A stretch of 47,450 bases of DNA from Cytophagales bacterium (GTDB taxonomy: Bacteria; Bacteroidota; Bacteroidia; Cytophagales; UBA9547), in assembly GCA_046152935.1 (NCBI GenBank), contig JBJXGB010000133.1:1-47450 (forward strand). The letters are read 5' to 3'. Below are positions 1 to 47,450 of this stretch, piece by piece; positions within the stretch are counted from its first letter, which is position 1, and each line of letters begins with the position of its first letter. The notes under the pieces are model-generated. The model worked only from the letters and a program-made list of their open reading frames with translations, did not search any database and had not been told where the DNA came from. The position numbers and the translations under genes are program-made.

Positions 1-448
1 TACAAATATAGATGGTGAATTGCACTTTTCAAAGCATTTGGCTTTTAAGCACAAAAATACCCACATTTTTGTATCGCATTAATTTACATTGCTTTATACT
101 AAAGTAGTGCCACAAAGTGAGTGTAAGAGACAATAATTTTAGACGAGTATAGGTTTTGGTTCGACCAACGGTCTGGTTTAAGTGTCGCAGGCATGGCTTG
201 AGATATGATTATGTGTATAAAAAGATGTGATTATCATCGAGAAAATAAATTTGTAGGAATCGTGATTTGCAGGATTTTGGGATGAATGGGATTGATGAAG
301 TTTACTGCTCGTTGGTGAAAACAAACACGTATTGGAAAAAGATTTTTCTACACTTCCCGAAAGTTTTATACTTTCGGGAAGGTGAGGATCAAATTGCCCT
401 AGTAAAACAAGGGCAATTCATAACAAAACTTTTCATTAAGTTCATACA

Positions 449-712
449 ATGGACAAAGAGACCAAAGATAGAATAGCTGATTATCACAAGGAAGAATTGA
501 AATCCAGATACGAATACCTTAGAATTGCTATTTTTTTCTTAGCAACCATTGGTTCGGGGGTGCTTGCCTTGGCTTTTAAACAAAATCTAAATAACACTGA
601 AGCATTTGGTGCAATTATTGGTATTGTTTTTGTGATGTTCATTATCATTTACGTAATTTGGCTTGCAAAGGAAATTAGAATTCACTTAAACGCTTTAAAA
701 GCACTTCAATAA
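449..712 (+). CDS. small two-TM membrane protein, unknown function
   Basis: 87-aa ATG ORF with a charged N-terminus and two hydrophobic stretches (IAIFFLATIGSGVLALAF; AFGAIIGIVFVMFIIIYVIWLA). Confidence 0.6.
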   Translation: MDKETKDRIADYHKEELKSRYEYLRIAIFFLATIGSGVLALAFKQNLNNTEAFGAIIGIVFVMFIIIYVIWLAKEIRIHLNALKALQ

Positions 713-807
713 TGTTAGGAATGATAATAATATCGATAATGGGCATTGGATTAATTACCATGTTGGGGTTTATGATGTATTATTCTAGGCCACTAGAAAC
801 AAAATAG
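712..807 (+). CDS. 31-aa single-TM peptide (MLGMIIISIMGIGLITMLGFMMYYSRPLETK), below the ORF-track cutoff
   Basis: ATG overlaps the upstream stop as TAATG (710-714); hydrophobic core; TAG at 805-807. Confidence 0.4.
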   Translation: MLGMIIISIMGIGLITMLGFMMYYSRPLETK

Positions 808-924
808 GCTTTTTTATCGGGATTTATTCACCAGCGATATTCCCTTTGTTGAAACCGTAGGCATTTAAAATTGTAAACAAAACATTTTTTTCATTCCCCA
901 AATCTCTTTTGCCTTATTTGGTTG

Positions 925-932
925 TATTTTTG
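925..932 (+). promoter_or_regulatory. Bacteroidota -7 promoter element (TATTTTTG) upstream of uvrA
   Basis: Matches TAnnTTTG about 20 nt before the TTG start. Confidence 0.4.
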
Positions 933-952
933 CGTTTTAACGCCTTTCATCA

Positions 953-3778
953 TTGGGAAACGAACAAGAATTTATAGAAGTATACGGTGCCAGAGAGAAT
1001 AATCTCAAAAATATCGACATCAAAATCCCAAGAAATAAGCTCGTTGTCATTACTGGTGTGAGCGGAAGCGGCAAATCATCGCTGGCGTTCGACACCATTT
1101 ATGCAGAAGGCCAAAGGCGATATATGGAAAGCTTTTCGGCTTACGCCCGGTCTTTCATTGGCAATATGGAAAGACCCGATGTTGATAAAATTGAAGGTCT
1201 GAGCCCCGTAATCTCCATCGAACAGAAAACAACAGGCCGAAATCCACGCTCGACTGTAGGCACAGTGACTGAAATATACGATTTTTTACGCTTGTTTTAT
1301 GCCCGTGCAGGCGAGGCCTTTTCTTATCTGACGGGCAATAAAATGGAACGCCAAACAGAAGATCAGATCATTAATCACATTATTTCTAATTTTACAGGTG
1401 AAAAAATAACGCTTTTGGCACCCATTGTAAAAGGAAGAAAAGGCCATTACCGCGAAGATTTTCAAAAAATACGAAAAATGGGCTTCACTAAAGCCCGCGT
1501 AGATGGTGAAATAGTAGAGATTGAGGCTAAAATGGAGCTCGACCGCTATAAAATCCATGATATTGAGGTGGTGGTAGATCGCATTGTGCCCAAAGAAGAA
1601 GACAGATACAGGATTACACAATCAGTCAAAACTTGCCTAAACATGGGAAAAGGGGTGATGATGACGATTGCAGAAACGCCAGCAATCGTTATCTCTCATT
1701 TTTCCAAATATTTGATGGATCCAGAAACGGGCTTGGCTTATGATGAACCAGCGCCCAATATGTTTTCGTTTAACTCGCCTTATGGCTGGTGTTTGACGTG
1801 CGAAGGCTTGGGCGTGATTCAAAACATCTCTGAAAATACCGTTATTCCCAATAAAGACTTAAGTATAAGCCGTGGCGGCATATTGCCTTTAGGTGAATAC
1901 CGCGATGTGTGGATTTTTAATATCATCGATTCGATACTAAAATCTAAAAAACAATCGATAGCTACGGCCATCAAAGATTTGCCTAAAGAGGTGATGGACA
2001 TTATTTTGTTTGGCTCGGATGAAATATTCAAAGTAAAAAGTAAAACGTACGAAAACGAAAGCTGGAACAGCAAGTTTGAAGGCATTATCCATTGGTTGAA
2101 AAGACAGCAGATTGAAGGCTCGGATAAAATACAAGACTGGCTTCGTGATTTTGCCAAAGAAGAGCAATGCCCTGATTGCCATGGCCATCGGTTGAAAAAA
2201 GAGTCGTTGCATTTCAAGATCGACAAAAAAAATATATCGGAGATAGCTCATTTAAACATCAGACAATTAAATACTTGGTTTGAAGGCTTGGAAAATCGCT
2301 TGACCGCAAAGCAAAACGCCATCGGCACTGAAATATTAAAGGAACTAAGGAAAAGAATTGGCTTTCTGCTCGATGTTGGCCTTGATTATTTGACATTAAA
2401 TCGGCCTATTCGTACACTTTCCGGTGGGGAATCGCAAAGGATACGCTTAGCAACCCAAGTGGGTACGCAATTGGTAGGTGTACTCTATATATTAGACGAA
2501 CCCAGCATTGGCTTGCATCAAAGGGATAATGAAAAATTGATAAACTCGCTTAAAAATCTGCGCGATCTGGGCAATTCGGTGATAGTAGTAGAGCATGACA
2601 AAGATATGATGTTGGCGGCCGATTATTTAATAGATGTTGGGCCTGGGGCTGGTAGGCATGGTGGAACGATTGTGGGTGCGGGCGAACCAGCTGCATTTCT
2701 CAAAAACAATTCAAGAACGGCTCAATATCTATCAAACCAAATAAAAATAAATATTCCTGCCCGCAAGATGGGCAAGGAACAAAAATACCTTTCATTGAAG
2801 GGAGCTAAGGGCAATAACCTCAAAAATGTGACGCTCAATATCCCTTTGGGAAAAATGGTGTGCGTAACGGGCGTATCGGGCAGTGGCAAATCGACCTTGA
2901 TACACGACACATTATTCCCCATATTAAACAAATATTTTTTCAATGCAAAAGCCGAGCCTTTGGTACACGATGGCTTGGACGGATTGGAGCATATCGACAA
3001 AGTAATCGAAATCGATCAATCGCCTATTGGCCGCACACCACGCTCAAACCCAGCTACTTACACGGGCACATTCACAGATATTCGCAATTTATTTTCGCAA
3101 ATGAACGAATCGAAAATACGTGGCTACAGCACAGGCAGGTTTTCATTCAACGTAAAAGGAGGCAGGTGCGAAACTTGCGAAGGCGCTGGCATTCGCAAAA
3201 TTGAAATGGAATTTCTGCCCGATGTGTATGTGCAATGCGAGACTTGCAAAGGCAAACGCTACAATAGAGAGACACTTGAAATTAGGTTTAAAGGCAAATC
3301 GATAGCTGATGTGCTGGATATGACGGTGGAACAAGCGGCCGAATTCTTTGAAAACCAACCTAAAATAGGCAGGTATGTGCGTACGTTGAACGATGTAGGC
3401 CTTGGTTATATTACTTTAGGCCAACACGCTACTACGCTTTCGGGTGGCGAAGCCCAAAGGGTGAAACTGGCTACTGAGCTAGCCAAAAAAGACACAGGCA
3501 AGACATTATACATACTGGATGAGCCCACCACAGGCTTGCATTTTCAAGATATTATGCATTTAATGGATGTTTTGAACAAATTGGTAGAAAAAGGCAATAC
3601 AGTGTTGATAATTGAGCACAATATGGATGTGATAAAATCGGCAGATTGGGTGATAGATATTGGGCCAGAAAGTGGCGATAAAGGGGGCGAAATAGTGGTG
3701 GAAGGCACGCCAGCAACGGTAGCTAAAAACACCAAAAGCCACACAGGCAGGTTTATAAAGATGGAGTTGGAGGGATAA
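953..3778 (+). CDS. uvrA: excinuclease ABC subunit A
   Basis: Two ABC ATPase domains (GVSGSGKSS/T, LSGGE, LDEP) and CxxC zinc fingers; N-terminus IEVYGARENNLKNIDI typical of UvrA; TTG start. Confidence 0.98.
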   Translation: MGNEQEFIEVYGARENNLKNIDIKIPRNKLVVITGVSGSGKSSLAFDTIYAEGQRRYMESFSAYARSFIGNMERPDVDKIEGLSPVISIEQKTTGRNPRSTVGTVTEIYDFLRLFYARAGEAFSYLTGNKMERQTEDQIINHIISNFTGEKITLLAPIVKGRKGHYREDFQKIRKMGFTKARVDGEIVEIEAKMELDRYKIHDIEVVVDRIVPKEEDRYRITQSVKTCLNMGKGVMMTIAETPAIVISHFSKYLMDPETGLAYDEPAPNMFSFNSPYGWCLTCEGLGVIQNISENTVIPNKDLSISRGGILPLGEYRDVWIFNIIDSILKSKKQSIATAIKDLPKEVMDIILFGSDEIFKVKSKTYENESWNSKFEGIIHWLKRQQIEGSDKIQDWLRDFAKEEQCPDCHGHRLKKESLHFKIDKKNISEIAHLNIRQLNTWFEGLENRLTAKQNAIGTEILKELRKRIGFLLDVGLDYLTLNRPIRTLSGGESQRIRLATQVGTQLVGVLYILDEPSIGLHQRDNEKLINSLKNLRDLGNSVIVVEHDKDMMLAADYLIDVGPGAGRHGGTIVGAGEPAAFLKNNSRTAQYLSNQIKINIPARKMGKEQKYLSLKGAKGNNLKNVTLNIPLGKMVCVTGVSGSGKSTLIHDTLFPILNKYFFNAKAEPLVHDGLDGLEHIDKVIEIDQSPIGRTPRSNPATYTGTFTDIRNLFSQMNESKIRGYSTGRFSFNVKGGRCETCEGAGIRKIEMEFLPDVYVQCETCKGKRYNRETLEIRFKGKSIADVLDMTVEQAAEFFENQPKIGRYVRTLNDVGLGYITLGQHATTLSGGEAQRVKLATELAKKDTGKTLYILDEPTTGLHFQDIMHLMDVLNKLVEKGNTVLIIEHNMDVIKSADWVIDIGPESGDKGGEIVVEGTPATVAKNTKSHTGRFIKMELEG

Positions 3779-3853
3779 AAGGTGCTTCTAGGCAGATCCT
3801 TTTGTGTTGGGGGATAAAAAAAAAGCGAATCGCCTGCCCGCTGCAGCATTTTA

Positions 3854-3907
3854 CCCAGATGAGGCTCAGCCAGGCTGCCTTGCATTCAGTTCTGCCCAGA
3901 TGAGGCT
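3854..3907. repeat. 13-bp direct repeat CCCAGATGAGGCT, two copies (3854-3866, 3895-3907)
   Basis: Read directly in a GC-rich intergenic patch downstream of uvrA. Confidence 0.6.
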
Positions 3908-4031
3908 TTTTATCGATAGTATTCGATTCCCGCTGCACAAGCCTATACCTATCTTGGTGTTACATGAAATTTTTGTGAAAAATCGAACACGGACAACCCT
4001 AACAATTATTCGGATTTGTTCCATAATTAGT

Positions 4032-4039
4032 TAACTTTG
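4032..4039 (+). promoter_or_regulatory. -7 promoter element (TAACTTTG) upstream of the TA pair
   Basis: TAnnTTTG match 16 nt before the GTG start. Confidence 0.45.
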
Positions 4040-4055
4040 TGTTTGAATTTTAGTT

Positions 4056-4427
4056 GTGGAAAAAGTGAGACAAGTTATATTCTTTAAAAATTACTTTATC
4101 GATTTCTTCAAAGAACAAACCGATAAAGTCAAAGATAAAATTGACCATGTTTTGTTTGTTTTGTCCGTGACTGAAAGAGTGCCTAAGAAGTTTTTGGAAC
4201 ATATAACTGGAACCGATGGACTCTATGAAATTCGAGTTGAGCTCAATAGCAATATATACAGATTATTTTGTTGTTTTGACGAAGGCAAAATTGTAGTTGT
4301 TTTCAACGGATTTCAGAAAAAGACACAAAAAACTCCACAAGCTGAGATAGATAAGGCGCTCAAGATTAAGAATGAATACTTTAAAGAGAAACTAGAAAAT
4401 GAAAATAGAAAACGAAAATCTAAGTAG
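4056..4427 (+). CDS. type II toxin, RelE/ParE/HigB (Gp49-like) family
   Basis: GLYEIRV...YRLFCCFDEGKIVVVFNGFQKKTQKTP motif; lies upstream of and overlaps an HTH gene. Confidence 0.85.
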   Translation: MEKVRQVIFFKNYFIDFFKEQTDKVKDKIDHVLFVLSVTERVPKKFLEHITGTDGLYEIRVELNSNIYRLFCCFDEGKIVVVFNGFQKKTQKTPQAEIDKALKIKNEYFKEKLENENRKRKSK

Positions 4428-4710
4428 TGTTACTACATTTGAAGAACATTTGGATGTTAGATATGGAGAAATTGGCTCAAAAAAGAGGACAGATTTTGAG
4501 ATTAAAGCTAAAGCTTTTGCCATAGGAGAAGTTATAAAAGAAGAGAGGCGATTGACTTCAATGACTCAAGAACAATTGGCCGAAAAAACTGGGACAAAGA
4601 AAAGCTTCATTTCTAGAATTGAAAATGGACATAGTGATATTCAATTATCTACTTTGTATAAATTGTTTGAAATAGGACTTGGGAGAAAAATAACATTAAC
4701 CATTCAATAA
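4399..4710 (+). CDS. XRE-family HTH antitoxin (HigA-like)
   Basis: MTQEQLAEKTGTKKSFISRIENG HTH; overlaps the toxin gene by 29 nt. Confidence 0.85.
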   Translation: MKIENENLSSVTTFEEHLDVRYGEIGSKKRTDFEIKAKAFAIGEVIKEERRLTSMTQEQLAEKTGTKKSFISRIENGHSDIQLSTLYKLFEIGLGRKITLTIQ

Positions 4711-4831
4711 AAAAATTTCATGTAACATGGTATTTATGAAAGAATGGGGCAGATTGGTAGGTCGTAGTTTTTCACTCCTGCTTAGTTTGTCTCGTGGAAT
4801 AGTTTCGTAGCCCTGTCTCCCATTCCTGCGC

Positions 4832-4857
4832 CTTCGCTCGCCTCTGGCGAGCGTAAG
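4832..4857. repeat. REP-like palindromic hairpin, copy 1
   Basis: CTTCGCTCGCC-TCT-GGCGAGCGTAAG; shares an identical 18-nt core with copy 2. Confidence 0.65.
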
Positions 4858-4925
4858 CTATCTCGTAGCCTCTGGCTTTTCTATCAAATTAATTTATAAT
4901 TTTGAAATATGAGCGAATACTGTGG

Positions 4926-4950
4926 CTTCGCTCGCCTCTGGCGGGCGAAG
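4926..4950. repeat. REP-like palindromic hairpin, copy 2
   Basis: CTTCGCTCGCC-TCT-GGCGGGCGAAG; 11-bp stem with one G-T pair. Confidence 0.65.
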
Positions 4951-5037
4951 GCAGATTTTGAAAGAAAATAAGGAAGAACAAAATAGTAATTTCATGGAAA
5001 TGATTTGGCTAAATTGCAACCAATACCACTGTAAAAT

Positions 5038-5628
5038 ATGGGCGTCACAAAACTTTCTGACCTTGATCTGAACAAAACCTATACAGTTTTAGACTATCTA
5101 TCTTGGCAATTTGATGATATGATTGAGCTTATTAAAGGCAAAATATATCAGATGTCGCCTGCCCCTAGAAGCCAACACCAATGGATTTCTCAAAATTTAT
5201 CGTTTGAAATTGAACAAATCAAAAGAAAAAAAAGAAAGTGCAGGATATTTGTAGCCCCGTTTGATGTGTATTTGCAAGGTATTTCCGAAGGGGAAAGTAC
5301 GGTAGTACAGCCAGATATTTGCATCATTTGCGACAGAAATAAAATAGTAGATCGAGGTTGCAGTGGTGCACCTGATTTAATAATTGAAATATTGAGCCCA
5401 GCTACACTCACAAAAGATGTAAATATAAAGTACCACCTTTATGAAGAAAATGGCGTGCTTGAATATTGGATTGTAGACACTAAAGAAAGACAAATAATTA
5501 CCCATTATCTCGACCCAGCAACCAAAAAATATATTGAAACTGGCAACTACTCAGCAGATTCGCAAATAAAAATAGGGATTTGGGAAGGCGAATTTCTGAA
5601 TTGGAGCGATGTATTTGATGAAATGTAG
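5038..5628 (+). CDS. Uma2-family (DUF820) endonuclease
   Basis: MSPAP..H, VQPDI, GAPDLIIEILSP, YEENGVLEYWIVD motifs. Confidence 0.9.
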   Translation: MGVTKLSDLDLNKTYTVLDYLSWQFDDMIELIKGKIYQMSPAPRSQHQWISQNLSFEIEQIKRKKRKCRIFVAPFDVYLQGISEGESTVVQPDICIICDRNKIVDRGCSGAPDLIIEILSPATLTKDVNIKYHLYEENGVLEYWIVDTKERQIITHYLDPATKKYIETGNYSADSQIKIGIWEGEFLNWSDVFDEM

Positions 5629-5874
5629 AGGTTCAACTTTCATTATTTGGCATTTTACCAAGCTTTTCTATTTTTTTTGAGATTATCACCATCAAATTGA
5701 GCCTATTTACTAGTTAGGAATTTACTTTCCTGCTGCTTTCGTATATTTTTTGAGAATTCTGCCTCATAAAAGTTTGATCCAAAGCCATTTTTCTATCAAA
5801 ACATTGCCCAAATTGTACAAACCACATTTTACTAAGCACCTTTAACTGTAATTTTTAACCCCATCGCCTAGCCG

Positions 5875-5882
5875 TAGTTTTG
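5875..5882 (+). promoter_or_regulatory. -7 promoter element (TAGTTTTG) upstream of the secreted nuclease
   Basis: TAnnTTTG match about 40 nt before the ATG. Confidence 0.4.
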
Positions 5883-5921
5883 TGACATAAATATTATCCA
5901 CAAATTAAAAATCACAAACAA

Positions 5922-7889
5922 ATGAAATCATTATTTACCAAAATGTATGCTTTTGTTCTTGCCTTGGCAATAGCAGGAACAGTATGTGCACAAATCACTC
6001 CTCCAGCCGGCCTTACTGGGCAGGCTCTTCGTGATTGGTTTAAACAAAATTATTACAATGGCAAACACCAACAACTTGGCTACACCAATGCCCGTGTAAA
6101 AATGTACAACTTTATCGATAACCAAAACAACTCTCTAAAGTGTGTGTACAGCGGCTTGGTTGTTAGCTGGACTTATGGCGGAACTGGCTCGAATCCTGCT
6201 CCTTTGAATTGTGAGCATACCATTCCGCAAAGTTTTTTTGCAGAAGGCGAACCCATGAAATCTGATATTCACCATTTGTTTCCTACGTATGCCAATTGGA
6301 ATTCTACCCGTTCCAACCATCCGTTTAAAGATATTGCAGATGCCAGCACAGAGAAATGGATGCGTAGCACTACCACGCAGACAACTATTCCAACTTCTAC
6401 CATCAATGAATGGAGCGAATATGCGAATTCTTCTTTCGAGCCACGTGAAGACCATAAGGGAAATGTAGCACGATCTATATTCTATTTTTATAATATGTAT
6501 CCAACCCAAGCAGGGCCAATGAGCAAAGTGGGCGACATCAATATGTTTTACCAATGGCATTTGGCCGACCCAGTAGATGCGGCTGAAATAGCGAGAAACA
6601 ACAAAGTAGAGCAGTACCAAGGCGATAGAAACCCGTACATCGATTTCCCACAGTTGGTAGATGAAGCTTGGGGTCTTTCTGGAGGCACTACTCCTCCACC
6701 TGTGGTGACCGTACCAAGCACAATTTCTTATTGCACTGCCAAAGGAAATAGTGTAGCTGATGAATGGATTGCAAGTGTTGCGATTGGATCTTTTACCAAA
6801 ACATCTGGCACTAATGGTGGATATGCAGATTTTACTGCCAATACAGTTACTTTAGCACAAGGAAGTTCAAACGCCCTGACATTAACGCCTGGCTACACTG
6901 GTTCGGCTTATCCAGAGTATTTTAGAATTTGGATAGATTTGAATAAAGATAAAGATTTTAGCGATGCAGGAGAACTTGTTTTTGATGGTGGCTCAGCAGC
7001 AAATGGCGTTAAAACTGGCACTTTGGCAATTTCAGCTTCCGCTTCTACTGGAACTACCCGCATGAGAGTGGCCATGAGATATAATGCAGCTCCTGTAAAT
7101 TGCGAGGCTTTCGATTATGGCGAGATAGAAGATTATACAGTAAATATTACCACTGGTAGCACTACGCCTCCGCCTGTAGTTGTACCACCAACTGTTACTT
7201 ACTGTGCTTCAAAAGGCAATAGTGTGGCCGATGAGTGGATAAACAAGGTGACTTTAGGCACGATCAACAATACATCTGGTGCAAATGCTGGGTACAAAGA
7301 TTACTCAAACTTATCTACCAATTTAACAAAAGGCGTTTCTAGTACAATAACGATTTTCCCTGCTTGGTCGGGATCGGTGTATAGCGAAGGCTATGCCGTG
7401 TGGATAGATTTCAATAAAGATGGAGACTTTACAGATGCAGGAGAACAAGTATTTTCAAAAGCACCTGCAGCGGCTACCAGCGCAAGTGGCTCGTTCACAG
7501 TGCCGTCTGCTGCTACAAATGGTACAACCAGAATGCGCGTGGCGATGAAATACAATGGTATTCCTACTGCTTGTGAAGCATTTGGCTATGGCGAAGTAGA
7601 AGATTACACCGTCAATATTACAAGTGCCGCAAGAATCGGTATCGAAGAAAGTGTAGAAGCAAGCTTCGAAGTATTTCCCAACCCAGCAAGCAGCATTTTG
7701 ACTATCAGAGGCAATGCAGGATCGGAAATGAAGGTAAAAATGTATGCAATCAATGGTGCTGAGTTGGTAAATACCATTGCAAATGATGAATACAAATTGA
7801 ATGTTGAAAATTTTGAAGCTGGTTTGTATATGCTGTTGCTAGAGTCTGAAGGCATATCGAGAAGAGAAAAACTGATAATTGTAAAATAA
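5922..7889 (+). CDS. T9SS-secreted endonuclease I family protein with two GEVED domains
   Basis: Signal peptide; LNCEHTIPQS, DIHHLFP, FEPREDHKGNVAR and QGDRNPYID motifs; GEIEDY and GEVEDY repeats; C-terminal VFPNPAS...KLII sorting domain. Confidence 0.9.
   Translation: MKSLFTKMYAFVLALAIAGTVCAQITPPAGLTGQALRDWFKQNYYNGKHQQLGYTNARVKMYNFIDNQNNSLKCVYSGLVVSWTYGGTGSNPAPLNCEHTIPQSFFAEGEPMKSDIHHLFPTYANWNSTRSNHPFKDIADASTEKWMRSTTTQTTIPTSTINEWSEYANSSFEPREDHKGNVARSIFYFYNMYPTQAGPMSKVGDINMFYQWHLADPVDAAEIARNNKVEQYQGDRNPYIDFPQLVDEAWGLSGGTTPPPVVTVPSTISYCTAKGNSVADEWIASVAIGSFTKTSGTNGGYADFTANTVTLAQGSSNALTLTPGYTGSAYPEYFRIWIDLNKDKDFSDAGELVFDGGSAANGVKTGTLAISASASTGTTRMRVAMRYNAAPVNCEAFDYGEIEDYTVNITTGSTTPPPVVVPPTVTYCASKGNSVADEWINKVTLGTINNTSGANAGYKDYSNLSTNLTKGVSSTITIFPAWSGSVYSEGYAVWIDFNKDGDFTDAGEQVFSKAPAAATSASGSFTVPSAATNGTTRMRVAMKYNGIPTACEAFGYGEVEDYTVNITSAARIGIEESVEASFEVFPNPASSILTIRGNAGSEMKVKMYAINGAELVNTIANDEYKLNVENFEAGLYMLLLESEGISRREKLIIVK
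6729..7622 (+). repeat. intragenic tandem duplication of a GEVED-domain module (6729-7151 and 7200-7622)
   Basis: Both copies run YC.(A/S)KGNSVADEWI...EDYTVNIT, offset by 471 nt, each preceded by a TTPPPVVV linker. Confidence 0.85.
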
Positions 7890-7930
7890 TAAAATTAATA
7901 CAGTTAGAAAATCTCCTTAACTTAAAGCGA

Positions 7931-7972
7931 CAAAGCCCGAGCAAAATTTCTGCTCGGGCTTTGTGTTTTTTT
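7931..7972 (+). terminator. intrinsic terminator
   Basis: CAAAGCCCGAGCA / TGCTCGGGCTTTG perfect stem followed by a T-run. Confidence 0.85.
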
Positions 7973-8081
7973 AGTTTAGCATCAACACTTTAAATACAAA
8001 CCTTGTTGGATTTTGTCAGTATCAAAAAGGTGATATTTAATTGGAAATCTATTTTAAACAGCGTGAGAAAAAGCCCTGCAT

Positions 8082-8166
8082 CTCAAAAAACAAATGGCTC
8101 TGGAGAAAAACACAAAATAAATACCAACAGCATTACCCAACCCAAAACTTTTCTACCTAGGCTCAA
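8082..8166. repeat. 85-bp direct repeat copy A: orphan duplicate of the 3' end of the M50 protease gene
   Basis: 83/85 identical to 9027-9111; minus strand encodes LSLGRKVLGWVMLLVFILCFSPEPFVF*; in-frame TAA upstream at 8212-8214. Confidence 0.9.
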
Positions 8167-8232
8167 AAGGTTATTTTTATTAAGTTGCTGGCTGCTAGAT
8201 TTTTTGTAAATTTACTACCTAAATATGATGCA

Positions 8233-8478
8233 ATGGAAAATCCATACGTGGCCCTGGAAGAGCTTAAAAAGTTATATCCAAATGAATGGATTCTATTAGG
8301 CGATCCTCAAATGGTAAATACATCTGTGTTAGGAGGCAAAGTTTTATATCATAGCAAAGATAAAAAAGAGGTTTGCTACATAGGACGAGATAAAACTACG
8401 CCATTTTCAACCGTTACCATCACTTTTGCAGGAGATTTGAAGCAACATCGTAAAATCGGAATTTTGAAAAGAATATGA
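8233..8478 (+). CDS. small protein, DUF5678-like
   Basis: 81 aa from ATG 8233; ELKKLYPNEWILL motif resembles small proteins that precede retropepsin genes; overlaps the next gene (ATGA). Confidence 0.65.
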   Translation: MENPYVALEELKKLYPNEWILLGDPQMVNTSVLGGKVLYHSKDKKEVCYIGRDKTTPFSTVTITFAGDLKQHRKIGILKRI

Positions 8479-8870
8479 AAGTCTTCAAATTCGAACTTGC
8501 ACGCAAAGACGATGTAATTTTAGTAAATGCTACCATCGAAGGCAAATACAAACTTAGGCTTGCTGTCGATACAGCCGCTACTCATTCTACAATTGATAGC
8601 AACGTGCTTTATTTTTCAGGCTATGAATTAAAAAATAGCAAAGGTGAAGTAGAAATTGAAACTGCAAGTGGGATAATTGTGGTGGAAATCTACGAAATTA
8701 AGGAGTTTGAATGCTTGGGGGCTGTAAAAACAAATTTCGAAGTGCAGGTTTACGATTTTTTAGCCCATGGTGTTACCTCCGACTAGGATGGTGTCATAGG
8801 GTTAGATTTTCTAAGAAATTATAAATTTTGTGTTGACAGTAACAGACAAGAAATTAGCGTAGAGATTTGA
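8475..8870 (+). pseudogene. retropepsin-like (clan AA) aspartic protease interrupted by an in-frame TAG at 8784-8786
   Basis: LAVDTAATHS catalytic-type motif; the frame continues past the TAG as DGVIGLDFLRNYKFCVDSNRQEISVEI*, the second conserved retropepsin motif. Confidence 0.8.
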
Positions 8871-9026
8871 TTACCTATAGTCCTTCTCACTGGAAAAAGA
8901 GCCTGCACCGCCAAAACTGGAATTTAGCATGAGGTATCTTAAGTGTCTGAACGGAACAAGATAGACTTCCAATAATTGATCCATTAAAATATAGTAGCTA
9001 ACTCGAACAGAAATTGAGCCAAGAAC

Positions 9027-9111
9027 CTCAAAAAACAAATGGCTCTGGCGAAAAACACAAAATAAATACCAACAGCATTACCCAACCCAAAACTTTTCTA
9101 CCGAGGCTCAA
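9027..9111. repeat. 85-bp direct repeat copy B (true 3' end of the M50 gene)
   Basis: 83/85 identical to 8082-8166. Confidence 0.9.
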
Positions 9112-10161
9112 TGGCTCATCTGAAGTAGCCGTAGGATGGTAAATACCCAAAAATCTGCCTAAAACCAGTCCAAAAAGCATCCAGCCATTGTATCCATGAA
9201 TATTTGGGAAGAAATAACTTACTGTGAATTGCCCAACCAAGATGCCCATTGCGATCAATAAAGCATTTTGAAAACTGCCGCCCACTTTGGCAAAAGCAAA
9301 ATATAGGAAAAGCACATATAGCAATACATTGGTATCTAACAAATCTTGCACTTTGGTAGGGGTTACGATTCCAAGACCTGCATAAAATATAAAGCCAATA
9401 AAAAGAGCAAGCGACACTATTTTATGTGCTGGATTGCCAATTAAGCCATATAAAATATGCCCGCCATCAAGCTGACCAATAGGCAACAGGTTTAAAGCTG
9501 TAAAAAAACAAGCCAAATAGCCAGCAAAAAGGAAAGGATAGTGCATCATTTCATATTGGTTTGGTACAAGTTTTGGGTCGCCTACGTAATTCTCGAAAAA
9601 TAAGAAAAGTAAATTCTTTCCAATGTAAAATTGCCCTTCCATGCCTTGATACACATATTGTGCATACTCGAGGCCGTATTTCTGATACTCTGGGTGAATT
9701 GTAAGAACATATTCTGCAGGAGGAAGATGCGTAAAGCCATAAAAAAGCACTATTAAGGCCAAAATAAAGCCAGCTAACGGACCTGCCAAGCCAATATCGA
9801 AATATTCTTTGCGAGAGTTGATGGCTTGCTTAATGCGAATAAAAGCTCCCAAAGTGCCAATAGTAGAGCCAAAGCCAAACCACATAGGAATGTAGTATGG
9901 TAGCGTAACATCAACTTTGTAATATTTGGCAGTGAAATAATGTCCCAATTCGTGTACGGTAAGAATGCCAATAAAAGCAGTCGAAAACTTTAAGCCTTCT
10001 ATTACCATATCTGGAGCAATCCAATCGGGCCAACCCAAGCCTTGTGCATTCATAAAAAAAACCTTCCCGTATATCCATTCTATACCAGATAAAGTGGTGG
10101 TAATGAGCGTGATAACAAATAAAAAGATTTGTAAAGCTAGTATTCTTTGCTCTTTGGTCAT
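9028..10161 (-). CDS. site-2 protease family (peptidase M50) membrane metalloprotease
   Basis: HELGH zinc motif, GPLAG, NLLPIGQLDGGH; multiple TM segments. Confidence 0.92.
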   Translation of the reverse strand: MTKEQRILALQIFLFVITLITTTLSGIEWIYGKVFFMNAQGLGWPDWIAPDMVIEGLKFSTAFIGILTVHELGHYFTAKYYKVDVTLPYYIPMWFGFGSTIGTLGAFIRIKQAINSRKEYFDIGLAGPLAGFILALIVLFYGFTHLPPAEYVLTIHPEYQKYGLEYAQYVYQGMEGQFYIGKNLLFLFFENYVGDPKLVPNQYEMMHYPFLFAGYLACFFTALNLLPIGQLDGGHILYGLIGNPAHKIVSLALFIGFIFYAGLGIVTPTKVQDLLDTNVLLYVLFLYFAFAKVGGSFQNALLIAMGILVGQFTVSYFFPNIHGYNGWMLFGLVLGRFLGIYHPTATSDEPLSLGRKVLGWVMLLVFILCFSPEPFVF

Positions 10162-10790
10162 TATGCTTGGGCTAATAATTCTGTAATGGAACGGTTGGGC
10201 GTAACGTGTATGGTGTTGATGCCAACAGAAGCGGCAGAAATGATATTTTGTTCATTATCATCTAAAAATAAACATTCTGTGGCGATTAATGAGCTGTCAT
10301 TAAGCACAAATTCATATATTTTTGGGTCTGGTTTTCGCAGTTTTACTTGGTGGGAAAGGTATACTCTTTCAAAAAGCGAATCCAAACCCCCTACCACTTG
10401 ATTTTCATTTCTTAATTTTTCATTTACCATATCAATATGCGTCTGATTGGTATTTGAAAGCAAAAATAGCCTGTATTTGGCAGATAAAAGTTTTAGAAGC
10501 TCAATTCTTTCTTGCGGAATATCGAGCAATAGTGTGTTCCAAGCTTTTACAAAATCAGTTTCATCTATTTGATTTTTAAAATACGAATTCAAGTGCTGGA
10601 TCAATATTTCATCAGATACATTTCCTTTTTCGTGTTCTTCCCAAAGCGATTTCTCTTGAAGAAATGTGTGTATTTCTTCTATCGGCACCTGAAAATGTTT
10701 TGCAAAAGCCAAAATGGTCGATTCTATGTCAATATTAATAATGACTGCACCGAGATCGAAAATGATGTTTCTAATTTTATTAAATTCCAC
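10161..10790 (-). CDS. HAD-family phosphatase (YihX-like)
   Basis: IIFDLGAV, LLSNTN, RKPDP and FLDD motifs. Confidence 0.9.
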   Translation of the reverse strand: MEFNKIRNIIFDLGAVIINIDIESTILAFAKHFQVPIEEIHTFLQEKSLWEEHEKGNVSDEILIQHLNSYFKNQIDETDFVKAWNTLLLDIPQERIELLKLLSAKYRLFLLSNTNQTHIDMVNEKLRNENQVVGGLDSLFERVYLSHQVKLRKPDPKIYEFVLNDSSLIATECLFLDDNEQNIISAASVGINTIHVTPNRSITELLAQA

Positions 10791-10848
10791 AATCTAAGTT
10801 TTTAAAAGGTTTGCATTAGTCAATTTAAGTACCAAACGATAGCAATAC

Positions 10849-10886
10849 AAAAGAGCCTCGTAGAGTTTTATTGCTCCACAAGGCTC
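10849..10886 (-). terminator. probable intrinsic terminator after secDF
   Basis: Minus strand GAGCCTTGTGGAG...CTCTACGAGGCTC imperfect stem followed by TTTT. Confidence 0.55.
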
Positions 10887-10911
10887 CAATTTAATTCAAA
10901 ACCAACGAGCG

Positions 10912-13900
10912 TTATACTTTCACCACTTCTTCTTTTTTCTTTTTTGATCCCAAGAATGCAAAATCGAGTACGATTGGCGATGCAATAAAGATAGACGAAT
11001 AGGTACCGAAAGTTACACCCACCAACATTACAAAAGAAAAGCCTCGCAATACTTCGCCACCATATACATACAGCACTGCTACTACCAAGAAAACTGTCAT
11101 CGCGGTGATTACCGTACGACTAAAGGTATTGTTGATCGCTAAATTGATGGTTGTAGCCATGTCTGCTTTTGGATTTTCATTTAAAAATTCACGCAAACGG
11201 TCAAAAACCACCACCGTATCATTGATAGAATATCCAATCAAAGTAAGGATGGCAGCAATGTAAATTTGGTCGATTTCAATATTTACACCGCACAAAGTCA
11301 TAACTCCAGTAAGGGCAAGCGACATCAACACATCATGTAAAAGTGCCACAATAGCTCCTAAACTGTATGACAGCCTGCGGAAACGGATAAATATATAGAG
11401 AAACACACCTAATAAAGACAAGCCCATCGAAAGTATAGACGTTTGTTTGATATCATCGGCAATGGTAGCACCAATTTTAGAACTGCTCAATATTTCTGGT
11501 TTTTGGGCTTGAAAAGCTATCAAACCATTGTTGAGCGTCTCCAACACTGTTTTATCTCCCTCTTCTGATTCATCATCTGAAAGATAACTTGTGGTGATTT
11601 TAAGTTTATTATTTGAACCGTAGGTTTTCACTTCTGTACCTGCACCTTTAAAGTCATCAACCAATTGCTCGCGGACTGCCGAAGCATCCATTGCATCAGT
11701 AAAACTTACTACATACGAACGCCCACCTTTGAAGTCGACCCCTAAATTCAAGCCACCTTGAATAAAAATACAAGTGAAACCAATGGCAATCACAACAGCG
11801 GAAAACATATAAGAGTATTTTCTATTTCCCACTACATTCACATTCATATCTCGCAAAACATTGGCTGTAAGCGGAATAGAGAAGGAAATTGCATTTGCGA
11901 ATGACGATTTTGCCCACCACTCCATCAAAATACGTGTCAAGAAAACAGAGGTAAAAAACGAGGTAGCAATACCAATCATCAAAGTAACGGCAAAGCCTTG
12001 CACGGGGCCAGAACCATAAATAGCAAGCACCACACCTACAATAAAGGTAGTGACGTTACCATCGACAATCGAGCTATTTGCCTTGCTATACCCAATGCTG
12101 ATGGCTTGCTGCAACGTTCGTCCCGCTCGCAGCTCTTCACGAATACGCTCGTAAATAAGTACGTTGGCATCGACTGCCATACCCAATGTCAATACAATAC
12201 CTGCAATACCTGGCAATGTCAGTACAGCCTGCATTTGTGCCATTATTCCCACCAAGAAAAATAAATTGACAAACAGTGCCAAATCGGCCACTACACCACC
12301 TGTGCTGTAATAAAAAACCATAAACACGATAACGGCAATAAGGCCAATCATGGTAGATAAATAGCCTTGGCTGATAGATTCTGCACCTAAAGATGGGCCT
12401 ACAATCGCCTCTTCAACAATACGGGTTGGAGCTGGAAGCTTACCAGCTTTCAAAATATTGGCTAAATCTTTTGCCTCTTCAATATCGAAATTGCCCGAAA
12501 TAGATGAACTACCGTTTGGAATTTCACCTTGTACCACTGGAGCAGAATACACATAATTGTCGAGCACAATTGCTATTCTGCGACCAATGCTAGATCCAGT
12601 AATTTTTCTCCATTTTTTCGCTCCAGACGCACTCATTTGCATATTTACTTCTGGTGTGCCATCTTGGCCAAAATCTTGGCGCGCATCTACAATTGCATCA
12701 CCATCTAAAGCAGCTTTTTCGCCACGGCCTTTTTTGATGAAATAAAGCGGCAAATATTCATTGCCATCTTCTGCCTTTATGCCTTTGGCTGCCCAAACGA
12801 TCCGCATATTTGAAGGCATAATACGTTGAATTTCAGGCAGATTGAATAATTTATTTACCTTACCAGTATCTACCACATTGGCACCTAAGCCACCATAAAT
12901 TGGCACAAATAGTTTTGAAACTGTCTTAGACTGAGTTTTTGAAGATGAATCGGCAGTAGCTACTTCTTTTGAAGACTTTGAAGAAATAAGACCAATAGAA
13001 TCGCCACCAGCAGCATTTTTGGGTGTAGAACCTGCAAATAATTCAGTTGAGGCATCTTTTGTGGTGTCTGTTGTTGTGCTTACTAAATTATCTGTGTTTG
13101 CAATGGTTGCATTGGTGTCTAAATTTGATTTGAAAACATCAAAGTTTTTGTCTTTCTTCTCGAGTTTGATGAGGTATTTATTCATCGACTCGAAATAGGG
13201 GCCAAATTTATCGCCTTCTATCACCTCGACAAACTCCAATTTGGCAGTTCCTTGCAACAATTTTCTAACCCTTTCTGGATTATCAACACCAGGCAATTCC
13301 AATTGTATTCTGCCTGTGCCTTTCAAACGTTGAATATTTGGTTGGTTTACCCCAAATTTGTCAATTCTTGTTCTTAATATTTGAAAAGAACGATCGATTG
13401 ACCCTTCAATTTCAGCGTCTAATACAGCCAAAACCTCCGCATCTGTCGAGTTTGGTGTTATTTTCGTCCTATTTGTTGTATTTCCAAATATTTGAGAAAA
13501 TTTAATATCAGGATTCAATTCTTTGTACGAAGACAAAAATAGTGAAGTAAATTTTTGGTTACTAGTGGCCGATTTTTGCACAGCCGTTTGCAGTGCTTTG
13601 TCGAAATTGGGGTCAGCAGAATTGCCCGCCATTCCGCGTACTATTTCTACGGGCGATACTTCCATTACCACGTGCATGCCGCCTTGCAAATCGAGACCCA
13701 AGTGCAATTCCTGCTCTTTTATCTGCTTGTAAGTCCAAGAAATGCCTAGAAACTCAAAAGCTGGTTTTGTCCAGAGCGAATCTAAATAGGCTTGTCTTTT
13801 TGCGTAGTTGATTTTGCCAGATTCATCTGTGGCATACGCTTCCGAATCTGCTTTTATGCCATTAGATATGAAGGTGTAGGATAAAAAATATCCACATATA

Positions 13901-13947
13901 ATAGTCAGAACCGCTGTTACGATTAAGACACCGAGTTTGTTTTTCAT
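10912..13947 (-). CDS. secDF: protein translocase subunit SecDF (fused)
   Basis: LGLDLQGG, RIDKFGVNQPNIQ, VDANVLIYERIRE, LGVDFKGG and GYSINDTVVVFDRLRE motifs. Confidence 0.97.
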   Translation of the reverse strand: MKNKLGVLIVTAVLTIICGYFLSYTFISNGIKADSEAYATDESGKINYAKRQAYLDSLWTKPAFEFLGISWTYKQIKEQELHLGLDLQGGMHVVMEVSPVEIVRGMAGNSADPNFDKALQTAVQKSATSNQKFTSLFLSSYKELNPDIKFSQIFGNTTNRTKITPNSTDAEVLAVLDAEIEGSIDRSFQILRTRIDKFGVNQPNIQRLKGTGRIQLELPGVDNPERVRKLLQGTAKLEFVEVIEGDKFGPYFESMNKYLIKLEKKDKNFDVFKSNLDTNATIANTDNLVSTTTDTTKDASTELFAGSTPKNAAGGDSIGLISSKSSKEVATADSSSKTQSKTVSKLFVPIYGGLGANVVDTGKVNKLFNLPEIQRIMPSNMRIVWAAKGIKAEDGNEYLPLYFIKKGRGEKAALDGDAIVDARQDFGQDGTPEVNMQMSASGAKKWRKITGSSIGRRIAIVLDNYVYSAPVVQGEIPNGSSSISGNFDIEEAKDLANILKAGKLPAPTRIVEEAIVGPSLGAESISQGYLSTMIGLIAVIVFMVFYYSTGGVVADLALFVNLFFLVGIMAQMQAVLTLPGIAGIVLTLGMAVDANVLIYERIREELRAGRTLQQAISIGYSKANSSIVDGNVTTFIVGVVLAIYGSGPVQGFAVTLMIGIATSFFTSVFLTRILMEWWAKSSFANAISFSIPLTANVLRDMNVNVVGNRKYSYMFSAVVIAIGFTCIFIQGGLNLGVDFKGGRSYVVSFTDAMDASAVREQLVDDFKGAGTEVKTYGSNNKLKITTSYLSDDESEEGDKTVLETLNNGLIAFQAQKPEILSSSKIGATIADDIKQTSILSMGLSLLGVFLYIFIRFRRLSYSLGAIVALLHDVLMSLALTGVMTLCGVNIEIDQIYIAAILTLIGYSINDTVVVFDRLREFLNENPKADMATTINLAINNTFSRTVITAMTVFLVVAVLYVYGGEVLRGFSFVMLVGVTFGTYSSIFIASPIVLDFAFLGSKKKKEEVVKV

Positions 13948-14019
13948 TTTGATCTTGAGATAGTTGAAAATTGATAAATTGAATGTGCTAATTAAAAAAT
14001 ACTGCTCTGCGAGCGAATG

Positions 14020-14355
14020 TTAAGGGGCATTTGCCCGTGAAATTCTGCTAAAAAGTATCGTTTTAAAAGTATTTGGAAACTCTGGAAAAAAATATTGTGC
14101 AACAATCCCATGAGCTAAATTGAACTCAAAACTAAAAAGTATGATCGAAAAACGGTGAATACTATTTTGAAAAATGGAGGTAGTAGCTTCAAAAGAGACA
14201 GATTCTACGATTGTTTCCTCTTGCTGGCTTGCGCAATTTTCTGTCGCTGCCTTTTTACTTTTCTTTGCAAGACCTTGATTATTAGCCGAATACCCTGCCA
14301 AAAGAAGCGCAAAAGCAATTAAAAAAATGAGTAATTTGTAAAAAACTGACTTCAA
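14020..14355 (-). CDS. secDF upstream ORF with signal/TM segment ending ...SRANAP-stop; candidate translation-arrest peptide. Start uncertain: TTG 14355 preferred, frame open to 14469
   Basis: Hydrophobic LLIFLIAFALLLAGYSA segment; C-terminal N-A-P-stop; ends 72 nt before the secDF ATG on the same strand. Confidence 0.65.
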   Translation of the reverse strand: MKSVFYKLLIFLIAFALLLAGYSANNQGLAKKSKKAATENCASQQEETIVESVSFEATTSIFQNSIHRFSIILFSFEFNLAHGIVAQYFFPEFPNTFKTILFSRISRANAP

Positions 14356-14669
14356 CGTAATAGAAATAGGCTGCGAATATAGATGCGAAGTTTTGAATAA
14401 CCAATAATCGATCTTATTCATTTGGGCTTTTAGGTAAATTGATATGATTTCCTGCTCGTATTTTGCCAATAATTTTACATTTCAATTTACTTGCTATAAA
14501 TAGAATCTCATAGATCGAACATAGATTTGTTTTGATCGACAAATACCCTTGTTTGGGCAGAATTAAAACCCAAATACATCGAAATACAACCATTTATGGC
14601 ATTACATAGCACTTGAAAAATCGTATCTATTTAAAAATTAACACTTTTTTAAATTTTATTTCCACTGTA

Positions 14670-15635
14670 ATGAACGAAGAAAAAGAAATATGGAAAGAGA
14701 CGAATATTGATACCAATTTTGGTTTTACGATATTCATATCGAACCTAGGAAATGCCAAAAGAGTGCTAATTAAAACCGGTGAAGAAAAGCCGATTGTGCT
14801 AAAATTTAACCAAAGTACCAATAGAATTGATCTCAATAAAATGCTAAAAGGCGACAATGGAATTCAAAAGCGAATTGCTTACAAACAATCGCTCCATAAG
14901 TTGGTGGCCCATTTATTTATTCCAAATCCTTTTCCTGAAACACTTACTGAGGTAGTTCACTTAGATAGAAATGTGGCCAATAATCACTGCAAAAACCTAA
15001 AATGGGTCAATAAAAATGAGTTTAGAGTGCACCATTCAAATTATTTGAAGGGAAAAGCTGCTGAAAAATTGATTTTTTTTGCTTCTGAACGATTTAAAGA
15101 TTTTCACTTTGATACGCTACGAAAAAGAATATACGCGGTGTCGAATTTTGGAAGAATTGTCATTTATAAAGAGGATATTGAAGATGGGTATTTGTTGAAA
15201 TTTAATCAGAAAGAGGTGATCCGTACGCCTTACATTATTTTGCGACCTAACGACCCTTCGATGGAACGCAAGGTAATTTACGTGCATCAATTGGTGGCTG
15301 CTTATTTTTTACCTACAAAAAAACAAGACCAAATCTGCGTAGTTCATCTCGATCACAACCACGAGAACAACCATTATTCAAATTTAAAATGGACTACCTT
15401 TGATGAAAAATACGCACATTCTCGCCAAAGCCCGAGAGTGAGAGCTGTGCAGGGCGATTTGATGCAACAGGGCACTAAATTGAGCAAAACGCAAGTAATT
15501 CACATAAAAAGGCTGATTGCGAAAGGCAAGATGCGAAACAAAATGATCGCCAAACAATTTGGCATTTCAGAAATGTCGATCTACCGAATAAAAAGAGGCG
15601 AGGCTTGGGCACATGTGAAATTGGAAAATGAATAA
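14670..15635 (+). CDS. protein with two tandem NUMOD4 + HNH-type modules and a C-terminal HTH (ATG 14670 preferred over TTG 14613)
   Basis: EIWKE..ISNLG / ERFKD..VSNFGR; LHKLVAHLF..VVHLD..NN..NLKW / VHQLVAAYF..VVHLD..NN..NLKW; IAKQFGISEMSIYRIKRGEAWAHV. Confidence 0.8.
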   Translation: MNEEKEIWKETNIDTNFGFTIFISNLGNAKRVLIKTGEEKPIVLKFNQSTNRIDLNKMLKGDNGIQKRIAYKQSLHKLVAHLFIPNPFPETLTEVVHLDRNVANNHCKNLKWVNKNEFRVHHSNYLKGKAAEKLIFFASERFKDFHFDTLRKRIYAVSNFGRIVIYKEDIEDGYLLKFNQKEVIRTPYIILRPNDPSMERKVIYVHQLVAAYFLPTKKQDQICVVHLDHNHENNHYSNLKWTTFDEKYAHSRQSPRVRAVQGDLMQQGTKLSKTQVIHIKRLIAKGKMRNKMIAKQFGISEMSIYRIKRGEAWAHVKLENE

Positions 15636-15721
15636 AATAACCACACTTTAAAATACATGCCAATTTGACAAATGCAACTTACCAAATAAAAATACAAAAA
15701 TTAGAATAGCCATTTTTGCCT

Positions 15722-15729
15722 TATTTTTG
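15722..15729 (+). promoter_or_regulatory. -7 promoter element (TATTTTTG) upstream of the deacetylase
   Basis: TAnnTTTG match about 30 nt before the ATG. Confidence 0.4.
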
Positions 15730-15758
15730 TTGAAATTGGAATCAAAAGCCGCTATGCT

Positions 15759-16790
15759 ATGAAAATGAGAAGTATTGCACGAAGTATGATGCAATTTAAC
15801 TCGCAGCTATTCTCACAAGATTTTTTACTTAACATTTCAAATCAAAAAATAGTATTGCCGTTTTATCATGCAGTTTGCAATGAGCACATACCCCACATTA
15901 GTAACTTGTACCAAGTTAGAAGTGTTGCACTTTTTATTAAAGACTTAGAATTTATTTGCAAGCATTTTAAGCCAATTTCGCTAGCGGAATTAAATGCCAT
16001 TGTAAAAAATAAGGTAAAATTGACCAATCCAGTATTTCATCTATCATTTGACGATGGCCTCAAAGAAATATTTACAGAAATAGCTCCAGTTTTAGAAAGA
16101 AAGGGTGTTCCAGCTACTTTTTTTCTGAATTCCGCGTTTATCGACAATAAGGATTTATTCTTTCGGTATAAGGTGAGCTTGATAATAGAAGCCGTAAAAA
16201 ACACCAAGCAGGCCATAAATTTTGGCACCTTGTCGATCATTTTTGAAAAGCAAATTACCACCAAAACGCAATTGATTCAAGTCCTTTTGGGTCTAAACTA
16301 CAACCAAATTGATAAAATTGGCCCGATTGCTGCTATCTTTGAAGTAGATTTTAAAGCTTATTTACTTGAGCGACAGCCGTATTTGTCTTCGAGCGAAATA
16401 AATATTTTGCTTAGAAAAGGCTTTACAATTGGGGCTCATAGCATCGACCATCCTCATTTTAAAATGCTTACATTAGCGGAACAAAAAAATCAAATATTAG
16501 TAAGCTCCTCATTTTTAGAGCAAAATTTCGAAATTATAGACAAATATTTCTCTTTTCCATTTGATGATGATGAAGTTTCAAACCAGCTATTTGCATGGCT
16601 GTTTGACGATCGCAAGTTCGACTTAACTTTTGGAATTTCTGGCTTGAAAAAAGACTCATTTCACACACATTTGCATCGAATTCCGATGGAAAAGCGACTT
16701 AATTCCGCTTCAAAGATCATAAAATCTGAATATTTGTATTTTTTGCTCAAGCAATTATTTAACAAGAATCAAATAATTAGAAATGATTAA
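15759..16790 (+). CDS. polysaccharide deacetylase (CE4/NodB-like)
   Basis: PFYH, LSFDDG, ATFF, IGAHSIDHP and FSFPF motifs. Confidence 0.85.
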   Translation: MKMRSIARSMMQFNSQLFSQDFLLNISNQKIVLPFYHAVCNEHIPHISNLYQVRSVALFIKDLEFICKHFKPISLAELNAIVKNKVKLTNPVFHLSFDDGLKEIFTEIAPVLERKGVPATFFLNSAFIDNKDLFFRYKVSLIIEAVKNTKQAINFGTLSIIFEKQITTKTQLIQVLLGLNYNQIDKIGPIAAIFEVDFKAYLLERQPYLSSSEINILLRKGFTIGAHSIDHPHFKMLTLAEQKNQILVSSSFLEQNFEIIDKYFSFPFDDDEVSNQLFAWLFDDRKFDLTFGISGLKKDSFHTHLHRIPMEKRLNSASKIIKSEYLYFLLKQLFNKNQIIRND

Positions 16791-17547
16791 GACAGTTTAT
16801 AAATCAATTGTAAAAGAGAAAACTAGGATATCAATAAGAAATTTCGCAAATCGATTGCTCGGCTTTTATTACTTTGGAAACACTTATACTTGCAATTGTT
16901 GTAAAAGAAGTTTTAGAAAATTTCTACCCAAGGGGAACGTGAAGCGACTGAATGCACAATGTCCAAGTTGTGGATCTTTAGAACGCAATAGGCTACTTTT
17001 GTTCTATCTTGAAAACGAAACGTTAATTTTCCAAAAACCGTCCACTCTACTTCATATTGCACCAGAAATGTGCTTGTCAACGATATTCATAAAATCGAGA
17101 ATAACGTATATTGATGGCGATATTAACCCTGCATTGGCTAGAAATGTAGTTGACATTACGCAGATACAATATCCAAATGATTATTTCGATTTCATCATTT
17201 GTTCGCATGTACTGGGTCATATTCCAGATGAAAAGAAGGCCATTCAAGAATTGTATAGGGTGTTAAAAACTGATGGTATTGCATTGATAATGACCTTATT
17301 AGACACTAATAGAGCCCAAACTTTTGAAGATTCATCTGTCACCACCAGCCAAGAAAAATTGCTCCACTATGGGGAATCCGATTTGTGCAGATTACATGGT
17401 TTGGATTTTTTAAAGAGAATTGAACGTGAAGGCTTTAGTGTTGCTAAAATTGATTATCGAATGCTATTAGGCGCTGAAAATTCCAACAAATTTTCCCTGG
17501 GAGACGGACAAAGAGAAATTATTTATAGATGCACGAAGGGAAAATGA
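16783..17547 (+). CDS. class I SAM-dependent methyltransferase with N-terminal Cys motifs
   Basis: CNCC..CPSCGSLERNR; LLHIAPE; FDFIICSHVLGHI..ELYRVLK.DG. Confidence 0.8.
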   Translation: MIKTVYKSIVKEKTRISIRNFANRLLGFYYFGNTYTCNCCKRSFRKFLPKGNVKRLNAQCPSCGSLERNRLLLFYLENETLIFQKPSTLLHIAPEMCLSTIFIKSRITYIDGDINPALARNVVDITQIQYPNDYFDFIICSHVLGHIPDEKKAIQELYRVLKTDGIALIMTLLDTNRAQTFEDSSVTTSQEKLLHYGESDLCRLHGLDFLKRIEREGFSVAKIDYRMLLGAENSNKFSLGDGQREIIYRCTKGK

Positions 17548-17610
17548 GAAGTATAAAGAGAAAATGGTTTGCAAAAGTTGGAAATTTAGTAACATTTCCG
17601 TGTCTTTTCA

Positions 17611-18174
17611 TTAAAAACACTTGTCGTATATGTCCTCTATTTTTATTGTAAATTTATTGTCAAGTGCAGAAATTGATTCATTAAGCTGGTTGTATTCAAA
17701 AAACTCCCAATGGTTGAGTGCTAATTTTTTATAATGCTTTATGAAAGGCTTTTGTTGGGCTACTATTATATATTCTTTGATGCTAGGAATTGATTTATAA
17801 ATTTCAAATTTTTCGATCTGATCGCGTTTTTCAGTCGAGTTTGATAAAACTTCGACAATCATTACTGGATTCAAGAGTGTATCAAATTCAGTGTCGATAA
17901 ATTGAGGCTCGCCTTCAATCACCACAATATCTGGATAGCAATAGCTATCGTTCAACGGGTTGGTGACCCGTAAATCGTTGCTAATTGCTTGAAATTCAAC
18001 ACTATGAGTTTCAAATAAATTTGAAAAAATCACCAATAAATTTCTCACAATTTTAGTATGCTTAAAACTGGCTCCACTCATTTCTATTAATTCATTAAAG
18101 ATCAGTTCGTGTTTGGTATCACTGTTTCTTTCAAAAGTTAAAAAATCGGCTTCTACTAAAGTGTTAGTTACCAT
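17611..18174 (-). CDS. Uma2-family (DUF820) endonuclease; ATG 18174 preferred
   Basis: KHELIF, YPDIVV, NPVMIVEVLS.ST..RD, KFEIY..IPSIKEYII; a -7 element overlaps the TTG at 18198, arguing for the later start. Confidence 0.88.
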   Translation of the reverse strand: MVTNTLVEADFLTFERNSDTKHELIFNELIEMSGASFKHTKIVRNLLVIFSNLFETHSVEFQAISNDLRVTNPLNDSYCYPDIVVIEGEPQFIDTEFDTLLNPVMIVEVLSNSTEKRDQIEKFEIYKSIPSIKEYIIVAQQKPFIKHYKKLALNHWEFFEYNQLNESISALDNKFTIKIEDIYDKCF

Positions 18175-18195
18175 TAAGTTGTGGCTTTTATTAAA

Positions 18196-18203
18196 CAAAG
18201 ATA
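18196..18203 (-). promoter_or_regulatory. -7 promoter element (TATCTTTG) for the Uma2 gene
   Basis: Reverse complement of CAAAGATA matches TAnnTTTG. Confidence 0.45.
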
Positions 18204-18243
18204 ATTTAACTTGATCGCATTGGATTTTATCTGAACCTGTATT

Positions 18244-18284
18244 CTAGCCACCTTTGACCACTGTTTGAAATCAAAAATGGCTAG
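18244..18284. terminator. hairpin after bcp, possible terminator
   Basis: CTAGCCACCTTTGA / TCAAAAATGGCTAG imperfect inverted repeat; weak T tail. Confidence 0.4.
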
Positions 18285-18295
18285 ATTCTATTTTG

Positions 18296-18745
18296 CTAAC
18301 CAATAATCTGGGCAGTATGCTCTTTAGTATCTACTTTATCGATCACTTTTGAGATCATACCTTTTTCATCGATCAAAAAAGTAGTGCGGGCAGTGCCCAT
18401 ATATTTCTTACCATACATTGATTTTTCGACCCAAACTCCGTAGTCGTTCACCACTTTTTGATCTGTATCTGCAATCAGGGGAAACGGCAATGTATATTTT
18501 TCAATAAATTTCAAATGTGCTTTTTCAGAATCTATACTCACCCCTATTATTTCGTAGCCTTTTGCTTTCAATTCACCATAATTATCTCTCAAATTGCAAG
18601 CCTGTGCAGTGCAGCCAGGCGTGTCATCTTTTGGGTAGAAATATAGGGCTACTTTTTTACCTTCAAAATCCGATAATTTGATTGGATTGCCATTTTGGTC
18701 TTTGCTGTTGATTTCTGGGGCTTTCTCGCCTATTTTTAATGACAT
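18296..18745 (-). CDS. bcp: thioredoxin-dependent thiol peroxidase (PrxQ)
   Basis: YFYPKDDTPGCTAQAC motif; FPLIAD; ARTTFLIDE. Confidence 0.95.
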   Translation of the reverse strand: MSLKIGEKAPEINSKDQNGNPIKLSDFEGKKVALYFYPKDDTPGCTAQACNLRDNYGELKAKGYEIIGVSIDSEKAHLKFIEKYTLPFPLIADTDQKVVNDYGVWVEKSMYGKKYMGTARTTFLIDEKGMISKVIDKVDTKEHTAQIIG

Positions 18746-18824
18746 AGTGGTATTTTGTTTAGCTAATTAATAATTACAAGTTTTAAAAAATAAATGTTTC
18801 AAGGCAAATATTTATCAACGTTTT

Positions 18825-20600
18825 CTATTTGACTGCAATATGCAATTCGTTCAATTGTTTTTGGTCGATATTCGAAGGCGAATCGATCATGGTGTCTCTT
18901 CCCGCATTGTTTTTGGGGAATGCAATAAAATCTCTGATCGAATCTACACCTCCAAACAAAGAACAAAGCCTATCAAAACCGAAAGCGATTCCACCATGTG
19001 GCGGTGCTCCATATTCAAAGGCGTCCATCAAGAAACCAAATTGCTTTTTGGCTTCTTCATCAGAAAAGCCCAAAACACCAAACATTTTAGCTTGCAACTC
19101 GCGCTGGAAAATTCGAATAGAACCACCTCCAACTTCTACGCCATTTATTACCATGTCGTAAGCATTGGCTCTTACTGCGCCCAAGTTTGTTTCCAAAAGA
19201 GCAATATCTTCTGGTTTAGGAGAAGTAAAAGGATGATGCATGGCAAACCAACGGTTTTCTTCTTCGCCATATTCCAATAAAGGAAAATCCAACACCCACA
19301 AGCACGAATAGTTATCTTTATCTCTCAAGCCCAATCGAGTACCCATTTCCAAACGCAATTCGCTCAATTGCTTACGGGCTTTGGTATCGTCTCCACTTAA
19401 AATAAGTATTAAATCGCCTTTTTCGGCTTTAAATACATCTGCCCATTGTTTCAAATCGTCAGGGCTATAAAACTTATCAACCGAAGATTTGAGGCTTCCA
19501 TCTTCTTCGTATTTCACATAAATGAGCCCTTTAGCACCAATTTGAGGCCTTTTAAGCCATTCTGTGAGCTCGTCAATCTGTTTGCGGGTATAATTGGCAC
19601 AGCCTTTTGCACATATTCCGACTACCGTTTCTGCTCCGTCAAACACTTGAAATCCCTTGCCAGAAGTAATATCGACAGCAGCTTGGCCAATGCTTGCTGG
19701 CGCTTTAAGTTCGCCAAATTTCATATCGAAACGTGTATCTGGCTTATCTGAACCATAGTATTTCATGGCGTCTGCGTACGTCATGCGTGGCAAAGCAGCC
19801 AGCTCAATGCCTTTTACATGGTGAAATAAGTATTTTACTAAACCTTCAAAAGTTTGCAAAATATCTTCTTGGGTAATGAACGACATTTCGCAATCGATTT
19901 GAGTAAATTCTGGCTGTCTGTCGGCTCTCAAATCTTCATCTCTAAAGCACTTTACAATTTGAAAATAACGATCGAAACCCGATACCATTAGCAATTGCTT
20001 GAATGTTTGAGGAGATTGGGGCAACGCGTAAAACTCGCCTGCATTCATTCTCGAAGGTACTACAAAATCTCTGGCACCTTCTGGTGTCGATTTGATTAAG
20101 ACAGGCGTTTCAACTTCCAAAAAACCCTGCGTATCCATGTATTTACGGATTTCTTGAGCCATTCTGTGGCGTAATTCAAGGTTTTTTCGCACTGGAGCTC
20201 TACGCAAATCGAGGTAACGGTATTTCATACGCAAATCTTCGCCTCCATCGGTATTGTCTTCAATGGTAAATGGTGGAAGTTTGGCAGCATTTAATATTTC
20301 AAGGGCAGAAATATATACTTCTACATCGCCTGTGGCTATTTTGTCGTTTTTAGATTGGCGTTCGTGTACCACGCCAGTGGCTGAAATCACAAATTCACGA
20401 CCCAAACTGCGAGCCATTTCAATGATTTTCTTGTCAGTATTGGCTTCTTCAATAAAAAGCTGGGTGATGCCGTAGCGATCTCTGATATCGATCCAGATCA
20501 AAGCACCTTTGTCTCTGATGGTTTGTACCCAACCACAAAGTGTTACCGTCTCGCCTATATTTTTGTTTCTTAATTCTCCGTTGGTGTGGGTTCTGAGCAT
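18825..20600 (-). CDS. aspS: aspartate--tRNA ligase
   Basis: [49 protein letters not shown] and PPHGGIAFG motifs. Confidence 0.98.
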
Positions 20601-20661
20601 AATTTGATAAAATTCTGTTGATAAATGGGAACTACAAATACAGTTTTACGACTGCTAATAT

Positions 20662-21210
20662 CTATTTTATCCATGGATAGCTTTTAATGGCTTGGTTTTT
20701 AGTCATTACGACATAAGATTGGATTCCAAAAAGTTTTCCATACGGTTTAAAATAGGTTTTGTATGCAGAATGAACAGTTGAAATGTATGAAGTATCAGTA
20801 TCAATCCAATTAATAATCGAAAGTAACTTGATTTTGGTAGTATTTGTAACTTTGAAAGGGGCACAATTTTGTATGTTGACTGAGTAGGGCTTGTTTAAAA
20901 TAATTGACAAAAACATGCAAACGCTATCTAAAGATTTTTTAAATAACACTTCGATTCTGCTTTTAGAAATATTTTTTTTTAACTTACTAATATCTTCTGA
21001 AGAATAGCTGGGGTCCTTTTCTTCCGAGAGAATTCCATTACCCCAATCTTTTAATTCGATTACATATAAAATATCATTCTTCACATCGTACCAACAAACA
21101 TCCATTTCTTTGAAATTTTCTTGAATATTGGTATATCCTTGGCAATCCTGAAATCTAAAAAAATTGCTATCAGGAAAATTAAGAGTTATTCCACTTTCTT
21201 CGATTGACAT
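20662..21210 (-). CDS. hypothetical protein with a PD-(D/E)xK-like motif
   Basis: 182 aa; EMDVCWYD...YVIELKD fits D-Xn-E-x-K; 6 nt downstream of the ATPase gene. Confidence 0.7.
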   Translation of the reverse strand: MSIEESGITLNFPDSNFFRFQDCQGYTNIQENFKEMDVCWYDVKNDILYVIELKDWGNGILSEEKDPSYSSEDISKLKKNISKSRIEVLFKKSLDSVCMFLSIILNKPYSVNIQNCAPFKVTNTTKIKLLSIINWIDTDTSYISTVHSAYKTYFKPYGKLFGIQSYVVMTKNQAIKSYPWIK

Positions 21211-21216
21211 TCTTCT

Positions 21217-22293
21217 TTAGGCGTTTAGGTCTATATTAATTTCTTCATCAAACATTTTTGTTGCTTCTTCAATAATCGAATTTTGAGGAAGCACTCCATC
21301 CTGCAAGTTATGGAAACTGCTTGAAATTGGTTGACCAAATTCTCTTTGCAAATTCCAACACATCGTGTTGAGCTTATCTCTATTAGAACACAAGGCTAAC
21401 TGCTTAATTACAAAATAACTATGAGTTGCCATAAAAATTTGAACACCCGCTTTGGACATCGCAACTAACATCTCTACAAGCTTTCTGATTGCATCAGGAT
21501 GCAAAGCTGTTTCTGGTTCGTCCATAAATAATATTGTGCCCTTTCCAATTTGTCTATTGGTGATAAGTGTAGTCAATATACCAATTTTTTTTATTCCTTC
21601 AGAGGTTTGTTGCATTGCAAATTGTTGGTTTCCCTTTTTAAAAATAAAAGGTTGATCGCTTTGCCCTGTTTGTTCTATTTTACCTTCAAAAAGCTCTTCT
21701 AAGGACTTATTTACTTCACTCAATTCTACCGCTACTCTACCTTTAGTGGTTGGTAGGTCGAGCGATTTAATAAGATCTAAATAAGTATCATCAAACCCAA
21801 CACTGTAATATTTGTCTCTTAGATTTCTAATGTCAGAGAATGCTGTCAAAACTTCTTTGGCTGGAACAAAAAGTGCATTAATGGCATTAGAAGGAATTGA
21901 TTCAACATGTTCGCTACAACTGGTAATGTTCTTTTCCGTTCTATCTCCAAAAGAGTACACTACTTGTTGCTTGTATCTATTATTGTCCCCGTTAAATGTA
22001 ACATCTACCTCTAGTCGCTCTTTACTTCCTTTTTGAACTAAATCTCCCAAGCCATTTTTTCGAGGCATGAAAGTGTCTAAAAGCTTTTCTGAAAGTTCTT
22101 TTTTATAAGTTGTTTCTGATGTGTTTATTTTTAAGCTATATATTTCGAGAGATTTTACTGTTGAATACAAAAGCTTGAGCAATCCAGTTTTACCGCTGTC
22201 ATTTTTCCCTATTATCACGTTGATTTCAGGAATATTTTTAAGACTCAAATAAGAGTGAGCCATAAAATTCTTTATAGATATTGATTTTATCAT
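21217..22293 (-). CDS. ABC-type (AAA_15/AAA_21-like) ATPase without membrane domains
   Basis: Walker A GKNDSGKT; signature-like SEGIKK; Walker B/D-loop LFMDEPETALHP; H-loop MATHS. Confidence 0.9.
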   Translation of the reverse strand: MIKSISIKNFMAHSYLSLKNIPEINVIIGKNDSGKTGLLKLLYSTVKSLEIYSLKINTSETTYKKELSEKLLDTFMPRKNGLGDLVQKGSKERLEVDVTFNGDNNRYKQQVVYSFGDRTEKNITSCSEHVESIPSNAINALFVPAKEVLTAFSDIRNLRDKYYSVGFDDTYLDLIKSLDLPTTKGRVAVELSEVNKSLEELFEGKIEQTGQSDQPFIFKKGNQQFAMQQTSEGIKKIGILTTLITNRQIGKGTILFMDEPETALHPDAIRKLVEMLVAMSKAGVQIFMATHSYFVIKQLALCSNRDKLNTMCWNLQREFGQPISSSFHNLQDGVLPQNSIIEEATKMFDEEINIDLNA

Positions 22294-22327
22294 TTCCTCG
22301 TGGTTAACCTTTATTTTGGTGAGTCTA

Positions 22328-22335
22328 CAAATTTA
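22328..22335 (-). promoter_or_regulatory. -7 promoter element (TAAATTTG) for the ATPase-nuclease pair
   Basis: Reverse complement of CAAATTTA, about 35 nt before the ATG at 22293. Confidence 0.5.
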
Positions 22336-22506
22336 AGGATATTGTTTTACTGCATTGATAGACAGTTAGTGAACTTAGCTTCTAGTACATGTATGTTCAA
22401 CAAAGATGACCGACAGCCTGCGAAAATACTAAATTGATGTTTGAAAGCCATTAATTTTGCGAAAATTCAAAAAAAACAACTGCCTGAAGCGATAAAAATT
22501 AAGATT

Positions 22507-23787
22507 CTATTTCAAATTGCCAGTGTCGTAGAGCAATTCGATGTAGCTTTTAAGATAATTGTAGTACGTTTCGTCAAATTCTTTTTCCGTATCAAACCAA
22601 TATTCTTTGGCGTACAAATAATCTACAAGACCTGTTTTGCCCGAGAGGTACGAATTTCTGATATTACTCAGTATGTCGTTAGACTTGGCTTTGATGCTCG
22701 CAAAGCGAACCACATTTTCTCTGTAAGTAATGTAGTCTTGCATTGAATGCCTTACAACAAAACTAATCTTGTTTTTGGTTGCTTCGATGGCTTCGGTAGT
22801 TCGGTCCATATTCATAATCGATTTTGATATTTCGCCTTGATTTCTATCAAAAACAGGAATTAGTACTTGAATATACCACCCAATATATGGCTGCGTGTTC
22901 TGCGGATTGAAAATAGGCCCTGCTTCTATATTGGGAATTGCCATTTTTCGACTGAGTGCCAATGCAGATTTCTCTAGCTCTTTTTTATTTTCAGCAATCA
23001 CGATATTGGGATGTACTTTCAAAGCATTTTCCAAGAGGTTGGCTTCATCCATTATCAGATTTTGAAAGAAATTGTCTGTTTCATTATCGATCGCCAAATT
23101 TTCTTTTTCGCCAATCATGTAGCTGAGCTTGAGCAACTCTGTTCTAAGTTTTTGCGCAGCACTGTAAAGCATATTTGTATGTCTTTCCGATAATATTTCG
23201 GACCGTTCGAGATCGTTTTTACTGATTTCGGCCGTCTTGAACCTCTGTTGATTCGTGACCAACAACGAGTCGGAATTGGCTTTTGCCAATTTCAAATTTT
23301 CGTACGCTTCGTTGGCATACCATGCTTCTAGCCACTGGTATGCAGTCATTAACAGCAGTTGTGAAATTTCAAAATTGGCATTTTCAACTGCGTATTTATA
23401 ATCTTGGGTTTGATAAGCGATTTTGGCTTTTCTTTTTCCCAAAATCTGAAATTGCTTGGTGGCTTGCAGCCAACTTTGCACATTATGAGAGCCGTAAATA
23501 AAAGATGGCAATGCTCTAGAGGTGGGCAAATCTGGCAATTGACTGTTGAAAAAAGGGTCTGCGAGCAATAAAGACTGGTCATTTAACAGAATATTAGGCC
23601 TCAAACCTGCCGTTTTGATGTCGTATTTCTCTGCTTCGGCTGTCATTTGCAACACTTTTACCATCGGGTGGTGAGTGCGAGCCAGATCGATCGCATTTTT
23701 TAGGCTTATTTTCTTTTGAGCAAGGCAATTTTGTACCGTTGTAAAAAGCAAAGAAATCGTAAAAATCAGAAAAATTCTTTTTGCCAA
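22507..23787 (-). CDS. TolC-family outer-membrane efflux protein (CzcC-like)
   Basis: Signal peptide; ISLKNAIDLARTHHP; two helical repeats; PVFDRNQGEI; Y.SGKTGLVDYL. Confidence 0.85.
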   Translation of the reverse strand: MAKRIFLIFTISLLFTTVQNCLAQKKISLKNAIDLARTHHPMVKVLQMTAEAEKYDIKTAGLRPNILLNDQSLLLADPFFNSQLPDLPTSRALPSFIYGSHNVQSWLQATKQFQILGKRKAKIAYQTQDYKYAVENANFEISQLLLMTAYQWLEAWYANEAYENLKLAKANSDSLLVTNQQRFKTAEISKNDLERSEILSERHTNMLYSAAQKLRTELLKLSYMIGEKENLAIDNETDNFFQNLIMDEANLLENALKVHPNIVIAENKKELEKSALALSRKMAIPNIEAGPIFNPQNTQPYIGWYIQVLIPVFDRNQGEISKSIMNMDRTTEAIEATKNKISFVVRHSMQDYITYRENVVRFASIKAKSNDILSNIRNSYLSGKTGLVDYLYAKEYWFDTEKEFDETYYNYLKSYIELLYDTGNLK

Positions 23788-23885
23788 AATGGGTTTTAAA
23801 ATTGGTTTAGAAAGCTTTCAAAATTTAGGATGCAATATTTTTGCGAAAGTTACTAATTTCTAAGAATTACCTTAAATACTTTAGC

Positions 23886-24965
23886 TTAATTAATACCATT
23901 AGCTACATTGAGGAGTTCATATTGTTGCAAAGCACTTATTAATATTTCATTTTCCTCCTTTGTTCCGACCGTAATGCGCAGACATTCTTCAATTTGACTC
24001 ACAGTCGAGCGATTCCTAACAATTACTTTTTGAGTAATCAGATAGTCGTAAATTTTATTGCCATTATTTGTTTTTACCAACATAAAATTGGCGTCTGTTG
24101 GGTATATTTTTGTTACAATTGGAAGTTTTTCGAGTTCTTTTTTAAGTAATTCTCTTTCAATGAGAATATTTGCCACGTATTCATTCTTCTTTATTTCATT
24201 ACCCAAAGCCTCTAAAACCATTTTTTGGCTCACACCGTTTATATTGTACGGTGGCTTTACTTTATTCATTATTTTTATGATTTCGGTGGATGCAAAAGCC
24301 ATTCCCAACCGCAAATTTGCCAATCCCCAAGCTTTAGAAAAGGTCTGCATGATTACCAAATTTGGATAATCGAGTAAAAATGGGAGCAAGCTCTTTTCAT
24401 CTGCAAAGTCGATATACGCTTCATCCAGTGCCACTATTCCACTGAATGTTTCGATAATTTTTACAATATCGGCTGTTTTTAGATGATTGCCAGTCGGATT
24501 GTTGGGCGAACACAGAATTATCATTTTGGTGTTTTCATCAACAAAAGCAAGTATTCTATCAACTTCAATATCGAAATCGGCATTTAGAGGCACTTTTTTC
24601 AATTTTACATCATTGATATTGGCACTTACCTCATACATGCCATAAGTAGGTGGTGTAATGATTGCATTATCTAGACTTGGCCTGCAAAAACTTCTGTACA
24701 ATATATCAATGGCTTCATCGCTGCCGTTTCCTATAAAAATATTTTCGGCAGGTATTTTTTTAATTTTCGACAAGGCAAGTTTTACTTCCCATTGCATGGG
24801 GTCGGGATAGCGATTGTGCAAATCGGCTGTGGCAGAGCCGAAAGCATTTTCGTTGGCATCTAAAAATGTGCCTTCAGTGCCTTTGTATTCATCGCGGGCG
24901 GCTGTATAGGGCTTTAAAACTTTGATGTTTTCTCTTAAAATGCTATTCAAATCAAACATACCCAT
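23886..24965 (-). CDS. hisC: histidinol-phosphate aminotransferase
   Basis: FLDANEN, NRYPD, GNGSDEAID, CSPNNPTG, DEAY, TFSKAWGLA and LRITVG motifs. Confidence 0.95.
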   Translation of the reverse strand: MGMFDLNSILRENIKVLKPYTAARDEYKGTEGTFLDANENAFGSATADLHNRYPDPMQWEVKLALSKIKKIPAENIFIGNGSDEAIDILYRSFCRPSLDNAIITPPTYGMYEVSANINDVKLKKVPLNADFDIEVDRILAFVDENTKMIILCSPNNPTGNHLKTADIVKIIETFSGIVALDEAYIDFADEKSLLPFLLDYPNLVIMQTFSKAWGLANLRLGMAFASTEIIKIMNKVKPPYNINGVSQKMVLEALGNEIKKNEYVANILIERELLKKELEKLPIVTKIYPTDANFMLVKTNNGNKIYDYLITQKVIVRNRSTVSQIEECLRITVGTKEENEILISALQQYELLNVANGIN

Positions 24966-25144
24966 CGTATTTTCTTTATTTCTGAAAGCAAAACTAGTAT
25001 TTATTGAAGTGAATAAAAAGAGTAATATATTTTTTACAAACCGTTTTCACACTTCCAGTGGTGGAAATTAAAAGCAGCAAGTGATGTTTCAAAAGCTGGG
25101 CTCATTTCGTAATCGAAATCAATCTTAAAAACAAGGCTTCAATA

Positions 25145-25202
25145 CTGACATATATCAGTTTCACAAATGATGGCCATCATAAAAACCAATGATACTATTA
25201 AC
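25145..25202. promoter_or_regulatory. three FNR/CRP-like boxes at 22-bp intervals (25145, 25167, 25189)
   Basis: CTGAC-ATAT-ATCAG, ATGAT-GGCC-ATCAT (perfect palindrome) and ATGAT-ACTA-TTAAC (half site); TGA-N6-TCA core as in TTGAT-N4-ATCAA. Confidence 0.6.
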
Positions 25203-25203
25203 C

Positions 25204-25211
25204 TATATTTG
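25204..25211 (+). promoter_or_regulatory. -7 promoter element (TATATTTG) of the Crp/Fnr gene
   Basis: TAnnTTTG match 23 nt before the ATG. Confidence 0.55.
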
Positions 25212-25234
25212 TATCATTAAACGACCAGCTTAAA

Positions 25235-25936
25235 ATGAAAGGAACATTTCCCGAATGCGCTTCTTGCCATTGCAGAAAAGAATCGCTTTTCAATGGTTGT
25301 GCAATGGAAGAATTAGAAGAAATATCGACAAACAAAAGTTGCAATGTTTATAAAAAAGGCCAAGTAATTTTCCACGAAGGCAACCGTCCACATGGGGTTT
25401 TTTGTGTGAATGAAGGGAAAATAAAAATAAGTCGGTTTACCAGTGATGGCAAAGAACAAATTGTACGATTAGCCAAAGAAGGAGATGTGCTTGGCTATCG
25501 AGCACTAATTGAAGGCAATAAATATTCGGCATCTGCCATCGCACTTGACGACAGCAAGATATGTTTTCTTTCCAGCGATGATTTTAATAAAATAGTAGAT
25601 AACAACATGAAAGTGGCGCATGATTTACTAAAATTAGTAGCTAAAGCACTTGGTGATGCAGAACAAAAAATGACTAATTTGGCACTAAAGCCGGTGCGAG
25701 AACGATTGGCCGAGGCGTTGCTGCTACTAAAAAAAACATATCACAAAGCACAAGAAAAGCAATTTTCGATAGCCATTTCACGCGATGACCTTGCAGCCAT
25801 TGTAGGCACAGCAAAAGAAACCGTAATCAGAGCCCTTTCTGAAATGAAAGACGAAAACATCATTTCGTCTCAAGGAAGTACCATCACCATACTAGACGAA
25901 AATAAACTATTCAAAATCACCCAACTCTACGATTGA
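25235..25936 (+). CDS. Crp/Fnr-family transcriptional regulator with an N-terminal Cys cluster
   Basis: CASCHC-x8-C; cNMP fold (GQVIFHEG..GKIKI..GDVLG); HTH ISRDDLAAIVGTAKETVIRALSE. Confidence 0.93.
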   Translation: MKGTFPECASCHCRKESLFNGCAMEELEEISTNKSCNVYKKGQVIFHEGNRPHGVFCVNEGKIKISRFTSDGKEQIVRLAKEGDVLGYRALIEGNKYSASAIALDDSKICFLSSDDFNKIVDNNMKVAHDLLKLVAKALGDAEQKMTNLALKPVRERLAEALLLLKKTYHKAQEKQFSIAISRDDLAAIVGTAKETVIRALSEMKDENIISSQGSTITILDENKLFKITQLYD

Positions 25937-25948
25937 CAATTTTGAATA

Positions 25949-25984
25949 GTGACTAAAATCATTTTCATCAAAAACCTTTATCAT
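25949..25984. promoter_or_regulatory. FNR-like box GTGAC-TAAA-ATCAT plus a half site 22 bp downstream
   Basis: TGA-N6-TCA at 25949-25962; ATCAT half site at 25980-25984 in the same 22-bp phase as the upstream array. Confidence 0.45.
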
Positions 25985-26075
25985 TTATTTGCAACGACCT
26001 ATTGGCGAGTTTTGTAACGAAATAAAAAAATGAATTTGAACGGACTTTCCCTCAAAATTCAACATTTATTAAGTA

Positions 26076-26438
26076 ATGATAAACGGAATTGACATTGTAG
26101 AACAAGAACTTTTGACTGTAAGCTTGCCTATCGAACTCTGTGAGGGCGAATATTTATTCCATCAAAATGATATTCCTGAAAGCATCTATTTTATACTCAA
26201 AGGTGAGGTGCTAGCTGTGTATGCCGATGGAAGCAAAAAATTGATTTCGTGTAAAGAGCTACATGGAATTAGAGATATAATTATAGGCGAACCTTATATT
26301 TATTCTGCGATGGCTATAAACGATGTGAAGCTCAAAATAATGGATAAGAACCTGATAATGCCGATTTTAAACAAAAACCGAATGACGATAATAAAAAATG
26401 CATTTTCATTCCCTTCGTTTGGTTTTTGGTACGAATAA
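26076..26438 (+). CDS. stand-alone cyclic-nucleotide-binding domain protein (no HTH)
   Basis: GEYLFHQND..IYFILKGEV..YSAMAI pattern; 120 aa. Confidence 0.7.
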   Translation: MINGIDIVEQELLTVSLPIELCEGEYLFHQNDIPESIYFILKGEVLAVYADGSKKLISCKELHGIRDIIIGEPYIYSAMAINDVKLKIMDKNLIMPILNKNRMTIIKNAFSFPSFGFWYE

Positions 26439-26611
26439 AGGAAAATACAGGATTGAGAATAGTGCTAGAAGTTAAGAACATACAGTAATCAGAAGTTCCA
26501 TTCCACCTCAGATTTTTAGTAGAAGGGCAGAAGGAAACACTTCGCTTCAAAAAAAAGCATCTTTGATTTAATAAAGTAAAATAAATTGTACAACGTTAAA
26601 CAAACAAAACA

Positions 26612-27472
26612 ATGAAAAAGATAATAGTTCCCATCGATTTTTCAGACTGTTCGCTCAATGCAGTTCGTTATGCCATTACTTTTGCAAGGCTGATTAATGC
26701 AGAATTGATGGTGTTGTATGTGCATGTGCCTGAAGTAACAATTAGCACTACGCCTGTGTGGCAGCCTTACTTTGATATTATGCCTTTACCTATCATGGTG
26801 CATGAGCAAATGAAAGAGGTGGAAAAAATAATCAAACAACACGGCATAAAGGTTAAAACCTTCATACAAGAAGGTGCTTTGACTGATGTGATTACTCAAA
26901 TTGCCAAGAGCAAACACGCAGATTTAGTAATAATGGGTACACAGGGCGTCAATTTTAGCTACAATTCTATTTGGGGTTCTAACACTTCAGATTTAATTGA
27001 AGAGAGAAATATTCCTGTGCTGGTAATTCCTGAAAACTACAACGGAGAATTACAAAGTGGCGCTGAAATAGTGTTTGCTACCGATTTCAAAAGCACCGAT
27101 TTTATTCCCGATTATTTTATCGAATTATCTAAAAATATCAATGCAATAGTGAATGTTTTTTACGTAACAGAACCCTACAGAGACGAAGAAGCGTTGGCTT
27201 ACGAGAAAAACGAATTTGAGTTTGTAGAATCGCTTTTTGAAGGCACAAAAGTAATGCTCCACCATTCTTATAAAGAAAACTTAATTCATGCAGTTGAAGA
27301 ATTTGCCTCCAAAAAACATGCTTCAATGATACTTATGATTGGACACCAAAGAGGATTTTTGGGCAATTTGCTTCATAGCAGTGTGACCAAAAGAATGGCT
27401 CTGCATACCCGAGTGCCATTCTTTGCCATACCAGACGAAAAGGTTGAAATGAACAAAACCTATTCTTGGTAA
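26612..27472 (+). CDS. universal stress protein (tandem USP domains)
   Basis: IIVPIDFS, DLVIMGTQG, WGSNT, IPVLVIP, IVFATDF and LLHSSVTKRMA motifs. Confidence 0.92.
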   Translation: MKKIIVPIDFSDCSLNAVRYAITFARLINAELMVLYVHVPEVTISTTPVWQPYFDIMPLPIMVHEQMKEVEKIIKQHGIKVKTFIQEGALTDVITQIAKSKHADLVIMGTQGVNFSYNSIWGSNTSDLIEERNIPVLVIPENYNGELQSGAEIVFATDFKSTDFIPDYFIELSKNINAIVNVFYVTEPYRDEEALAYEKNEFEFVESLFEGTKVMLHHSYKENLIHAVEEFASKKHASMILMIGHQRGFLGNLLHSSVTKRMALHTRVPFFAIPDEKVEMNKTYSW

Positions 27473-27772
27473 AAATATTTTAGAAAAGTACAGATGCCTT
27501 CATAGATCGATGACAGACTTTTTTGTGCCTTGATTTTACTGAGATACAGTAGTAAAAAATATTAAACCTAAAAATGATGCTAGTGGCACTATTATAGTAC
27601 TATCTTAATCGATTTCTGATGCCAATTTAAAACAAATTGACAAAGGCGATTTACACCCCAAATGAGGAATCAATATTACTTTAGAAATGATGAAACAAAA
27701 ATGCTCTAGTTGAGCCTTTGGTCTTGAAGTATAAATTTTGATATTATTACAAACGAAATTTTAAATATTCCT

Positions 27773-29911
27773 ATGAAGTTGATATTTACAACATCTATTG
27801 TGGTTTTGCTCTCGCTACAAAGTTTTGCCCAAAATGCAAGCAATATCATTGGTGCAAACGATGATGGTTTGGCGATTTGGCTACTGATAATCGTATGCTT
27901 CTCGCCATTGGTTATTTTGATTGTGATTTTGTTTTTCAAATTACAAAACCAAGTATTTGTCGATAGACAATGGCGAAAAATCGACAATGAAAGCCGCTTC
28001 TCAATGCACATAAAATCTTTAAATCAAAGCCAAATTCTCCAATTTATTACCATGAAAAACAAATCAAATAGTGAAATTGGCAATAATGATACTGGAAATG
28101 CGAATGGCAAAAACATAGCTGTAGGATCTCTATTTTTGCTATCAAGTTCGCAACTATTTGCACAAAGCAGCAACGTAGAAGCTACCTCCTTATTGAGCCA
28201 ACCGGGCATCATTATTACATTATTTCTAATTGCAATCCCAATTCTACTTGGGGCAATTTTTGCGATGATGCAAGTAAATAATCTTATTAAAAAGTTCATC
28301 AACAAATCGAAAAGAAAAGAAGCTGAAAAATTTGCTGAATACCTACAGAACTTTGATAATCCAGCGTTAGAAACTGAATTGGAAAAACGCAAAAAAGTGT
28401 TGGATTATAATTTAACAAACCAAGAATTGTCGGGAAACGAAAAAGCGGAAGACACCAAAGGTACTATTATTAATGTAAGCGACAAAAGGCTAGTAAATTT
28501 CACTGAATTCAAGAAAAAAGCTGCAAAAAGACCGATTTTAGAGCCAGATATTACAAAATTAATTCTTTGGTATTGTGGTTGTGCTACGTTTTGGCTGGTG
28601 GTGGGTACAGGCATTGGCGAATATTTAGGTATCAAATTCGTAGCACCCGATGTAGATCATATCAGTTGGCTCAGTTTTGGGAGGCTGAGACCCACACATA
28701 CCAATATTGTGTTTTGGGGTTGGGCATCTATTGGCCTGATTGGCTTAGGGTATTATGTTGTTCCCACGGTGAGCAATACCAAAATTTACAGCATCAAATG
28801 GGGCTGGATAGCCTTAATTCTCACCAATTTGATGGTGATTTTAGGCACAATTTGCTTGATGAGTGGCTTCAACAATGGTGGTGGAGAATTTAGAGAATAC
28901 GTTTGGCCAGTAATGGCATTGTTTGCAGTCGCACTCATTCTCACCTTGGCCAACTTTTTACTAACGGTAGCCAAGCGAACTACGGAAGAAATTTACATCT
29001 CCAATTGGTATATCGTATCGTCTATTATATTCACCATTATAGTGGCCGTCACGGCATATCTTCCTTTTTGGCAAGATGGTGTGAGCGAAACCATTGTGCA
29101 AGGTTATTTTATGCACTCTGGCGTAGGAATGTGGTTTACGCTTTTCACTTTGGGGCTGCTATATTATTTTATCCCCCAACAAATAAATTTACCTATTTAC
29201 GCTTATAGTTTGGGAATATTGGCTTTTTGGACTCAGATCATATTCTACACCATCATTGGTACTCATCATTTTGTATTCGCCCCATTGCCTTGGTGGCTGC
29301 AAACGGTGGCCATTGTGGGTAGTGCCGGCATGATTATTCCAGTAGTGGCTGCTACAATCAATTTCAGCATGACATTCAAAGGGCAAATGCACAAAGTGTC
29401 GCACAGCTACACATTACCGTTCTTTTTGGTCGCTGTGGTTTATTATTTCATGGTTTCGTTGCAGGGTACTGCAGAGGCATTTAAGTTCACCAATTTACTT
29501 TGGCATTTTACAGATTTCACCGTAGCTCACGCACATTTGGGTTTTTACGGCATTATATCTTTTACTTTATGGGGTGGAATGTATGCCATTATTCCCAGAC
29601 TTACGGGCAAAGAACCCAGTCATTCCTTAGTTGGGGCACATTTTTGGCTAGCTTTTATAGGATTATTGTTCTACGCCATTCCTTTGTCTTACGGTGCTAC
29701 TTTACGAGGCCTAATGTGGATGGAAGGAAAACCATTCATCGAAAGTGTGGTGCTGATGTTTGAGTATTGGCTTTGGCGAGCCATTGGAGGTAGTTTGATG
29801 TTTGTGTCACATTTGGTATTTCTATACAACTTTTACAAAATGACTGCCAAAGAAGTAGAAGAGGTAGATATTAAGGAAGAAGCATTTAGACTATTAAAAA
29901 CCCAAGCGTAA
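27773..29911 (+). CDS. ccoN: cbb3-type (C-family) heme-copper oxidase subunit I with a long N-terminal extension
   Basis: RLRPTHTN (low-spin heme His), YFMHSGVG (CuB His), YTIIGTHH (Tyr plus two His), AHAH (heme ligands); many TM helices. Confidence 0.85.
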   Translation: MKLIFTTSIVVLLSLQSFAQNASNIIGANDDGLAIWLLIIVCFSPLVILIVILFFKLQNQVFVDRQWRKIDNESRFSMHIKSLNQSQILQFITMKNKSNSEIGNNDTGNANGKNIAVGSLFLLSSSQLFAQSSNVEATSLLSQPGIIITLFLIAIPILLGAIFAMMQVNNLIKKFINKSKRKEAEKFAEYLQNFDNPALETELEKRKKVLDYNLTNQELSGNEKAEDTKGTIINVSDKRLVNFTEFKKKAAKRPILEPDITKLILWYCGCATFWLVVGTGIGEYLGIKFVAPDVDHISWLSFGRLRPTHTNIVFWGWASIGLIGLGYYVVPTVSNTKIYSIKWGWIALILTNLMVILGTICLMSGFNNGGGEFREYVWPVMALFAVALILTLANFLLTVAKRTTEEIYISNWYIVSSIIFTIIVAVTAYLPFWQDGVSETIVQGYFMHSGVGMWFTLFTLGLLYYFIPQQINLPIYAYSLGILAFWTQIIFYTIIGTHHFVFAPLPWWLQTVAIVGSAGMIIPVVAATINFSMTFKGQMHKVSHSYTLPFFLVAVVYYFMVSLQGTAEAFKFTNLLWHFTDFTVAHAHLGFYGIISFTLWGGMYAIIPRLTGKEPSHSLVGAHFWLAFIGLLFYAIPLSYGATLRGLMWMEGKPFIESVVLMFEYWLWRAIGGSLMFVSHLVFLYNFYKMTAKEVEEVDIKEEAFRLLKTQA

Positions 29912-29921
29912 ATAAATAACC

Positions 29922-30935
29922 ATGAACGTATTCAACGACCATAGAAAGTTATACCCCATTGCTGGCGGGCTGTTTGCATTGCTTACTTATTTAGTAGTGA
30001 TAATGCCCGCATTTCAAAATCAGGCAAACAATGCTCCCCTACCTGGCACAGAGCCACTTTCGGGCGATGCCATGGCTGGAAAACTCATTTACATTGGAGA
30101 GGGTTGCGTGGGTTGTCATTCGCAGCAAGTACGAAATGTGGAAATGGATAAAATGTTTGGCAGCCGACCAGGTATGGCAGCGGATTATGCAAATATTGGC
30201 CGAACAAGTATTTGGCAAAATACTGCTACGCTGATGGGTACAGAGCGTACAGGGCCTGATCTTACAGATGTAGGAAACAGACAACCAAGCAAGGAATGGA
30301 ATTTGATGCACCTCTACAATCCACGAATCGTGGTGGCACAGTCTATCATGCCATCGTACGAATGGCTATTTGATTTGAAAGAAAATCCCGCTAAAACAGA
30401 TGTGGTGGTGAATGTGCCAGTGCAATTTATGAATGGTAAAAAAGAAAAAGTAGTGGCAACCAAAGAAGCCTTGCAATTGTATGCCTATTTACAATCGCTC
30501 AAGCAAATGCCATTGCCAGATGGCACAAAACCTTTTGAGTTTTTGTACAAACGACCAGTGGCAGAAGCAGCAGCCACTAAAAATGACAAACCCCAAGTAG
30601 ATGGCAAAGTATTGTATGCCTCCAATTGCCAAGCTTGTCATCAAGCGAATGGAGAAGGCTTAAAAGGGGCATTTCCTCCTTTGAAAGGCAGTAATGTGGT
30701 AAATGGTGAAAATATCGAATTGTATGTAGATATAATAATGAATGGCTACGATGCCAGACCTGAATACGGGGCTATGGCTGCCGTAGGTACCAATCTGAAA
30801 TGGGATGAAAATCAGGTAGCTGCCATCATCAATTATGAGCGTACGGCTTGGGGCAATACTGGAAAAGAAGTTTCAACAGCAGAAATAAAAAAAATAATGG
30901 AATTGGTGAAAACAAAAGCAACAGCCTCAAAATGA
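29922..30935 (+). CDS. ccoO: CcoO/FixO-like subunit II fused to an extra C-terminal cytochrome c
   Basis: GKLIYIGEGCVGCHSQQVR, GTERTGPDL and SIMPSY motifs; second heme motif CQACHQ with AFPPL and M(AA). Confidence 0.85.
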   Translation: MNVFNDHRKLYPIAGGLFALLTYLVVIMPAFQNQANNAPLPGTEPLSGDAMAGKLIYIGEGCVGCHSQQVRNVEMDKMFGSRPGMAADYANIGRTSIWQNTATLMGTERTGPDLTDVGNRQPSKEWNLMHLYNPRIVVAQSIMPSYEWLFDLKENPAKTDVVVNVPVQFMNGKKEKVVATKEALQLYAYLQSLKQMPLPDGTKPFEFLYKRPVAEAAATKNDKPQVDGKVLYASNCQACHQANGEGLKGAFPPLKGSNVVNGENIELYVDIIMNGYDARPEYGAMAAVGTNLKWDENQVAAIINYERTAWGNTGKEVSTAEIKKIMELVKTKATASK

Positions 30936-31198
30936 ACAATTTAAGAAACGGAATCGTATGCTTAGTGCTGCTATTAGGTATGGAATGGGCAACTTGGGCT
31001 TGCCCGGTATGCGAGCGAAATCAGCCTAAAGCTCTAAAAGGCATTGTGCATGGTGCTGGTCCAGAAAGCAATTGGGACTACGTAGGAGTCGTAATTACAG
31101 GCATTATTGCTTGTTTTACCTTATTTTATTCTGTGAAATGGTTGATAAAACCGGGCGAGAAAAACCAAAGCCATATCAAATATTCCATTTTAAATTGA
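30932..31198 (+). CDS. 88-aa exported/membrane protein with a CPVC motif
   Basis: ATG overlaps the ccoO stop (ATGA); signal peptide then ACPVCERN; HGAGP; one TM helix. Confidence 0.7.
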   Translation: MNNLRNGIVCLVLLLGMEWATWACPVCERNQPKALKGIVHGAGPESNWDYVGVVITGIIACFTLFYSVKWLIKPGEKNQSHIKYSILN

Positions 31199-31307
31199 TG
31201 TAAAATGAATCAATACGTAGGTGTTTCCACTTTGACAGTTCATTTTGTTGAATGTGTGGGAAGCGTATGGTAGGTTTCTTTAGGCTAAAACTATAATATT
31301 TTATAAG

Positions 31308-31718
31308 ATGAATAATAAATGCTCTGTACTTGTATTTTTAGATAACGAAACTAAACCTTATGGGGAATTTTTAGTGCCCATCAACTTCGAGCTCGACACC
31401 CGAAAGTTGGTAGATGGCAACCATGAATTAAAAATTGTAAGCAAAGATCCTACGGGCAAAGAAGGTGTCCGCAAAATCCCTTTTGTGGTGAGAAATGGGC
31501 CAGGTATTGCCATAGAGGGCATCACTGAAAACGAAATTGTAGATGGAATTATTCCTTTGATGATTAATGCCTACGGCAAAGGCGACCAAAAACGCTTTTT
31601 GATTGAGGGCAGCGAATCGCCTCATTCCATTCCAGCATGGTTATGGGCTCTCATTATTGCTTTTGTAGGTTGGGCGATGTATTATGCCGTCACAGCTTTA
31701 AATACTCGTCTTCAATAA
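31308..31718 (+). CDS. hypothetical beta-rich protein with a C-terminal TM anchor
   Basis: 136 aa; LDTRKLVDGNHELKIV pattern of Ig-like folds; AWLWALIIAFVGWAMYY TM segment. Confidence 0.7.
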   Translation: MNNKCSVLVFLDNETKPYGEFLVPINFELDTRKLVDGNHELKIVSKDPTGKEGVRKIPFVVRNGPGIAIEGITENEIVDGIIPLMINAYGKGDQKRFLIEGSESPHSIPAWLWALIIAFVGWAMYYAVTALNTRLQ

Positions 31719-31770
31719 ATAGTCGCAGCTTCAAAAACCATTTTTGCCAACCATTTCTGACCAAAATACC

Positions 31771-31796
31771 AAAAAGGCGACTAATGTCGCCTTTTT
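31771..31796. terminator. bidirectional intrinsic terminator
   Basis: AAAAAGGCGAC-TAAT-GTCGCCTTTTT perfect palindrome between convergent genes. Confidence 0.85.
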
Positions 31797-31803
31797 ATTT
31801 TTT

Positions 31804-32604
31804 CTACATTTTAGAAAGCTCTTTTGCCCTTGTTTCCGCAGCATAAATGCCGTCTTTTAGTATTTCGGTCAATCCTTTTTCTGAAAAAGAATTCAGAGCT
31901 GCCTCGGTCGTACCACCTTTCGATTTCACATTAGAAATCAATTCTTGTAAAGATTTATCTGAATTGTTCATCAAATGAAAAGAGCCATTCATTGTTTGCT
32001 TTACCAAAAGCGAAGCTACATTTTCTTCAAGTCCCATTTTTACACCTGCCTGTATCATAGCATCGACAATATAATAAAAATAAGCAGGGCCACTTCCACT
32101 CAATGCAGTGACAGCATCTAGCAATTGTTCATTTTCAAGGAAAACAGTTTTACCAGTAGCGTTCAGCAAATTATCTGCTTTCAAAATGGCTTGTATTTTG
32201 GTGTTTTTGCCAGCGGTAAAGCCAGTAATGCCCATTCCTAGTTGTGCTGGCGTGTTTGGCATGGCTCTTACAATAGAATCGTGCGCCAAATTTTCTTCCA
32301 AAACCGAGATAGGAATGCCCGCCATTATGCTCAATATCAGTTGGTGAGGCTCTAAAAAACGTTTCAATTCGGGGTAAACTGCCTTAGAATCTTGCGGTTT
32401 TACAGCGAGAATAACGGCATCGGATTTTTTGATACGTTCGTCAATCACATTTACCACATTACCAAACGAGACCAAACGATCTTTGTATTCTGCATTTTTT
32501 TCAATCAGTAAAAGATCGTCTTTTTGAACTAGATTGTATTGTAGGAAAGATTTGGCGTAGGTTAGCCCCATATTCCCACATCCAATTATTGCGATTTTGA
32601 GCAT
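31804..32604 (-). CDS. proC: pyrroline-5-carboxylate reductase
   Basis: IIGCGNMG, LAVKPQ, VRAMPNTP, TALSGSGPAY and SKGGTT motifs. Confidence 0.96.
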   Translation of the reverse strand: MLKIAIIGCGNMGLTYAKSFLQYNLVQKDDLLLIEKNAEYKDRLVSFGNVVNVIDERIKKSDAVILAVKPQDSKAVYPELKRFLEPHQLILSIMAGIPISVLEENLAHDSIVRAMPNTPAQLGMGITGFTAGKNTKIQAILKADNLLNATGKTVFLENEQLLDAVTALSGSGPAYFYYIVDAMIQAGVKMGLEENVASLLVKQTMNGSFHLMNNSDKSLQELISNVKSKGGTTEAALNSFSEKGLTEILKDGIYAAETRAKELSKM

Positions 32605-32706
32605 AGAATTAAGAATTAAGAAGTAAAACTAATAAATAAGGTGTATTTAAAGCAGAACTGAAATTAATAGTTAGATGGTAACTGCTTGATAGTTATATGA
32701 CGATAG

Positions 32707-33735
32707 TCAAAACAAAGTCCCGCTCCCCAAAGCACCTGGTGGCACTTTATGTAAGTGTTTATAAGCCTTTTCAGTTGCCTCTCTCCCCCGTGCTGTGCGT
32801 TTCAAATAGCCTTCTTGTATCAAAAATGGCTCATAAACTTCCTCTATCGTTTCAGCTTCTTCGCTTACAGCTGTCGAAATGGTGGTAAGCCCAACGGGGC
32901 CACCCTTGAATTTTTCTATAATGGCCAACAATATTCGATTATCCATTTCATCTAACCCGTCAGCGTCCACATCTAATGCTTTGAGAGCAATTTGGGCAAT
33001 ATCGATCGTAATCGTGCCATTGCCTTTTATTTGGGCAAAATCGCGAGTTCTTCGCAGCAAATTATTTGAAATACGGGGAGTACCACGGCTTCTACGTGCT
33101 ATTTCATGGGCAGCTTCATCGTTTATGGGCGTTTTCAGCAAATATGCCGATCGTTTTACGATCGTGGTAAGCAAATCTGATGTGTAATACTCTAACCTCG
33201 AATTGATGCCAAACCGAGCTCGCAAAGGCGAAGTAAGCAAACCTGCTCGTGTAGTGGCTCCTATCAATGTAAAAGGATTGAGTGAAATTTGTATAGTGCG
33301 GGCATTTGGACCTGAATCGAGCATAATATCTATGCGAAAATCTTCCATCGCAGAATACAAATATTCTTCTACCACGGGGTTCAGTCGGTGAATTTCATCA
33401 ATGAACAATACTGAATTGGGCTCAAGATTGGTAAGTAAACCAGCCAAATCACTTGGCTTTTCTAGTACTGGCCCAGAGGTAATTTTTATTTCTGCATTGA
33501 GTTCGTTGGCAATAATATTTGAAAGTGTAGTTTTGCCCAAGCCAGGTGGCCCATGCAAAAGCACATGATCCAGTGGCTCGTTTCGGCCTTTGGCAGCAGC
33601 TACAAATACTTTTAGGTTTTCTAAAATCTTGGCCTGCCCAGTGAAATCATCAAAACTCAACGGACGCAATGCCCTTTCGATGTCTTTTTCGATTGGGGCA
33701 ATTTCGGCATCGGGATTTATGTAATCTTTTCGCAT
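32707..33735 (-). CDS. ruvB: Holliday junction branch migration helicase RuvB
   Basis: [38 protein letters not shown] and YEPFLIQEG motifs. Confidence 0.98.
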
Positions 33736-33789
33736 TGAATGAATGATGATTTTGGTTGGTTTTTTGGCCCGTGGGTTGGTACTTGCGTC

Positions 33790-34761
33790 TTACGGCAGTT
33801 CCAAACCAATTTTCTCAGAAATTAAATATTCTTGTCCTTTGCGGTTGGTGCTCACGTTGATAATCTCGCCAATATACCCAGCAAGAAAAAACTGCACGCC
33901 AATTACCAATGCAACCAAGGCCAAAAAAAATAGTGGCTGCGCTGTTACATCTCTCACTTTCAGGCCGTTATAAATATTGTATTGTTTTTCAAACAGCACC
34001 CAAAGTGTGGTGAAAATACCAATTAGAAAAGAAATGATGCCCATACTTCCAAAAAAGTGCATGGGTTTTCTTCTGAATTTGGAAACAAAAGAGATAGATA
34101 AGAGGTCCAAAAATCCATTCAAAAACCGATCCCAGCCAAATTTAGTAGTGCCATACTTTCTCGATTGGTGTTGCACTATTTTTTCGCCAATCTTGGTATA
34201 GCCGCTCCATTTTGCAATTACGGGAATATAGCGGTGCATTTCGCCATAAACTTCGATATTTTTTACCACTTTTAGTTTGTAGGCTTTCAAACCACAGTTA
34301 AAATCGTGGAGTTGAATGCCCGACATCCACCTGGTGGCGGCATTGAAAAGTTTGGTAGGAATTGTTTTGGTAATGGGGTCGTACCTTTTGGCTTTCCAGC
34401 CCGAAATTAGATCAAACCCATCTACTTTTATCAGCTTATACAAATCTGGAATTTCATCTGGGCTGTCTTGAAGGTCGGCATCCATCGTTATCACTACCTC
34501 GCCTTGCGCGTAGCGAAAGCCTTCGTTCAATGCGGCAGATTTACCATAGTTTCTGTTGAAAGAAATAGCTTTAATAGTATTGTATTTCATTGATAATGAG
34601 CGTATTACCTCCCATGAATTATCGGTACTTCCGTCATCTATCAATATTATTTCATAAGAAAAATTGTTTTTCCCCATCACGCTCACAACCCATTCGCACA
34701 ATTCGGGCAATGATTCTTCTTCATTTAAAAGTGGAATTACTAAAGATATTTGCAGCTTCAA
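33790..34761 (-). CDS. glycosyltransferase family 2 (DPM/ArnC-like)
   Basis: IPLLNEE, DDGSTD, NYGKSAAL, MDADLQD and DFNCGLKAY motifs; C-terminal TMs. Confidence 0.92.
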   Translation of the reverse strand: MKLQISLVIPLLNEEESLPELCEWVVSVMGKNNFSYEIILIDDGSTDNSWEVIRSLSMKYNTIKAISFNRNYGKSAALNEGFRYAQGEVVITMDADLQDSPDEIPDLYKLIKVDGFDLISGWKAKRYDPITKTIPTKLFNAATRWMSGIQLHDFNCGLKAYKLKVVKNIEVYGEMHRYIPVIAKWSGYTKIGEKIVQHQSRKYGTTKFGWDRFLNGFLDLLSISFVSKFRRKPMHFFGSMGIISFLIGIFTTLWVLFEKQYNIYNGLKVRDVTAQPLFFLALVALVIGVQFFLAGYIGEIINVSTNRKGQEYLISEKIGLELP

Positions 34762-34807
34762 CTTTGGTTTCTATTAATTGTAAAACATACTTTTAAATAT
34801 CGTTGTC

Positions 34808-35326
34808 TTATGCAACTTTTCTCCGTAAAATCAGTGCCGCCAAGATCGACAACATAATGCCTCGTATCATTTTCCAGATAAATTCATCTACTCCTAAAGT
34901 AAATGCACTTACTTGGTTCACATTCCTAAGATTACCTTCAAAAACTTCGATACTCGATTCTTTTACCAATAATTGCTTATTGGTGATTAGGTATTTTTTG
35001 AGTTCTAAAATATGCGTTGCAACCATTTCAGGATAAAAGTATTGCACAAATCCATAGACAACAACAGAACTAATTACAGTAAGAAATAAAGTAATTAGCA
35101 AGCCGCATAATAAGCCTTCGCCAAATGAAAACTCTTTTGATATTTGTCTATCTCGAAATTCCATCATCCCAAAATACACAACAGCTGCCTGCAAAAGAAT
35201 GACAAGGCTTTGTGGAACACTATAAAAAGGATTCACTCCCGAATAGTACACCGCCAAAAACCAAATAAAGCAAGCAAAACCTCCAGAAATGCCCCAAATG
35301 GACGCTTGTACAAGGTATCTATTCAT
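34808..35326 (-). CDS. DUF4199-like membrane protein (ATG 35326 preferred)
   Basis: Four hydrophobic segments; FSFGEGL; typical Bacteroidota position next to the GT2 gene. Confidence 0.7.
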   Translation of the reverse strand: MNRYLVQASIWGISGGFACFIWFLAVYYSGVNPFYSVPQSLVILLQAAVVYFGMMEFRDRQISKEFSFGEGLLCGLLITLFLTVISSVVVYGFVQYFYPEMVATHILELKKYLITNKQLLVKESSIEVFEGNLRNVNQVSAFTLGVDEFIWKMIRGIMLSILAALILRRKVA

Positions 35327-35354
35327 TTTTTGTGTCTGATAGAGATTAAATTCG

Positions 35355-37601
35355 TCAAAAATTGTGCCCAATGTTCAAATAAATTCTAATATCTTGTGCG
35401 AAACTACTTCCTCGCATGGCAGTAATATGCACCGGACCTAGAAATGTATTGAAACCAACGCTAATCGAGCCTCCAAAAATAAGGTAATCTTTTGTTTCTA
35501 CCTTATTTATGTAATCTTCCAATTTTGTTTGAAAGCTGCCGACATTGAATTGCCCAGTAAAAAATATATTTCTTTTTACCTCCCATTGCAAACCTTCGCT
35601 GATTATAATGGCATTTGGTCGAAAATATTCGTAGTCAAAAAATCCCACGAAAGCCATATTGTTGCGGTAAAGCGGGGTAATGCCGCCAATGCCAAAATCG
35701 TTAAATACTGTAATATTCGTAACACCAGCTGTAAGTCCAATTTGAGCACCAGATATCAAAGTTAGCTTTTTTGAGATTGGTGAATATGCTTTGGTATATA
35801 TTTTTAGTTGCTGAAATGGTTTGGTGAAAGTGTTGGCATCGACTACATCAAGCACCGTATACAGTGAATCGACTGCTTCTGTGCTGCGAAAAGATGCCAA
35901 ACTTACGCGACTCAGCTCGGTAGAAAACGAAATGCCATGCTTTGGGAAAATGCGATTGTCGAGACTGTTGTATTCAAATACTGCATACATATTTAAGTTG
36001 GTATAATTGGCTCTTTTGAACAAAAAATTGAGCCCCACTTCGGGATTAATAACATGATCTTCTCCTTTAATACCTATTCCTAACAAGGCATTTTTTCTCA
36101 ATATCTTGTTGAACCTACAATCGACCGCGAAATAATTTTGCTTGTAAATATTGGTGAGAGACCCATTTGACTGGTAAATTGGGAAATTTAATCTATTGAA
36201 ATAGACGCCCGTTTGAAAAAATAGCTTGTGCTTTTTGCCAATGTATTTGTAAAATTCCGATTTCCAACGCAAAGCCTCTCCAATATTGGCTGAAATAATA
36301 ATTTTAGAACCTTGGCCAATTTTATGTTTAACAGTAGCATTCAAAATCAAAGCCGCTCCTAAAAACGAGTGGTAATTGACCGCAAATTTTGCATACGAAC
36401 CAGGAATCTCATCTACATTCAACTTCAAAATATTTTCATCTTCAGTTGCGATGATTTCGTATCTGATGTGTTTAAAATACCTGGTTCCGTATAGATTTTT
36501 GATGGCTTCATTTATTTTTTCTATGGCTACAGTTTTCTTATTTACATTTCGTAAATGATACATTATCAGCTTGTTAGATACTATTTCATTGCCAATTATT
36601 TCTACTTTCTCAATATGAATGGTATCTACTGTTGGCAATTGGTGTGTCCAAACTTGGGCTGGATATAGTTTATCTAACGAATCTTTTATATTTTTAAGTA
36701 TAGGATAATACTCATCTCCTGTTTCTACCCCTTTTTTGATGATCGTGTCGCTTTTAGAAAAATCTGCTCCGTAAATACCGTTTAGATTTGGTTCGATCAA
36801 TAAGTTTGTCTTGTGCTTTTGCTTTTCAAAATTATCGAGATCTGCAAATGAATTTATTTGCATAAAGACATCAATAAGCGATTTAATCTCAGATTTTTGC
36901 CTCAATGGCTCGCCAATATCTACGCCAATCACAAAATCGGCACCCATTTTTTTTACGATATCCACTGGAAAATTATAAACCAAGCCACCATCCACCAACA
37001 ATCTATTTTCAATCTCTACAGGGGTAAAAATTGAAGATATAGCCATGCTGGCCCTAATTGAGGTGACAATATTACCAGAATCGAGTATCACAGGCATCCC
37101 AGTGGCAATATTAGTAGCCATACAAACAAAAGGAATGCAGTATTTCTTAAAATCTCGTTGTTTATAAACTGGTAAAAAAAGTCTTGTGAGTTCCAAAGTC
37201 AATTCTTGGCCTTCGATCAAACCAGTTGGTAATTGAAATTTTCCTTTTTTTACTTCAAATTCACTTATATATTTATTATATTCTGCTTTTTCTTCAATTG
37301 AGATGCTTTTGAGCGACAATTGGTTGCCTATGAGCTTGTTCCAATCTTCAGAAAGAGCTATTTTTTCGATACTATCGGCACTGTAGCCTGCCGCGTATAA
37401 ACCACCTACTACGGCACCTATGCTGGTGCCAGCTATGAAATCAACTTTTAAGCCTGCTCTGTCGATCGCTTTTAAAATGCCAATATGTGCCAAACCACGC
37501 ACGCCACCGCCACTAAGTGCGAGCCCAATTTTAGGTCGGGATTGGGCTTTTACATCTGTCAAATAAAGCAAAGCACAAATTAGGAATGCTATTTTATACA
37601 A
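35355..37601 (-). CDS. patatin-like phospholipase with POTRA and beta-barrel regions (PlpD/type Vd-like)
   Basis: Signal peptide; LSGGGVRGLAHIG, GTSIG and LVDGG motifs; C-terminus IYLNIGHNF. Confidence 0.9.
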   Translation of the reverse strand: MYKIAFLICALLYLTDVKAQSRPKIGLALSGGGVRGLAHIGILKAIDRAGLKVDFIAGTSIGAVVGGLYAAGYSADSIEKIALSEDWNKLIGNQLSLKSISIEEKAEYNKYISEFEVKKGKFQLPTGLIEGQELTLELTRLFLPVYKQRDFKKYCIPFVCMATNIATGMPVILDSGNIVTSIRASMAISSIFTPVEIENRLLVDGGLVYNFPVDIVKKMGADFVIGVDIGEPLRQKSEIKSLIDVFMQINSFADLDNFEKQKHKTNLLIEPNLNGIYGADFSKSDTIIKKGVETGDEYYPILKNIKDSLDKLYPAQVWTHQLPTVDTIHIEKVEIIGNEIVSNKLIMYHLRNVNKKTVAIEKINEAIKNLYGTRYFKHIRYEIIATEDENILKLNVDEIPGSYAKFAVNYHSFLGAALILNATVKHKIGQGSKIIISANIGEALRWKSEFYKYIGKKHKLFFQTGVYFNRLNFPIYQSNGSLTNIYKQNYFAVDCRFNKILRKNALLGIGIKGEDHVINPEVGLNFLFKRANYTNLNMYAVFEYNSLDNRIFPKHGISFSTELSRVSLASFRSTEAVDSLYTVLDVVDANTFTKPFQQLKIYTKAYSPISKKLTLISGAQIGLTAGVTNITVFNDFGIGGITPLYRNNMAFVGFFDYEYFRPNAIIISEGLQWEVKRNIFFTGQFNVGSFQTKLEDYINKVETKDYLIFGGSISVGFNTFLGPVHITAMRGSSFAQDIRIYLNIGHNF

Positions 37602-37710
37602 TTTTGATGCTTATTTAATTTCCAATAGAGTTGGAATATAGTTCAAATATTTGTTTTGAAAAAAATAGTTTTTCGATCAATTAAAAAAAATACAAAATAA
37701 AAGCTGTCAT

Positions 37711-38496
37711 TTATTTCGATAAAAAATTTTTGTTTTGAATGTTTTCTGTCATTATTTGATAAATAGTTTGGATTTCAGTGTATTTGTCGAGCATTTTTAA
37801 GTGCATTTGAATTGTTTTGTCGTCTTTTCGTGCAGCAGGGCCAGTTTGAGATTTTTCAGGGCCATTTGCTAATGCTTTTTGAATGGTTTCTTCGATCAAA
37901 GGTTGCAAAATTTTGAATTCCAGATTTTCTCTTTCTACAATATTTTTTGCGATGGAGAATAAATGATTGGTAAAATTGCAGGCAAAAACTGCTGCCAAAT
38001 GCAACACTTTTCTATCATTCGAGTTTACAAAAGCTACATTTTCGCAGATAGAAAACGCCAATTTTTCAATTGATTTTTCTAGCAATTTATCTTCTAATTC
38101 AATACAAATTGGAATATTTTCAAAGTTGACAGCTTTGGCTTTGCTAAAAGTCTGCAAAGGATAAAAAACACCTATTTTTACATTCATTAAGCCTTCCAAA
38201 GCCTCTAACCCTTTTGAGCCGGCCGTATGAAGAACGATACAGTCTTTTGGTAATTTCAGTGTTGCACAGACTGTTTCGATGGCATCGTCTGGCACACAAA
38301 TAAAAAATATTTCGGCTTTACTTTCTGTAAGATTCAATGAATTGGTTGGCAACGCATTGTAAAGCTTGCCACATAGCTTTTTGGCATTGGTAATGCTGCG
38401 GCTGTATACCTCTAGCACTGAGTGGTGGTTAGTATTCTCAAAAGCTTGGGCTAAATGCCAAGCTACATTACCAGACCCAATAAAAGATAATTTCAA
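37711..38496 (-). CDS. Rossmann-like and DUF2520 domain oxidoreductase
   Basis: FIGSGNVAWHL, VPDDAI, HTAGS, FYPLQTFS, LHLAAVFACNF and QTGPA motifs. Confidence 0.88.
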   Translation of the reverse strand: MKLSFIGSGNVAWHLAQAFENTNHHSVLEVYSRSITNAKKLCGKLYNALPTNSLNLTESKAEIFFICVPDDAIETVCATLKLPKDCIVLHTAGSKGLEALEGLMNVKIGVFYPLQTFSKAKAVNFENIPICIELEDKLLEKSIEKLAFSICENVAFVNSNDRKVLHLAAVFACNFTNHLFSIAKNIVERENLEFKILQPLIEETIQKALANGPEKSQTGPAARKDDKTIQMHLKMLDKYTEIQTIYQIMTENIQNKNFLSK

Positions 38497-38615
38497 TTTT
38501 TATGTGATTTCGAGGCTAAAATTAGATAAAAATACGCCCAATCTCGACCTTGATACCTAAATTTTAATGTATGTTGATGAAAATTTCACTTGAAATTTGG
38601 CTTTTCCGTAGACAA

Positions 38616-39917
38616 TCAACCGATTTCTTCGTGTTGAGCCTCGAGTTCGGTCAAAAGCCTTTGTTTGCTATCCAAATTACGTTTTTGTGAATTAAGTTTT
38701 GACCCAAAGACTTTATCAAACGAATTTCCGCCCGCATTTACATTTTGAGCAGCAAAATTATTTTCAAAATTTTCGATATTGTCTTTGTCGCGCTGCACCA
38801 ATTCTTTCATTATGCCAATTTTAATCCTTATTTGCTCTTTCAATGGCAATCTTGTGATATTTGGCGTGCGTTTGTAGGCTATTTTATTCATAAAATAAAT
38901 ATCCAAAATGCGAGCTACGTTTACTTTGAATTGGGTGTCCATCTCCCTAAAATCAGAAATAGTACGCTGAATGCCCAGTTGTTTCCATTCATCATACATT
39001 TTCCGAGATTCGTCATCGCCACCATAAGGCAACTCTAGCAAAATCTGTTCTGTGCGTTCTATTAATTTTTTGTAAGGCAATAAAATCGCCACAATATGCG
39101 GTGGCTGCGTTCGCGGTCCTCGATTTTTTTTATATTCTTTTACACGGGCAGTAAGAATGGCTGAGGAATCTTTATACATTTTCATAATTGGATCCAAGTC
39201 TTTTTTAGGAACTAAACCAACTTTACGCCAATCTTCTTTGATTTTCCTAAACTCTTCACCAGCTTTTCGCATGTCGCCCCAATTGCAAACTTCTGCAGAT
39301 TTTTGGGCCAGAACATTGTATTTTTGAAGTTTTACTTCGTTCATTTGGTTGCGAGCCTCGTAAAACTCTTGCCTGCGTTTGAAAAAAGTATCAAGTCTTA
39401 CCTTCAATAATTCCTCTACTTCTTCTTCAGCCGATTTTTCTACGCCACCAATCCTAATCCACTTTTTCTTTATTTCTTTGATTTGTTCGGCAACATTTAT
39501 CCAATCACTGCTGTCTTTAATCAAATCAAGTTCTTGCAAAAGGGCTTGTTTCAGACCCAAATTTTTCAGTCTATTTTTTACAATCAACTCGTCAAGTTCT
39601 ACTTCTTTATCAATTAACTTTTGAAAAATAGTTGCAAAATCGCCAATGGCTTCAAATGAACCACAAAGTTGCTTGAGATGAAGGAGTTTTTGCAGATACG
39701 AACCTTTATTTTCTGCTGTCTCGATGGCGGCAAACAAATCGTCCACTTTTTTGGTAAAAGTGTTAAATCTATTTTCAAAATATTTGATAGCCGCTAGGTC
39801 TGAATCTTTTACAATGCCAACTTCCCTATCTGGAAAATTTAAAAATGAGGCCAAGTATACTTTTCCTTCTTTGATATAACCGAAAGGGTGTTCTGCGGCT
39901 ATATAGTTTGTTTCCAC
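38616..39917 (-). CDS. DUF349-like helical protein
   Basis: PFGYIKEGKVYL N-terminus; repeated W..IG motifs (KKWIRIGGV, DWRKVGLV, EWKQLG). Confidence 0.8.
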   Translation of the reverse strand: METNYIAAEHPFGYIKEGKVYLASFLNFPDREVGIVKDSDLAAIKYFENRFNTFTKKVDDLFAAIETAENKGSYLQKLLHLKQLCGSFEAIGDFATIFQKLIDKEVELDELIVKNRLKNLGLKQALLQELDLIKDSSDWINVAEQIKEIKKKWIRIGGVEKSAEEEVEELLKVRLDTFFKRRQEFYEARNQMNEVKLQKYNVLAQKSAEVCNWGDMRKAGEEFRKIKEDWRKVGLVPKKDLDPIMKMYKDSSAILTARVKEYKKNRGPRTQPPHIVAILLPYKKLIERTEQILLELPYGGDDESRKMYDEWKQLGIQRTISDFREMDTQFKVNVARILDIYFMNKIAYKRTPNITRLPLKEQIRIKIGIMKELVQRDKDNIENFENNFAAQNVNAGGNSFDKVFGSKLNSQKRNLDSKQRLLTELEAQHEEIG

Positions 39918-40019
39918 GTTGGTATAGGTTGTTTAGTTTGATTGATAACTCTTTTTAAATAAAAGCTAAGAGCTAATATTTAAGCACACGAGTTCAGTGC
40001 AAATATAAAAATAAAAAAA

Positions 40020-42614
40020 TTAATTTTGATAATGAAGAAAAATTAAATCTGCCACTAATGCAGTCCAACCAGTTTGGTGCGATGCACCACAGCCTTTGCC
40101 AGTGTCGCCATCAAAATACTCGTAAAAGAGTACATTTTCATTAAAATCTGGCTTTTTAAACAAGGTGTTATGTTGCTGATATACAGGTCGTTGCTTACCA
40201 TTTGCTTCAAAAATGCTTATCAATCGTTGAGAGATACCTTTTGCTATTTGCGTAAAATTACTTTGAATACCAATAGGAAAATGTGGATATTGAAGCATTA
40301 GTTTATCGCCATAAAACGCACCAAATTTGTAAAATGCGTCTATTAATACATAATTAACAGGAAACCATATTGGCCCTCGCCAATTTGAATTTTCTCCAAA
40401 ATCGGCTGTCTCCGACTCTGCAGGTTTGTATTTCATGGCATAATCTTGCTTATTGACAATGGCTGTAAAAGGGAATACTTCATACTCTTTCGACAGCGAA
40501 CGAATGCCAAATTTCGACAAATAGCGACTTTCATCAGCCAAAGAATAGTACATCCTTTTCAATCTCTTTTCTGGCACTGTGGCAAAAAGCCAGTTTCCAT
40601 CCTCAGATTTTTTTATGTAGCTGTCATTTTCTTCATCCGTAGCCAAGATAAGAAGCGAAGATACAAATGATGGATTGTTGCTTAAATCGATATTTGAAAG
40701 GAATTCTGTCGCAAAAATGGGCGACAAACCTACTATACTTCTGATTGGCAAAGGCACCAAAGTACCATCTGCATTCAATATAAAATCGCCATACACGCCC
40801 TCTTTATCATTCCAATGGTATTGATTGATAGCTTTTGAAATCGAAAGGAAGTTTTTAGCAAAATACAAGGCATCTGCTTCGTGCTGGGCATATTTTTGAG
40901 ATAATTTCAACGCCATCAGCATCAAATTGAGCGAAAAAAGTGCCATCCAAGCTGCGGAATCGGCTTGAATTAATTTGGCACTGTTTGCTAAAGGTCGGCC
41001 ACGATCAAATAGGCTTACATTATCTAGCCCCATAAATCCACCTCCGAACAGCATTTCACCATTTATTGTTTGCGTAGCAAGCCACCATTGGTAATTGCGA
41101 AACAAACCTGAGTAAATTCCTGACAAAAAAGCCAAATCGCCTTCATCTTCTCTTTGCTTTTTATCAATCTCAAATATTTTCAGAGCTCCATAAGCACAAA
41201 CAGGTGGATTCACATCGCCAAAGGCCCATTCGTAAGCTGGTATTTGCCCTTGTGGGGACATATATCGATCAGAAACAAACAGTTTGATCTGATTTTTGGC
41301 AAATTCGCTATCAATATGGGCAAATGGAATGGCATGAAAAGCAGTATCCCAAGCGGCAAACCAAGGATATTCCCATTTATCAGGCATTGAAATAATGTCG
41401 TGGCAATCTAAATGCTTCCATGTGGCATTGCGCCCTTTTTTGCGTATTTCTGGTGGAGGAAATTGATTTGCATCGCCATTTAGCCAGTTTTTGGCATTGA
41501 ATTCGTAAAATTGCTTGCCCCAAACCAAACCAGCCAAGGCCTGACGTTGCACGAATGCGTGTTCAGTATTTGTAATTTCGGCTTGAAGTGTATCGTAGTA
41601 AACATTTGCATCATTTTTTACTTTTTCAAACGCAATATCAAAATTTGCAAAAGCTGTTTTTGAATCAAAATTTGCTGTTTTCTTTCTTAATCTAAACTTT
41701 AGCTCGATGCTTTGTCCGGCTGGTACAGCGATTTTTTTGTATCCAGCAGCTTTTGTGCCCGTTTTCAATGGATTTACTGCCTGTGTACGACCTTCGATCA
41801 AATATTCATGAAAGGCATCTTTCACATGTGCGGTAATGCTTGGAAGCCCAAAAAGTCGGGTAGCATTTGTCTCATTTTCAGTAAATAGCCAAGTTACACT
41901 TTCATTGGCAAACCATTGATAATCACCTACTTTAGGGTGATCTAAAGCTACAAAATCTTCTACCTGCTGCAATGTTGGTTTGTTTTCATTTCCCTCCCAA
42001 GACCAAGTATTCCTAAACCAAGCGGTAGGCAATAGATGTATTTCTTGGGCTTTGTCAGCTCTATTTTGTAATGAGATTTTAATCAAAATATCTTCAGATT
42101 CGGCCTTAGCATACTCAATTATGCAATTGAAATAAGCATTATTATTAAAAATATCGGTATCAGCCAATTCAAATTCAGCATCAGTAATCGCTCTTTTACC
42201 GTTTTCTTCCACCAACTTTGCGTAAGGAAATGCCTGATGCGGGTATTTATATTCATATTTTAAATAGGAAGCCGAAGGCGTGGCATCGGCATAAAAGTAA
42301 TATTCTTTCACATCTTCATTTCTATTGCCTTCCACGCCAGTGAGGCCAAAAATACGCTCTTTCAAAATGGCATCTTTTCCGTTCCAAAAGGCAAAAGCAA
42401 AGCAAATTCGTTGGCTGTCGTCACATATCCCTGCTATGCCATCTTCGCCCCAACGATAGGCACGAGAGCGAGCATGGTCGTGCGGCAAAAAATTCCAGGC
42501 CGCACCAAATTCACTATAATCTTCGCGCACTGTGCCCCATTGGCGTTCGGAAAGATACGGCCCCCATTTTTTCCACAGTGGATTTTGAACTCGCTCAGAT
42601 TCAGTAATTTGCAT
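40020..42614 (-). CDS. MGH1-like glycoside hydrolase (GH63-related glucosidase)
   Basis: WGPYLSERQWGTVREDYS, SMPDKWEYPWFAAWD, WRGPIWFP and GASHQTGWT motifs. Confidence 0.9.
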   Translation of the reverse strand: MQITESERVQNPLWKKWGPYLSERQWGTVREDYSEFGAAWNFLPHDHARSRAYRWGEDGIAGICDDSQRICFAFAFWNGKDAILKERIFGLTGVEGNRNEDVKEYYFYADATPSASYLKYEYKYPHQAFPYAKLVEENGKRAITDAEFELADTDIFNNNAYFNCIIEYAKAESEDILIKISLQNRADKAQEIHLLPTAWFRNTWSWEGNENKPTLQQVEDFVALDHPKVGDYQWFANESVTWLFTENETNATRLFGLPSITAHVKDAFHEYLIEGRTQAVNPLKTGTKAAGYKKIAVPAGQSIELKFRLRKKTANFDSKTAFANFDIAFEKVKNDANVYYDTLQAEITNTEHAFVQRQALAGLVWGKQFYEFNAKNWLNGDANQFPPPEIRKKGRNATWKHLDCHDIISMPDKWEYPWFAAWDTAFHAIPFAHIDSEFAKNQIKLFVSDRYMSPQGQIPAYEWAFGDVNPPVCAYGALKIFEIDKKQREDEGDLAFLSGIYSGLFRNYQWWLATQTINGEMLFGGGFMGLDNVSLFDRGRPLANSAKLIQADSAAWMALFSLNLMLMALKLSQKYAQHEADALYFAKNFLSISKAINQYHWNDKEGVYGDFILNADGTLVPLPIRSIVGLSPIFATEFLSNIDLSNNPSFVSSLLILATDEENDSYIKKSEDGNWLFATVPEKRLKRMYYSLADESRYLSKFGIRSLSKEYEVFPFTAIVNKQDYAMKYKPAESETADFGENSNWRGPIWFPVNYVLIDAFYKFGAFYGDKLMLQYPHFPIGIQSNFTQIAKGISQRLISIFEANGKQRPVYQQHNTLFKKPDFNENVLFYEYFDGDTGKGCGASHQTGWTALVADLIFLHYQN

Positions 42615-42870
42615 GGTGCAAAATAAAATAATATTTTAGAAAATCAATAGTGTGTTTGCAAACCACGCCTGTTTGAGTTTGAACGGCTAGGTATATTTGC
42701 AACTTCAAAGTATTCAATTAATGTTAGAAAGATTTAGTAGGGTTTTGATACGGTTGGTAAAATAATGATCTAACAGAACGTCAATTAAGCAAATTCCTTT
42801 TTCTTTCGACAACAATTAAGTATGTTCGCTGAAGGTTTAACTTTTTTGTTTCACTAATCTCTAAATTCTT

Positions 42871-43410
42871 ATGAAAATCTTGAAAAACATTGGCATTGGT
42901 TTGGGTGTATTTTTATTAATAATAGCCATAGTGCCTGCACTCCTTCCCGATAAATATATGGTAGAAAGAAGTATTGAAATCGACAAACCAGTAGATTTGG
43001 TCTTTTTAGCAGTAGCAGATTTTAATTCCTATAAAAAATGGAACCCTTGGACGCAAATGGAACCAACTTCAAAACAAACGATTGAAGGCGAAGCCGCAAC
43101 AGTAGGCAGCAAATGGAGCTGGGATGGCAAAAAGGTAGGCAAAGGCAGTTTAACTATTCTTGCTCTTGAGCCTGGCAAATCGATCAAGTCGAGTTTGGTA
43201 TTTTTGGTGCCGATGCAATCGCAAGCGTCAGATACTTGGAAATTTGAAGCAACTCCAACAGGCTCGACAAAAGTGATTTGGCACAATGAAGGCGGTTTTG
43301 GATATATGGATCGCTACTTTGGCTTAATGCTTGATGGAATGTTGGGCGGGCAATTTGAAACTGGACTCAAAAATCTTAAAAGTTTAGCCGAAACAGGCAA
43401 GGCTTATTAA
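42871..43410 (+). CDS. SRPBCC-family protein with an N-terminal membrane anchor
   Basis: VERSIEI..P, WNPW, FETGLKNLK pattern. Confidence 0.85.
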   Translation: MKILKNIGIGLGVFLLIIAIVPALLPDKYMVERSIEIDKPVDLVFLAVADFNSYKKWNPWTQMEPTSKQTIEGEAATVGSKWSWDGKKVGKGSLTILALEPGKSIKSSLVFLVPMQSQASDTWKFEATPTGSTKVIWHNEGGFGYMDRYFGLMLDGMLGGQFETGLKNLKSLAETGKAY

Positions 43411-43415
43411 CTACA

Positions 43416-43457
43416 AATTAGGTGTCTGACCACTTTTAGATGGCCAGACGCCTAATT
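43416..43457. terminator. hairpin between convergent genes, probable terminator
   Basis: AATTAGGTGTCTGACCA / TGGCCAGACGCCTAATT, 17-bp stem with 2 imperfect pairs. Confidence 0.65.
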
Positions 43458-43462
43458 GTCAA

Positions 43463-44107
43463 TCAATATACAATTTCAATTTGACTTCTTTTTTCGTTCA
43501 ACTCCCAAAATTTTTCTGCTAATATTTTAGGCGAATGCGTTTCACTTTCTGGCGTAATCCAGCCACCAATGGTGACAGTACCTACAAAAACTCCAATGGG
43601 CTTCAATACTTGGCTCAATTGATATGTTAGGTTTTTGATTCCTGCTTTACCTAAAGAAATACTTGCCATGGCAGGATTTGGAAAATTGGCGGAGCCACCT
43701 CCAGTAAACAAAATACTCCCTTTGGCTTCTTTTAAATCTGGTAATAGCTCTTTTGCAGCCGCATAAGCATTTCCAACACTTATTTTAAAGCCATTGGCCA
43801 AATCTTCTACTGTTTCATCCATCAAAAATTTCATTCTTGCATCGACAGCATTGTATTGAAGGATATCAATTTTTCCAATCTGGGTTTTAATATTGCGAAT
43901 CGCATTAAGCAGTTGATTTGTATCGGATACATCAGCTACAGCGAAAGCTGAATTTACGCCTAAACTTTGCAAATGCATTTTGAAACCAGCCAATTTAGCT
44001 TCGCTTCGGCTTATCATACCAATTTGAAAACCTTCTTTTCCAAATTTTTCAGCAATACCAAGACTAAGTCCAGGGCCCATTCCAACAATTAAAATATTTT
44101 TCGACAT
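43463..44107 (-). CDS. short-chain dehydrogenase/reductase family protein
   Basis: IVGMGPGLSLGIA Rossmann motif; YNA; FTGGG; S.GKAG. Confidence 0.88.
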   Translation of the reverse strand: MSKNILIVGMGPGLSLGIAEKFGKEGFQIGMISRSEAKLAGFKMHLQSLGVNSAFAVADVSDTNQLLNAIRNIKTQIGKIDILQYNAVDARMKFLMDETVEDLANGFKISVGNAYAAAKELLPDLKEAKGSILFTGGGSANFPNPAMASISLGKAGIKNLTYQLSQVLKPIGVFVGTVTIGGWITPESETHSPKILAEKFWELNEKRSQIEIVY

Positions 44108-44254
44108 AACGTTGTAGTAAAGTATAGATTTAAAATTCGTACAAATTAAATGGCTTCAAAGTTCCTGCGGGTATTTCGTTTTTACAATATTTGATGGCAA
44201 ACCTATTTTACGTATCAATACGATTGCAAAGAAGATTTAATAGCAAAAAATGCA

Positions 44255-44262
44255 TAAATTTG
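44255..44262 (+). promoter_or_regulatory. -7 promoter element (TAAATTTG)
   Basis: TAnnTTTG match about 20 nt before the ATG at 44282. Confidence 0.4.
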
Positions 44263-44281
44263 TAGTCATAATTTTAGAAAT

Positions 44282-44562
44282 ATGTATAATTCAGAATATA
44301 TTCCTATTGAAAATGGTCAAGTGATTTTGGATGAACCACTTTTATTAAAAAACAATACCAAAAATGCGCTAATAATTTTGGAAGATGTAGAAATAATGAG
44401 AAATGGAGAACCTATAGTAAAACGAAGAAAACATCTGAGTTATTGGCCTAAATCAGGTTAAGGGACCCTTTTAAGAGCATTTTAGACCCGGTACAATGGC
44501 AAAGGGAAATGAGAAAAGATATAAAAAAAGATTACTTTAATTCACTTTCCTTAGCTTTATAA
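44282..44562 (+). pseudogene. broken small gene, possible antitoxin remnant (DUF2281-like)
   Basis: 59-aa ORF 44282-44461 (MYNSEYIPIENGQVILDEPL...); another frame behind a TAA reads DPVQWQREMRKD (44485-44520). Confidence 0.4.
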
Positions 44563-44629
44563 ATTAACTTTTAAAGTCTGACCTCGGTTGCATTGGGCTT
44601 AAACCCAACACAATTCAAACAAAATATCA

Positions 44630-45517
44630 ATGCCTTACGCTCCACATAAGTCTGACAAAAAACTTTTTATTGTATCTCAGCCAGACGAATTAATGAAATT
44701 TTTGATCTCCCAAATGCCAACCAAAAGCAGAAATGCTATCAAATCGCATTTGGCACATTTTCAAGTAAGGGTAAATAATGAAATTGCTACAAAATTCAAC
44801 CATCCACTTCAAATAGGAAATACAGTTACCATCAGCAACGAAATTTCCATTCCCAAACCCAAATTGAAAGGTTTGACCATCGTGCACGAAGATGATTTTT
44901 TGATCGTGGTCGAAAAAGATGCTGGGTTGCTCACGATGGCGACCGAAAAAGGTGGCGATATTACCGCTTACAGCCAATTAAGAGATTTTGTAAAATCGGA
45001 AGGAGCCGAAAATAAGATTTTTATAGTGCACAGACTAGACAAAGATACTTCTGGACTAATGGTATTTGCCAAAAGCGAGGAAGTAAAAGTGTGGATGCAG
45101 GAAAATTGGGACGACATAGTGTCTGAAAGAAACTACGTAGCTGTGGTTGAAGGCGTTGTTGAAAAAGAAGAAGGCACAGTACAGTCTTACTTAAAAGAAA
45201 ATGGAGTTCTGTTGGTGTTTTCTTCTCCGAAACCAAATGGTGGCAAATTGGCCATTACCCATTACCGAACTTTAAAATCAAATTCTGAATATTCTTTGTT
45301 GGAATTGGCTTTGGAAACAGGCCGAAAAAACCAAATCAGGGTTCACATGCAAGATTTAGGGCATCCTGTGGTTGGCGACAAGAAATATGGTGGTACGCAC
45401 AATGCCATTGGCAGATTGGCGCTTCACGCCTGGAAATTGGCATTTATTCATCCAGACACACAAGAAGAATTGCGATTTGAAAGCCCGATTCCAAGAAAAT
45501 TTAAAGAATTGGTATAA
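44630..45517 (+). CDS. RluA-family pseudouridine synthase with an S4-like N-terminus
   Basis: VVEKDAGLL, IVHRLDKDTSGL, ETGRKNQIRVH, GDKKYG and LALHA motifs. Confidence 0.95.
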   Translation: MPYAPHKSDKKLFIVSQPDELMKFLISQMPTKSRNAIKSHLAHFQVRVNNEIATKFNHPLQIGNTVTISNEISIPKPKLKGLTIVHEDDFLIVVEKDAGLLTMATEKGGDITAYSQLRDFVKSEGAENKIFIVHRLDKDTSGLMVFAKSEEVKVWMQENWDDIVSERNYVAVVEGVVEKEEGTVQSYLKENGVLLVFSSPKPNGGKLAITHYRTLKSNSEYSLLELALETGRKNQIRVHMQDLGHPVVGDKKYGGTHNAIGRLALHAWKLAFIHPDTQEELRFESPIPRKFKELV

Positions 45518-45534
45518 CGATAATTCAAATCATT

Positions 45535-46023
45535 TCAGAAGAGATTGGGCATTTTAGAAGCCAGTACATCTATCAATTTCAACACTGTTACAATCAACGC
45601 TATCAATCCAATACTCCAACGCATATTGCCATTGATGGCTTTTTGGATTTTGAATTCAATATTGCTTTCAAAAGCTTTCAAATTGGCTTCAAAATTAGAT
45701 AATCTAGCATCTACTTTGGTTTCGAGCAATTTAAACTCCCCTTTTAATTCGTTAAATTCACCTTTCAATCCACCAAACTCGCCCTTCAATCCACCAAACT
45801 CGCCTTTCAATCCACCAAACTCGCCTTTCAAAGACGCTACATCTGCCGTTATTTCATTCAGTTTTTCATCCAAATGATTGAAATGGTTGTATTGCGATTT
45901 GAGCAAAAGTGTGTTCACATCTTCTGTGCTCAACCCTTCCCCACGGCTAAATTTCTCTTGAATGTCCCTTACTTTAGGTTCAATCATTTGAAGCAGCATA
46001 TCATCTACATTAGTCTTATTCAT
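45535..46023 (-). CDS. membrane-anchored coiled-coil protein with a tandem heptad repeat (DUF1640/CCDC90-like architecture)
   Basis: (LKGEFGG)n heptads; C-terminal TM WSIGLIALIVTVL. Confidence 0.75.
   Translation of the reverse strand: MNKTNVDDMLLQMIEPKVRDIQEKFSRGEGLSTEDVNTLLLKSQYNHFNHLDEKLNEITADVASLKGEFGGLKGEFGGLKGEFGGLKGEFNELKGEFKLLETKVDARLSNFEANLKAFESNIEFKIQKAINGNMRWSIGLIALIVTVLKLIDVLASKMPNLF
45733..45837. repeat. 21-bp tandem repeat, about 5 units
   Basis: Units start at 45733, 45754, 45775, 45796 and 45817; consensus AAACTCGCCTTTCAATCCACC; central units near-identical. Confidence 0.9.
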
Positions 46024-46134
46024 TTTTTCAGAAGAAATATATTTTAAAGTTAATTAAAATAGACAAAACAACAAGATAGGCAATCAAAACTCGTTTTTTT
46101 TAGTTTACTTGCTTTATCTAAATAAAAGTCAAAT

Positions 46135-47450
46135 ATGTGTTCACTAAAAAAACTTGTTTCTATGCTTTGCTTTGCGCTTTTGGCAATTATCAACGTCAAT
46201 GCCCAAAGTTTTCTGACCAAATCTGTAACTGAAAATGGCTACACGTATTCTGTAGTAACGAATGACCCGCTTAAAACCCGTATTTATACTTTGCCCAACG
46301 GTTTGAAAATCTATTTGAGTGTGTATAAAGATGCACCACGCATTCAAACTTATATTGCGGTGAAAGCAGGAAGCAAAAACGACCCAACTTCACTTACGGG
46401 CTTGGCTCATTATTTGGAACACATGGTTTTCAAAGGAACTTCAAAAATTGGCACTTACGATTGGCAAAATGAAAGCAAACAATTGGCCAAAATAGAAGCG
46501 CTTTACGAAACCTACGGCCAAACAAAAGATGAAAAGAAACGAGAAAAACTCTATGCACAGATCGATAGTGTATCAAGTGTAGCTGCAAAATACGCCATTG
46601 CCAATGAATATGATAAGATAGTTTCTGCTATTGGTGCCAAAGGAACCAATGCTTATACCTGGGTGGAACAAACGGTGTATATGAATGATATTCCTGCCAA
46701 TGAAATAGAACGTTGGGCAAAGCTGGAAGCAGAGCGTTTTGGTGAACTAACCCCAAGATTATTTCACACAGAGTTGGAAGCTGTGTACGAAGAAAAAAAT
46801 ACAAGAATTGACAGTGATGGCGATAAAATATTTGATGCCACTTTCGAAGCCATGTTTCCCAACAATACTTATGGATCGCAAACTACCATTGGTACTGTAG
46901 AACACTTAAAGAATCCATCCATTACGGCAATCAAAAATTATTTCTATACTTATTATGTACCAAATAATATGGCCATTTGCCTCAGTGGCGATTTTGATCC
47001 TGACCAAACGATCAAAACGATAGATAAATATTGGGGAGGCAAAAAATCTAAAGTAGTTCCCGCTTATAATCCTTTCCAAGAAAAACCGATTGAAAAACCG
47101 ATTTTCAAGTCTGTGACAGGGCCTTCTCCTGCTAGTTTGGCCATTTGCTACCGTTTTCCTGGTGCCGCTTCTAAAGATGTACGCACCATGGAAATGTTCA
47201 GCAAAGTGCTTTCCAATGGCAAAGCTGGTGTACTGGATTTGAATTTAATTCAGAAACAAAAAGTATTAGGTGCTCAGGTTTTTCCTTACAGTATGAAAGA
47301 TTATAGCATCAATATGATTATGGCCAATCCAAGGGAAGGACAGTCGTTGGATGAGGTAAAAAACTTGATTTTGGCTCAAATTGATTCTGTAAAAAAAGGA
47401 AAATTTGACGAATCGCTATTGCAAGCCATTATCAATAACGAAAAAATTGG
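46135..47450 (+). CDS. M16 (insulinase/pitrilysin) family zinc peptidase, 5' part only (runs off the window)
   Basis: Not in the ORF track. ATG 46135; signal peptide; TRIYTLPNGLKIYL, KAGSKNDP, GLAHYLEHMVFKGT (HxxEH), GTNAYT, ELEAVYEEKN. Confidence 0.93.
   Translation, partial: MCSLKKLVSMLCFALLAIINVNAQSFLTKSVTENGYTYSVVTNDPLKTRIYTLPNGLKIYLSVYKDAPRIQTYIAVKAGSKNDPTSLTGLAHYLEHMVFKGTSKIGTYDWQNESKQLAKIEALYETYGQTKDEKKREKLYAQIDSVSSVAAKYAIANEYDKIVSAIGAKGTNAYTWVEQTVYMNDIPANEIERWAKLEAERFGELTPRLFHTELEAVYEEKNTRIDSDGDKIFDATFEAMFPNNTYGSQTTIGTVEHLKNPSITAIKNYFYTYYVPNNMAICLSGDFDPDQTIKTIDKYWGGKKSKVVPAYNPFQEKPIEKPIFKSVTGPSPASLAICYRFPGAASKDVRTMEMFSKVLSNGKAGVLDLNLIQKQKVLGAQVFPYSMKDYSINMIMANPREGQSLDEVKNLILAQIDSVKKGKFDESLLQAIINNEKI

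What the first reader, a model, noticed from the sequence alone, without database searches (positions are those of the whole stretch)
14020..14355. Candidate secretion-monitoring arrest peptide (NAP-stop) upstream of secDF
Seen: a same-strand uORF ending 72 nt before secDF, with a signal-like hydrophobic segment and C-terminus ILFSRISRANAP-stop. Established: SecM, MifM, VemP and ApdA/ApdP are uORFs of this design whose ribosome stalling tunes downstream sec/yidC genes. From memory, NAP-stop uORFs upstream of secDF have been reported in Bacteroidota (ApdF); this needs verifying. Inference: this is such a sensor, with an R-A-N-A-P end reminiscent of RAPP-like motifs, and would normally be labelled hypothetical.
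Basis: partly seen in the sequence, partly recalled or inferred. Interest (0 to 1): 0.7.

Follow-up and report, generated by a model that had tools for sequence, protein, structure and literature searches.

The report
Known NAP-stop arrest leader of secDF
A small exported leader peptide ending in Asn-Ala-Pro-stop sits just before the protein-export gene secDF; it belongs to a ribosome-stalling peptide family published in 2024, so the find is real but not new, and how the stall reaches secDF is still unknown.

Summary
On the minus strand, an ORF (TTG 14355 to TAA 14020-14022, 111 codons) has an N-terminal hydrophobic signal or anchor. It ends ...ILFSRISRANAP-stop, 72 nt before the secDF ATG (13947).

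It is a member of the published uDF_NAP-stop family (Fujiwara et al. 2024, Nat Commun 15:2711). A Cytophagales member of that family stalls ribosomes in vitro with the stop codon in the A site. The name 'ApdF' does not exist in the searched literature.

An equivalent uORF ending [N/K/Q/R/H][A/G]P-stop precedes secDF in 21 of 21 evaluable genomes of the window's family, and in other Cytophagales families. It is the only one of 6,930 long ORFs in this genome with that ending.

The 'RAPP-like' Arg at -5 is seen in only two of the sequences examined and is not a family trait.

New details:
- A Bacteroidetes -7 promoter box lies just upstream of the uORF.
- The -3 residue varies naturally.
- Folding does not predict a SecM-style unmasking of the secDF start.
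- Runs of T are enriched just after the stop codon.

The step that couples the stall to secDF is still only inferred. Verdict: new member of a known kind, low to moderate interest.

The parts
14374..14381 (-). Bacteroidetes-type -7 promoter-like box TATATTCG, 19-26 nt upstream of the uORF start; implies a leader of only about 10 nt
   Evidence: TAnnTT[TC]G lies 16-27 nt upstream of the inferred uORF start in 13 of 18 family loci (0.018 expected per such window, P about 1e-19). It is conserved as TACCTTCG in the same-genus relative. Promoter activity is inferred, not shown.
14020..14355 (-). uORF: TTG start at 14355, 111 codons, stop TAA at 14020-14022. MKSVFYKLLIFLIAFALLLAGYSANNQG...NTFKTILFSRISRANAP
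   Evidence: The TTG is conserved in the same-genus relative, while the upstream ATG 14421 used by the public gene call (133 aa) is not. dN/dS is 0.15.
14290..14334 (-). Hydrophobic core of the N-terminal signal peptide or signal anchor (L8-Y22)
   Evidence: Kyte-Doolittle peak 2.74. In 40 relatives the peak centre lies 89-118 residues (most between 90 and 104) before the C-terminus. No dedicated signal-peptide predictor was available.
14170..14199 (-). Conserved mid-peptide block VSFEATTSIF (family pattern h-x-h-[E/D]-A-[V/T]-[V/I]-[P/S]), about 55 residues before the C-terminus
   Evidence: E56-A57-T58 are invariant in the window's clade. An equivalent block (VAVDAVVPF) is present in Cyclobacteriaceae. 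Function unknown.
14023..14073 (-). C-terminal arrest block NTFKTILFSRISRANAP (N95-P111)
   Evidence: (38 distinct C-termini): -1 P 38/38; -2 A31/G7; -3 N20 K6 Q6 R3 H3; -6 I 31; -8 R14/H10; -10 F27; -11 L28. The window deviates at -6 (S) and -5 (R). The published N(-3)A and P(-1)A substitutions abolish the stall in the tested member.
14020..14022 (-). Stop codon TAA: the predicted A-site codon of the stalled ribosome
   Evidence: Published toeprints of uDF_NAP-stop place the stop codon in the A site, and removing the stop abolishes the arrest. All three stop codons are used in relatives (TAA 17, TAG 14, TGA 9).
13948..14019 (-). 72-nt spacer between the uORF and secDF. It has no promoter box, and its last 47 nt are G-poor (4% G)
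   Evidence: The spacer is 62-310 nt in 40 loci and never shorter than 62. No TAnnTTTG box occurs in 35 of 37 spacers.
13994..13999 (-). T6 run 21-26 nt after the stop codon, preceded by a weak 4-bp hairpin GCTCgcaGAGC (14004-14014)
   Evidence: a run of at least 5 T starts within 30 nt after the stop in 22 of 37 loci, against 8% of later spacer windows and 20% after long ORFs of this genome. It is not preceded by a significant hairpin. Function unexplained.
10912..13947 (-). secDF (fused SecD-SecF, 1011 aa), the presumed regulated gene

Best explanation
The ORF at 14020-14355 (minus strand) is the first cistron of a uORF-secDF operon. It encodes a member of the uDF_NAP-stop family of regulatory arrest peptides.

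Shown by sequence and comparison:
- A promoter-like -7 box lies just upstream.
- The 111-residue peptide has an N-terminal signal or anchor, a charged linker, a conserved middle block and a conserved C-terminal block ending N-A-P-stop.
- secDF lies 72 nt downstream, with no promoter box in between.

Taken from the published family, not shown here: when the ribosome reaches the stop codon with Pro-tRNA in the P site, the nascent chain in the exit tunnel prevents release. The ribosome therefore parks on the stop codon.

Inferred by analogy with SecM, VemP and MifM: export of the N-terminal part by the Sec machinery pulls on the chain and releases the stall. Stall duration would then report low export activity and raise SecDF synthesis.

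The coupling step is the weakest link. Bacteroidia ribosomes do not use Shine-Dalgarno sequences, and folding predicts no stall-dependent opening of the secDF start. I therefore favour, at only about 0.3, a TnaC-like route. In it, the parked ribosome shields the G-poor, T-rich RNA just after the stop codon from Rho or an endonuclease, so that full-length uORF-secDF mRNA accumulates.
For: - Context and motif.
- Family identity: the published definition and experiments are in PMC10987492. The tested member comes from Echinicola vietnamensis, a Cytophagales member of Cyclobacteriaceae.
- Conservation: four close relatives carry the same architecture. A profile of these five finds uORFs ending [NKQ][AG]P-stop with secDF 60-310 nt downstream in 26 further loci of several Cytophagales families, including named Cyclobacteriaceae.
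- Prevalence: 21 of 21 evaluable genomes (12 genera) of the window's family have it.
- Uniqueness: it is the only ORF with this ending in the genome.
- Selection: dN/dS is 0.15.
- Operon structure: a -7 box lies upstream of the uORF and none in the spacer.
- Coupling: no predicted unmasking of the start region. T-runs and pyrimidines are enriched just after the stop.
Against: - No experiment or transcript data exist for this organism; only DNA metagenome runs were found.
- The window's peptide deviates from the consensus at -6 (S instead of I) and -5 (R). Its stalling strength is therefore unknown.
- The published family was tested only in E. coli and B. subtilis translation systems. Neither export-dependent release nor secDF induction has been shown for any NAP-stop member.
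- The T-run tendency is not universal: 22/37, 4/11 and 41/80, and the loci are phylogenetically related.
- The T-run has no fixed distance from the stop.
- Nothing tests Rho or RNase involvement.
Confidence: 0.78

Rival explanations
1. Same arrest peptide, but coupled to secDF in the classical SecM/MifM/ErmC way. The parked ribosome, or a queue behind it, remodels mRNA structure so that the secDF start region becomes accessible to initiating ribosomes.
For: This is the only mechanism shown for a secDF-upstream arrest peptide in the same paper, uDF_RQH_Enterobacterales. In Bacteroidia, initiation is tuned by mRNA structure (PMC6847099 abstract). In the window itself, predicted start-region accessibility rises slightly, from 0.41 to 0.52, when three ribosome footprints are imposed. 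A hairpin of variable sequence is conserved in the spacer of Cyclobacteriaceae (mean z -2.5).
Against: Across 37 loci the mean unpaired probability of the secDF start region is 0.55 free and 0.56 stalled (Wilcoxon p=0.45). With one footprint in 26 loci the mean change is 0.008. The last 30-40 nt before the ATG are almost free of G and intrinsically weakly structured. The window's spacer has no significant structure (z -0.16; z -0.68). Thermodynamic models ignore kinetics and proteins.
Confidence: 0.22
2. The ORF encodes a small membrane or exported protein with its own function, for instance an accessory partner of SecDF. The C-terminal motif would serve that function, and ribosome stalling would be irrelevant or marginal in vivo.
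For: The peptide is about 110 residues long. It has a conserved middle block and a moderately hydrophobic region beyond what a pure sensor seems to need. YajC-like small membrane proteins do precede secDF in other bacteria (own knowledge). In vitro stalling of the tested member was only 30-50% in the E. coli system and above 50% in the B. subtilis system.
Against: There is no Pfam match to YajC or any other family, and a canonical YajC is encoded elsewhere in the genome (C134, E=4e-28). The strongest conservation is in the last 12 residues, with an invariant terminal Pro directly before the stop. That pattern is expected for a tunnel-acting arrest sequence and was shown to stall in the published member.
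Confidence: 0.08
3. A chance ORF in an AT-rich intergenic region, with no biological role.
For: None beyond the absence of annotation and of database homologues in the direct searches.
Against: The ORF stays open for about 110 codons in 21 of 21 family genomes, and its ends are conserved. dN/dS is 0.15. It is the only ORF of 6,930 with this ending. A promoter box is placed correctly upstream.
Confidence: 0.01

Closest known systems
uDF_NAP-stop arrest peptides (Fujiwara, Tsuji, Yoshida, Takada, Chiba 2024, Nat Commun 15:2711; PMC10987492)
   Same: A same-strand uORF directly upstream of secDF in Bacteroidota, with an N-terminal localisation signal and a C-terminus N-A-P immediately followed by a stop. 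The length (111 aa, against 125 aa for the tested Echinicola vietnamensis member) and the order (Cytophagales) match. The C-terminal block is conserved.
   Different: This is a divergent sequence from an uncultured Cytophagales family: 26-31% identity even to other genera of its own family. It has S at -6 and R at -5 instead of the consensus I and S/P. It uses a TTG start. Relatives show that -3 can be N, K, Q, R or H and -2 can be A or G, which is broader than the family name suggests.
uA_NSP-stop (same paper; upstream of secA in Sphingobacteriaceae)
   Same: A peptide with a C-terminal Pro that stalls the ribosome at its own stop codon. Positions -3 (N) and -1 (P) are essential. It is restricted to Bacteroidota.
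   Different: The downstream gene is secA and the motif is N-S-P. This genome has no such uORF upstream of secA.
TnaC leader of the E. coli tna operon (own knowledge)
   Same: The ribosome is arrested at termination, with peptidyl-tRNA(Pro) in the P site and a stop codon in the A site. The parked ribosome acts on the untranslated RNA next to the stop codon.
   Different: TnaC is 24 residues, has no export signal, needs free tryptophan, and is known to act by blocking Rho loading. None of this is shown here, and there is no sequence similarity. It is a model for the mechanism, not a family assignment.
SecM, VemP, MifM (Sec/YidC monitoring substrates)
   Same: An exported or membrane-inserted leader peptide whose arrest is thought to be released by the export machinery and to control a downstream sec or yidC gene. 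VemP also controls a secDF paralogue.
   Different: They stall during elongation at internal motifs. Their sequences are unrelated (no Pfam hit). They act by exposing a Shine-Dalgarno sequence, a signal that Bacteroidia ribosomes do not read (PMC7797042).
ApdA/ApdP and the RQH (RAPP-like) family
   Same: uORFs upstream of secDF with an N-terminal signal and a Pro-containing C-terminal arrest motif.
   Different: Their defining R/Q/H-A/G-P-P/G motif stalls in elongation. Here there is no Pro-Pro, Arg at -5 is seen in only two of the sequences examined, and the family stall needs the stop codon.

Membership tests
uDF_NAP-stop | ORF immediately upstream of secDF on the same strand | tested here: met
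   The stop codon is at 14020-14022 and the secDF ATG at 13947, both on the minus strand, with a 72-nt gap.
uDF_NAP-stop | Predicted N-terminal localisation signal (signal peptide or TM segment) | tested here: met
   M-K followed by a 15-20 residue hydrophobic core, Kyte-Doolittle peak 2.74. This rests on hydropathy only; no SignalP or TMHMM was available, so cleaved signal and signal anchor cannot be told apart.
uDF_NAP-stop | C-terminal Pro directly followed by the stop codon, within an N-A-P motif | tested here: met
   ...SRANAP-TAA.
uDF_NAP-stop | C-terminal motif conserved among orthologous uORFs while the rest diverges | tested here: met
   The terminal P is present in 38 of 38 distinct C-termini, and the block I-L-F-x-R/H-I-I-S/P-P/T-x-A/G-P is conserved at 26-56% overall identity. 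It is present in 21 of 21 evaluable family genomes.
uDF_NAP-stop | Bacteroidota lineage (subsets of three orders) | tested here: met
   The nearest named relatives are Cytophagales MAGs. The distribution across the class is patchy: present in four of about 42 sampled families.
uDF_NAP-stop | Sequence relatedness to the experimentally tested member (Echinicola vietnamensis, Cyclobacteriaceae) | tested here: inconclusive
   A profile built from the window's clade retrieves uORFs of Cyclobacteriaceae genera (Belliella, Algoriphagus, Litoribacter) at E 1e-4 to 2e-7, with the same secDF context. The Echinicola sequence itself was not at hand for a direct comparison.
uDF_NAP-stop | Ribosome stalls with the stop codon in the A site; depends on -3 N, -1 P and the stop codon | not testable with these tools
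   Published for one member only. It needs in vitro translation or toeprinting of this peptide.
Sec-monitoring substrate (functional class) | Arrest released by export, and arrest raises expression of the downstream gene | not testable with these tools
   Not shown for any NAP-stop member in the paper. No RNA data exist for this organism or for the relatives tried.
RQH / RAPP-like arrest peptides (ApdA, ApdP) | Conserved R/Q/H-A/G-P-P/G motif at the arrest point | tested here: not met
   There is no Pro-Pro or Gly-Pro-Pro. Arg at -5 occurs in 1 of 38 distinct C-termini plus L064.
YajC (PF02699) | Match to the YajC profile | tested here: not met
   The uORF has no Pfam hit above threshold. A canonical YajC lies elsewhere in the genome.

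The most novel reading that the evidence does not exclude
In Bacteroidia, whose ribosomes ignore Shine-Dalgarno sequences, NAP-stop leaders may not act by unmasking a ribosome-binding site. They may instead act as TnaC-like termination-stall attenuators. The ribosome parked on the stop codon would shield the adjacent G-poor, T- or pyrimidine-rich tract from Rho or an endonuclease. In Cyclobacteriaceae that tract is followed by a hairpin of conserved structure. The stall would thereby decide whether full-length uORF-secDF mRNA is made or survives.
Probability: 0.25. Interest if true: 0.6.

Novelty: new member of a known kind. Interest (0 to 1): 0.27.

Why it matters
For annotation, an unnamed 133-aa 'hypothetical' gene call can be replaced. 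The replacement is a 111-codon regulatory leader (TTG start) of the secDF operon, and the same holds for every genome of this uncultured Cytophagales family.

For the field, the value lies in the by-products.
- The motif is broader than its name: [N/K/Q/R/H][A/G]P-stop.
- The leader is universal within a family.
- The comparative data argue against the textbook start-site-unmasking model, and they point to a T-rich tract next to the stop codon.

This bears on an open question, namely how a termination stall is transmitted to the downstream gene in bacteria that lack Shine-Dalgarno-guided initiation. It does not answer it.

Tried and rejected
1. A direct search for relatives of the uORF peptide in genome contigs found nothing, because the sequence evolves too fast. 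Relatives were reached through secDF instead.
2. SecM-like unmasking was tested by partition-function folding with one or three ribosome footprints imposed. There was no consistent change (the first attempt timed out).
3. A hairpin spanning the stop codon is no better than shuffles or swapped partners.
4. The T-run as the tail of an intrinsic terminator: no significant hairpin precedes it, and the consensus scan finds no terminator.
5. An internal secDF promoter: there is no -7 box in 35 of 37 spacers.
6. YajC identity was rejected.
7. A second copy of the leader elsewhere in the genome, or leaders upstream of secA or yidC: none.
8. Rfam gave only sub-threshold chance hits.
9. RNAalifold on a MAFFT alignment of 46 Cyclobacteriaceae spacers gave no pairs, because the variable arms were not aligned in register. 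The hairpin was shown instead by per-sequence folding against shuffles (an earlier, slower script timed out).
10. Transcript evidence: only DNA runs were found for the window and for two cultured relatives.
11. The name 'ApdF' was not found.

Full report
**1. The observation**

The minus strand carries an ORF that ends with TAA at 14020-14022. Its last residues are ...NTFKTILFSRISRANAP. The next gene on the same strand starts with ATG at 13947. It is a fused secDF of 1011 aa (Pfam SecD_SecF_C E=5e-72, SecDF_P1_head E=3e-30, SecD_1st, Sec_GG). The gap is exactly 72 nt.

It is followed by K-SVFYKLLIFLIAFALLLAGYS, a classical positive residue plus hydrophobic core (Kyte-Doolittle peak 2.74). The only addition is that everything lies on the minus strand.

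**2. The true start**

The frame is open up to 14481, and a gene caller chose ATG 14421 (133 aa, unnamed).

Aligning the upstream DNA with the same-genus relative shows that the TTG is conserved, whereas the ATG is ATA there. Relatives of other genera in the same family start with ATG at the equivalent position, right before the hydrophobic core (MKK...). The leader is therefore 111 codons long.

A Bacteroidetes -7 promoter box (TAnnTTTG, here TATATTCG at 14374-14381) lies 16-27 nt upstream of the inferred start in 13 of 18 family loci. The chance expectation is 0.018 per such window (P about 1e-19). The box is absent from 35 of 37 uORF-secDF spacers. The simplest reading is one promoter, a leader of about 10 nt, then uORF, spacer and secDF. 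This is inferred from sequence, without transcript data.

**3. It is real and conserved**

The peptide has no detectable relatives in a direct search and no Pfam family. I therefore used secDF to reach relatives.

- Close relatives: all four carry a same-strand upstream ORF of 109-112 codons with the same layout, ending VNAP, TKAP, ANAP and ANAP.
- Profile search: a profile of these five, searched in 401 genomes of the order, gave 39 hits. Of the 30 loci returned, 27 are ORFs ending [N/K/Q][A/G]P-stop. Of these, 26 have secDF 60-310 nt downstream and the 27th runs off its contig.
- Family census: starting from secDF, 21 of 22 genomes (12 genera) have such an ORF. The 22nd contig ends 113 nt upstream of secDF.
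- C-terminal pattern over 38 distinct C-termini: the terminal residue is always Pro; -2 is A (31) or G (7); -3 is N (20), K, Q, R or H. Positions -12 to -6 read I-L-F-x-R/H-I/F-I.
- Rest of the peptide: identity falls to 26-31% between genera of the family.
- Selection: against the same-genus relative, dN/dS is about 0.15, with dS saturated.
- Uniqueness: of 6,930 ORFs of at least 80 codons in the window's genome, only this one ends [NKQRH][AG]P. At a 40-codon cut-off, seven of 32,415 do, and none of the other six has the extended block.

Chance is excluded.

**4. What it is**

The family is published: 'uDF_NAP-stop' in Fujiwara et al. 2024 (PMC10987492). That paper describes the following.

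- 396 uORFs from 400 genomes, in subsets of three orders of Bacteroidota.
- All lie upstream of secDF, have an N-terminal localisation signal, and end in N-A-P.
- One member, from Echinicola vietnamensis (Cytophagales, Cyclobacteriaceae; 125 aa), accumulated as peptidyl-tRNA in E. coli (30-50%) and B. subtilis (above 50%) PURE systems.
- Toeprints placed the stop codon in the A site.
- N123A, P125A and removal of the stop codon reduced the arrest.

The window's ORF meets every sequence-level criterion. My profile links it to named Cyclobacteriaceae uORFs (Belliella, Algoriphagus, Aquiflexum and others).

The name 'ApdF' does not occur in the paper, nor as an arrest peptide anywhere in the library. 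'NAP-stop' occurs only in that work.

A class-wide sample of 76 secDF upstream regions from about 42 families reproduces the published patchiness. The uORF is present in Cyclobacteriaceae (6/6), one further Cytophagales family, and two families outside the order (endings ...PALAP...PAQAP...PFRAP). It is absent elsewhere.

**5. What it is not**

- Not YajC: there is no profile match, and a canonical YajC is encoded on another contig.
- Not RAPP-like: Arg at -5 is found in only one other locus examined, there is no Pro-Pro, and the family stall is at termination.
- No second copy exists in this genome, and no comparable leader precedes secA or yidC.
- Rfam finds nothing in the region.

**6. How it works: shown and inferred**

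Shown here: the architecture and its conservation.

Shown elsewhere for a relative: the stall at the stop codon.

Inferred by analogy with SecM, VemP and MifM: the Sec machinery engages the N-terminal signal and pulls the chain, ending the stall, so that stall duration reports export capacity and raises SecDF. Two features fit this. The hydrophobic core sits at a fairly constant 89-118 residues (most between 90 and 104) from the C-terminus. A second conserved block, [E/D]-A-[V/T]-[V/I]-[P/S], lies about 55 residues from the end, so it would sit just outside the exit tunnel of a stalled ribosome. This second block may be a further regulatory or force-transmitting element, but that is speculation.

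**7. The coupling step**

The paper showed downstream induction only for an unrelated proteobacterial RGPP peptide, through a hairpin that masks a Shine-Dalgarno sequence. Bacteroidia ribosomes do not read Shine-Dalgarno sequences. There, initiation is tuned by structure and by A-rich upstream positions (PMC7797042 and PMC6847099 abstracts).

I tested the unmasking idea by partition-function folding with the ribosome footprint forced single-stranded.

- One ribosome: across 26 loci the mean change in unpaired probability of the secDF start region was 0.008.
- Three queued ribosomes and the whole uORF: across 37 loci, 0.55 against 0.56 (p=0.45). In the window itself the change was 0.41 to 0.52.
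- The window's spacer has no significant structure.
- A hairpin spanning the stop codon is no better than shuffles.
- The consensus scan finds no terminator.

Two other spacer features stand out.

- T-runs: a run of at least five T starts within 30 nt after the stop in 22 of 37 loci (the window has T6 at 13994-13999). This compares with 8% of later spacer windows and 20% after long ORFs of this genome. A second Cytophagales and outgroup set gave 4 of 11, and named Cyclobacteriaceae gave 41 of 80. These runs are not preceded by significant hairpins.
- Composition: in Cyclobacteriaceae the first 25 nt are 71% pyrimidine and 8% G. They are followed by a hairpin whose sequence varies but whose stability is well above shuffles (mean z -2.5; 68% below -2). 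Then comes a conserved, nearly G-free A/U-rich 35 nt. In the window's own family the hairpin is inconsistent (mean z -1.5; window -0.16).
- Length: the spacer is never shorter than 62 nt.

A ribosome parked on a stop codon next to naked, G-poor RNA is the TnaC situation (own knowledge). I therefore rank the coupling models as follows.

| Coupling model | Probability |
|---|---|
| Shielding of this tract from Rho or a nuclease | about 0.3 |
| Structural unmasking of the secDF start | about 0.2 |
| Something else, or no regulation | the remainder |

None of this is tested. The loci are phylogenetically related, so the enrichment statistics overstate independence.

**8. Transcript evidence**

None could be had. 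The window is found only in DNA runs of a biofilter metagenome at low depth. Runs holding two cultured relatives' loci were genome assemblies.

**9. Earlier notes of this scan**

Notes on other genomes reached the same family assignment. I treated them as leads only. One reported a second leader before an antiporter gene, and there is none here.

**10. Verdict**

The feature is a new, divergent member of a known kind. Interest is low to moderate. It rests mainly on the comparative hints about the still-open coupling mechanism and on the broadened motif definition.

Noticed in passing
window 13994-13999 (minus strand); spacers of L010-L056 and L138-L217: A run of at least five T begins within 30 nt after the arrest stop codon in 22 of 37, 4 of 11 and 41 of 80 loci. 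The baselines are 8% of later spacer windows and 20% after long ORFs of this genome. No hairpin precedes it, so it is not a classical terminator tail. In Cyclobacteriaceae the first 25 nt after the stop are 71% pyrimidine and 8% G.
   Followed up: partly
L138-L217, about +25 to +55 after the uORF stop: Nearly all 80 Cyclobacteriaceae uORF-secDF spacers hold a hairpin whose sequence differs between genera but whose stability exceeds shuffles (mean z -2.5). It is followed by a conserved TGTATTT...CAATYAAT A/U-rich, G-free stretch before the secDF ATG. No U-tract follows the hairpin. No formal covariation model was built. The window itself has only a weak 4-bp stem (14004-14014).
   Followed up: partly
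window 14374-14381 (minus strand): A Bacteroidetes -7 promoter-like box, TATATTCG, lies 19-26 nt before the TTG start. The same placement (TAnnTTTG, 16-27 nt upstream) holds in 13 of 18 family loci, which implies a very short 5' leader for the uORF.
   Followed up: partly
window 14356-14421 (minus strand): The public gene call for this ORF starts at ATG 14421 (133 aa). Comparison with relatives indicates the TTG at 14355 (111 aa), so the call is probably 22 codons too long.
   Followed up: yes
40 related loci: Natural variation at the arrest tripeptide: NAP 20, KGP 7, QAP 5, HAP 3, RAP 2, and KAP, RGP and QGP 1 each. The -3 Asn that is essential in the tested member is therefore often replaced by K, Q, H or R in nature, with G at -2 going together mostly with K or Q at -3.
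   Followed up: partly
L001 (same-genus relative), spacer +8 to about +130: The same-genus relative has a 256-nt spacer instead of 72 nt. It contains a perfect 20-nt inverted repeat (AATGCGTAATTATTAATTAT ... ATAATTAATAATTACGCATT), which looks like a small insertion of a hairpin-forming element. Its record title calls the MAG 'uncultured Bifidobacteriaceae', which conflicts with its Cytophagales-like secDF and leader.
   Followed up: no
L074, L075 (family code f30, outside Cytophagales): Short ORFs of 80-96 codons upstream of secDF end in ...NFKPP-stop and ...ATIANP-stop. They may be a different Pro-stop leader variant or may be chance.
   Followed up: no
window 14613-15635 (plus strand): The divergently transcribed neighbour is a 340-aa protein with HNH_3 and resolvase-type HTH domains. 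It is already flagged by another note of this scan and is unrelated to the secDF leader.
   Followed up: no

Follow-up and report, generated by a model that had tools for sequence, protein, structure and literature searches.

A cbb3-like oxidase operon that ends without genes for CcoP or CcoQ raises the question of what its enzyme reduces and which proteins assist it. Whether the main substrate is O2 or NO is in question because in most relatives the cassette lies beside NO-stress genes. The operon analysed here is contained in a stretch of 47,450 nucleotides from a Cytophagales bacterium, hereafter the window. From its sequence and that of its relatives we propose, with a probability of about 0.58, that it encodes an O2 reductase of a distinct C-family clade, which would normally be deployed with NO-stress genes and would here be the only candidate low-O2 oxidase. 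Four intact open reading frames on the + strand (positions 27773-31718) encode subunit I, subunit II, ORF3 and ORF4, and are organized as follows:

27773..28558, + strand: N-terminal extension of subunit I, about 262 aa, recognized by hydropathy
28559..29911, + strand: catalytic CcoN-like core of subunit I (COX1 domain; haem b and haem b3 ligands, three second-metal His, cross-link Tyr)
29922..30935, + strand: subunit II, in which a TM anchor and a CcoO (FixO) monohaem domain are joined to a CcoP-like cytochrome c domain of class I (Pfam, PDB)
30932..31198, + strand: ORF3, 88 aa, its most likely start overlapping the stop codon of subunit II (ATGA)
31308..31718, + strand: ORF4, 136 aa, putative haem-less homolog of a CcoP-like anchored cytochrome c (homology to fused forms)
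31771..31796, no strand assigned: bidirectional intrinsic terminator at the operon end (11-12 bp stem, T-runs on both strands)

This gene content, observed directly, bears out the preliminary description in that two small genes and then a terminator follow subunit II, and in that ccoP, ccoQ and ccoGHIS are absent from the operon. Its view of the small genes as unknown did not hold, ORF3 and ORF4 being conserved partners: the cassette subI-subII-ORF3-ORF4 is kept in about 75 of 80 related Bacteroidota loci, with carriers in Flavobacterium, Ferruginibacter, Chitinophaga, Dyadobacter, Larkinella, Emticicia and Saprospiraceae.

Subunit I (27773-29911, 712 aa) contains a Pfam COX1 domain over residues 263-674 (253 bits). 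It scores 252.6 bits against TIGR00780 ccoN, under the 583.15-bit cut-off, and a phmmer search of the PDB returned only cbb3 CcoN chains (3mk7_A at 1.3e-63), with no NOR chain at E<1e-3. Ligands were numbered by alignment to P. stutzeri CcoN (3MK7_A), each window residue being given with its P. stutzeri equivalent. The alignment confirmed the six His and the helix VII Tyr noticed earlier: the His ligands are H309=H60, H448=H207, H498/H499=H257/H258 and H586/H588=H345/H347, and the cross-link Tyr, in the motif YTIIGTHH (Y-x5-HH), is Y492=Y251; the Ca2+ Glu is E372=E122. Among 80 family members with 54-92% identity, H60, H207, Y251, H257, H258, H345 and H347 are invariant (80/80), as are E122 and the KC-channel residues Y223, N289, Y317 and N333. 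A His-Tyr covalent cross-link is predicted from the intact motif. The second active-site metal is taken as CuB, not FeB, by assumption, and the known cbb3 Cu-insertion genes are absent, which counts against the O2 reading.

The reading of helix VI as QGYFMHSGVG was likewise correct, subunit I having VQGYFMHSGVGMW where P. stutzeri CcoN has VQWWYGHNAVGFF. In P. stutzeri numbering W203 is changed to G, W204 to Y and G206 to M, and elsewhere S240 to G, H243 to A and E323 to Q, all of them invariantly across the 80 members. Three of the seven positions of the KC proton channel are altered or variable (S240G, H243A, and T215, which is T or M). Most non-canonical C-family clades have E323Q and have lost H243; neither change is a peculiarity of the window enzyme. 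At position 203, canonical cbb3 and most of the C-family clades compared carry Trp, a residue that is to our knowledge conserved throughout the haem-copper oxidases; the window family carries Gly. Given Gly203 and the altered KC positions, the energetics of O2 reduction may differ, or the site may be tuned to another substrate. In the N-terminal extension a unit of signal-like helix, 'AQ' motif and TM helix occurs twice ahead of a Lys-rich linker; conservation of the extension is low apart from the TM at about residues 146-164, and the subunit I of a deeper subgroup (471-487 aa) does without it. A weak resemblance of the extension to the N-terminus of monohaem Bacteroidota CcoP was also noticed.

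In a NOR-rooted tree the C family, the window family and the canonical clade each received 100% SH-aLRT, the canonical clade being separate. The window family was placed inside the C-family clade, distant from cNOR and qNOR, the branches that lead from the root to either side measuring about 1.5 substitutions per site. This fully supported placement, together with the ligands, sustains the earlier proposal of a divergent member of the C family whose O2-type active site is intact. The enzyme does belong to a large subfamily with exactly the same architecture, which counts thousands of members and is clearly under purifying selection; neither a characterisation of the subfamily nor a published description of the clade was found in the literature that could be searched. 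Its sister group, P0124 and P0126 (QG[WY]YMHN), shows 41-46% identity and shares G203 and M206 with it, and both this group and the NWW[YF][GA]HN clade resemble it in E323Q and the loss of H243. The operons of these non-canonical clades differ, consisting of CcoN with a 205-aa CcoO, a 78-aa ORF and an 876-aa protein, or of a fused CcoNO with a 259-aa cytochrome c; they lack ORF4 and the N-terminal extension, and no NO-stress neighbours occur in the loci seen.

With canonical CcoNOQP (P. stutzeri 3MK7/5DJQ; the fused CcoNO of Bacteroidota) the enzyme shares the C family, a CcoO-type monohaem partner, every His ligand of haem b, haem b3 and CuB, the Tyr of helix VII, the Ca2+ Glu, most KC-channel tyrosines and N289, with a CcoN identity of about 30-37% to canonical-type representatives. 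It differs in its separate clade, in W203G, G206M, S240G, H243A and E323Q, in the 262-aa extension of subunit I, in the fusion of CcoO to one CcoP-like haem domain, in having private ORF3 and ORF4 instead of CcoP and CcoQ, in scores far under the TIGR00780 and TIGR00781 cut-offs, in the usual regulator of its relatives (Rrf2), and in a host genome devoid of a ccoG, fixH or ccoI homolog.

In subunit II the FixO domain covers residues 21-177 and the class I cytochrome c domain residues 227-305, with the CxxCH motifs CVGCH at residue 62 and CQACH at 236. PF02433 (FixO) matches at 96.2 bits, over its 29.6-bit cut-off, the Pfam families Cytochrom_C and Cytochrome_CBB3 match too, and the PDB provides a CcoO match, 8smr_F, at 1e-25; TIGR00781 ccoO gives 90.7 bits, under its 200.65-bit cut-off. 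The fused haem domain is CcoP-like (PF13442; TIGR00782 at E=8e-11). Hence, the second c-haem domain reported in the preliminary description is confirmed by Pfam and by the motif at 236. Its suggestion that the extra haem replaces CcoP survives in the CcoP-like character of the domain, but not as a simple replacement: ORF4 appears to be the anchor part of a CcoP-like subunit, so that the role of CcoP would be redistributed. In PMC5697931, citing Ducluzeau 2008, the smallest cbb3 unit considered functional consists of CcoN and CcoO.

ORF4 has a beta-sandwich domain on the cytoplasmic side, an invariant segment (residues 63-105) and, at the C-terminus, a TM helix. It occurs in 73 loci, with 58-87% identity across orders, and forms 2715 clusters at 90% identity, none of them with a Pfam domain. 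Two deeper relatives (L104 and L105) have ORF4 joined at its C-terminus to a cytochrome c domain with CSSCH, which points to ORF4 being a homolog, without haem, of a membrane-anchored cytochrome c of CcoP type. Its AF2 model (mean pLDDT 65; strands 6-61, low confidence 63-105, helix 110-135) gave only generic Ig-like matches in Foldseek, at E>0.05. ORF3, whose start is most likely 30932 because of the ATGA overlap, has a signal peptide, a periplasmic mature N-terminus with CPVCE...HGAGP, one TM helix and a cytoplasmic tail, KPGE..HIKY. Found in 74 loci, it keeps the C..C and HG.GP motifs and the tail; it has no match in Pfam or NCBIfam and is labelled 'hypothetical protein' by NCBI. As a CxxC/His membrane protein it is a candidate private subunit or metal-delivery factor.

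Reading substrate, electron path and the roles of ORF3 and ORF4 from these sequences, we propose a cytochrome c-dependent haem-copper oxidase of a Bacteroidota-specific clade of the C (cbb3) family. In the model, the fused CcoP-like haem c of subunit II would take up the electrons and hand them to the haem c of CcoO, from which they would travel through haem b to the haem b3-CuB site, with its intact His-Tyr cross-link motif, where O2 would be reduced to water. ORF4, a CcoP-like anchor remnant, and ORF3, with its single TM helix and periplasmic CxxC/His, would be private subunits or assembly factors that take the place of CcoQ/CcoP and, possibly, of the absent CcoGHIS machinery for copper and haem insertion.

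The host genome, estimated to be 100% complete in 279 contigs, has two COX1 matches, one A-family enzyme and subunit I, and one FixO match; FixO or CcoP-like domains occur in subunit II alone. Searches by tblastn with queries from canonical Bacteroidota clusters gave no match at E<1e-3 for CcoP (two Bacteroidota sequences), CcoG, FixH or CcoI; for CcoQ the operon itself was examined, and it holds no such gene. The lack of ccoP, ccoG, fixH and ccoI at the operon thus extends to the whole genome, in which no separate canonical cbb3 cluster (ccoNOQP), cytochrome bd, NOR, nirK, nosZ or P1B-ATPase was found either. Being the only oxidase besides one A-family enzyme, the window enzyme is most likely the low-O2 terminal oxidase of this genome. 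Since six of eight sampled carrier genomes also hold a canonical ccoNO cluster, the variant is usually an additional oxidase and not a replacement; one carrier, G124, is likewise without canonical CcoN.

The company that the operon keeps in its relatives, counted directly, is that expected of an NO-handling enzyme. An Rrf2 gene of the Fe-S type, with three Cys, lies directly upstream in 44 of 72 loci, a conserved 21-nt motif precedes the operon in about 40, and genes for truncated haemoglobin (trHb; 20 loci), RIC/YtfE (15 loci; TIGR03652 at 239 bits, over cut-off) and hemerythrin (10 loci) follow downstream, the linkage to Rrf2, trHb and RIC being seen repeatedly in several families. This set matches NsrR-type (Rrf2) NO-stress regulons, although the sensor specificity of Bacteroidota Rrf2 proteins is only putative and the window has no Rrf2. 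It also resembles the surroundings of cNOR (NorCB) and qNOR, distant relatives on the C-family branch that keep similar company with Rrf2, RIC and nirK (the NorCBQD-NirK island of G095). Accordingly, the enzyme could serve mainly to reduce nitric oxide, in detoxification or in respiration, while retaining the C-family Tyr, and hence be the missing NOR of some Bacteroidota. We hold this to be unlikely. In its favour, nirK adjoins the operon in three loci (L040, L077 and L105), and genome G196 has nirK and a clade II nosZ, with the operon beside nirK and its only other NOR-length COX1 match weak and unclassified (47 bits, 489-aa frame). Two residues of the KC channel, S240 and H243, are missing, and Gln takes the place of E323. 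NO reductase activity is measurable in canonical cbb3 itself. According to Murali 2024 (PMC11214002), oxidases of the C family are able to reduce NO in vitro.

Several features speak against a primary NO reductase. The active-site Tyr is missing from every NOR family described (PMC11214002). cNOR and qNOR have a Glu ligand and a Glu cluster for FeB, and NorC as partner or a fused N-domain, and they need NorQD, whereas here the Tyr is invariant, helix VI (HSGVG) offers no Glu, the partner is of FixO type and the tree separates the family from cNOR and qNOR. Moreover, a bona fide cNOR or qNOR accompanies the family in three of eight sampled carriers (NorCBQD in G095, qNOR in G149 and G185), and the host genome, with no nirK, nosZ or Rrf2, offers neither an obvious NO source of its own nor a regulator linked to NO. 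Neither the Rrf2 homolog nor the 21-nt motif was found in the window or the genome, and no trHb or RIC gene is adjacent.

Instead, the window operon is preceded by the following elements:

25146..25181, no strand assigned: two TGA-N6-TCA (Crp/Fnr-type) boxes, starts 25146 and 25168, upstream of the fnr-like gene (regex scan)
25235..25936, + strand: Crp/Fnr-family regulator, 233 aa (Pfam cNMP_binding, HTH_Crp_2)
25950..25963, no strand assigned: third TGA-N6-TCA box, before the cNMP-domain gene (regex scan)
26076..26438, + strand: stand-alone cNMP-binding-domain protein, 120 aa (Pfam cNMP_binding, 44 bits)
26612..27472, + strand: tandem universal stress protein, 286 aa (Pfam Usp, two stretches)

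The canonical cbb3 cluster of genome G135 has a Usp gene in its neighbourhood as well. The Fnr-like protein, encoded 1.8 kb upstream of the operon on the same strand, has an N-terminal Cys cluster (C8, C11, C13, C22) plus C110, and its best NCBIfam matches are FnrL and Fnr (about 88-90 bits, under cut-offs). This regulator, with the status of the enzyme as sole C-family oxidase of its genome and with the Crp/Fnr-family genes that about 11 of 80 relatives have within 6 kb, would suit an ordinary Fnr-controlled cbb3 oxidase, for which the NO-stress neighbours of the relatives were incidental and ORF3 and ORF4 unimportant passengers. We regard this as improbable. A regex scan found 15 TGA-N6-TCA sites in the whole window, and neither TTGA-N6-TCAA nor TGA-N6-TCA in the 300 bp before subunit I (27473-27772); with Rrf2 as the usual adjacent regulator in relatives, Fnr control of the operon, as first supposed, is not supported. 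The frequent presence of a canonical cluster in carriers, the co-inheritance and conservation of ORF3 and ORF4 and the recurrent NO-stress linkage speak against it too. A decaying paralog, or a site never assembled for want of ccoG, fixH and ccoI homologs and a P1B-ATPase, is very improbable in view of the four intact frames, the invariant ligands, the purifying selection and the carrier G124.

Judged by its sequence, then, the operon represents an unstudied, Bacteroidota-wide branch of the cbb3-type oxidases that keeps an O2-reducing site, has its own subunits and comes without known genes for assembly. The Rrf2 heading and NO-stress companions (trHb, RIC/YtfE, hemerythrin, sometimes nirK) suggest that the usual job of the clade is probably respiration or O2 scavenging in micro-oxic, NO-laden conditions, possibly with a useful NO-reductase side activity. 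As such it would resemble the P. aeruginosa cbb3 isoforms that tolerate NO and cyanide (CcoN4; PMC5697931, PMC10790758), terminal oxidases for stress or a toxic ligand and not for housekeeping, which differ in being canonical CcoN paralogs. A bolder proposal, that many Bacteroidota have in a Tyr-retaining C-family enzyme, matured by ORF3 without CcoGHIS or NorQD, their physiological NO reductase or a true dual reductase of O2 and NO, seems doubtful to us. If true, it would account for genomes that carry nirK and nosZ and no recognised nor gene, such as G196, and would break the rule that NOR families are devoid of the Tyr.

The four genes of the variant cbb3-type oxidase operon are co-directional and are closed by a bidirectional hairpin terminator (31771-31796), so that the two small genes and the terminator that the preliminary description had placed behind the oxidase subunits are indeed found there. 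The genes of the operon and those preceding it are the following:

25235-25936, same strand as the operon and 5′ of it: Crp/Fnr-family regulator with an N-terminal Cys cluster
26076-26438, same strand, 5′ of the operon: lone cNMP-binding-domain protein
26612-27472, same strand, 5′ of the operon: tandem Usp
27773-29911, operon: subunit I, 712 aa, with COX1 and ccoN matches
29922-30935, operon: subunit II, 337 aa, starting 10 nt past the subunit I stop
30932-31198 (most likely), operon: ORF3, 88 aa, its start codon overlapping the stop of subunit II (ATGA)
31308-31718, operon: ORF4, 136 aa

A pseudogene or an artefact was considered for the operon and was ruled out by its conservation.

Residues 263-674 of subunit I correspond to the Pfam COX1 domain (253 bits), and TIGR00780 (ccoN) yields 252.6 bits, well under its equivalog cut-off of 583 bits. 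When compared with all PDB sequences, subunit I matches CcoN chains of cbb3 oxidases alone (3mk7_A, 1.3e-63), with no NOR among the matches at E<1e-3. In the numbering of P. stutzeri CcoN (3MK7_A), it retains the ligands H60, H207, H257, H258, H345 and H347, the helix VII Tyr251, the Ca2+ ligand E122 and the proton-channel residues Y223, N289, Y317 and N333, and carries the substitutions W203G, W204Y, G206M, S240G, H243A and E323Q. To our knowledge, the Trp at position 203 is conserved across haem-copper oxidases. Kept and substituted states are invariant in 80 members of the variant clade, the Bacteroidota-wide branch of the C family to which subunit I belongs, save for the variable positions 205, 208 and 215, the last being T or M across the clade. 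The alignment of these members upholds the six histidines, the helix VII tyrosine and the unusual helix VI reported earlier. Likewise, the second c-haem domain said to be fused to subunit II is present: a FixO/CcoO domain spans residues 21-177 and a CcoP-like cytochrome c domain of class I residues 227-305, and the CxxCH motifs lie at residues 62 and 236.

The N-terminal extension of subunit I comprises 262 aa and contains two modules, each made of a signal-like helix, an AQ and a TM. A Pfam search of the extension at E up to 10 gave nothing meaningful, and its BLAST matches to the CcoP N-terminus are weak and TM-driven. In two canonical Bacteroidota ccoNO clusters (locus L101, 10108-10986, minus strand; locus L102, 9498-10376, minus strand) CcoP is a monohaem protein of 292 aa whose opening module (signal-like helix, 'AQ' motif, TM) resembles both modules of the extension. 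The extension may be homologous to the CcoP N-terminus, which we offer as a lead and not as a finding.

A word-indexed protein search returned more than 4500 matches to subunit I. The best 120 of them, annotated as 'cbb3-type cytochrome c oxidase subunit I', are of about 700-720 aa, share 80-92% core identity and come from Flavobacterium, Chitinophagaceae and Emticicia. In 80 genomic loci, from Flavobacterium, Ferruginibacter, Chitinophaga, Dyadobacter koreensis, Larkinella terrae, Saprospiraceae, Daejeonella, Deminuibacter soli and others, the order subunit I-subunit II-ORF3-ORF4 is maintained in about 75, most exceptions being contig ends. Carriers available in culture include Dyadobacter koreensis DSM 19938, Chitinophaga sp. 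S165, Flavobacterium xylosi, Larkinella terrae and Deminuibacter soli. ORF4 was found in 8 genomes of an even sample of 401 Bacteroidota species, and six of these eight carriers also encode a canonical CcoN above cut-off; the variant occurs without canonical CcoN in the window genome and in the sampled genome G124. When 1.84 billion representatives at 50% identity were searched exhaustively with phmmer, the variant clade collapsed to one main representative protein (P0121), with P0124 (46%) and P0126 (41%) as intermediates and ordinary CcoN-like proteins at about 30-37%. Maximum-likelihood trees, obtained by quick searches with SH-aLRT as the only support, were built from sequences with all ligands, and one was rooted on cNOR and qNOR from Bacteroidota genomes. 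The C family, the variant clade, and the variant clade together with P0124 and P0126 each received 100% SH-aLRT, and the canonical clade (QWWYGHN, H243, E323) is separate, with 100% SH-aLRT and a long branch. E323Q and the loss of H243 are the rule in non-canonical C-family clades, G203 being common to only a few of them. The sister lineages, represented by P0124 and P0126, differ from the variant clade in operon layout. In many CcoN-like proteins of about 470-500 aa from the public library (P0207, P0212, P0232, P0243, P0254, P0263 and others) the Tyr is missing, as are most or even all of the haem and Cu ligands; these would be degenerate membrane proteins of the haem-copper-oxidase fold.

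Within the variant clade, window subunit I falls together with copies that bear the labels Spirosomataceae, Flavobacterium and Saprospiraceae. In this comparison, which covered loci L037, L041, L051 and L103, core identity reaches 88%, and the identity to the copy of G215, a genome of the same order, is no higher than about 54%. This grouping across families and the low identity within the order indicate that the cassette moved horizontally within Bacteroidota.

ORF3 and ORF4 gave nothing meaningful against Pfam at E up to 10. In ORF3 a signal peptide precedes a mature N-terminus that reads CP[VI]CE...HG.GP and faces the periplasm; a single TM helix leads from there to a conserved tail in the cytoplasm, KP.E..HIK. 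RefSeq lists ORF3 as a 'hypothetical protein'. ORF4 lacks a signal peptide; it begins with a beta-sandwich and ends in a TM helix, and residues 63-105 between the two are nearly invariant. Its fold gives no functional assignment, because the AF2 model has a mean pLDDT of 65 and leaves the stretch 63-105 unmodelled, and because Foldseek against the PDB returned generic Ig-like folds only (E>0.05). The variant clade is abundant in soil and freshwater Bacteroidota: at 90% identity ORF4 by itself falls into 2715 clusters, and no Pfam domain occurs in any of them. A deeper subgroup, represented by genomes G149 and G196 (loci L104 and L105), has a subunit I about 54% identical that keeps a QGYYMH motif and is devoid of the N-terminal extension, and an ORF3 without CxxC. 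Here the ORF4 homolog (L104, 6105-6929, plus strand; L105, 5361-6170, minus strand) runs beyond the TM helix into a periplasmic cytochrome c with a CSSCH motif. Because of this fusion, ORF4 is most readily understood as the anchoring portion of a CcoP-like subunit whose predicted topology is N-in, C-out; this would explain why RefSeq names ORF4 'cytochrome C' although it has no CxxCH. By the same fusion, the deeper form would hold three c haems, like canonical cbb3, and the window form two, its subunit I having acquired the N-terminal extension. The operon at L105 adjoins nirK, a nirV-like gene and a candidate NnrS-like gene.

The window genome (G000), an assembly of 279 contigs totalling 3.33 Mb, has an estimated completeness of 100%; since it is fragmented, the absences reported here rest on that estimate. 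Its only other COX1 gene encodes an A-family oxidase, and the window copy of FixO is the only one genome-wide. Tblastn detected no homologs of CcoP, CcoG, FixH or CcoI in the genome, so that the lack of these four genes described for the locus extends to the whole assembly, and a separate canonical ccoNOQP, sought elsewhere in it, is not found. Neither cytochrome bd nor nirK, nosZ or NOR is encoded in the genome; trHb-like and RIC-like genes are present, but on other contigs. Because two queries of CcoI, a P1B-type Cu-ATPase, had no tblastn homolog at E<1e-3, G000 may be devoid of any CopA/CcoI-type ATPase, raising the question of how Cu is supplied to its two haem-copper oxidases.

Flanking ORFs of 83 loci, called mechanically, were clustered and annotated through cluster representatives only. 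Of the 72 loci with enough upstream sequence, 44 have a same-strand Rrf2-family gene of the Fe-S type (PF02082; Cys motif C-x7-C-x5-C) immediately 5′ of subunit I or adjacent to that position. The other neighbours, mostly downstream and on the same strand, include a truncated globin (20 loci), RIC/YtfE (15 loci; TIGR03652 239 bits, above cut-off) and hemerythrin-domain proteins (10 loci); a Trp-dioxygenase-like haem protein and a 2Fe-2S ferredoxin-like protein are also frequent. A cytochrome c-fused protein of 439-481 aa at L040, L077 and L105 was taken as NirK, TIGR02376 confirming that of G196 (L105) only. The gene company of the relatives is that of an NO or nitrosative-stress regulon. Rrf2 genes have been reported to adjoin clade II nosZ in Bacteroidetes (PMC6264515). 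In about 40 loci of several Bacteroidota families (within L005-L082, e.g. L006, L048 and L061), the DNA that separates the stop of Rrf2 from the start of subunit I contains a 21-nt motif, AAGATAAAAAGGTATTAATAT, which is conserved in its nucleotides and is a candidate Rrf2 operator or promoter element. The NorCBQD-nirK island of one genome, G095, does not contain it at up to 5 mismatches. That island (locus L136, G095:C10:77000-93000), a classic NO island of Bacteroidota, encodes Rrf2, a 403-aa membrane protein, RIC, NorC, NorB, NorQ and NorD, together with a hemerythrin-like gene, a NorE-like gene, NirK, a cytochrome c and a NirV-like gene; at another locus, L137, G095 has the variant oxidase operon, accompanied by two truncated globins.

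At the window locus the Fnr-like, cNMP-domain and Usp genes stand in place of the Rrf2 module; no Rrf2 homolog exists anywhere in the genome and AAGATAAAAAGGTATTAATAT is absent from the window. Two Crp/Fnr-type boxes, TGA-N6-TCA, at 25146 and 25168 (22 bp apart, spanning 25146-25181), lie 5′ of the fnr-like gene, and a third (25950-25963) lies 5′ of the cNMP-domain gene, an arrangement that suggests autoregulation. The 300 bp before subunit I contain neither TTGA-N6-TCAA nor TGA-N6-TCA boxes, and the Fnr control of the operon that had been held probable is not borne out. With boxes before the regulatory genes and none before subunit I, it is possible that Fnr acts on the operon via read-through or an unrecognised site.

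We propose, with a probability of about 0.58, that the enzymes of the variant clade are O2 reductases, typically working under micro-oxic, NO-laden conditions and with a possible NO-reductase side activity, and that the window enzyme would be the low-O2 oxidase of its genome. A dedicated NO reductase, to which we give roughly one chance in five, would agree with the Rrf2, RIC, truncated globin and hemerythrin neighbours of the relatives, with the remodelled proton channel and W203G, and with genome G196, which has nirK and nosZ, whose operon abuts nirK and whose sole other COX1 match of NOR length is weak (47 bits) and unclassified. Against it stand that: (i) neither the Tyr nor any ligand varies even among deeply diverged members, whereas the active-site Tyr is lost in all described NOR families (PMC11214002); (ii) there is no Glu to ligate FeB; (iii) the variant clade is phylogenetically remote from NOR; (iv) it co-occurs with NorCBQD (G095) or qNOR (G149, G185), and (v) it is present in the window genome, where N-oxide metabolism and any other low-O2 oxidase are lacking. 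That the operon encodes an ordinary Fnr-controlled cbb3 oxidase and nothing more is less likely still, and a non-functional enzyme is highly improbable.

It is accepted that CcoN and CcoO together make up the minimal cbb3 unit, and clusters of ccoNO that lack ccoQP are known to occur widely (both PMC5697931, citing Ducluzeau 2008); hence, the missing CcoP and CcoQ are not new in themselves. Gavrilov 2017 (PMC5492636) refers to Muntyan 2015, which reportedly defines an 'unknown group' of haem-copper oxidases and, for authentic cbb3, a 'mandatory Glu'. Our literature search found no characterisation of the variant clade or of its signature QGY[FY]MH, and no description of its private ORF3 and ORF4, its CcoGHIS independence or its Rrf2/NO-stress linkage. 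Compared with canonical cbb3 (CcoNOQP), the variant clade would retain the O2-reducing chemistry, but Trp203 and several proton-channel residues are replaced; it has its own subunits and apparently needs no known assembly factors. As far as we know, nearly all knowledge of cbb3 oxidases, including O2 affinity, proton pumping, NO cross-reactivity and Cu/haem insertion by CcoGHIS, derives from the proteobacterial-type clade. Characterising the variant clade, which is relevant to bioenergetics and to N-cycle genomics, would test which cbb3 features are really essential, how CuB is inserted without CcoI, CcoG or CcoS, and whether metagenomic 'cbb3' counts partly reflect NO-linked enzymes, which would bear on how micro-oxic respiration and N2O production by Bacteroidota are predicted from genomes.
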